DNA from: Magallana gigas
Lineage: Eukaryota
Assembly (NCBI RefSeq): GCF_963853765.1
Contig: NC_088854.1
Coordinates: forward strand, 22,506,001 to 22,570,000
Direction: 5' to 3'
Length of the DNA stretch: 64,000 nucleotides
The notes under the pieces are model-generated. The model was not told where the DNA came from, searched no databases, and saw only the letters and a program-made list of their open reading frames with translations. Both the position numbers and the translations under genes were made by a program. Positions 1 through 64,000 of the stretch are shown here, piece by piece. How positions within the stretch are numbered: position 1 is the stretch's first letter; every line of letters starts with the position of its first letter.

Positions 1-14768: not shown

Positions 14769-15352
14769 CTTGGCTATAAAATTATTTGAACTTCCAATGG
14801 AGTTTCTGTAAAATGAAAGCCCAGAATGTCTTTCCAGTATTTTTTTTTGTTTTAAGGATTCATAGATCATTGACTTTTTTTGTATGTAGTGGCGTGATTT
14901 GTAGTTCCATGAAAAGAACAAAATATGTATATAGCAAGTAGAATACCTTGTGTGTTTTACAAAATATAATTTGTGTTCTATAGTTTGTTTTAATTAAGCA
15001 GCAATTTGTATAAGGTTAATGACTGTAAAATGTCTGTGATATTCTGACTGTGATTAAAAAATTGTGATATGTATCATTTGTGAACAAGGCAATAAATTTC
15101 GTTCACAGCACAAGTATTTATTTAGCACACAACTATTGAATAACATCACATCACAAACTTCATTGTGTTTTATGTTTTAACATCACGAAGCAAAGAAATT
15201 TGTAAATGTAGCAGTTCACAGTACATAGAATAAAAACACACACATTTAAAATCACGGTGAGTTCTGTGCTACTCTGCTTTCTAGCTTTTTAAACTTAACT
15301 TTTTAAATGTTAATGTTCGTATTAAGCTTTAAAGAGATACTTATTTTTGTAG

Positions 15353-15732
15353 AAGCCGATACCATCTCGGTTGAGAGTGCTGAAGACGAGGATAACCCAT
15401 TCACATTCTACAATATTGCCAAGTTTATTCTTCTTCCAAAAATCAGTTCCAAAAAGAGTTTCGATGTTGGCGCTCTGGCGGATCCCAAACGAAACACTCT
15501 ACATGATGTATTAGAAATGAAGAAAACGAAACTAAAACAGGAAACCAAAGCCTCTGAAGATAATCCGAATAATGAAAACACTAAAAAGGACAATGATTCT
15601 AAAGAGAAGAAAGGGGAACAGTACAAGGAAGAAAATGAGAAGAAAAATCCTAAAGACAAACCGAAACTTACTAAACAAAACTCAAAGGAACCCAAACCTG
15701 GAACTACAAAACGTAGAATGTCGAAAAAATGA
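15353..15732 (+). CDS. Terminal coding exon with acidic T-I-S-V motif and K/E-rich tail
   Basis: TTTTTGTAG acceptor in phase 1 and an open frame of about 126 codons (ADTISVESAEDEDNPFTF...KPGTTKRRMSKK*). The motif is shared with exon 22665-23017 and the gene D tail. Confidence 0.6.
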
Positions 15733-17123
15733 GTTTAAAGTCTTTTTAAAGGAACAATTTTCATTATACCTATATTTTGTCAAAATATGGTTATATCACG
15801 TATGGCTGAGTGATACTCCCATCTGGCACGTCTCTGGTGCCACATAGAACTGTGTATAAAATACTGTCCTAATTATTGTCTTCTTGTTTTTGTTTACTGT
15901 TTTACAAGAAGACAAGTTGGTGCAATTGTGGAGAGGATGAACAACTGCTGGATCCGTTGAATACGATTGATTTATATGGCATGAACATATTGTGTTTATG
16001 ATTGCAATGAAAATGAAATCAAATATATGAGTCAGACGTGTTAGTATGAAACTATGTTGTTGCTTCCACGAACCCTTCCGTCCTAATTATTGACTTATAT
16101 GTTATATGTTTGTCTATTTAATAAACAGACCATTGAATTGTTTTCTTATTACTGATTTTACTTTGTAAAATAAATTAAATAAAGAGATATTCATTCAAAT
16201 AATTCTCTTATGGATTGATTTGTTTTTATACGCAAAAAAAAATCATATGTTATGATACACATGTAATCAATTTCAAGGATTGTGTTATAAGAGACGTCAA
16301 ATAATTATTAGATAACATTTAGTTTCATTTCCTTGAATTTTGTTAATGTGTCATTACTTAGTACAAATCGATATTAAATATTTATTAATTACGCTCATTG
16401 CATGTATTTATCTAATCAAAGTTACTTAGTGTTACAAGAACTATACAAATTTTTGCTGAAAGCCTATTACGTAGCTGCTGCGGTCAAACTAAGTATAGAT
16501 GTACAAGTACATGCATGTACATGTACTTGCATTTTACACATTTAAATATTTACATTAGAGTAGAAGAAAAGAAAAAAAAGGTTTTAATAAAAGACTTAAA
16601 AATGACGTCTAATAAATAAGTTTACAGTAAAAAAAATATATCGTCAAATTGTTATTTGTGTTTAATTCATCACGTTTTGTTAAGAACATGACTGTAGTAA
16701 TGTAGTTAAATCGATTGCAAGCACAAGAAAGTTAAGGGTGAATGCAATCTTTTCGCCATTTATATTTGTATTATAATTAAACAAAGAGAACAATCAACAA
16801 ACTGCAAACCGTTTACTTAATACTGATTATTTTAATCCGCTCAATGGATACCAAGGCCCGTGTTTCTTCTCCTAAGATTGACTACATAAGACCCTCCACG
16901 GATATTTTACTGTGTATTACTGTATAAGTAAAGGTACGTTTTCTTAGTTGTATGAAGAAATGAAAAAACAGTTTATACCATGTGTTAATTGAATTTGAAG
17001 TTTATGAAGCTTTTCGTTCAAATCAAAAATCGCTTGCTCTACTGATTGCCACGACTCGCATTATTTCCCACCCTGGGAAATGCCGTTGGGTGTACTTCGG
17101 GTAAGGTAGGGGTCAGAGAGACG

Positions 17124-20100
17124 ATGGGAAACTCCCACCCTAGGGACTTGAGATCAGGAGCCATCCTCTCCAACAGATCAACGGCCTACACAAACTCCAT
17201 CGGTGAGAGAATTTTGTTTAAGTACAGAATGATAATTGAGTAATGTAGTGTGTGTTTGTATCTTTATTATCGTTCGTGCATTTATTAAATAAATAGTCTT
17301 TGATATGTTAACGCTAGACTGTTAACGCTAGATGGAAACAATATTGGTATACACAACTTAAATAAAGTGGTTGTGTTAATAAAATTTAACATTAAGTTTT
17401 TAGGTGTTGATTGAATGTAAACACCGATGAATTCACACAGGATGAAGCTCTGCCATCCAGTCAACTGGATGTTGTATTAAAGGTCTGGAAAATTGACTGA
17501 ATAGCATAGCTATGCCATTCAGTCACTTTCAAGTTATCTTTCTGTTGACAGAATAACAGAATGACAGAGTGCCATCCTGTGTCATCAGCAATGCATGTGT
17601 AACGTGTTTTGGGTTCGGTGATTGAGACCAGTCTGGGGAATGTGTTTATTTAACAATCATATATGAATACCGGCATAAAACGATCACAAAAACTACGAGT
17701 CAATATATACAGATATAGTTGTAAGGATGACCTATCCTTAAGCATGCAAAACAAATAATTCACAAGTTATTTATAAGGGATGGGGCTTGATGATCTGTGG
17801 GTTATAACCCGGGGCTCTATCCGAGGCACAGGTCTCAGCCTCGAGACCTGCGAGATCTGTCCTGATAAGGCTCTATGCCTATATCACATGTACAGGGCTG
17901 TATCTCTGTAGCCGACACAAGCTGCAGCCAGGTACACTCAGTTAATAAAATACGAGTAAATATTAACGCTCTATTTAAAGATTAACCCAATACGAACACT
18001 GTGCAGTCGTATTAACGTACCTACTCCTTCGACAGCCGAACACAGAATCAGCTCTTCTCTCGAGTGTGCTCTGATATATAGTAGTGTCATCCGGACTATC
18101 CTCGCACATTACCATTAGCATCAAAGATAACACCCGTATGACATAAAAATTATCTGAACCCCAAACCCGATCATTTGTTACATAACCCACGCCTCATTGC
18201 TTCATGCGTCCTCGCATGACGAAACGATAACAGATATTTTTTTTTATTTTTTTTTTTATCTAAAAAGGATGACGTATCAAACATGAATAATGTACAGAAT
18301 GAGTGATGGATGTATAGCACCTTCTTGGGGATGAACATGAATAAGCATACATACACATGCAAATAACAAAAATGTAAAATGAAACAAAATGTTTGACAAA
18401 CACAGTACAGCTACAATGTTTATAAGTATCTACAAATCAAACAGTTCTTCACTTTCTTTGATTCTCTTAATTTTCTGCCCATTTTCATGGTATTTGGTGA
18501 TGGTGATCTCCTTCACTCTGCGATGATAGCCCTCTGTTTGAGTAGATTCATCTACCATGATCTTGGATAGGACAGGATCCAGGTTGTCAGTTTGAATCCC
18601 AAACTCCACACTTTTCTTCGACACGGTTTCTTCAACAACGCCAAGGTTGGTTCGTTTAGACGAAAACACTGGACTTGGCGCTGTTCTTTTTCGAATCACT
18701 CTTCCTGAGATGAAGTCATCCTGAGAGGTTGATGGTAAAGCTTCCATCTCTTTTTCTGCGAGTTCAGTCCGAACCTCGCCGAGTTGAACTTCGGGGTCCA
18801 CGTCCCAGTCACTGTCGTCTTCCTGATCATGACTTGTGTCCTTACAAGAAAGGTCTAAAATGCTTAATGAAAGTGACAACAGCCAAAAGCTCCTTTCTGG
18901 TGACGCAGTACTTCTTTTCTGATTTACTCAGGACTTTACTTCCATACGCCACAACCCTTTCTTGGCCATCTTGCAGTTGTGAAAGAGCAGCACCCATAGC
19001 ATACTGACTCGCATCTGTATCTAATATGAACGGCTTCGTAAAGTCTGGATGCGTGAGAATATGCGCTGATATCAATCTATCTTTGAGGAGTTGAAATGCG
19101 TCCTGGCATTCGTCAGTCCACTTGAATGGAACAGACGCCTCTGTAAGTTTATGTAAGGGTTGAGCGATTCGAGCAAAGTTAGGGATAAACTTTCTGTAAT
19201 AACTGGAAAGACCGATAAAAGAGCGCACCTGTGTCTTGTTTACTGGCTCTGGCCAATGTTTAACAATCTCTACCTTCTCAGGATCAGTCTCGATCCCCTG
19301 TTCCGAGATGATATGCCCCAAGTATTTCACCTGTCGAGCAAACAACGAACACTTCCTTGCCTTCAGCTTCAGTCCAGCCGCAAGAAGCTTTTCGAACACA
19401 AGTTCTAAATTTTGCAGCATGTCATCAAATGTCTTTCCATAAACGATTATATCATCAAGATATATAAGACAAATCTGCCATTGTAAGCCAGCCAGCACAG
19501 TCTCCATCAATCGTTCAAACGTGGCTGGGGCATTGCACAACCCGAACGGCATTACGTTGAACTCATATAGACCCTGTCGGGTGACAAATGCCGTCTTTTT
19601 CTTATCCTCTGGATCTAGCTCTACCTGCCAATACCCAGCATTCAGGTCCAAAGTACTGAACCATTTGGCGCCTCGTAGTTGATGCAGAGACTCGTCAATA
19701 CGAGGTAATGGGTAGGCATCCTTCGTTGTTATACTATTTAGACGTCTGTAATCGACACAGAACCTTGTGGATCCGTCTTTCTTCTTTACAAGCACGATTG
19801 CTGCTGACCACGGGCTCTGAGAAGGTTCTATGATACCTCTTCTTAGCATGTCAGATACGTGATTTTGTACCTCTTCTTGCATATGAAACGGCAGACGCCT
19901 GGGTGCTTGTTTAATTGGTGCATTGACACCAGTCTCTATCTTGTGTCTGACCTTGGCGGTTCGGCCTACATCTTCATCTGTCTCTGAAAATAGAGCTGCG
20001 TACTTCAAAAGAAGAGCCTTTGCTTTCATGACATCATCTTTATCTATATGACTTGTGCTGCTAATGAATAGCTCTTGCAAATGAGCCGGCAACTCTCTGT

Positions 20101-23017
20101 TCACATCCAAGTCTCTATTTCCCTCTGACACCAAAGAAAGAACCTCATCAACAGCATGTAACTTCCCAACAACAGTACCTGGGTAGATGGTCTTGCTATC
20201 ATCCGAAATATTCATGATACGGAGCGGAATAGTGTCCTGTCTACGGACAAGTGTTTTAGCCAGCATACATGAATTCTGAAACTTTTCAGAGGGTTCTATC
20301 AGTCCAGCTTTGGTTGGAAGTCCTCCATCAGAACTTGCACGTATTTGCCCTTCAACTACCAGTTCTGATCTAGGCGGTACAGTCACTCGGTGAATAATGG
20401 CCACCTTATAATAGCTCGCTGACCCCTCAAGCTGAATCGGGTGTTCGATACCAGATATTGATATCTGATGCATCCTCATGTTAATGACGGCCTCATGCCT
20501 CACTAGGAAATCTAGTCCAAGTATCCCATCTACTGTCAAGTCTGCGACAATCATTTCTTGCTGTAGGGCAATGCCATTCAATGTAAAATCTACTGGAGTT
20601 CGCCCAAGCACTCGTAGTACTGAACCAGTAGCTGATAGTACATCCCGTTCTACCTCAGTCAACGCGTGATTTGCATCCCTTTTAATGTTCTCATAACAAA
20701 TTGTGGATAGCAATGATACAGTAGCACCTGTATCAACCAATAGGTAAGCATCCATCCCATGTATGCGAGCAGTGACATAAACCCCTTTTTCATTTATAGA
20801 GTGTACTACTCTTGAATACTGATCACTAGAACATTGGTTTTTCTGGAAACTTGTATCAGTTTTGGGATTCGTTTCTCTTGTACTATTAACTTGTGTTAAT
20901 TTGTCATCAGACCCCTTATTCAATTGTGGGCAATCTTTTCTCAGATGCTTGTCGGATCCACATTTATAACATTTCCTCGTCCGGTTACTATCCCTTGCAT
21001 GTGTTTCCGGGCGAGGCATGCGTCTCTGGCTTTGAGACTGAAACTTCCATTGTTTCAAATCTCTCATATCGCGCTGTAACGACCGCATGTTTTTCTCGAC
21101 GGTCTCTATAAAATTATCGAGTTTTGAAGCTTTGGACGAGTCTTCAGTATTTTCACTCATTGTCCGGACAGCATCTGTGTGGCGATTCTCTGCCCTATAA
21201 TATGCTTCCAGCTCAACAGCTCTCTGTATTGCGTCATTCAAGTTTATGGGTCTAGCCTGCTTTATCTTAAGACGCATTTCCGAGTTATGTAGCCCATCTA
21301 AGAACTGTTCAGTAGCTAGTATTTCCCGAACATCATCGGGGGCTGTCGGGTAAGCTAAATTCACGAGTCTCCTTATGTCCTGTCCCATCTCCGGTAAACT
21401 TTCAGAAGCCTTTTGTCTCCTTTCCCTCAGCTGTGCTCTGTATAGCTCAGTTTGATTCATAGGGGCGAATCTATCTTGCAAGGCCTTCACTAATTTCCTA
21501 TAGTTCTGTCTCTCGTCTCTGGGCTGATTTCCTAACACACCTTGTGCTAGTCCCCTCAGGGATGCAGCCAAATATAGCCCTTTCTCAGTCTCTGTCCAGT
21601 CATTCAAAAGACAGACTGATTCAAAATGGGACAGATAATCATTCCATAAACCGGATCCGTCGTATGTTGCAGGTTTTACAAAGTTCCGAGATCGGACCGG
21701 TCCAGGATTCGTATTACTTGTTCTTGGGTTTGCGTTGTTCTGCACTGGCGGCCGGTCACTAGGTACAGGATCCTCATCATCACACAAGCACACATCTCCA
21801 GACACATAGCCACTCACACTATCTCTCCGTCTCACGTACGGGGTACTGGTACTCATGCCTGGTCTGGGTCTCCGGCCTCGGCCTGGAGAATTCGTAACCC
21901 GTAGAGAGTCATGTATCTCTCTACTGAGCCGATTTATTTCCCCCTCTAAATATTCTACATCGGCGTGTAAATCGCGCACGCTCATAATTAATATTATATT
22001 AACAATTTGTAGAAAACAATTGACTGATCAAAATCCCGACGCTGCCACCAATTTTGTAACGTGTTTTGGGTTCGGTGATTGAGACCAGTCTGGGGAATGT
22101 GTTTATTTAACAATCATATATGAATACCGGCATAAAACGATCACAAAAACTACGAGTCAATATATACAGATATAGTTGTAAGGATGACCTATCCTTAAGC
22201 ATGCAAAACAAATAATTCACAAGTTATTTATAAGGGATGGGGCTTGATGATCTGTGGGTTATAACCCGGGGCTCTATCCGAGGCACAGGTCTCAGCCTCG
22301 AGACCTGCGAGATCTGTCCTGATAAGGCTCTATGCCTATATCACATGTACAGGGCTGTATCTCTGCAGCCGACACAAGCTGCAGCCAGGTACACTCAGTT
22401 AATAAAATACGAGTAAATATTAACGCTCTATTTAAAGATTAACCCAATACGAACACTGTGCAGTCGTATTAACGTACCTACTCCTTCGACAGCCGAACAC
22501 AGAATCAGCTCTTCTCTCGAGTGTGCTCTGATATATAGTAGTGTCATCCGGACTATCCTCGCACATTACCATTAGCATCAAAGATAACACCCGTATGACA
22601 TAAAAATTATCTGAACCCCAAACCCGATCATTTGTTACACTATATGTAACTCTTTCTTCTACAGGTTACGAAACGGTGTCCATTTGTAGTGACAGCGACT
22701 CAGACCTTCCTTTCCGTTTTAGTTTTACGAGACTTGCTAACCTTCCACCCTTGCCCGGTGTCCATCCTTTGGACTACAAGGCCTATCTCAACACCTCTAC
22801 TATCTCTACTGTCAGCACCAAACCGTCAAAAACAGGAAGGAATCCTGGGCGCCAAACCAAGTTTCATTTACCCATGATTCCGAGCCACACTCATCAAATG
22901 AATACTGGGGGTTTGGTTACAGTGAAGGAAAAGACCAAGGAGAAAAAGTCGAACAAAAACAGTAGGAAAAAGCAAAAGGGGTCTAGAAGAAAAAGAAGAA
23001 CTTTTCAAAGACTATAA
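17124..23017 (+). CDS. Gene E candidate: two-exon 143-aa protein with basic C-terminus; its intron carries the LTR element
   Basis: Exon 17124-17202 (MGNSHPRDLRSGAILSNRSTAYTNSI, donor G|GTGAG, phase 1) joins the acceptor CTTTCTTCTACAG|22665 in frame (YETVSICSDSDSDLPFRF...KKQKGSRRKRRTFQRL*). Exon 2 could instead be an alternative last exon of gene B. Confidence 0.5.
17435..17582. repeat. Small fold-back repeat immediately left of the LTR element
   Basis: Outer arms ACACAGGATGAAGCTCTG / CAGAGTGCCATCCTGTGT and inner hairpin TGACTGAATAGCAT-AGCT-ATGCCATTCAGTCA. Confidence 0.6.
17598..18182 (-). repeat. 3' LTR
   Basis: Direct repeat of 22055-22639 with TG...CA ends. The minus-strand purine-rich tract GAGGCGTGGGTTA (18183-18195) abuts it. 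Confidence 0.97.
18430..18820 (-). pseudogene. C-terminal remnant of an accessory ORF (or pol extension) of the LTR element
   Basis: About 130 open codons between the deletion breakpoint and the 3' UTR (EDDSDWDVDPEVQ...GIQTD...ESTQTE...KEITITKYHENGQKIKRIKESEELFDL*). No integrase motifs. Confidence 0.6.
18842..21985 (-). CDS. gag-pol: Gag-Pol polyprotein (1047 aa): gag, CCHC knuckle, aspartic protease, RT, truncated RNase H
   Basis: Motifs CYKCGSDKHLRKDC, LVDTGA, MPFGLCNAPATF, YLDD and ILDTDAS...ELLAV. Ends HFRPFL* with no integrase. Confidence 0.97.
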   Translation of the reverse strand: MSVRDLHADVEYLEGEINRLSREIHDSLRVTNSPGRGRRPRPGMSTSTPYVRRRDSVSGYVSGDVCLCDDEDPVPSDRPPVQNNANPRTSNTNPGPVRSRNFVKPATYDGSGLWNDYLSHFESVCLLNDWTETEKGLYLAASLRGLAQGVLGNQPRDERQNYRKLVKALQDRFAPMNQTELYRAQLRERRQKASESLPEMGQDIRRLVNLAYPTAPDDVREILATEQFLDGLHNSEMRLKIKQARPINLNDAIQRAVELEAYYRAENRHTDAVRTMSENTEDSSKASKLDNFIETVEKNMRSLQRDMRDLKQWKFQSQSQRRMPRPETHARDSNRTRKCYKCGSDKHLRKDCPQLNKGSDDKLTQVNSTRETNPKTDTSFQKNQCSSDQYSRVVHSINEKGVYVTARIHGMDAYLLVDTGATVSLLSTICYENIKRDANHALTEVERDVLSATGSVLRVLGRTPVDFTLNGIALQQEMIVADLTVDGILGLDFLVRHEAVINMRMHQISISGIEHPIQLEGSASYYKVAIIHRVTVPPRSELVVEGQIRASSDGGLPTKAGLIEPSEKFQNSCMLAKTLVRRQDTIPLRIMNISDDSKTIYPGTVVGKLHAVDEVLSLVSEGNRDLDVNRELPAHLQELFISSTSHIDKDDVMKAKALLLKYAALFSETDEDVGRTAKVRHKIETGVNAPIKQAPRRLPFHMQEEVQNHVSDMLRRGIIEPSQSPWSAAIVLVKKKDGSTRFCVDYRRLNSITTKDAYPLPRIDESLHQLRGAKWFSTLDLNAGYWQVELDPEDKKKTAFVTRQGLYEFNVMPFGLCNAPATFERLMETVLAGLQWQICLIYLDDIIVYGKTFDDMLQNLELVFEKLLAAGLKLKARKCSLFARQVKYLGHIISEQGIETDPEKVEIVKHWPEPVNKTQVRSFIGLSSYYRKFIPNFARIAQPLHKLTEASVPFKWTDECQDAFQLLKDRLISAHILTHPDFTKPFILDTDASQYAMGAALSQLQDGQERVVAYGSKVLSKSEKKYCVTRKELLAVVTFIKHFRPFL
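22033..22050 (-). promoter_or_regulatory. Primer-binding site complementary to tRNA-Leu 3' end
   Basis: Plus strand ATCCCGACGCTGCCACCA matches the eukaryotic tRNA-Leu 3' end ATCCCACCGCTGCCACCA (recalled) at 16/18, including CCA. Confidence 0.8.
22055..22639 (-). repeat. 5' LTR
   Basis: Direct repeat of 17598-18182; followed on the minus strand by the PBS after a 4-nt spacer. Confidence 0.97.
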
Positions 23018-23533
23018 AATGACTAGTTTTATTGTGCATTTACAAAGTTGCCATTTAATCTACAATGCGCTTTTTAAATAATGTAAATCAAGATATTTTT
23101 ATATGAAGTTGTGTAAAAGACATTAAGCCGATCAGTAGTCATTGTGGTGGTTTCAACGAGATTTTACTCTAAAGCATCCGAATTTTGGAGTAAAATTGAA
23201 ATGCAACGTAGTTCAAATCTTGCGATACAGAATCTTGCCATTGAAATGAATTACAATAATTTATCAAATCTCCTTGTAACAGGAATTATAAAGGTGATAT
23301 AATTTACAAATATGTATACATTTATCGACATTTGAAATATAAATTATTTTCTATGGACATTCAAAAGAACTTTTGTTACAGTCAGTAGTAAGTTGATCAT
23401 TTCTTGTCTTTCTTTAAATAAGAAAATTGTATACTTTTTTACTAGACTATTTATAAAACTGATTGTAGATAGTTGAGTTATCCACCTTTTCGTGTTTGAG
23501 AAGACTAAATCATGTCAAAGCTCTGAAAGGAAA

Positions 23534-26086
23534 TCATGTTTGGGTGTCTAACGTTTCCGTCGACTTTGCTTCAATGTTTGTGAACGACACTGCTCGCTCT
23601 TGGGGTGGAGGTTTCTTCTCAAAGAAATCGCACATTTGTTTCCGGAAGAACTTGATAATAATGAATATAAATCCGATGATGATAATGATGCAGACCACGA
23701 TGGCAAAGTAGATAGCCCAGTTGGTTGATGCCTTCATTTTGGGACGATTTGCATGGTTTGTGTTCCTATTTGGTGGAGGGGCTGAAAAGAAATTGCCCAA
23801 TTAAATTAATTAAAAAATCAAATTAAAACTTTAATAAATTATATTCCATAGGACATCATAATGCCAATCATAGAAGTTAAATGTAAAGTTAAAAGGAAAT
23901 CTTGACAAATGAATGAGAAATTGATTTCTTTCTGTAATAATCTTTTGAAAAGCGACAGTCATTAATATGACACTCAACACAATATAATGTATCAGCAATT
24001 ACCTTGTGTGGTTGGTTGACACGTATCTGGATAAATAAATGAAAAAGGTACAATAGTTGTAGAAAGGTAGAAAATAAAATAGATCTATAGATTAACTGAT
24101 AAACAAATAACAAAAATTCTAGAATCAAATTGATAATGCTATTTTTTACATTAAGAAGTGTTAGATGTTTACTAAACGCTTTTACATGTAAAATGATATA
24201 AAAATTTCAAATAAAATGCTTAATTTCTATATATAATACCAGTAACAGCTATTCATCATCATCTCTTACCGGTGGTCAGATTGGATTTCAGAGTGAGGAA
24301 GTTGAGAGACGGGGATACGTCACTACATGTATCATTAAACAATCGAAATGTCGTCCACTCAGCATCTTGTGTTATTTCCTGTATAAATCATTAATTAAAG
24401 TTAACCATTTTACAAATACTGCGTTTAAAAACATCTTTAGGCCCGTGACAGTTACTGTCATTTAACAGTGTACTTATATCCTTTCTATCCTTTTTTTATC
24501 AAAACGAAATTATGTTGATAAAATAACGGTATCGTTTATGAATGTAATATCAAAAGAATGACGAAATAATTACCATACAAATAAACCCGTGAGTTGTTGT
24601 AGTTTGGTAAGAAACATTTTCTGTCCACGAGTAAAGATATATGACGTCACCAATTTTCCGGTGAAACAAGCAAGTCAGGGACAGGTAATCTGTAGGGAAT
24701 AAAAAATAAATAAAACTTCACAAGACGAACCTGCACAATTTACTCAACTGAATGTTACTGCAATGATTGGAAAGGTGACTGTGACAGAGTTATGTCATTC
24801 AGTCAAATTTCAGTTATAATTAAGTCATATCTAATTGACTGAATGGCAGAGATACATTGCTCGGACGGCTACTAAAATGACAAATGTCTTTGGAATTGTT
24901 CTCAAATACATAACTGAACAGTACAGACATTCGTTGCAGAACAGCTTAGTAAAAAGAAAGGGTCTTTACCTGAAATAAACGAGTTGGAATGACAAGACAG
25001 CCTTGTTGAGATCACAACCTCTGTGCTCCCTAAGCATCCGTTGATTACGTCATTTCCACAAGCGTTTTGAACCCCATTTTCTTCTACTGTTAGACTCACA
25101 AATGAGTTCCTCAGTATGCTCGGACAATTGGTCTTAACAATGGCCTCACTTGTAACTGTAATTCAAAAACACATAATTTTGCATGATCTTACTGACATAA
25201 CGAAGACGTAATGCATGTAAAGCAATTGTGATCATGTTCATACTAAATGTATATTTTCTTTTAATCATTAAAAATCATACCATACCGTTTTTAATTAAGC
25301 TATACATATTGTTCTCCGTATTTAGAGCAGTGCAGACGTCAGTCATGGTAACGTTTAATTCATTAGAATTGGCAAAGACTCGTTCTCCGACCATCGGATC
25401 TACAGGTGTCCCGATATAATATATGTAATTATTCTGTGTCACTTGAACGAAGCTCATGCAGGTATACACGCTGACTTTGATTGAAAACACGTCAATATCT
25501 TGACTGGACCTGCAAACCATAAAAAACTGATGTTATAAAATGATGAGCGCTGTACAATTCATGAATATATTTCGTACTTTGTTAATGTTTCATGTATATC
25601 ATAACCAATCACTAAGTTGAAATACGTATACAAGACACAGTCATTTATCGTCCATCTTTTTTATGGTTTTTTGTAAACAATAACATATCACTGGAAATAA
25701 TTTAAAAGTAAACGGGACAACTATTATTACTTAAACATGTAGTGAGTGCCATTGTTCTCTGAACACTGTAAGTCTATGGAGCTCGTCCCTGGGAGTGTTA
25801 CGGGGTAATTGTGAATCACTGACTCGCCCATTCTCAGAAAGCCCTTGTCGGAGCTGATCCACACGCCCCTTAGGTCCTCTGGCAACTGGCATGACGATGC
25901 AGATTGTGCTGTGATAAAATTCAATAGAATATTTCACATAAAAGTAAGCAATCGATTTTCTACACTTTTAAAGTTCTTTCTTTGATTTTCCAATATTCTG
26001 GCATTGTAATCGTATTGAGTAATAAATAGAGTTCTATATATAACACCTGAAAATGGTTTTGATATTATTTTTGTAATAAATTTCGG

Positions 26087-26129
<43 letters not shown>

Positions 26130-26173
26130 TTACCTGCAAAAATGAGTTGGGTTACAAGAAATAGCCCCAACAT
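23534..26173 (-). CDS. Gene C: 12-Cys type-I TM protein, about 374 aa
   Basis: Exons 26173-26134 (MLGLFLVTQLIFA), 25908-25731 (CQLPEDLRGVW), 25509-25286, 25155-24970, 24689-24574, 24378-24270, 24026-24003 (microexon DTCQPTTQ) and 23781-23534 (TM WAIYFAIVVCIIIIIGFIFIII). All GT-AG and in phase. Confidence 0.85.
26090..26126. repeat. (GA)n microsatellite just inside intron 1 of gene C
   Basis: Pure run starting a few nt after the exon-1 donor. Confidence 0.98.
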
Positions 26174-27472
26174 TTTAATCTTTCTCGATGATTACGCCAC
26201 AGTTTACATAATTTGCAGACCTTTTGCAAAATAAAAAAAACTAAAATGTAATAGACGTAAGCAGAGCAGATATTTTCCTGTTGTCATGTAAAACATGAGT
26301 AGTCCCATAGGCGAGTTATTGTGTTGGAAGGACAATGCATAATACACACAGGGAAGGGTTAAAAGTACCCAGTACACATTCATTTTCAAACAATCCATGC
26401 ATAGTGATTGAACTGATTAAGATAAAAAAACTTCTTTGTATGTCTAAAACATAAGTTATTACGAACTGCCATTTTACTTTTCGTTATTTACCTTTCTCAA
26501 TTCCCAAGTAGACGTCCCAAAAACCAATTAAAACTGTCGCTTAATTCCGAAGCTGCACACACCGCATGAAAAATATCACCAACCGTTATTTATTAAAAAC
26601 TTATATTAAAGTTCGAACCTTACATCTATTGAAAAACCGTGTGTACTTTCGTTCATTTTAATGGATCGAGGTTCGGCTATTCAGTTTGGTGAAAGCCTGT
26701 TTATGCAAAAGCAAATTAATCGATTAGGTTTAAAGGGAAGATAAATGAAAGCATGCCCGTATTGTTGTGGGCAAGGCTGCAAGGGGGTATGAATTGCAGA
26801 ATTAAATCCCTGAACAACGAAAATTGAATTAAAAAACGATAAGGAGAAGACAGACAATTAAACGACTTTGTATTGCAATGTGTCTGACTGATGGGGATCG
26901 GGTAGATGCAAGAAAGGTAACTCTAAATTAGACGATTCTTCTAAAGTCATGTGGTTAGACCGCTTAGTTCAACTTCTATTGAGGGAGAGCTAGAAATAGT
27001 TTCGTGACCCAAACTATGATTTTCATTAATCGATCGGGATTTTTCATCATCGTATTGAACTACTAGTATTTCATATTGAAAATGACCAACGTTCTCTTCA
27101 CAAGCCACCATTCAAAGTCCCCAAAATTGTATGTTCCAATGTCCCGGTCCCTTGGGGGACACACTTAATACATGCGATCGAAAAAAAATAAATAAAAAAA
27201 TAAAGCATGTGTTGATGCATACATGTATATTTTATTGACTATATATTTCTACATACCAACACAATGTAATAATCATCGCAAAAACTGTTGAACTACTATT
27301 TACTATTTATAATAACGCATTGAAAAATTATTACTGGAGCTAAATTAAAAACATTAAAAAGTTATTAAATATTCAGTTAAATTAAATTAAGGAATAAATT
27401 AATGTTAGAAATGTTGTATATATATTTTTAATAAACATTTTTAAACGACCGAGAATTCTTCACAAAAAGTTT

Positions 27473-30400
27473 CTAACAAGATTCTGATCCGAACGAGACA
27501 TCGTCATCATCTGTACTGAGGATGGAAATTGTGGAGAACGGACTTCTCGCCCGAAATATGGCGGAATCGAAGCTATACAGGCTTATCCCGTCCGGTCGTC
27601 TGGGCATCCGGCCTCTCATATAATCCACGATACTGTCTGTGTAGATACACGTGATCTTTGGAGGTGGGTGAATCGAAAACTCGTCAGTACTGAAGCCTGG
27701 TTTGAACAAAGGTACAATTTGAATTGCTCGTTTTGGTCTAAAATAATTAACAGGTCTAGGAGAGTTGATCATAAGGGATTTCTTGGGATCAAAGTGTTGA
27801 AGTCCCACTTTTTCTCCCTTTCGAATGTCAATAGGTTTTTCTTCTTTTTTCTTCTTAAGGTAGAGTTTTAGACGTTTAGTCAGCATTACAATGACGACGA
27901 CCAAGAAAATTATAAATAATCCTAATAATATGAATAGGTAGTTCAAATCAGCAACAAATGGAGCTTCAGTCGTGGCTGAAAAAAATTCAAAACACAAATA
28001 TTATGTGTTTTTTATTTTTTACGATGATTTCGAGACGAAAATTACAATGATAAGACTTACGTACTGGGGAGTATAATTTGACAGGTGTCTGAAAAATCAT
28101 AAATTTTGGTGATTAGCTTTATCATAATATGCTTTTGATTTATCATCATTTCAACGATATTCATATGTAAAATGCCTAATGCACCTGTTATATCCTTTAA
28201 TTCAGCGGATGAACTTGTTGATGGATAGGCTGTAAAATTTACGGAATTTCCACAAAAATTTGGTTTCTCTTCTAAGAATACAGTTCCATTCATGTAGTTT
28301 GTAATTTTCTGCAAATATTAGAAAGGCATCAACATGCTTAAAAAAATCGACGAATTTGTCACAAGTGCACTTCCTTTAAATTAATATAAATTAATATATA
28401 ACACTGCATTTGAAAAAAGGTGTATTTTTATTTTCATGTTTGTCGCGATATGCTCGCAATATGCTGTTTTATTTTTAGCTTTAAGTTTTTATTTTATCTT
28501 GATCCTACAAACAGAATATGACTCACAAAACAGGAGAATCTGTATGTGGATGAAGTCAACGTATCATCGTTGTTCCACACTGATAAATACAACTGACTGT
28601 CAACAGTCTTTGAGAAGATGCAGGTGTAGATGCCTCCATCTGAATAACATTAAAAAAACCACAAGTAACCATGTCAATACCCAGATAGCCTGGAGAAAAT
28701 AAAAAAAAAATTAAAAGTTATTATCATAATTAATAATATTTCGGAAAATAAACTAGAATCAGTCGCTGCTCTAAACACAATATTTCACCTGAAAGTGTTT
28801 TCTCGGTACAATCTCCTTGCGTAAAGTTGAGCATGGTTTTGTTAGTACAGCCGTCCATTTCCGCCGTCACACAGTTTTCTGTTGTCCCCGAGTGACTTGT
28901 AAATGTGATATTACTGTAGACCATCTGTAAGGCATCGGGACAGAGGGTCTGTATGGCGTCATCTTCCACGGCATCTGACAGACAAATGTTATTGTTAATG
29001 AATATTTCATTTGATTTGATTTTTTTAAATATGAGGATTTGGTATTTGATCCATTTTCTTAATTGATCATGTAAAATCCGCCTACTGTAGTATGTTCATT
29101 AAATGCGTTGCAATTTGCAAAGTTGAGTAGATGTTGTTTTCATAATTTTTTTTATCTAAATTAATTATCTATATAAATGTTGATATCAACAACCGGAAAG
29201 GTTGTTTATCACGTGTGAAAACCTACAGCAGCAGTATTGTATACAACATAGTATTATGATGTCCATTGTTAAGTACGTACGTAAGACAAACTTTACAAAA
29301 AATACTATAGTTATATAGTAGTTTATACCTTTACGTAACAGTACAATGAAGTTTGACGGATCTATGTAGCTTCTAGTGCAGATATTTTCATATGAGTTTG
29401 ATTTGTCCTCCGCAATCCCGACCATATTTTCACGGATAAGAGTATCTACAGCTATTCAAAACGTTTCATTCAAGAAAGTGTAACAACAAATGAAACTTTT
29501 ACACGTACAAAAGAAATCAAACCACAATCTCAATAAAAAAAAACCCAGTTGTTTTCTATTTAAGTCATCAACAAAATAAACCAAACATTAATTGAGACTT
29601 GAATTAGACAATGTTTCTATTTCATTTATTTGGACATTGTTAGTTCTATTGTCCTACCTTTGAATACACTGTTATATATTATACATATATATACCTGTTG
29701 CGTGGTAGTAATAGTTCAGCTGGTCATTGACATTGTAGATATCCAGGCAAATGTAAAAGAAGACGTTGGTTCCAAATAACACATTGAAATTCATTGACCT
29801 GAAAATTTATTAATATATAGAACATACAATTTAAACTTATGAAGGAAGTATGATTTTATGACCTTTTTAAACAACGATGCAAGAGGGTTTGATATTAAGA
29901 CACAAAGTTGGCGCTTCAATATAACGACCTGTCAAGAAATAAATTTTCTTTTTCTCGAACTCGCCATCATCCACTACGACACATTACAGGGGTTCAATTC
30001 TCATTTCGGACGTTTTTTTCCTCTAATTAAGGACAGAAACAGTTTAAAGTCACTTCACTTAAATAGTAGGGGAGATAAATACATTGTCGCATGTTGAATA
30101 TAGACACGCGCAAACATGAATATGGTTTTAAGAAACACAATTGACATGTGTTACCTTATAGTGAAGCGGTTTGCGTTGACTTTGGTCAGACATGTAAAAT
30201 TATAGTACTCTATGGTGGGGTTGTTTGGGTCGGCGGAGGGGATGTAGACCTTGTAATTATAGATGGAATCCGTTGTAATGGACAAACTGCCTCTCTCTGC
30301 ACTCGTCCATTCTCCCATTAAATAAGTCGGAAATGTACAAGTTCCATCTAAGAGAATATTAACAAAGTTGCAACTGTTAGTAAGCAGGGTTCAAAGTATA

Positions 30401-31334
30401 AAACTCATCCTAAGTCCAAAAAGAGAGTATGAATAAGCCGTACCTACATGTATATGTGAAGATAATTATACAAATCTACATTGTGCGATGAACTAATAAT
30501 ATCGTAGCATCGGTATAACAAAAATACACACGAGAAGTTTACAAAAATACGATTAGGAAATGCATGTACACCTTAGAGCATATTGGATACGACGTCAAAG
30601 TTTTAAACGTCCATTTAAATGTACATTATACTCGTTCTCAAATCATTTTTCACCATATTTGGTGTGCATTTGCGTCTGATTTAAAAAAAATGGTTGATAT
30701 TGTTCTAAACTATTCGAATGTTTAATTTTCTGTCCATTTTAAACGTCCATTTAAATGTACATTATACTCGTTCTCAAATCATTTTTCACCATATTTGGAG
30801 TGCATTTGCGTTTGATTTAAAAAAAAAATGGTTGATATTGTTCTTAACTATTCGAATGTTTAATTTTCTGTCGATGTTACATTGTACTTTTATTATACGT
30901 CAATTTTAGCCATACCACCATCCTTCGGTGTTTCAAAAACCCTTGATATTACAAACAACAAAAATTTTACCCCAAAAACATTTAAAAAGAACGCAAATTG
31001 TAGTAAAAAATGGTACAATAATCATTTTTTTCCAATGAAATTTTGTTAAGGTTGAGGTCAGATTTTCCTAATTTCTAAGTTCACAAAGAAATTAATAAAA
31101 AAAAAACCCGTGTTTTAATTTAACATAAATATGAATTAATTTATTATATTTTACGCGAATCTTTTAAATATTTTTTAAAGTAAACATTAGAATGCCTACA
31201 AAAATTATTCTTACGCGGCGTTACAGATTTTAAATTAAATTAATATATAAAGAAACTATTTTACCTGAATATGGAATACCTAATCCCAAAATTAGCAATC
31301 GAATTAACGAGCATTTAATGAAAAGAAAATTCAT
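27473..31334 (-). CDS. Gene D: 12-Cys type-I TM protein, about 479 aa; possible 316-aa secreted isoform
   Basis: Exons 31334-31265 (MNFLFIKCSLIRLLILGLGIPYS), 30347-30155 (CTFPTYLMGEW), 29798-29695 (104 nt as in B), 29451-29329, 28974-28789, 28639-28527 (YLSVWNND), 28308-28185, 28088-28065 (microexon DTCQIILP) and 27975-27473 (TM YLFILLGLFIIFLVVVIVML). The first exon is the least certain. Confidence 0.85.
30601..30872 (+). repeat. Tandem duplication, 2 x about 136 bp
   Basis: Unit TTTTAAACGTCCATTTAAATGTACATTATACTCG... starts at 30601 and again at 30737 with few differences; lies in intron 1 of gene D. Confidence 0.9.
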
Positions 31335-33610
31335 TGCTACAATATTCATGATGCTTGAAACTTTTTCCGTAGCCACAGTCACAATTTCGGTGGCAAAACA
31401 CGAAAAAGGATAAATATGCAAACCTTTGTAGTTATTAGCAACAGGTTGATACAAACATATTTCTTCTCTGGACACCCTTTGTTTCATCGGTTCAACGATA
31501 CGGTTCTTTTCACCAGCAACAAACTCTCTTTGTTTAAATCTAGGTACGTTGGTTTCAACTTACAAGTCAATGTAGCCATAAAGGCATATCAAACTATAAA
31601 TAAACTTACACCAAGGAAGGTGAATTTATCAGATCGTTTTCCAGAAGGTGGTAAAACAGTTTGGACACTGATGAATAACTGAATCTATATAATGAATCGT
31701 CACATGCCCCATCAATAGTTGTTGAACAGTTAGATTTTTATTTTTATTTTGTATCTCTTATCATTTTCAGAGGTTTTTCATGAAACGCATCTGGTTGCAG
31801 TCGCAAATGAGATGTCTATTATTATCACAATACTTGCTCATGGAGACACATATACATTGCCTGCTGCCTAATCCAGTTGTGTAAATATATATTTGCATAA
31901 TAAAATATGTTCAAATTAAATCAACAATACTTGCTCTTGTGAATATGCAAATCCCAGTATGAAAAAATACATCTTCTATTTGTACTTAAGAAAAAATTAT
32001 CAACCCTCAGAAAGAGAGTAGTATAAAGTTTCATTATTTTCACTAAGAGGATATGTTCATGACTGATGAGCCTCTCAAATAGTTGTCTCAAACTAGTACT
32101 ACATGTATATATACATGTTACTAGTACTAAATGTACATGTCACAGCTTGTATGAAAATTTACATACATGTACTTTAAAATGTTTTGTAGGTTTGTGCTGT
32201 CTAAAACCATTGGATAGTCAAAGTACATATATTCGTCTTTGTACAGTCGAAGATCTTAAAATTTGAACAATTTGATGGTCTGGTGTGGAAAGAGCAACAT
32301 TTAAATAGACACATATATTAATTAAGCTAACGTTCTCTCTTAGACAACTAGAAATATATGAACTTCTATAGCTTTACCTTCAACTATTGAACTTCGCACT
32401 TTGCAAAGTAATAACATGTGTTTGTTGTTTTTTCTTATGTTAAAATCAAAATAAACGGAATAGTGAACTTTGAACGTTTTGCTATGTGAATAGAGAGGAA
32501 ACGGGAAATAACAACTGATTGGTTATCATAAATGTCAAGAGCGTTAAGTACAATTTTTGTTTCACAACATATTTCTGATATATCTGACATCAGCCATTGG
32601 CATATAATTTTGGTTTAGGAAGAATTTATTGAAATAGATGATATGGTGATTTAGTACGAGCGTTAAAAAACCAACGAAAACTTTTCTATTTTAAAGCTAT
32701 TTAAAAGAAAAAGGATTTTTTTTCTCAAAAAAATAGTAATTGTTTATTGTTTAAAACGTTAGGAACCGAAAGGGTAAAACAATATAAACCAGCAATAATT
32801 ACATGTATGGATAAAAAGGGCGTGTGATTTACTGTATCATTTCATGAGTCAGGATTCTGAACTGAACAAAACAAACAAAGCGTTTGGTGTAAGATTTCCT
32901 TTGAACAAGTAGAGGGTACAAATAAAATATTTATAAAAAATTAAAACAAAAATGTTAAACGATTTTATTAGATACATACATTACCATATATATGGCTACA
33001 GAAATACATATCAGAAGCAGTTCCAATACATCTTAATAAATATTATATTTAATGAACACACCTATTACGAAACGAAACCCTATGTTCTTTTTTTAATTTT
33101 ATAATATACAGATTGCGGAATAATCTAATAGTCAGAAATTACGTTTTACAGAAACTGATATTGAAATCAAACCAGTAACTTTTATTTTTAAAGTATGATA
33201 ATATTTTTGATATTGAAGATTATAAATCTGTTTCTGATCAAGGCAAAATATATCGATCCTTATATAATGGATCTAATCTTATTTCCATATTCCAAACAAA
33301 TTCAAAATTACCATATGACATGATAGATACTTGTGTATGGTTTATTTTGGAGCATTTTCAACTATTTTTAAACGAATCATTCTTGATGTACTCTTTCCTG
33401 AATTGGAATTTTCTGGATGATTTCCGCATGATTTACCAATCATGAAAACAACATAAAAATGCAATTGACAGCCTGAACCTAGATCCTATTAAAAATAAAC
33501 ATTTTTGGTCAGTTATATAAGAAATACTTATTGTGATAGTTCATTGTTCAGTTTGAATAAATAATGACGAGACTAGCTTAAACCAGAAATTACTCATACA
33601 TTCTAGAGAT

Positions 33611-33645
33611 ATCACGTGATCAAAACACGCACGTATATATATAAG
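33611..33645 (+). promoter_or_regulatory. Candidate core promoter of gene F: E-box palindrome ATCACGTGAT + TATA-like TATATATATAAG
   Basis: Motifs at 33611-33620 and 33634-33645, about 33 nt before the ATG. Motif match only. Confidence 0.35.
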
Positions 33646-33677
33646 CAGCGGATATGGAAACTTATTCAACAGTCAAA

Positions 33678-34771
33678 ATGAATATCAACACAGAGAACCT
33701 TGTTGCAATTATTTCTAAGCTACAGTACGATTTGGATGTCACTAGGCGAAAGCTACAAGAGGTTTCAGCAGAAAAGGACAATGCATTAAGCAGGTAAAAT
33801 TGTGTACTGATATGTTAAAAAGATTTATCTCTCTTTTGCTGTTCACTGAACAGGGTTTTTAAATGCAATGTCATTTTGTTTAGGTTGAGCTCCATCGCTA
33901 GTGCAAAACTAACCTACAACAACCCAAACATAGCCGACCTGTCTGACAGGAACAGACCCCAGAAACTTGGGGAAATGTTCGGTGAGCTGTACGACAATGA
34001 ATGGACGGACGCAGTCGATCGTCTCACGGACATCATGGAGGAGAAGAAAGCTATCATACTGCTGAGAGATGTCCTCCAATATATCTATGAGAAAACGAAA
34101 AAGGCATCAGAAGACCAGTATCGTAATCTCCAAAATGCCTTATTTCAGGTAATTTGTGAGAATAAAAATGGCATCTACTGTTATTTTATAAGAAACTGTG
34201 TGTTTTTACGTGTTTTTGAAACAAATGAAAAAAAAATTAAAAAGTTTTCTTGTTTTCCAGAGGGACTTGAGGAATTCGGAAATGAAGAACTTCATTCCTA
34301 TATACAAGAAAATAGGTGAAATGCAAAAGGAAGTGGCAGCAATTTCCATTGATAACACAAAGCAGGTAAACAGAACACAATCTTAACCTTTCTTGAATAC
34401 CCGTCATAGAAAAATTAGATTTAATTAAGAGTATTTTAATGACATACTAATTCTTTCTCATTATTTAGGCCTTAAGAATTGATTCGGATTTCATGCTGCC
34501 GTTCGAAAGTGTTATTCTTTACGGTGAACCTTATGTAGACAGATGTGTAGAACTGTGCTGGAGAATGCATATTCAGGACCCTCCCATGATTCTGGACTTT
34601 AGTAGTTCATCAGAAATTGTGGACAAAACCATGTTCAGACTTTTCACACGAAGTGGAGAATACGTGGACTTTGTTGTCTGGCCTGCTCTGTTACTGCACG
34701 AGAATGGCCCTCTTGTCCAGAAAGGCGTTGTGCAACCTTTGAAGTCAAAATCAACGCTTAAATCTCATTAA
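33678..34771 (+). CDS. SPATA18-like: Gene F: short coiled coil + MIEAP-like domain, 262 aa
   Basis: Exons 33678-33793, 33884-34148, 34261-34365 and 34469-34771. Motifs NPNIADLSDRNRPQKLGEMFGELYDNEWTDA and CVELCWRMHIQDPP...FVVWPALL...GPLVQKGVV are typical of the MIEAP C-terminal domain. Confidence 0.9.
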
Positions 34772-35176
34772 CCTTCAGACAGTTAACATTTCCTTTTACA
34801 GTACCGAGTTATATATGTTGGAACTTGAAAGATCAAAGTCATCTCAACCGTGTAATGTTTACATGTACATCTAGAATTTTTACACTCTAGATTGATGAGG
34901 AAAATTGTTGAGGTTCTTGTCAACCGACTAGCAAACACGCAATCGGCAAAACGACAAGCGCCAATTACATATATAATCAGCTGCAATATTCTAATAATGT
35001 GCCAAACCATAATATTAATATTTTTAGTTTTGTTATTTTGATATGCTATTGTTAAAATTGTTTCCTTGTTGTTGAATAAAAAAAAAATTACAGTTGGTTT
35101 TGTGGTTGATCTTTTGATGTTTTTTGCTCACTATAATCGGGTACATTTCGCCCCTTCTTAATAGCTGCAGGTTTGT

Positions 35177-35744
35177 AGCACCCGGTCTGAAAAAACTCGG
35201 ATAGACGACCTTGGAGCTACAGTGCCTCCCATAGAGCTACAGTGCCTCCCATAGTAAAAATCTGCAATTCACGGGGCACAAAAAATTGCGCTAGTTTTGG
35301 ACTGATTAACCTTATTTCCGAACACATTCTTTACAAATATTCGATTTCAAAATAATCCTCAGACATTCTACTACAGACATGAACATTTTACTTACCCCTG
35401 ATTTCTATTAAACACCATCACCAGCCCTCTAAATTGAAGTGGTGCATTTTGTTTACATGTAAAAATGGCGACTCTCGAGCTAGACATGAATTAAGCATAC
35501 TTCAATTTCCAAGGTTGGTAAGCGTGTTTCAGAGAAAGTTTGAGGCAAGTAAAGTACTGATATCAGGAGTAAATTGACTGAAGAATTTAATGATACTAAT
35601 TTTTTTCACAGAATTTGTGCGAAAATAAGGTTAATCAGTCCAAAATTAGCGCAAACTTCTGTGCGCTGTAAATTGCAGATTTCTACTATGGGAGGCACAG
35701 TAGCTCCCAGGTCGTCCATCCGAATTTTTTTCAGACCGGGAGCA
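35177..35744. mobile_element. Fold-back/MITE-like element with about 140-bp diverged inverted repeats, abutting a gap
   Basis: GCACCCGGTCTGAAAAAA...GGACTGATTAACCTTATT is inverted to AATAAGGTTAATCAGTCC...TTTTTTCAGACCGGGAGC. The left arm has a 20-bp internal duplication (GAGCTACAGTGCCTCCCATA). Confidence 0.7.
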
Positions 35745-35906
35745 NNNNNNNNNNNNNNNNNNNNNNNNNNNNNNNNNNNNNNNNNNNNNNNNNNNNNNNN
35801 NNNNNNNNNNNNNNNNNNNNNNNNNNNNNNNNNNNNNNNNNNNNNNNNNNNNNNNNNNNNNNNNNNNNNNNNNNNNNNNNNNNNNNNNNNNNNNNNNNNN
35901 NNNNNN
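35745..35906. other. Assembly gap (N run)
   Basis: Ns in sequence. Confidence 1.
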
Positions 35907-37039
35907 GATCACAAGTTTGGTTTCAGCCATGATCGAAATAATAAATCATGAACTGAGTGACAGGAAATTGAAACAAGTACTCCATGCCCTTTTCCGGGCG
36001 ATTACTTAAACAGGGAATAATTGTTCAATATTAGTTGCAATATTACTGATCACGAGTAATCATGGGTGATGTAATGTACCTAGAGCCACCTATGTGTTTA
36101 TAGTTCTAAATATCCACCCCACTACCTGGCGGCGTCTATCAATGAATCAGCTACTTACAATGTTTTCTACCCTATAAGCTCATATATTCACAACAATGTG
36201 CTTATACGATGACCTCTTGTGAAAATGAGACATATGTGAGTGAACCAGTTATCACTTGACCTACTAAGGATCAGCTGAGAGTTAACCATATATAGTCTTA
36301 TGACACACCTGCCTCGCCTGAGTTTAAATGGCCGAGACAAAAAGTAAGGCGAATGAACGATTACGTGTGTCTGCATTGTTGGGTGTCTCACCTGACAATT
36401 TGTAGAAGTTACAGAACTTGTGACCAATCCCACTTGTAAATTAGATCAATCAATTATGTTTAAATCAAAGAAATGATAGGAATAATCATTATAAAACACA
36501 CTTTCAGCATCGCGATGTGTCATGGTATATACTAGGAAATGAAATTCGTCAACATGAGCTACATTGTAAATACATGTACCTGAATGGTGAATATGTTGTT
36601 GTACAGACACTAAAATAAACTCTTATGCTATTTACACATTTTAAACGTGTCACTAGTATTATATTCTGCACATTATTTTGATACACTTATCATAGTTTCA
36701 AACACTGACACTAGTTTAAAATATTCTGCCCAAGCCTAAATTCATCAATGAAAAACATTTTACTTTGAATGATAATCACTAATATACAAAAGTTATACAT
36801 GTTATCTCGTATTTACAATCCTGGTTTTTAGTAACAGAATGAACAGTTTAGTACTGAACAAAATATCTTTGTTATGAAAAGAAAATTGAAAAAAAATTTA
36901 ATGATAACGAATATCATGCACACTATGTGCTGTTATGACGATGCCAAAATATTTAAAAGGATGCGTCATGGATATCGGCTTTAAATATTACGTATAACAT
37001 GTACAATATCATTTTCACGAGGAAGGTCTTACTATCACG

Positions 37040-38632
37040 ATGGCAGACATAAATAACTTGATTCTCCTCATGTCAAAGATTCAAGGGGAACTCGACGAGA
37101 CAAAACGGAAATTAAAACAAGAGGAAGCAGAAAAAGAACGCGCCTTAACTCGGTAATTGAATTTGTCAAATTTATTTTGGGCTGTGTTGAGCATTTTTTA
37201 GATATGTGTACATGACTAAGTCTTCTGTATTATATATAGCTTATTGTACACGTAATTTTTTGATTAAAAATGATATAGAAATAAATAATAAAATGTTTAA
37301 AGAAAGTAAATGCCAAATTCTTAAAGCCCAACATATAATATAATTATCGCACGTGTATCTCAAAATAATGTTATTTATAGATCAAACAAAGGTTATTATT
37401 TCTTTAAATAAACTTTTAAATGAAATTATCTTGTTCTTTGTAGACTCAGTTCCATAGCTGGGGCGAAGTTGGCTCACAATAATCCAGGACTGACTGATCT
37501 GTCGGACAAATACAGGCCGCAAAAAATCGGAGAACATTTCAGCGAACTGTACGACAATGAGTGGACGGAGGCTGTCCATCAGCTGACTGGGGACAGGGAC
37601 GAAGAAATGGCCATTCAGATGATCAGGGATGTTCTCAAGGTAGGACTCGACACTTTTTGTAATTTTATACTTAGTCTAGAACGTGTTGTATTTTTATTTA
37701 ATATTGATTATATATATTTTATTCTATCAAATGATAATTTTTACGACAAAGATACCCAATACGACATACGAGCACACGATTGTCCAATTTAAGTACTTAT
37801 CTATACGATTTATGCTTTAACACATTTATTTCAATCTACATTGTTTTTTTACTTGTATCTAAAGAAATAAAGAGTTAACGTGAGATCACATGTTCTTTTT
37901 CAGTTTGTTGCCAACAAAACGAAGTGCTGGGCTGACAAACAGTACAAGAATTTACAAGAGGCATTGTTCCAGGTATATACACCCATTGATAAGCGTTTTT
38001 CGTTTGATTATTTTTGCATGTAGGCAAATTCTTCTGATGTACGAATACAGTACTATTTCAATTATGGTTATACTTAAACTTATCATCGGCAAGATATTTT
38101 TATAAAAATTGCAGAGAGACCTGAGAGATTCAGAAGCAGGTCGCTTCATAACAACTTACAAGAAAATCTCCGAACTTCAAAAGGAGGTGGCTGTTTTATC
38201 TATATCTAATGCCAAAAAGGTAATTTTTTGGAATTTGTAGTTTTATATGTGATCAATGTTGAATGTATTGTTTTATTCACCAATATGTTACACCTGTTTT
38301 AAATCATAAAGAAACCTTTTGTGTTTTAGTGGCTGAAAGAGGACGAGGAATTCGTATCAAAGTACAAAGACGTCTTGTTACACTGTGAACCATTTATAGA
38401 CAGGAGTATAGAGGTCTGCTGGATGATGCAAATCCAAGATCCGCCCATGTATTTACAATTTGATTCAACGAAGAATATAGACAAAAGCCTGTTCAGACTC
38501 TTCACTAAAAACGGCAGAAGCCTCGATTTCGTTGTATGGCCAGCGCTCTTGCTACATGAAAATGGACCTCTTGTTCAAAAAGGTGTGGTCCAGCCAATGA
38601 AAGAGAATTCCTCTAAAAAAGAAGCATCTTAA
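37040..38632 (+). CDS. SPATA18-like: Gene G: short coiled coil + MIEAP-like domain, 261 aa
   Basis: Exons 37040-37152, 37444-37639, 37904-37972, 38115-38219 and 38330-38632. Motifs LSDKYRPQKIGEHFSELYDNEWTEA and CWMMQIQDPP...VVWPALLLHENGPLVQKGVV. Close paralog of F. Confidence 0.9.
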
Positions 38633-40090
38633 AAGCAATAGATAAATTTTGTAACAGTCAGGAGTTAAAAAACTTACAATACCGTCGCTGACCGACGTAC
38701 AGGCTGTATTCTAGTCAAATTGTGTTCAGTTGAAAAATCTTGACTATAGTTTTTACGTCTGATGATACATAAAAATATATTTTGGTCATTTATAAATCAA
38801 CATATCATTTTTTGCATTTTTACCATATTCATTTTTTCATTTGTTTATACATTAAACTTGTATTGCATTGTGTATTTTTAAACTATTTAAAATTAGTATA
38901 TTTGGCAATTGCAGGGTTTTATTTACCGTTATTGTTTTCTTTTCTATCTTACGTTGAAGTTTTAATTGGAATAAATCTCAACTTTAAAAAAAGTTTTATA
39001 TGATATAGCACTTTTACACTTCTTTCTTTCTTTTAAAAAAAGTTGAATTATATTGTTTAAGAAATATGAATTGAAAAATAATGTTTCCTTGGTTGTAAAA
39101 CAACGCCCATATATCAATTACTGTAATTTATATTGATTAAAATACAATTTAATAAATCATTATCCATGCTAGCGAGGACCACACTCGGATAAACAACTGT
39201 ATTCCAAAATGATAATGGCCAATTTCTATTCTCGTTGTCGTGCAATATTCATGAATGATTTTCTCGATATGACCATTCAGTTTTCGATTGTCACATTTAC
39301 TTTTATGCGTGTGCATGTAATATGTATAGAAGTATAATGTTGTTAATTACTTCAAAATCCCAACGGAAGTAGTCTAAATGACCTTACGGAACAAAGATAA
39401 GTATAATAACTATAGGGTACATGTACATTCATTTGCACAAAACCAGCAATATTTAAGTAACATTGAGTTAGTGACTACTTCCAAAGGTCATTATAACTGA
39501 CCATAGTCTATATAGCTATTAATTATTGTCTTACATAAATAGTGTGACGTTTTAGTGATAGATCCTGAAAAAAAAATGTAATTTTTAGAAATTTTTTAAA
39601 AAGGTATTAATGGAACTAATTACTGATTTAAAGAAAACAATTCAATATAAAAAAAAATTATAAGCTCGCATTTGGTAAAATTATAGCACGGTTACATGGA
39701 AGAGCAAATTAAATCTACAATGCAATTTTTTTTTTACATTCTTAAATTAACTATATTAATCAATCAATGTTTTATTGCTCAAAATTTTATTTTGACATTA
39801 TACATGTAGCCAGTGCAGATGAATATTACAACAAATTTAAAGACACTAATTGCTCTTTGTGTTACGCTTATTTCTTTTAAGTGTTCACAGAAAAGTAAAC
39901 GGTATGTAGGAATAACCCACACTTTCGAGATAGAAAACATGCATTTCTCGCATAAATTTTGTAATTTTACACGAACTTTCGTCTACAAATTCCTAGAATT
40001 GATATTATACAGATATATGAAAGAATTCCAAGAATAAGGGAAGTAATTCTTCATCACATTTTTGTTCATTTTAAAAAGAAAGTAGGGTGT

Positions 40091-43000
40091 ATGTACATGG
40101 AACGACAATTCAGAAAAAGAATGTAAGTATTTGATCGAATTAATGTTGTTTATGTACTGTACTCTAGACTTCTGGTCTGTATGATTCTTACGTGTTTCGA
40201 TTAATATACGTTACTTGGTATTATGTCCATTATATATAATCTGCTGTTTTTAGTGCATTAAAGACACGTACAGTCTCATGTCTTATCATGTATGTACACA
40301 TATTTGTATAAAATAGTGTACAGTATGTAAATACTGTCTTAATTTATGACATTGATTTTCCTTGTAAAGTTAACAACCTTTGTCTTCAGTCTATGCAAAG
40401 GAAGGCCGTTATATAATATCACTTCATTAAGAGCCTCTTTTTTATTTTCTTATTAAAGATATAACGAGAAGATTCTTATATACCTTAGTATTTAGTCATT
40501 AAGTCACTTTAAATACAAGTTTCAAATAATAATTTTTATTGGCCCTTCATATCGAAAGATGACTAAAATCTTGCCTTCGATTGGTTTCCTATTGCTGTAA
40601 ATAGGCAGTCGTCAAAGAGCACTGAAGTGGAACCCAAGGAGAGTGATGAAACAAAACTAATAGAAGGGACCAAGAGAAGGGAACTGAAATGGCATATGTG
40701 CCGTCTGTGTTTAGCATGCAAGCTTACATGCATTGGATGGGTAATTTTGGCATACTATGTATGTGTGGAAAAATGGTTTTGCAAAGAATTAGAAAATCCG
40801 AGGTAAGTAAATTTTAAGTAGGTAACATTGTATCTGAAATACTCTGGTACCAAAATTTTTCACCCGCTTCTAGCACAAGTACATATAATATGTGATACCC
40901 TATCGCCGAGAGAATATACCCTTCAAATTTACTGTGAACATTTCTGTATATTTTGTAAAACATGACAAACGTGATTTTATTCTTTTAAAACTTCTATAAG
41001 AAAATGGCAATCTTCAAGGGCGGGAGAACTTTTTTCAGATCTTCTTGTAGTATATATGACCCCCAGACTTATACTGCAAGAGGGGTATATAAGGAAAATG
41101 TTTAAAATTCTAATAGTAAACTACGATGCTACATGTACAATTTGTAACATCTTCAGACAGTGTAGATTCTATAATGTCAAAACCTTGATCCTCTGGACTA
41201 ATTTTTGGGACAAATGAGGGGTTTAAAGTTAAACATAGAAATATATAAGAAAACTATTTTAAAATCTTTTCTCAAGAACTACAATGCTACAAACAGTGAG
41301 ATTACCAGAGAAGCAACATTATATATCTTGCTATTCTCATATCAAGGTCACAGTGGCCTTCTCTACCTTTTTATAGTTATTTTTAGTTCATCTTCTAATT
41401 TTGGTATCTATGACACGTGGATGCTATTACCATAATAAAACAGTTCATGCATCTGAGATCTTAGAATATAATGTTTAAATAGTGGGTATCTTTTTTATAT
41501 TGTTTTTAAGCATTGTCAAATCTTGTACGGGAATAAATTTTTTGAGTTTTACTCAAATGTTAGAACAGTTTCATATATTATAAAATTTAGAAAGAGATAC
41601 ATGAACTATTCTGCAGAAAAGTGATTTGGTCCATGGGCCTCTTGCTACATGTTGTTATATATTCTTAAATACCAATTACATGTACAAACAACAAAAATTA
41701 AAAAAAAAAATGAAAATATTATTTGTTACTCATTATGATACTATTCTATTTTACTTTTTATTACAGTTTTGAGTTTAACGTAACAATGTTGACGCTTAAT
41801 AGTGTTTGTGTGGTCTTTGGAGCTGCATATTTCTGTAGCATTGTTCTGTATATCATCGAAAAGAGGAGACATAATCAAGACAAGTATATGCTTGAATTTA
41901 CAAATAATCATTAATATAATATTAAAAGGTAAAATGACAAACTGCTAAAGCCAATAGTTTTTTAATTGAAAATATACATCGGTTTTTATTGATTTTTATA
42001 ATAATAATTTCTGTCTTGATTTCTTGTTCTTTTATATAATTTACTGAGATATCGGTATCATTAATAGATTTAAGAACGAAAACGATAAGGAAATCAGGTA
42101 CATGCAACATTTTGTTTATTGCTAAAGAACAATTTTATGTGTTTTGAGCCAAACAGAAATGAATTAAAACTTAAAATTTATGAATATAACATTTTGTTTT
42201 TGAAAAAGAAAAAAATGTACATCTTGTAGAATTCTACTTGCTTATCATGTGAACATAATTTGAAACTGGCTTTATTGCATTTTAGATTATCCGAATTCCA
42301 GTCTGAACTTGATCATCTGAAAGAAGAGTATTTATTTTAAACAATTATTTTAAAAGCATGAAATGTATATTTTTTCAAACAACTGTAAACAAATCATTTT
42401 CAAATCAAAAACATATGCATACATATACAATATATATGACACGTCCATTTTCGATTAATATTTTTACTTTTATTCGTTAGACTTCGCATGAAAGATGACA
42501 CATTGAAGAGAGAGCAATTACACTTGGAACAAAGGTAAATATTTTGAAAATAAGACAACATATTTCAAGCCGTGAGTAAAGTTAAAATAGTAACTTCTTC
42601 CTCTTGTAAATCTCTTTATGTAGACCATGGGAATATTTACTTTTTGCATCTAACAATATTGAACAAACGCGTATTGGCTGCATAAGCCTTTACTGAAGTG
42701 TTTCTCATGAAAATTGTTGTTTTCTTGGTAATTATTGTGTTAATTTGGAGTAGAACAATTTCCCAACGATAACCCTTTAGTAAATTCCGTTTTTTCACCC
42801 TATAAGTTGAATTCAAAGCTAAAGGTACTAGATAGTCATACTCATCTATTAACATTTTTTAAGAATCGAAGAGGAGAGAGTTGCAAGGCAAACGGCAGAA
42901 GCAAGGTAATAGTAACAGTGACTGTACAATTATTTTGCACTTTATTTTTCTGGATGATCCAATTATTCATGATGAAAATTTAAAAAGAACATATTTTATT

Positions 43001-45928
43001 GTGACATTCATAAAGATGACCCTTTAATTACATTTAGCATAGATTAGATCTATAATATATATGTTTTGTATTATTCATAATATCTATCATAATTGTTCAT
43101 TAACTAGCTTATTTTTATCCATTTAAGCAACCACTATTACCTTCTATATTTGTAGATTTGAAATGGAGAAAACAGAGAAGGAAAAAGCATTAACAAGGTA
43201 AAAGAACTAAAATACTGACTTATTAATCGCATACATTACATACTTTTTCTGTAGATTAGGTAGTCTTATACATAGGTGTCCATCTATTTGAAATGAACGA
43301 AAACTTCAACACATGGAAAGAAATATAAAAACCATTAATGAGCCATGACTTGATGGTCGACAATGAAATAGACAGACATTGCTGTTTGACACGATAACCT
43401 AAAGTCAAATGACTTGTTAAATTTGCTCAGTTAATTGTTAATCTCATTAATAGTGGCTTATAGTATCTGATTAAACTTTATGACAATATTTTTAATTTGA
43501 AAATACTGGAATCTACTTCCTCATTGATCACTTTTGGTTCTATTTAAGCAAATGGGTTCGTTAAATTTAACAGATGGGCAATTATTTTTATTTCGTTCAC
43601 AATTACTTTAGGCATATTTGACTAAGAAAGAAATCATGCGGTGTTGCAATCGGTCGAAGAACTTGATATACTTATTTTTTAAAAGAAAATAACAATTTCA
43701 TCGAGTCAATGGGCACAACGTTGCCTTAAAATGATTCTTGAACAAACAACAATGCAAACGTTTTTTTAAATTTGCGTATTGTCTTTTATTTTTACAGATT
43801 AAGTGCTTACGCTGGAGAAAAATTGAGATTGAACAACCCAGGATTGGCTGACTTATCTGATGAAAATCGTCCAAACAAACTAGCCGAAAAATTTAGTGAG
43901 CTTTATGACAATGATTGGACGGATGCCCTAGAATCTTTAGCAGACACGAACCAAACCGAGGAATCCCAAACTCAAGAGCTTTTACATATGCTTCAGGTAA
44001 TATTTATAAATCAAAGGTAGTCTGAGAGCATATTGATACAACAGTAAACTTAAAACATTTCTACGTTAAAAACCCGCAAAAATGTACAAAGATATACTAG
44101 TTGTTTGAGAGTTACATGTATATGAAAACAAGTTAAGAACAACGAAGTTCACAATTAATGAGGACTTTTATGATTGAAATCAGGTAAGGCTATTCAATTC
44201 TAAATCTTTACTTTACGTTATTTAGGATATATATGATTGTTGCTTGGAGTTTGCTGAGCGACAAAGAACAAGATTTATCCTGGATATTACTAAACCTTCT
44301 ACATTGAAAGATGAACCACTGGTAAGAATAAGCCGTCCGTGAATGAAATTATTTATGATAAAAACTACCTGTAACTACGTTTAAACTTATTTGAAAAAAT
44401 TAATTTGATGTCCGAACTTTTAGTAAAAAAACTGTTGTGGTTCAAAGAAGATGGGGAATAAGATGGCGCAAATGCCGATCGGTTTAGTAGTGAAATACAA
44501 TTTTGAATTTATTTTTTCCCCAGTTAAATCTTTTCAAATACATGTATATTATAATACAATTTTGAAAAATCACGATTTCTAACTAGATTCAGTTTTTAAT
44601 ATATTTAACAAAAGATAAGAAAAAAAATAATACCAGAAATTTTTGCGGTATCGAACCCATAACATAAAACCCTAGATATATAAAGTTAGCTTATGTCAGG
44701 TACTCTAACCACTGAGCCGTTTCAGACACAACAAAGTAGGCTGTTTAAGTATTATGTGTGACTTTGACCACGAATTTACGGACTTGTATTATTTTTTCAA
44801 AACGTTCCATTGTTGGGATACAAAATGATATTTTAATGTATAGTGGGTCTCTCTCCATGTTTTTGTTGATTGAAATCGGTTTGTTTTCCAATAGACCTTG
44901 CTTAGACTATGGGGAAAATATGGAGCACAGACCCACTCTATGAAAGAAAATGCCTTGAAGTTCGTTCTAAAAAATGACAGTATTTGCAGGTTTTGATACG
45001 TATACGCCTGTTTGAGTCAACATATTCTAAATATTGAAAATGTATATAGGTTAAAAATCAATGATATGTAAAATGTATATTGTTTTAAATGATTTTTAAA
45101 AAAAATATCAGATTTATTGATATTTAAATTTTTAAGTAGTTTGGTCGACCGTGTATGGGAATTTTACACGCCTTATCGACCCATCGTCTTTAATTGCAAA
45201 TACGTGGATGAACCTTTTTCTTTATTACTGTTTTTTTTAATGGAAATGAATAAAATTAATGATGAATTCTCAAATCTTGCTTTAACTTAAGAACTACATG
45301 TATTTAATTCTAATTCTCAAGTTTCACACTTTATATTTCGTGTTTCTAATGTCCTGCTTAAAAGATATTCGTAATCCTGTATACCAAGGTACAATTGACT
45401 GTACTTTCCATTTTTAGGACACAGATGTACCAGGGAGAATTCTGTCAAAAGTGATTGATCTTCAAAAGCAGACGGCATCCGATGCCATTGCCGATATTAG
45501 AAACTATGTTGTAAGTTATGTAAAGATAAAAATAAGAATATGAATATCGGAATCTCTTAATAAAAAAATTCTTGGTAATACATCAGTATATTGAATTGTT
45601 CAATATAGCATTCAAAAGTTTTTCAGACTCTTATGTTGATGCCAAATCAATTTTATTGCAGTTGGCTAAAAAGGAAAACTTCACAAACAACACATCTATG
45701 CAAAAATACTTAGATCGCTGTACAGAGTATTGTTGGATAATGGCTATACAGGATCCGCCAATGATGCTCGACTTTAGTCCGGCACAAAATGAGGAGTTTG
45801 ATAAAGAAATTTTTAGATGTTATACAAGAAATGGAGAGAATGTGGAATTCGTGGTTTGGCCAGCAGTGTTTTTGTACAAGGATGGTCCCTTAGTTACCAA
45901 GGGTGTTCTTCAACCAATCGCAAAATAA
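40091..45928 (+). CDS. SPATA18-like: Gene H: Cys-rich hydrophobic N-terminus + microexon coiled coil + MIEAP-like domain, about 379 aa
   Basis: Exons 40091-40122, 40605-40802, 42286-42327, 42481-42534, 42864-42905, 43156-43197, 43798-43996, 44226-44321, 45418-45510 and 45587-45928, all in frame. MIEAP motifs LSDENRPNKLAEKFSELYDNDWTDA and CWIMAIQDPP...VVWPAV...GPLVTKGV. The first exon and the last acceptor are less certain. Confidence 0.8.
40860..41645 (+). mobile_element. Degenerate Helentron/HINE-type element in gene H intron
   Basis: 3' end GGTCCATGGGCCTCTTG resembles the GGCCTATTGGCCTCTTG end at 50737-50752, and the interior resembles bivalve HINE monomers. The 5' boundary is unclear. Confidence 0.4.
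44441..45193. mobile_element. Decayed TTAA-type MITE in gene H intron
   Basis: TTCAAAGAAGATGGGGAATAAG is an imperfect inverted match to CTTATCGACCCATCGTCTTTAA. Confidence 0.4.
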
Positions 45929-46218
45929 TTGTACCCTTTATTGAACATTATAAAATATGATATTCTAGTAAATCATCGTTTTACAAAATATTTAAAAAAT
46001 ACGTCAAAACTATTCAGTAAAAAGCCCCCTCCCCCCAAAAACCCCCCAAAACTCACAATTATCAAAAATTGGAGAAGATTATAAAGAAATGAATGTGTAA
46101 TCTACATATTTAAGTAGGTTACACATTCATTGGCATGTCAACGCATTTTATTATTGGTGATTTGTTTATGTACAAACGACAATGCGACAATATGTATTGA
46201 TAAATTTTTTTAAAACTA

Positions 46219-47050
46219 CTAGACTTTGACCCGTGCTTGCACGGGCTGCATTTGATATCGGACATTTACGAAATAGATATCGACACACCGTATTGTTGAC
46301 ATTTACGTAACCAAGCTTTAAGCCTATAATAATGCTATCATAATTTCACTACACTCTGCTTCGTTAGAATAATCTAACTGTGTCTCGTAACAGGCCCTCC
46401 TACGGTTAAAATGCCTCCCATATACCCGTAATGTAGCAAAAAATTGCAGAATCGCTCCGAAACCATTTTGGGGGAAAATAATGAAACTGCATTGAAAATA
46501 ACAGTCAAATTATTCTTAACAAACCATTTTGGGGCTGTAAATACCTTTCATCTAAAAATTTAATTCATATTAATGAAGAATTCAACACTTTTTCACCAAC
46601 ATTTTTTACTCGCTTCAAATTTACACACCATGCTGACATTTGGAACTTTGGAATGCACTGCAATGTAAGAGTTATCTCCCTATTTTCTTTGATGAACAGA
46701 ATATATAGCAAATTTTCAATGAAAATTTACACATATTTCTTTTATCGTTTCTGAGTTTATCCGTGCAAATGTGATTTTGTGAAAACATAACCTCCCGGAA
46801 TTTAGCGTGAATGTATTGCGCATGCGCAAGATTGTAAAATCCAAAAAATCCAAATGATTTCCGGATTTTTTAAATGAATTTTCGTTGATTATTAATTAGC
46901 GAAGCCTTATTGAGAAAAAATAAAAACAAATTGGTAATCTTCAAGTACCAATGATGTTTAAAATATATAAAACAGAAGATGGTACTCTTCCAATTTCTCG
47001 GTATTAAAGCCCAAAAATTGGAGTCTATTGTTTTAATATAGTAGTATAGA
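46219..47050 (-). mobile_element. Non-autonomous Helitron (832 bp)
   Basis: The minus strand starts A|TCTATACTACTATATTAAAA and ends with hairpin CCCGTGCAAGCACGGG + 7 nt + CTAG|T. These are canonical Helitron termini with an AT target. Confidence 0.85.
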
Positions 47051-47965
47051 TTTGATTGTTTGTCAGGCATTAATAATGTGGGAGTAAAATGGAACGTTTT
47101 TGCCGAGGATTTAACTGATTTGTGAAATTTAAAATAATTTTTTCGTAACTTTCATTTTCAATAATTTGGATGGATGTAATCGATTTTGGTGATCACCAAA
47201 CCTTAAAAGAGCTATGCTCCAGAATGTCAATACAAAGTCTTACCGTCTTTTTAACCAAAATCCAATGATAAAACAGGGAAGTGTCTGTCAGTGCCCTATT
47301 CCAGCTGTCAGTTGTACATTATTAGATCGACTTTATGAAAATTACATTCATAACAATATGCATAAATGCACATACATAACCACTGACATATGATTCAATA
47401 AATATAAGATTCATTTTACGTAACTATCGCAAACACAACTTTGAAGAGTACTTGCAATTGTACAAGATCTAGCTTTTTTAACTTTCAGGTATCGAATCGT
47501 GTGTTTTAGCATGTTATGTTTAATTTTGTGTTTTATGAAGTATATTTTTTAAAGCTAGAGTAAACGTATTTCATTTTAAAAATAAAAATTGTTGATATAA
47601 CTAATTCACATGATATTGTCACTGAAAGACGCTTACATCGAAGAGGGTCATATTCTAAGCCTGTTGTTGGTTTTTTGTTTTCGTTTTTTTTTCTGAGGAC
47701 GTGTAAGCCTAATTGTCGGACTTGCAATTCTTGTTCGGGATTTTTTCAGAATCATTTGTTAATCAATGCAAGCAATCGCAATAAAATTTAAAAAAGTGAA
47801 GACTCAACAGTCAACGCCTATAAATTTTTTATTTAAAACAATTTACATTAATGATAATATAATATAAAATACATTGCAAAAGCTATAAATATATACTAAG
47901 TACATGTACATATATTTTCAATTTAACGTGAATACAAATTTAATTTTTTGCATATTCGCAAATGC

Positions 47966-48022
47966 ATATTATATTATATTATTATATTATATTATATTAT
48001 ATTATATTATATCATATTATAT
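47966..48022. repeat. (ATTAT)n microsatellite
   Basis: Imperfect pentanucleotide run. Confidence 0.9.
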
Positions 48023-48930
48023 TAATGTTACAACATTTGATATGCAGCTAAACTACTCGCTGACCAGTATGTAACAAATAAATTATGCAAGACTTGCACA
48101 TCTGCCTGATTCAATGTAGGAATTTTAAAAATCGCAAACAAATGGATTTGTGACGATTATTTTTACGGAAGCCATTTAACTTTTTATGCAATGTTTTACA
48201 ATACTGAATTTGTTGCATGTCTTCGTGATACTTTTTTAATTGAAAAAAAATGTTGCGCGGTAGCGGTTACGTTCAAAATTCTTATGTCACAGGTTTCCAT
48301 CGACAAGACATCACTTTGCAGTCTACAAAACCAAGTCAATATTTTAAAAGTGATTTGCATACATTCCTGTTCATTATTTTCTTGTGCTCCTTAGAGAAGT
48401 AACGATGCATAGAGGGATGGGATAAATCTCAAAATTGACAATAAAGTTGATTAGGTTTAAAATAATTTTATTTTTTTAAGGCTGCATTGAAATGAAAAAA
48501 AATTACCTTGCTTTTTCCGTTTTATAGGTTGCATATATCGATTGATCCGCACACAATACACGATTTAGAGTAATGGTCTGTCAATGCGAGAAATATCGAT
48601 GTAGATAAGATAAAAAAAACTTATTGTGCAAAGTATGTTTTCTGGTATTAACATGAAACCAAAAAAAAAAAACTTGAAGCTTTTTATTTACGACAGTCAT
48701 GTATTCATACAATTATTTTAATGGAAAGGATCAATTGTATATTACAATTGAATTGACCTATAGGGCCGGTATTGGTTTCTGTCTCTAAAAAAAGCATATC
48801 GATTTCCGTTCCATTTCTTGATTTTAGGCCATACACAGTAAACGCTTGAGTTCTAGTTCCCATAATGTATAGTGATTGAAAAAAAGCTTCACAGTCGTTG
48901 TTCAAGCAGTATGAGTAATGGACGCTTTTT

Positions 48931-50753
48931 TTTAGGTCACCTGAGTAAACTCAGGTGACCTATTGCTATCCGTTTTCGTCCGTCGTCGTGCGTCGTGCTA
49001 CATGCGTTAACAATTTTACATTTTTAACTTCTTCTTAAAAACTACAAGGCTAATTGTTACCATTTCTGGTGTGAGGCATCTTTATAGTAAGAGGAATCTA
49101 AACTGTGAAATTCGTGGCTCTACCACATCCGGGGCACCACAATCTTAGAAATCGTCTTCTCTACTCCCATATATATTTGTTAAAAACTAAATGCATGATT
49201 ATGATGTCCATGTAGCCCTCTACCAAAATTGTGAAATTCATGACCCCTGTGTCAGGGGTTCAGGCTCTAGGGTGGGGCCAATATGGCCATATAGTAAAAA
49301 TGTATTAAATCTTAGAAAATTTTCTTCTCTACTCCCATATATATTTGTTAAAAACTAAATGCATGATTATGATGTCCATGTAGCCCTCTACCAAAATTGT
49401 GAAATTCATGGCCCCTGGGTCAGGGTTCAGGCTCTAGGGTGGGGCCAATATGGCCATATAGTAAATATGTATTAAATCTTTAAAAAGTTTTTTCTTTATC
49501 CCCAAACATATAGGCAAAAAACTGAATACGTGGTTATGTAGTCCACTAGCTTCTCTACCTAAATTGTGAAATTCATGGCCCCTAGGTCAGGGGCTCAGGA
49601 TACGGGGGGGGGGGGGGGGGTCAATATGGCAATATAGTGCTAATGCGTACAGAGTATAATGTTTTAAAATCTTCTTCTCTATTCTCATGAGCACACATCT
49701 GTATGAAAAACTGACTTCATAATTCTGTTTACCAGGAAGTCCTCTACTGAAATTTTAAATTTCATGTCCCTTGGAGTATGAGTTTTGACTCTAGGGCAGG
49801 GCCAAAATGGATGTATAGGTGTTAATGCATATAATGTTTAATCAAAGTACTGAAGTACTGACGGAAGTTGATTTTATCGATTATCATTTATTTTAAAATC
49901 AATTTTTCTTGCATGGCAATTAGTTTCTAGTTCGTATATGAAATACGCACTTTTTATAATATGAGTTTTTAGACTTTTCCGACAAGAATTTCGAGAAACC
50001 CCATATGAATCATGTTGTGTAATATTTAAAGATAGATTTCAACTACTTGTTTGTATTAGTTATCGAAACAATTCTAAAAATTGTATGGATCCAAGCACTA
50101 TTGATATCGAACTCTAGTCTCGTTTATCTAGACGCTCGGCTGTCTCCGTTAATATCCGACAAGCAAGAGAGCCCCCTTTCTCTGCTTGTCGCAGATTTAC
50201 TGAGACAGCCGAGCGTCTGGTTGAACGAGACTTTATTAACTCTCGCGTAGGAATACACGAGACTACAAAAATATCTAAATTGTTCGTAGTATATAACATC
50301 TGACTATTTTCAAAGTGTTTATAGATAAGTTTCCTTGAAAAACAATGCTTCAGCATACATTACAACGAATTTTTTCTATTATTTTCAAGAACTTAGTCTT
50401 GTCAGCGGTGATGATTTGTGCTTAGGTCCAAACACTGTTTCACTTTCGATTTGCCAGAGTAACTGCATAGGAGAGTTGATTAAAATCAACTCCCAAAAAT
50501 TATCTTCTTTACTACCACACACCTGAAAGGAAAACTGAATTCATGATTTTGTAGACCAGATCTTTAAGTTTTTAATTTATAGGTTTCATTGTTCTTTTTG
50601 AAAGATTTTAGGCAGGGAGTTGGTCGTCATTACAAATTCATAATTTTTCTACTCCAGAATGAAACCCAATTAAATGAATATGAGACTCCTCGACAAGTTT
50701 GTGTATGGGTTATATGCTACTCAGGTGACCGTTAAGGCCTATTGGCCTCTTGT
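48931..50753 (+). mobile_element. Helentron/HINE-type element with internal about-168-bp tandem repeats and a nested insertion
   Basis: 5' hairpin GGTCACCTGAGTAAACTCAGGTGACC, then a (CGT)-type microsatellite and about 4 monomers of about 168 bp (49156, 49324, about 49490, about 49670). 3' CTCAGGTGACC + GGCCTATTGGCC-TCTTGT in a T-rich site. An unrelated insert lies at about 49841-50495. Confidence 0.85.
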
Positions 50754-51165
50754 TTTACTTTATTATCTTTAAATTTTACTTTCAGTTTACTTTCTTTAAT
50801 ACGATACATGCAGTTTTATGCGTTTATTAACAATCAGGGACATATAAGGAACTATGTCCCGTGTGACGTGATTTTAAAGATCGTTCTATGCATCAGTATC
50901 TGGGACCAGTGGTTCTGATATACTCGGTAATGGAGCTATGTAAATTAAATTATGCATAAATACATGTATGTTAAGCATGTGATATAAACTGACAGATGTG
51001 TGAATTCAATCCTAATTTATACACCTTCTAATTTAATTTAAAGACATTAACACAATTGTGTCTTGTATCCTATATCTTATATATACCATCTATAGTCCTG
51101 TGTGTGTATAATTATATTAATGCATGTGTGTGCGAGTGTGGATTAACATATTGTTGATTTCATAC

Positions 51166-52540
51166 CATCTGTATCAATTCCTCCTTCCACGCCACAGAGG
51201 TTTGGCTCCCCATCAGCCAGGCGGAGGTACGTCTCCTCACCTGGTGTGAGTGGAGGTAGTGGGGGCCGCCGCCAGTCTTGGGACGCTTCAGCCCATCAAG
51301 CTTTTCTTTACCTTAAAAAGAAAAGATGTGAAATAATAAGAGTCTTGATAATAATTCATAGTTATCTATCATTGTCCTTTAAACCTGGAGTGTTTTTTTT
51401 AACTTAATACATTACATTTTCATGCATAAATACATTCTAAATTGCCATTTCATTTAATTATTTTAATAAATAATGAAATATATGTCACAGGGTGAATTAT
51501 TCATTGATCCAATATTCATTTTAATATATTGATACAGGTATATTATGTACGAATATTCATATATCATTTTCATCATCGTCTATAAACATAGTGAATAGTG
51601 ATCACTGGAATTCATATTTTTTTACTACGTTCCCACATTTTATTCATGGTTGATATTTAAGAAAAAGTGAATGAGTGGTTTTACAAGTTTTACATTTAAG
51701 TGCGCACGCTTGGTGCCAAATCCTAAATCTAAGACAATTCACCCCCAGACAGCCGAGAGAAAGGAAGAGTCTATCTCCTTCTCCATATATTATCTATTCC
51801 ATAATAGTGATATAAAATATCTGTCATTTAGGTAAGTTCATTTACCGCAGTTGCCTAAGTTATCTGTTGAAATAATTAATTATTTAAAACGTAAATTAAT
51901 CATATTCAAATATCTTAAAATATATTTTATGCGTGAATCTAAGTTGTGTGAGTGTGTATCTTATTATATTCATTTCTGTAATAATTATTGTTACAGATCA
52001 CCATAAATTCTATATATTGCAAAATATAAATTACAAGAACCCAACAGCTGAGTTGTTCATTCTATCAACAACAACGATTTGCGTCAACATCAAATTGCGG
52101 CTGTGACATATATATTGTCAGTAAACTATATCATTGGTATATTGAATGCTGAAAATGATTTGGTCACTCGGTACAGTTTTATTGGAATGCCATAATTTTT
52201 AATTACATGACTTAAATCTCTTTGTAAATAGGAAAGTAATACACTTGCAGACACCAGTGTAAAATTTATATATATGTACAGTATATTGGGTATTCAAAAA
52301 CTCAAAATATATATGCCCAATAGACTCATAGGTCCAGCATGTGTATAATTCAACAGTCAAAAATCGTTCAAAGCAATAATTAATCTGCTTGATTTAATTT
52401 GTTATTCAATTTGTGTAAATATATTGATAAATAAGATTAATCATACATTCACCATTAAATACACATACACACTTACTTCTTGACTTCACATTGTAATACT
52501 TTTTCTTCAACTCCTCCCATTCCGTTCTTTTAGTGTCGAA
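51166..52540 (-). pseudogene. Harbinger/PIF-type Myb/SANT-like DNA-binding protein relic
   Basis: Exons 52540-52477 (FDTKRTEWEELKKKYYNVKSR) and 51311-51166 (SKEKLDGLKRPKTGGGP..LPPLTPGEETYLRLADGEPNLCGVEGGIDTD). The second needs a 1-nt correction in a C run. The KTGGG...LTP.EE...G..GG.DT pattern is typical of this family. Confidence 0.7.
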
Positions 52541-53283
52541 CTGTCTCCAATAAAGGAAATGTCACGGTGTGACATCGTTCAATCTTTCGGACTATTTTTA
52601 ATTATTGTGTAAATTAACTTTTTCGGACTTTGTGTTAATTGCTACAAAAACTTTTCATCTATTTCGACAACTGTTTTATAAACGTTATAAATTCCGCGCA
52701 GCATTAATCCCACCTGAGGCACAATCAGTGATGGACAGCTAATCTTTTAATTGACTTCTGTTTATGTTTATTGACACTTGATCTTTCATCTTATTAATCT
52801 TTTTATGTAAAATGTCATGATTTACTCGATCAATAGCTGTTTGATAACTAAGCTTACATCTGTACTTATGATGTTAGTCCTTCATTGTGTTGTTCCATTG
52901 TTCATTATATATTATTCTGAATTGTAAATTATAGGCAGTTGGAACCAGACCTTCGCTGCTGATGCATACCAAACTCACGTAAAAGTACATTTCATGTCAA
53001 GTCTATATTGAAGTCTGAAAACTAAAACGCGTGTTGGCTTGTTGGAGGTTTCATGAGGCTGGGTCCAACAACAAGTAGAATAAGCTCACGGTTGGCCCAG
53101 TATTAGTACTGTACGAGAGAGAGAGCGCCCCGTAATAGAGAGCCTATTAATGAATGCACGCGGAACTATAAACACCATTGACCAAACTGTAAAGAAAAAC
53201 TAAAACCAAACAAACTACGAAATGCATTTTGAATGTACGTAATTGTTGTATGCACACAAAAATACAATTAGGGCTCTATATAT

Positions 53284-53463
53284 NNNNNNNNNNNNNNNNN
53301 NNNNNNNNNNNNNNNNNNNNNNNNNNNNNNNNNNNNNNNNNNNNNNNNNNNNNNNNNNNNNNNNNNNNNNNNNNNNNNNNNNNNNNNNNNNNNNNNNNNN
53401 NNNNNNNNNNNNNNNNNNNNNNNNNNNNNNNNNNNNNNNNNNNNNNNNNNNNNNNNNNNNNNN
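53284..53463. other. Assembly gap (N run)
   Basis: Ns in sequence. Confidence 1.
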
Positions 53464-53535
53464 ATCAACAACACTAGGCATCTTTAAAGTGTCGGATCTA
53501 ATATATAGATACTAAGCCAGTAAACTGAATATAAA

Positions 53536-53664
53536 AAGCACTAAAAATGGCTAATGACACGAACAATAGAAATTGTCAAATTTTCGGGACAACCAAGAAG
53601 AAGGGACTGGTTGTCCCGAAAATTTGACAATTTCTATTGTTCGCGTCGTTAGCCATTTTTAGTG

Positions 53665-53667
<3 letters not shown>
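53536..53667. repeat. Long palindrome (about 60-bp arms, 12-14-nt loop)
   Basis: AAGCACTAAAAATGGCTAATGACACGAACAATAGAAATTGTCAAATTTTCGGGACAACC / GGTTGTCCCGAAAATTTGACAATTTCTATTGTTCGCGTCGTTAGCCATTTTTAGTGCTT. Confidence 0.9.

Positions 53668-53740
<73 letters not shown>
53667..53740. repeat. (TA)n microsatellite
   Basis: Pure run. Confidence 0.98.
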
Positions 53741-53743
<3 letters not shown>

Positions 53744-53851
53744 CTAGTGAACATAAACGTAGTAATTGACGGCACGTACGTACAGCTACATTGAAATAAA
53801 AACGAATTCATCTATTCCATGTCATTTACAAATTTAGTGTTTATTACACTT

Positions 53852-53854
53852 CAT

Positions 53855-53888
<34 letters not shown>

Positions 53889-54019
53889 GAAGGATAATTG
53901 TGTTTGCCAGGGGGGGTCCGAGGCATATTTTCGCGATAATTTTACTATGTAAATTTAATAAATTTTCATTTTCCAGGGGGGGTCGGGACCCCCCCGACCC
54001 CCCTCTAGATCCGCGCATG
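53852..54019. mobile_element. 168-bp MITE with 5-bp TSD CACTT
   Basis: CACTT|CATGCGCGGATCCAGA ... TCTAGATCCGCGCATG|CACTT. Confidence 0.85.
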
Positions 54020-54408
54020 CACTTTCATGTTGCCTAATAACTTATGTTCGTATCAAAACTTCAATAGCTACTACAAGTATATAGACTAAGCGGCTAAACT
54101 GTAGCGCTACGGCAAATTCGGGTTGGTAGACAAGCGCTGTACATAGAAATTTGCGGTATTCTTGTAGATCTAGTTTGCTTATGACAAACACTTCACATAT
54201 TTTTTTTAATTTCAGATATTTTTTTTTGTTAATCACTTCTTAAGATTTACTTACGAGTTCAGTCGGTCTGCAATTTTTTGCCACTCTCTTTTTTTTTTTT
54301 TATTTCCCTCCCCTTCTTAATCCCATACCCCTTAATCGACCCAAATAGCAGAGTTGCTCTCGCTTTTACTTCCTCAATGAGGGCAATTTCTTCGTCAACC
54401 CCCCAATT

Positions 54409-55099
54409 CAATCGCAACTTCTCGGGCCTTTCCGGCAAGCTCGGAAAAACACCTCGAATGTATTAACATCAGCGGATGTTAGAATTTTATACAAAATGGA
54501 GTCGCTTCCCATTAAAATAAGTATCGGCTAGACAGTCTTGTATGTCTGTGTTATATTTTAGTTTGTTATACTTTCATGTTAAATACTGAAATCTGATTGG
54601 TTAAGACGCAGTTAATAATATTTACTATTACCCTCAGCGTTAGCAACGCACTTGGCAACGGGTAACATTAAAAAATGTTACATGCGCGAAAATTATGCGC
54701 GTACGGTTCGCTGTAGAATTCACGTTATTCCTATATAAAAGCAGTAAAATTTTCTTAAAAATTTTAAAAAAGGCATTCAGTATAACAAAATAAATAGTGC
54801 CTGTTTGGGAGGATAACAGTTGAAATTGACACCCCTCGAAAACCATTGTCAACCTCCGCTTCGCGTCGGTTGACAATGGTTTTCTCGGGGTGTCAATTTC
54901 AACTGTTACTCTCCCAAACAGGCACTATTTATATAGTATATCGTTTACTTTAATGAAGTATAGCTCACATCTCAACAGATCGTAAAATGTGTTCTATTTA
55001 TTTCAAGTTTTACAAAAAGGGGGGTTGTCATGGACGCCTAGTTAATACATTCGAGGTGTTTTTCCGAGCTTGCCGGAAAGGCCCGAGAAGTTGCGATTG
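54409..55099. mobile_element. MITE with perfect 59-bp TIRs and 10-bp TSD (Mutator-like TSD length)
   Basis: TIRs 54409-54467 and 55041-55099 are exact reverse complements; CCCCCCAATT lies on both flanks. Contains the palindrome 54791-54931. Confidence 0.9.
54791..54931. repeat. Long palindrome (64-bp arms, 13-nt loop TCCGCTTCGCGTC)
   Basis: TAAATAGTGCCTGTTTGGGAG...AAAACCATTGTCAACC / GGTTGACAATGGTTTT...CTCCCAAACAGGCACTATTTA. Confidence 0.9.
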
Positions 55100-55297
55100 C
55101 CCCCCAATTCTGCCTAGTTTCTTTTCCATTACTTTTCCAAAATAACAAAGCACACGATAAAATATGCAAAACCCGTGTTTATTTACACGTAACTATAAAT
55201 GTTTCTTACTTTTCTGACGCAGAAGTGCTCCACTAGAATCCTTTGAGTCATTGAAAAAAAATGCGCGAAAACCGTCTCACGAGAACGTAAATTTGAG

Positions 55298-55417
55298 AAA
55301 ATTCTCAACTCAAGTCTTGAGAATTACTCAGCTAAGAATATTCTCAAGTGGCTTTATGACGGTGATTTTGAGAATATTCTAAGCTGATTAATTCTCAAGA
55401 CTTAAGTTGAGAATTTT
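55298..55417. repeat. Imperfect palindrome built from TTCTCAA/TTGAGAA units
   Basis: About 50-bp arms around a 20-nt spacer. Confidence 0.75.
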
Positions 55418-56549
55418 TTTGAGAATTCTCAAAGTTTTATGGCGGCAGACCCAGAAGTTACTCATAGTGTTGAAAATAAAGGTGTTTATGATAGAAATGA
55501 ATTTCCGAAATTTTTGTCGGTTTTTTTTTTTGCAATATTTAACCCCCATGGTCGGGTGCCATTAAAAAAATGTATCCTAATTTATTCTTTTGAACAAAAC
55601 TTATCAAAATATCAAAGTTTGTTTAGGGGCAGTCCGGTCCTGAAGGATATCTAGGCCAAAAACCATGCATAAATATACAATTTTACTGAGAGAATGCTGT
55701 TTTAGCCGACTTTGAAGATTAATTATAAAATAGCAAGAACAATATGTTAAATTAGGTTAAAAAACAAATTCAAAAAAATTTGAAATATGAACAATAGAAA
55801 ATAACAAAAAAACTTTGATTTTCAAAAGTTGTTAATCGCAATATTTAGATCCTTTCACAAGTATTTTTAGACTTTCCGCATACCTGCAGGAGTTGTCTTT
55901 CTTCATTAAGTTTACAGAAAAACAAAACGAAAGTAGTTTTTCTAAGTTTTACAAGTTTAGTAAGTCTTCTTAATATCACGTAAGTATTAGCATTTAAACT
56001 TATCTATTTTATATCTAACAACAGTTCTTAATATCCCATTACATTTCAGCTTGTCAGTCCGAGTTCTAAACCGTAGCATGTGCTGTTTATCGTTGGTCAC
56101 CGACAGTATAGTTTAATTTCAGTGTATGTACACATGTACATGAATGTTCACGCACGTATTATTGATTTCATATCATTTCATATTGAACCCAATTTGTAGG
56201 ACGACTAGAATAATCCTAAACCACCTCAACAAAAAACTAGAATAAATTTCAAAAAGCTGAAGTTCACAAGCCTCAAATTCATTGAAGATAAAAAACTTGG
56301 AAAAGGGGTGGATTATTGTCAACTTTCACTGTCTCGTGTTTCTTAATCAGTTTTGTATGGTGTTCCGATGGGGCCACTTCGACCTTCGTACTTTCGCCTT
56401 TAGGTCGATGATGCAGATGATAGTAGTATCGCATCTTCGCCTTCGCAACTTCTCACTTTCGCCATTGCATCTTCGCGCTTCGCCGTCGCATCTTCGCACT
56501 TTCGAACACTTGATGATCATCCCAATCCCTTCCGTGTTGAAATTTTAAT

Positions 56550-57200
56550 GTGTTTTTTTTTATTTTTTTTGTTTTTTTTTTGTTTTTTTTTTTTTGAAAC
56601 GTTTTATTGAAACTCTTTTACATTTTTACATACATGGTATAAAAAAAATTAATATATAGCGTATTATTATGCAAAATAGTTATATATGATAGAGAAAGTA
56701 AAAAGAGAGAGAAAAAAAAGACAGACAGGCAATATCATCATGTACATCAAACATAAATCAGCTATTGTATATTTTATTTCTAGTACTAACTATAATAGAT
56801 TTTGGGTTTATAATTCATAAGTTCTATGTAATAGCTAATATATATGCTACCTACAGCAAATCACAAATTGCTTTCCATTCTCTTTCATATTCTAAATATT
56901 TGCAGTTTTTTAATAACATAAATTTCTGAATAAGGAATCTGTCGGCAATTATGATACTTAAACCAAAAAAGTCAAGTTTTTGGATAGGTTTGAACTTACA
57001 AGAAAAAATGTATTGTTTTACAATAAGTATCAATAAGTTCTGAACTCTGTATAATTTATTATTGTTGTATTTACCAAAAAGTATGCTTTTTTTATCAAAA
57101 ACAAAAGAGACATTATATTTTGTTAAGAACAGCTCTTCAATTCTATACCATATATCCTTAACTTTATTTATAGATACGTCAATGGCTATAAACACATCCC
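56550..57200 (-). mobile_element. 5'-truncated L1/Tx1-like non-LTR retrotransposon
   Basis: Minus ORF 57195-56851 (..W..IE...ILFG...NLLILIVKQYIFSCK...W) resembles the L1/Tx1 ORF2 C-terminus. It is followed by a 3' UTR, AATAAA and a poly(A) tail (plus-strand T run about 56550-56595). The 5' limit is approximate. Confidence 0.75.
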
Positions 57201-58945
57201 AACTTGAAAATTGCCAACGAGTCGAAGTACAAATATGATATTTTTGATTTTGGATGTGTTTATTATGAAAGACGGTTGATTTAAACGGCTGCCAGAGAAG
57301 ATTTGGATGAAAGATGTTAATGTTCCTTTGTTTAAAAAAGGGAAGACGACTGCACTAGGGTTTTCGATAATATTAGAAAAAACACAACATAGTTGAATTT
57401 AAAAAAGGCCATTTATTAAAAAGTTAAAAAAAACCCCTGTATATATTGAGACGAGACTAGAAAAAACAGCTGATACATTTTTCAATATAGTTGACAACAT
57501 ATATAAACTGACCCCCTCCATAAAAACACATTAAAAGTATGGCACTGATATGCCAATCATCAAAAGAGGGTGGGATATACAAAATATTATTTCTAAAAAA
57601 AAACCCGCCTATACAAATTATTAAAAAACCACAAAAACTAAAAACGTCAATTACATGAAAAACGATATATATGTACAAAAAAAATGAACTTAAGGTTGAA
57701 GATGGGCGTGAATGGAAGGTTTTCCGATAAAAAGATTTGGATAAAAGTACTGTATGCCCTTGATGTGAATTTAGTAATTTGGACTTCTGCAATAATATAC
57801 ACACTTTTGTCAGCAAACACGATTTTCTAGTTGAAAAGGCATAAGGGCGTAACTTGGGTGGCAGGGGATAGTTTTTTTGGTCGAGGAAATGTGAGGCAGA
57901 TAGTGCTCATATATGAGAATCGATTTTTCAGTGGATTTTTAAATTTGCTAAAATTGGTTTGCATGCAGGGGACACACGGTCCCGACTCTCGAGAATTTTT
58001 AAACATTTCAGAATAAAACAAGTACAACTTACATCTAGCACTATAAAGAATAGTCAGAGACGGTCTCAAAGTTCTCTGAAAAATTGTCCTTTTTTCACAT
58101 TTTCACGGGTCCAGAACCACGCTCCAGTCCCAAGCAACTGCCATAAACTATCATAGCGTTGGTAGCTTAATGTATACCCATGCAAATAATCACCAATTGA
58201 TGGGGGGTCAATCACCTTCTTTTTGAGTGACATTTCGTGTTCTGAACCCACCCTACTTTTCAAGCACAAAACCAAAAGTGAAAATTTTGGCCACAGTTTC
58301 GTATTTTCATTCCATATATGATGAAAAGTGCTACCAGTATTAAAGTGTCATATATCAATGAAATTGACATGAGCTCCTCTATCCACAAAATGAATGCAAT
58401 AAATATTCTAGCAATTTATACCCCTCAAATAACCAGCCAAACCTTGGGTTTTAAAGCCCTTAGAACCTAACGATACCGAGATTAATACAGCCCAATGAAT
58501 AAAATTAAATTAATAGAGATTTTCCCATGTATGAAACTAATTGATGATGGAGGTACAATGCTCAAAACATTAATTATCGCGAGGGTGGTTAAAATCAATA
58601 TTATTTCAAAGTAAATCTGTTAAATTTTTAAAATAAATAGTTGATTCTTTTAAAGTTATGACCGACAAGGCTTTTTCTGGGGTTTTTTTTGGTTTTTTTT
58701 GTTTGTTTTTTTTTAAACTTTTTGGATTACGCATGGATCAAGTAATATATTATAATGGCGGATCTGTATAGTATTCAAGATTAGTTTATTGTAGCAATGA
58801 AGAAAAAAAGACTGGGATGGGGCAGAAAAACATGCTTTATATTATTAGATAAATTAAATTGCGTTCATTAGGTAACATACTCGCATTTTATTTTTTCAGG
58901 CGGAGTGCTTCCTTTGTTGATTTTGACATTATACATTGATACAAA

Positions 58946-59157
58946 ATGTCATACGGAAAGTACGAGTATACTCCTCTCCCAAGGCACATTGAGTCAAGGC
59001 ACGATATAGACCCAGACAGCCAGGTTCCTAAAACCAATATAATGATCCATTATATATGTACTTTTTACCATCGGTTTTGTCATTGGATTTTTCCGTGAGT
59101 ATTGATGCAATAAGAAACACAAACATTAACATACTGAATTTAAGGTTGTAAGCACAA

Positions 59158-59211
<54 letters not shown>

Positions 59212-62200
59212 ATTTACAATGTATTTCAAAATAGGTATAAACATTTTTTTGATTACAAGGTTTAAAAATTGGCCTATCCTACACACATATACATTTATAT
59301 ACCAACACGTTTGTAAGAAAAGGGAAAATCACACAAACAACATGAGAATATACAATGCTATAAAGCTAATTTTTTATAAGTTATGGAAGTATTTAATGTT
59401 TTTCATATAGGTAACATATTTGCTATGAAATGCAGAATAATATGTCATCAAAATATTTGAATTCAGTAAAGATAGCTACAGCAAGTATCAACAGATCATC
59501 TCATTTAGATATTATAGTTACATGTAATTCTACTGTGCAGAAAGAATGATGAATCAGAGGTGCCAGTTTATTTGATAGCACATTAAGTAAATAGAATATA
59601 AATGACACTATTAGATGAACACGTATTCCAAATGTGTATTTCACAGTAGGACTCTGAATCTCAAATACACCAAATGTCTTTTTTTCTTTGAAATAGGTAA
59701 AGTACAAATCATTTAATTTCACCTGAAAAAGCCAAGTGTTTGGTACAAGGGTGTCCTCGTTTAAGAAAAAAAATCAACTTGTTTTTCCTGGTCACCTTAG
59801 AATGCAATATCCCTAGTAAACATATGGTGTTGTTTGTTATTTGAATATGGATTTGATAATGAAATTAAAATGAAGATATAACCTCAAATGCAGTAATCAG
59901 CCGACTAGTACACGTTTGTTGATTATTTTATTTCTCTACAGTGAAGGATGTTTCAGAATTATTGCAAGGATTTTAAATATACGGAATAGACTTGGAGCAG
60001 GACATTCAAAGAGGTATTGCGTCCTTTAAGCAGACGTGTCTTTACAGCATTTCATTGCATCATTACATATATGTATATCAGATATTTAATATGGGCCTTT
60101 TAAGCCTATTGACCCCATTCATATGCATTTTACCCTGCGATCATTTAAACTATGTAGATCTATACGAGGATATATACAGAAAATATTGTACAAAATATGA
60201 ATAGAATATAACGAATAAAAGAAATTAGGAAAACGAATTCGAGCTGTAAATAACATAAATAGTATCGTTTATTTGTAAATACAGTCTTTTGTTCAATTCT
60301 GTGTAAAGCTCATTATGTTACGAACAGTTTTTTCTAAGCATAAGAGTAATACTGTAGACTAGGTATTAAATTTATGTGCAAAAAAGCGACTGAAAACTGA
60401 TTTGCGAAAACTAATTACCGCGGTCAAGAAGTCGTTTATTTCCAACAGAGAGTAATACTGGTCCGCGTCAATGAATATCCGCAGGTAAATTTCATGGGAA
60501 TTTATTGCACCTATATAATACTTGGTTTACAGTACTTGGTAAGTCAAGTTTTTTTGTTCGTGTTCCAGGACCAACGAGTATGAAAATGAAATGACAGAGT
60601 TACAGACATTGAAAGAAAGGTTAGACAAACGGTATGATGTTTGCATGTTGTTTATGAATAACCTAGAATCGTATCCTTTCCATTTTTAAAAACTCTTCAG
60701 TGGCTATTAATAATAGGCTTATTTTGAAACTAGGATAAAACTACTTTGTTTTACACCCAAAGCTCTCTGAAGCCTCTATGGCCATTTAAGAACATTTTAC
60801 TTTATATCATAACGGTGCATCATTTTCATTTATGGTTTGTTGAAAAAAGTGATAAAACGTCATCGTTCAGACTTCATATTTCCATAAAGAGGAAGTTTCA
60901 TTAAAATGTGTTTTTTTTTTACCAACTTTTTTTTCTTATAAAATAACATCAGATTACTCATACTTTAAATTTGTCGCGGTATTTTTTTGCCGAAAGAATT
61001 ATGGAACTGCTGTAATAAATATCAATTAAGTTTAATTAAATTTAACCCCCGATTGCTCTGACACATGTAAGGTGAAGAAATAGTGGAGAAATACACTCTT
61101 AACAGTCTTTTACAAACACGATTTGAACGAGTTCATTTATTCATTTATTGTCTATGCACATTTAAAAATAACCCAACGCTATGTATCACTGAATCAATTT
61201 CTGCTCATTTTTTACATTTATGAATGATGATAAATTTAAATCTGACGTAAGCCCGTCTGTTTCACTTTCAGCAATTCCTTCAAAAAAGTTTTGAAAGCCG
61301 CAATGAAATGTTAAACACTCTTTGGAATGTACTTTTCATTTTCTTTTTGATCGATTGCAAATGCGTCTAAAAATCATTGGTTTAAATGCTGTGAAATGAT
61401 ACAATCTGCAGACTGTTGAAATATTTACTGTCACCCAATAACAAAATAACCAAAACAGTATGAATTCGTTTGTCAGGGTGGAAGAATATGCGAGGGAAAA
61501 TGAAAGACTTAAAGAAGAGAATGAGGAACTTATTAAAAGGTATAAAAATAATATATCTAAATAAAAAGCTTACTGTTATATTCTCTGTGATTACAATATT
61601 CAATTCAAACAACTAATGTATTTTACCCATTTTTTGAAACTTGTTATGGTGTTATATAGAAAACCTAATAAATCGCTGCCTTAATTTACCAACGACAAAT
61701 GTACTTGCATGAATAATTATTAAGATTTTGAAAATGAAAACAGCTTCACGTGATCAATGTTTGATATAAAAATTTCGTATTTTTATCATAAGTATGTATT
61801 TCCGATCCTGTCTGTCCGGTCCACTTCTATAAAGTAAGTTGTTAAGGGGAAGATTTACAATATACACACAAAAAGTAAACACTCAAAAGGAACGTTAACT
61901 ATGCAAAAGGTCAAGAAAGTTAAACCAGAGTATGTTAAATTTATTAAATAAAAACATTAATTTCTCTAATACCATACATAAAAAATAAATGAAGTTTTAT
62001 TAAAATACCATCATGTTAATTAATAAGCGTGTATATCAAAATATATATATTGCATGCAATAATTTGAAGCAATGAAAAAACGTAATGCCAGTTTTGAGAA
62101 CCCGTTTTCACGCGTAAACTAAAAAACAAAAAAGTGATAAACGTCGTTTGAATTTGATTATTACTCGTTACACTAAAAACATAGTAAAGTTTAATGATCA

Positions 62201-63936
62201 ATCCAAGTATTTTAGACTTTAACAGTTGAACTATTTTATTTCTGGTAGAATTAAAGAACTGGAAAATAATTTGGAAGCATCAAACAAAGATAATTTACGG
62301 TATGTTCCTTAAATATAAAAAATACGTGAAAAATTATTTTGATTATTTTAAAACATTATTATAATATTTTGGCACAAAATAATATTGCTAATATTTTATA
62401 TTTCTTTATCGTTTACAGATTGTATAATCAAGTGAGAGATCTCCAGAAAAGGTGACATTTTACTCTCATTTGTGATAACAATTAATGTTTAGGTCCCGTA
62501 AGTCATTAAGGGACGTGTTAATACCTGAGTATGCCTATTGGCGTGCGTCGTACGTTGGTCAAAATAAAAACAATATAACATTTTTTTATATTCTTATCTA
62601 AAACTACAATGTCAGTTTTAATGAACCACGTTTTTTTTTACTAAAAAAGGAACATTTAAATTAATAGATAAATTTAATTAAAATTGGTAAAATAATTCTA
62701 CATCATAATTCATAAAAAAAATCATTAAAATAAATCAAATGAAAAAAAAAATATTTTATCAGCTTGTACTGAGCATCTAACAGATAAACAATGAACATGG
62801 TTATTATTAGTATAGAGGCCTGACGCGAAATTGTCAAAACTGTGCCAACGGATTAGTCATTTTGGTTTCTGGGCGAAGCCCTATTGAATTATTTATAGTA
62901 AAATTAAATAATTTCTTTGATAAAAGAATATCTTCTACTACTGGACATCTAAAAAACTGTGAAATGCATCAACCTAGCTAAAAGCGTTAGTTTCTGATGC
63001 AGAGGTATTTGGGGGAAGCTGACTCCTTTGATTATGAATTGACTTTAATAACAACATTAAAGTGTTCCAAATTTTTTTTTTATATATATACCAGTTTGAC
63101 ATCTGTGACAGCCCAAACAACGTAATAAAACATCGTGTTTATTCACATAGTTATACAATTGATAAGTAGTCATTTTATGTCTGATGGGGCTCTGTTGGTC
63201 AAACAGTAGTTATATATTAAAAAGTATAATTCTAAATTTACATTTTATGATTCACTGATTGGTACAATTTTATGAAAACTGGTCACATTAACCGGACTGA
63301 ATAACATACTAGTACTCAACCGTTTTACAACCAATGGATACTTTTTGTTTCAATTAAACTCTTTTATCGAACTCGCTTATTTGATACTCTAGTACATTAT
63401 AATAATTTGTTGATTATTATACTTCAGCTATTCAGTACTTGCCAAAAGCTATGAACAGGAAAAAGAAGAGAAAGAAAAAGCTCTTACAAGGTAAAACGGG
63501 CATCCTGTTTATGTTCTATTTATTTTATATCTCATCTTTAAATGAAGTCTTCTTCCGTTTTAAACAAATAATATACAAAAGGTTCACTGTTTGTGGCATG
63601 ATAACTTTAACCTTTTATCCTCCTCGTCTGTGTTTTGGTGTTAAATATACAAAGGCTCTCATCATACCTGATAGAGAAATCTATAAAAAAAAAATGAATA
63701 TCATTTCGTTTTACATTTTCTGCTTGGAATTTGGTTTTAGATTGAGCTCAGTGGCTGGTGAAAGATTGCGGTTTAATAATCCAGCAATAGCAGATTTGTC
63801 GGATGAAAATCGCCCCAACAAACTGGCTGAGAAGTTTAGCGAGCTTTACGACAACGAATGGACAGAATTTTATGAAAATATGGAAGGAACCGGGTCTGAA
63901 GAAGAAATAATAGGACAGATTGTACAATTGTTAAAG
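58946..63936 (+). CDS. SPATA18-like: Gene I (3'-partial): N-terminal Cys/aromatic segment + microexon coiled coil + start of MIEAP-like domain
   Basis: Exons 58946-59094, 59942-60013, 60569-60631, 61477-61539, 62249-62299, 62419-62451, 63428-63490 and 63741-63936 (196 nt as in G; LSDENRPNKLAEKFSELYDNEWTE). All upstream junctions are phase 2. The gene continues beyond the window. Confidence 0.78.
59164..59208. repeat. (CT)n microsatellite in gene I intron 1
   Basis: Pure run. Confidence 0.98.
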
Positions 63937-64000
63937 GTTTACAAAATCACAACATTTTTCTAAGTCTAGTTAATTTTGGAACTAGAGAGGTCACGGCAAT

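What the first reader, a model, noticed from the sequence alone, without database searches (positions are those of the whole stretch)
28059..28088. Tandem 5' splice sites 4 nt apart could switch receptor D between membrane-bound and secreted
A microexon starting at 28088 supplies the 12th Cys; its homolog in gene C is the 24-nt exon DTCQPTTQ. In D the exon is followed by GTAC-GTAAGT. The first GT (GTACGT) gives 24 nt in frame to the TM exon (479 aa). The second, a perfect GTAAGT, gives 28 nt and reads DTCQIILPSTHD-stop: a 316-aa complete ectodomain with no TM. The stop lies in the last exon, so it should escape NMD. This is a compact way to make a soluble decoy or opsonin from the same gene.
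Basis: partly seen in the sequence, partly recalled or inferred. Interest (0 to 1): 0.72.

Follow-up and report, generated by a model that had tools for sequence, protein, structure and literature searches.

The report
Oyster tandem splice donors, both used
In a Pacific oyster gene for an uncharacterised cell-surface protein, two splice donors 4 bases apart are both used in real transcripts, one keeping the membrane anchor and one cutting the protein off just before it; both forms are already in public gene annotation, and the mechanism is a well-known kind.

Summary
On the minus strand a 24-nt microexon (28088-28065) is followed by GTAC-GTAAGT. The window is Magallana (Crassostrea) gigas, gene LOC105321891.

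- **Coding outcome.** My models equal RefSeq letter for letter. The proximal donor gives the 484-aa membrane form (XP_019920269.3). The distal donor gives a 321-aa form ending DTCQIILPSTHD (XP_034302050.2).
- **Both donors are used.** Spliced contigs of two RNA assemblies from different studies carry the distal joint 28061|27975. A full-length cDNA contig from a third run carries the proximal joint 28065|27975.
- **Conservation.** The donor block is kept as GTAMGTAAGTC in 7 of 8 oyster loci (Magallana, Saccostrea echinata, Ostrea) while other donors and introns drift. Saccostrea cucullata has lost the distal GT.
- **Class.** This is a GYNNGY (delta-4) tandem 5' splice site, the commonest alternative-donor class.

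Not shown: regulation, secretion, or any decoy or opsonin role. One caveat matters. Two assemblies start from a first exon without a signal peptide, so not every distal-donor transcript can encode a secreted protein.

It is a real, conserved member of a known kind, already annotated, and of modest interest.

The parts
28065..28088 (-). 24-nt microexon (penultimate exon), phase 1. It encodes (D)TCQIILP and holds Cys312, the 12th ectodomain Cys.
   Evidence: The acceptor joint 28088|28185 is present in RNA contigs of X1 and X4 and in cDNA contig L010.
28059..28064 (-). Proximal 5' splice site GTACGT (cut after 28065). In frame, it gives the TM isoform. Weak U1 match, with C at +4.
   Evidence: The joint 28065|27975 is in the spliced cDNA contig L010. 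U1 complementarity is 7/11, duplex -3.0 kcal/mol.
28055..28060 (-). Distal 5' splice site GTAAGT (cut after 28061). It adds GTAC to the exon and shifts the frame by +1.
   Evidence: The joint 27975|28061 (skips 85 nt, GT..AG) is in contigs of RNA runs X1 (depth 14.2) and X4 (depth 4.5, a 587-nt contig spanning exon 7, the 28-nt exon and the last exon). U1 complementarity is 8/11 with 6 contiguous, -5.7 kcal/mol.
27976..28060 (-). Last intron: 85 nt from the distal donor, 89 nt from the proximal one. Also seen retained in X1.
   Evidence: joint table, and record 2 (27946-28090, depth 11.8).
27966..27968 (-). TGA stop of the 28-nt (distal-donor) frame, 8-10 nt into the last exon.
27473..27975 (-). 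Last exon. In the proximal-donor frame it encodes TTEAPFVAD, a TM helix (about 27881-27946), a conserved 130-aa cytoplasmic tail and a TAG stop (27475-27473).
   Evidence: The tail is 69-96% identical in oyster orthologs and recognisable in scallop homologues.
28185..28308 (-). Exon 7, upstream of the microexon.
31265..31349 (-). First exon 1b, with a hydrophobic signal peptide (MNIVAMNFLFIKCSLIRLLILGLGIPYS). It is needed for the short isoform to be secreted.
   Evidence: maximum 9-aa Kyte-Doolittle mean 2.57. Used in RefSeq X1 and X4.
31424..31487 (-). Alternative first exon 1a (MKQRVSREEICLYQPVANNYK), no signal peptide, spliced directly to exon 2.
   Evidence: The loose end of an X1 contig maps to 31426-31455. 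L010 and RefSeq X2 use it. Maximum Kyte-Doolittle mean 0.77.
27473..31349 (-). Coding span of LOC105321891 isoform X1, nine exons: 31349-31265, 30347-30155, 29798-29695, 29451-29329, 28974-28789, 28639-28527, 28308-28185, 28088-28065, 27975-27473.
   Evidence: All internal junctions from exon 2 on were seen in RNA contigs. The translation is identical to XP_019920269.3.

Best explanation
This is a genuine GYNNGY-type (delta-4) tandem 5' splice site at the penultimate microexon of Magallana gigas LOC105321891. The gene encodes a type I membrane protein whose Cys-rich ectodomain is built from DUF7043/44-like and DUF7042/45-like modules.

**Shown.** The spliceosome cuts at either GT. The weak proximal site /GTACGT keeps the frame and yields the 484-aa form with a TM helix and a conserved cytoplasmic tail. 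The strong distal site /GTAAGT adds four bases, shifts the frame and stops after five further codons (PSTHD). That gives a 321-aa protein with the whole 12-Cys ectodomain and no anchor.

**Inferred.**
- When combined with the signal-peptide first exon, the short form is secreted.
- Because its stop lies in the last exon, its mRNA is stable.
- The weak-upstream, strong-downstream arrangement is held by selection in oysters, because both products (or at least both cleavage options) matter.
- The ratio is set at 5'ss selection (hand-over from U1 to U5/U6), as in other overlapping donors.
For: - **Sequence and frames:**
- **Identity to RefSeq:** identical to X1 (484 aa), X2 (477 aa) and X4 (321 aa). 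UniProt A0A8W8KY72 and A0A8W8KYQ6 also end in PSTHD.
- **Distal joint 28061|27975:** present in RNA-assembly contigs from two studies, with no proximal joint assembled there.
- **Proximal joint:** present in the 1721-nt fully spliced contig L010.
- **No retrocopy:** neither joined form occurs in the genome, so the joints come from RNA.
- **Conservation:** AGTAMGTAAGTC is kept in Magallana, close relative L001, L009, two Saccostrea echinata loci, Ostrea edulis and L008, although the preceding Pro codon varies (CCC/CCT/CCA) and the introns are unalignable.
- **Statistics:** donor positions +3 to +11 are invariant at 8/9 sites, against 6/45 for five other donors of the same gene across three genera, Fisher p = 2.3e-5.
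- **Frame outcome:** the distal frame stops within 3-12 codons in every species.
- **TM frame is functional:** the tail is conserved out to scallops.
- **Literature:** regulated GYNNGYs tend to have two consensus-like sites and conserved flanks (PMC4267661).
Against: - **No quantification.** Raw-read runs gave 0 and 4 reads, none on the junction. Contigs show presence only, so neither the ratio nor regulation is known.
- **One lineage lost the distal GT.** Saccostrea cucullata reads GTAAGACAGTC, so the short form is dispensable there.
- **No conserved short-form tail.** The peptides after the frameshift differ in length and sequence: STHD, STHH, SNNN, STHHRGPFCC, STYHGSSVCCRS.
- **Annotation gap.** Truncated isoforms are annotated only in M. 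gigas, not in C. angulata, Ostrea or Saccostrea. This may only reflect RNA-seq depth.
- **Signal-less first exon.** In X1 and L010 the transcripts start from exon 1a, so a distal-donor transcript of that kind would encode a protein that is neither secreted nor anchored.
- **Base rate.** GYNNGY splicing is mostly noise in mammals (PMC4267661).
Confidence: 0.7

Rival explanations
1. The GTAAGT is kept as a U1 landing pad for the microexon, and the short isoform is a by-product. A 24-nt exon with a poor donor (GTACGT) needs a strong adjacent U1 site to be defined. Cleavage at the distal GT is then a tolerated side reaction, or a way to turn down the membrane protein. It makes no functional soluble protein.
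For: - Where the proximal site is itself strong (GTAAG- in Saccostrea), the distal GT can be lost, as in S. cucullata.
- The frameshifted tails are not conserved.
- The distal-donor form occurs in an assembly whose transcripts start from a first exon without a signal peptide.
- Most GYNNGY events are noise or expression tuning (PMC4267661).
- No truncated isoform is annotated outside M. gigas.
Against: - The distal form is the only, or the main, assembled path in two RNA assemblies from independent studies. That is far more than a minor side product.
- S. echinata keeps the distal GTAAGT in both gene copies although its proximal site is already a perfect GTAAGT. A landing pad would not be needed there.
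- The truncation point lies exactly between the last ectodomain Cys and the TM helix, leaving a complete ectodomain.
Confidence: 0.27
2. Only one donor is really used, and the other isoform is an annotation or assembly artefact.
For: Within any single RNA assembly examined, only one of the two joints was assembled.
Against: - The two joints come from different runs and are each embedded in multi-exon spliced contigs: 587 nt in X4 and 1721 nt in L010.
- De Bruijn contig building pops the minor branch of a 4-nt bubble, which explains one form per assembly.
- RefSeq and Ensembl/UniProt models independently list both forms.
- There is no genomic retrocopy of either joint.
Confidence: 0.03

Closest known systems
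GYNNGY (delta-4) tandem alternative 5' splice sites (Wang et al. 2014, NAR, PMC4267661)
   Same: Two GT dinucleotides 4 nt apart are both used as cleavage sites. The isoforms differ by a frameshift, with a stop in the next exon (72-74% of human cases do the same). Two consensus-like sites and conserved flanking bases are, in mammals, the features of the regulated minority.
   Different: Here the frameshift stop falls in the last exon, directly ahead of the TM helix. The predicted outcome is therefore a complete anchorless ectodomain rather than an NMD substrate. The event is in a mollusc, where this class has not been surveyed. Regulation was not tested.
Yeast SRC1/HEH1 overlapping 5' splice sites /GCAA/GUGAGU (bioRxiv 10.1101/2025.06.06.658024)
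   Same: A weak upstream and a strong downstream donor lie 4 nt apart and overlap. The two mRNAs encode a long and a short protein. Per that preprint, the strong downstream site dominates. As I recall from Grund et al. 2008, not re-read here, the two Src1 forms differ in membrane topology.
   Different: In yeast the downstream site gives the long protein and the upstream one is GC, not GT, and depends on Hub1/Snu66. In the oyster the downstream site gives the short protein. No trans-factor dependence is known. There is no homology between the genes.
Membrane-bound/soluble receptor pairs made by alternative splicing (for example esRAGE, sIL-6R, sFlt-1; recalled from general knowledge, not re-read here)
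   Same: One gene gives a TM form and a form that keeps the signal peptide and ectodomain but lacks the anchor.
   Different: Those cases mostly use exon skipping, intron retention or intronic polyadenylation. Here a 4-nt donor shift does the job. Secretion and ligand binding of the oyster protein are unknown, as is the ligand.
RefSeq/UniProt isoform models of M. gigas LOC105321891 (XP_019920269.3, XP_011418678.4, XP_034302048.2, XP_034302050.2; A0A8W8KY72, A0A8W8KYQ6)
   Same: They are identical to the two products derived here, so the isoform pair itself is already public.
   Different: They are automatic models named 'uncharacterized protein'. Neither the tandem-donor mechanism nor its conservation across oysters is described. 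I found no paper on the gene or on DUF7042-7045.

Membership tests
GYNNGY (delta-4) tandem alternative 5' splice site | Two GY dinucleotides separated by two bases at one exon-intron boundary | tested here: met
   CCCCA|GTAC|GTAAGT at 28065-28055, minus strand.
GYNNGY (delta-4) tandem alternative 5' splice site | Both GYs used as cleavage sites in transcripts | tested here: met
   The distal joint is in X1 and X4 RNA contigs. The proximal joint is in cDNA contig L010. There is no genomic retrocopy.
GYNNGY (delta-4) tandem alternative 5' splice site | Tissue- or condition-dependent ratio (the regulated subclass) | not tested
   The single read-laying run gave 0 and 4 raw reads. The assemblies differ in which form they hold, but the tissues are coded and depths are low.
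Membrane/soluble receptor isoform pair | The short isoform lacks the TM segment but keeps the whole ectodomain | tested here: met
   The 321-aa product ends 9 residues after Cys312 and keeps all 12 ectodomain Cys. The TM helix is encoded only in the other frame of the last exon.
Membrane/soluble receptor isoform pair | The short isoform carries a signal peptide on the same transcript | tested here: inconclusive
   RefSeq X4 joins exon 1b (signal peptide) to the distal donor. But the X1 assembly, which holds the distal joint, shows only the signal-less exon 1a joined to exon 2. Short contigs do not phase the two choices.
Membrane/soluble receptor isoform pair | The soluble protein is detected outside cells and binds the receptor's ligand | not testable with these tools
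   No proteomic data were available and the ligand is unknown.
Pfam DUF7042/DUF7043/DUF7044/DUF7045 proteins | Score at or above the Pfam gathering threshold (27 bits) | tested here: inconclusive
   Protein D scores DUF7042 23.8 bits and DUF7043 16.9 bits, both below 27. The homologue P0011 scores DUF7042 31.5 bits. The Ostrea and Mizuhopecten relatives carry a precomputed PF23069. The nearest ESM Atlas cluster is 'DUF7042 domain-containing', score 0.93.
HEH1/SRC1-type competing overlapping 5' splice sites | Weak upstream and strong downstream hexamers overlapping by two bases, both used | tested here: met
   /GTAC/GTAAGT. U1 duplex is -3.0 against -5.7 kcal/mol. Both are used.
HEH1/SRC1-type competing overlapping 5' splice sites | Use of the weak site depends on Hub1/Snu66 and on U5/U6 pairing | not testable with these tools
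   This needs genetics or biochemistry.

The most novel reading that the evidence does not exclude
The strong distal donor is the default, so the anchorless ectodomain is the main product in many oyster tissues. The membrane receptor would then be made only where the weak proximal /GTACGT is activated. That would be a conserved, regulated 4-nt toggle, comparable to Hub1-dependent SRC1 splicing in yeast. It would set the ratio of soluble to signalling form of a bivalve DUF7042-45 surface receptor, possibly in immunity.
Probability: 0.22. Interest if true: 0.55.

Novelty: new member of a known kind. Interest (0 to 1): 0.33.

Why it matters
It gives a clean, conserved invertebrate example of a 4-nt donor shift that decides whether a surface protein keeps its anchor. 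It lies in a mollusc and arthropod protein family (DUF7042-7045) with no known function. If the ratio proves to be regulated, the site would be a compact handle for studying 5' splice-site choice at microexons, and for asking what the soluble and membrane forms do in oysters. As it stands it adds little that is new. The class (GYNNGY) and the outcome (soluble against membrane isoform) are textbook, and both isoforms are already in RefSeq and UniProt.

Tried and rejected
- **Raw reads.** X20 gave 0 reads and X21 gave 4, none on the junction, so there is no isoform ratio. The look-up of sequencing runs was busy twice before it answered.
- **Junction pattern in JGI metagenome contigs.** A pattern matching either junction had no hit.
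- **Members of the last-exon ORF cluster (P0001, 181 members).** All those listed are genomic or intron-containing ORFs, useless for counting junctions.
- **Protein fold.** AlphaFold2 on an 8-sequence alignment gave mean pLDDT 41. I ran no fold search on it, so the fold of the ectodomain is undetermined. Profile and word-index searches found too few homologues for a deeper alignment.
- **RNA structure.** No conserved structure was found around the donors: 3 trivial pairs and no covariation.
- **Literature.** Nothing on LOC105321891 or on DUF7042-7045.
- **Earlier findings of this scan.** Nothing bears on this locus.
- **Alternative exon-6 acceptor at 28689.** Rejected because it runs into a stop, and RNA contigs use 28639.
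- **Processed retrocopy as the source of the joints.** Rejected.
- **Tandem as a family-wide trait.** Rejected. Gene C has a single GTAATT. The scallop orthologue has GTGAGTATAG, with only the generic +5 GT.

Full report
**1. What is in the sequence**

Read on the minus strand, a good acceptor (tttttcag) precedes an exon starting at 28088. The exon is followed by GTAC GTAAGT.
- The first GT (28064-28063) makes a 24-nt exon, 28088-28065.
- The second GT (28060-28059) makes a 28-nt exon, 28088-28061.
- The next acceptor puts the last exon at 27975.

I built a nine-exon model from the sequence: 31349-31265, 30347-30155, 29798-29695, 29451-29329, 28974-28789, 28639-28527, 28308-28185, the microexon, and 27975-27473.
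- The 24-nt form reads through TTEAPFVAD, a 22-residue hydrophobic helix, a basic stop-transfer stretch and a 130-residue tail. It is 484 aa.
- The 28-nt form reads ...DTCQIILPSTHD and stops at TGA 27968-27966. It is 321 aa.
- The ectodomain has 12 Cys, and the last one lies in the microexon.

Gene C's homologous 24-nt exon (24026-24003, DTCQPTTQ) is followed by a single donor GTAATT and its own TM exon.

**2. Whose gene it is**

A search with the last exon found a 477-aa protein whose 90% cluster holds named RefSeq and UniProt entries. The gene is Magallana (Crassostrea) gigas LOC105321891, 'uncharacterized protein'. My translations match RefSeq letter for letter:

| Model | RefSeq entry | Length |
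|---|---|---|
| exon 1b + proximal donor | XP_019920269.3 (X1) | 484 aa |
| exon 1a + proximal donor | XP_011418678.4 (X2) | 477 aa |
| exon 1b + distal donor | XP_034302050.2 (X4) | 321 aa |

UniProt A0A8W8KY72 (314 aa) and A0A8W8KYQ6 (306 aa) also end in PSTHD. The isoform pair is therefore already public as automatic gene models. I found no paper on the gene.

**3. Are both donors used?**

*Distal donor.* I laid four runs on 27300-30450. Two RNA assemblies from different studies, X1 and X4, carry every predicted junction from exon 2 onward.
- At the microexon both carry the joint 27975|28061. It skips 85 nt with GT..AG ends, which is the distal GTAAGT donor.
- In X4 one 587-nt contig runs from exon 7 through the 28-nt exon into the last exon.
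- In X1 the exon 4-7 contig (depth 40) runs 28 nt into the microexon and ends at 28061. There the graph forks into the distal joint (depth 14.2) and a retained intron (depth 11.8).
- Neither assembly holds the proximal joint.

*Proximal donor.* Contig L010 from a third run is a 1721-nt fully spliced cDNA. It has exons 1a, 2-7, the 24-nt exon and the last exon joined exactly at my coordinates.

*Controls and limits.*
- Neither joined form exists in the genome, so these are not retrocopies.
- Contig building pops the minor arm of a 4-nt bubble. One form per assembly is therefore expected and says only which form was commoner.
- The two raw-read runs gave 0 and 4 reads, so I have no ratio.

The conclusion is that both donors are used in vivo. 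The distal, frameshifting one is the major form in two of the three assemblies seen.

**4. Conservation**

I recovered genomic orthologues by exact-protein look-up.

| Locus | Species | Sequence after the microexon |
|---|---|---|
| window | M. gigas | GTACGTAAGTC |
| L001 | close relative (96% aa) | GTACGTAAGTC |
| L009 | unnamed oyster (75% aa) | GTACGTAAGTC |
| L002-L006 | Ostrea edulis | GTACGTAAGTC |
| L008 | Ostrea-like | GTACGTAAGTC |
| L024, L028 | Saccostrea echinata, two loci | GTAAGTAAGTC |
| L027 | Saccostrea cucullata | GTAAGACAGTC (distal GT lost) |

- The A before the first GT and the whole GTAMGTAAGTC block are kept in 7 of 8 loci. Meanwhile the preceding Pro codon changes (CCC, CCT, CCA) and the introns cannot be aligned.
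- Across Magallana, Saccostrea and Ostrea, donor positions +3 to +11 are invariant at 8 of 9 sites here. The figure is 6 of 45 for five other donors of the same gene, Fisher p = 2.3e-5.
- In S. echinata both sites are perfect GTAAGT. S. cucullata has lost the distal GT, and its proximal site reads GTAAGA.
- The scallop orthologue has a 24-nt microexon with an ordinary GTGAGT donor. The strong tandem therefore looks like an oyster-family trait.
- In every oyster that keeps the tandem, the distal frame stops after 3-12 codons. The tails differ: STHD, STHH, SNNN, STHHRGPFCC, STYHGSSVCCRS. If anything is selected it is the truncation, not the tail.
- The cytoplasmic tail of the TM frame is conserved out to scallops. 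The proximal donor must therefore be functional.

**5. How it most likely works**

Shown:
- By complementarity to the U1 5' end, the distal site is stronger than the proximal one. It has 6 contiguous pairs at -5.7 kcal/mol, against two runs of 3 at -3.0.
- No conserved RNA structure surrounds the site.
- The arrangement, weak upstream and strong downstream overlapping by two bases, is that of yeast SRC1/HEH1 (/GCAA/GUGAGU). There the downstream site dominates, and the choice is made by U5/U6 pairing at the B to Bact transition (bioRxiv 10.1101/2025.06.06.658024).

Inferred:
- U1 docks on GTAAGT, and the cleavage register is then fixed when U5/U6 take over.
- The short mRNA is stable. Its stop has no exon junction downstream, and it is the assembled path in two assemblies.
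- With first exon 1b, the short product is a secreted ectodomain.

**6. Caveats against a 'secreted decoy'**

- The gene has three alternative first exons, and only 1b encodes a signal peptide (maximum 9-residue hydropathy 2.57, against 0.77 and 1.20).
- The X1 assembly joins the signal-less exon 1a to exon 2, and L010 does the same. Some distal-donor transcripts would therefore encode a protein that is neither secreted nor anchored.
- Truncated isoforms are annotated only in M. gigas.
- In mammals GYNNGY splicing is mostly noise. Where it is regulated, it mostly tunes expression (PMC4267661).
- The loss in S. cucullata fits a rival reading: GTAAGT serves mainly to recruit U1 to a microexon with a poor donor, and distal cleavage is a by-product.
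- Against that rival, S. echinata keeps the distal site although its proximal site is already perfect. The distal form is also far from minor.

**7. The protein**

- Pfam gives sub-threshold DUF7043 (residues 30-119) and DUF7042/7045 (191-293) for D, and above-threshold DUF7042 for a homologue.
- The ESM Atlas places it with mollusc and arthropod DUF7042-44 clusters.
- There is no literature on these families.
- AlphaFold2 on the shallow alignment failed, with pLDDT 41. The fold and the ligand are unknown, and 'receptor', 'decoy' and 'opsonin' remain labels without evidence.

**8. Verdict**

- **Observation:** confirmed.
- **Interpretation:** the core is supported, namely two donors, both used, giving an anchored and an anchorless product. 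Regulation, secretion and function are untested.
- **Kind:** a GYNNGY tandem donor yielding a membrane/soluble isoform pair. It is a new, conserved member of a known kind, with both isoforms already in RefSeq and UniProt.
- **Interest:** modest.
- **Decisive tests:** junction counts across tissues and species, long-read phasing with the first exon, and detection of the ...QIILPSTHD C-terminus in haemolymph.

Noticed in passing
window 31424-31487 (-) and 31265-31349 (-): There are alternative first exons. Exon 1a (MKQRV..., no signal peptide) splices straight to exon 2 and skips the signal-peptide exon 1b, which lies about 75 nt downstream. A third start (MLLLCKV...) is annotated in RefSeq X3. 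X1 contigs and cDNA L010 use 1a. Transcripts from 1a would make a Cys-rich 'ectodomain' with no route into the ER.
   Followed up: partly
window 27976-28060 (-): The 85-nt last intron is retained in a contig of RNA run X1 at a depth (11.8) similar to the spliced distal joint (14.2). X21 raw reads also lie in it. In some haplotypes the intron is open in the TM frame: a 208-aa ORF, P0037, was seen on 41 contigs.
   Followed up: partly
L027 (Saccostrea cucullata, GCA_032062105.1), microexon donor: The distal GT is replaced (GTAAGACAGTC) while the proximal site is strong. This is the only oyster locus of eight that lacks the tandem, a natural 'distal knock-out' for comparison.
   Followed up: partly
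window 13065-13074 (+): A diverged paralogue lies on the + strand (about 8764-13824). Its Cys-bearing segment is fused to the exon-7 equivalent, with no separate microexon. Its donor reads GTAAGTAACC, again with a GT at +5. Use of that GT would also truncate the protein before its TM exon (13380 onward).
   Followed up: no
window 30601-30879: A tandem duplication of about 136-138 nt (95-98% identity) lies inside intron 1 of the gene.
   Followed up: no
window about 17800-22400: This GC-richer block (43-44% against about 32%) holds two identical copies of a coding-like stretch (peptide ...GLSLETCEICPDKALCLYHMYR at 17843 and 22300, + strand). It is probably a transposon with terminal repeats, sitting between the paralogues.
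   Followed up: no
P0008 (667 aa): This homologue is predicted as a fusion of an L1-type endonuclease domain (Exo_endo_phos) with a DUF7043 ectodomain, TM and tail. It is likely a gene-model chimera with a retrotransposon.
   Followed up: no
window 28187 and other sites in 27375-30256: There are many SNPs between the window and the RNA contigs. For example, in X4 G>A on the + strand at 28187 changes Thr to Ile two codons before the microexon. Protein variants such as LYLSVW and LYFAAW occur among M. gigas records. The locus is highly polymorphic.
   Followed up: no
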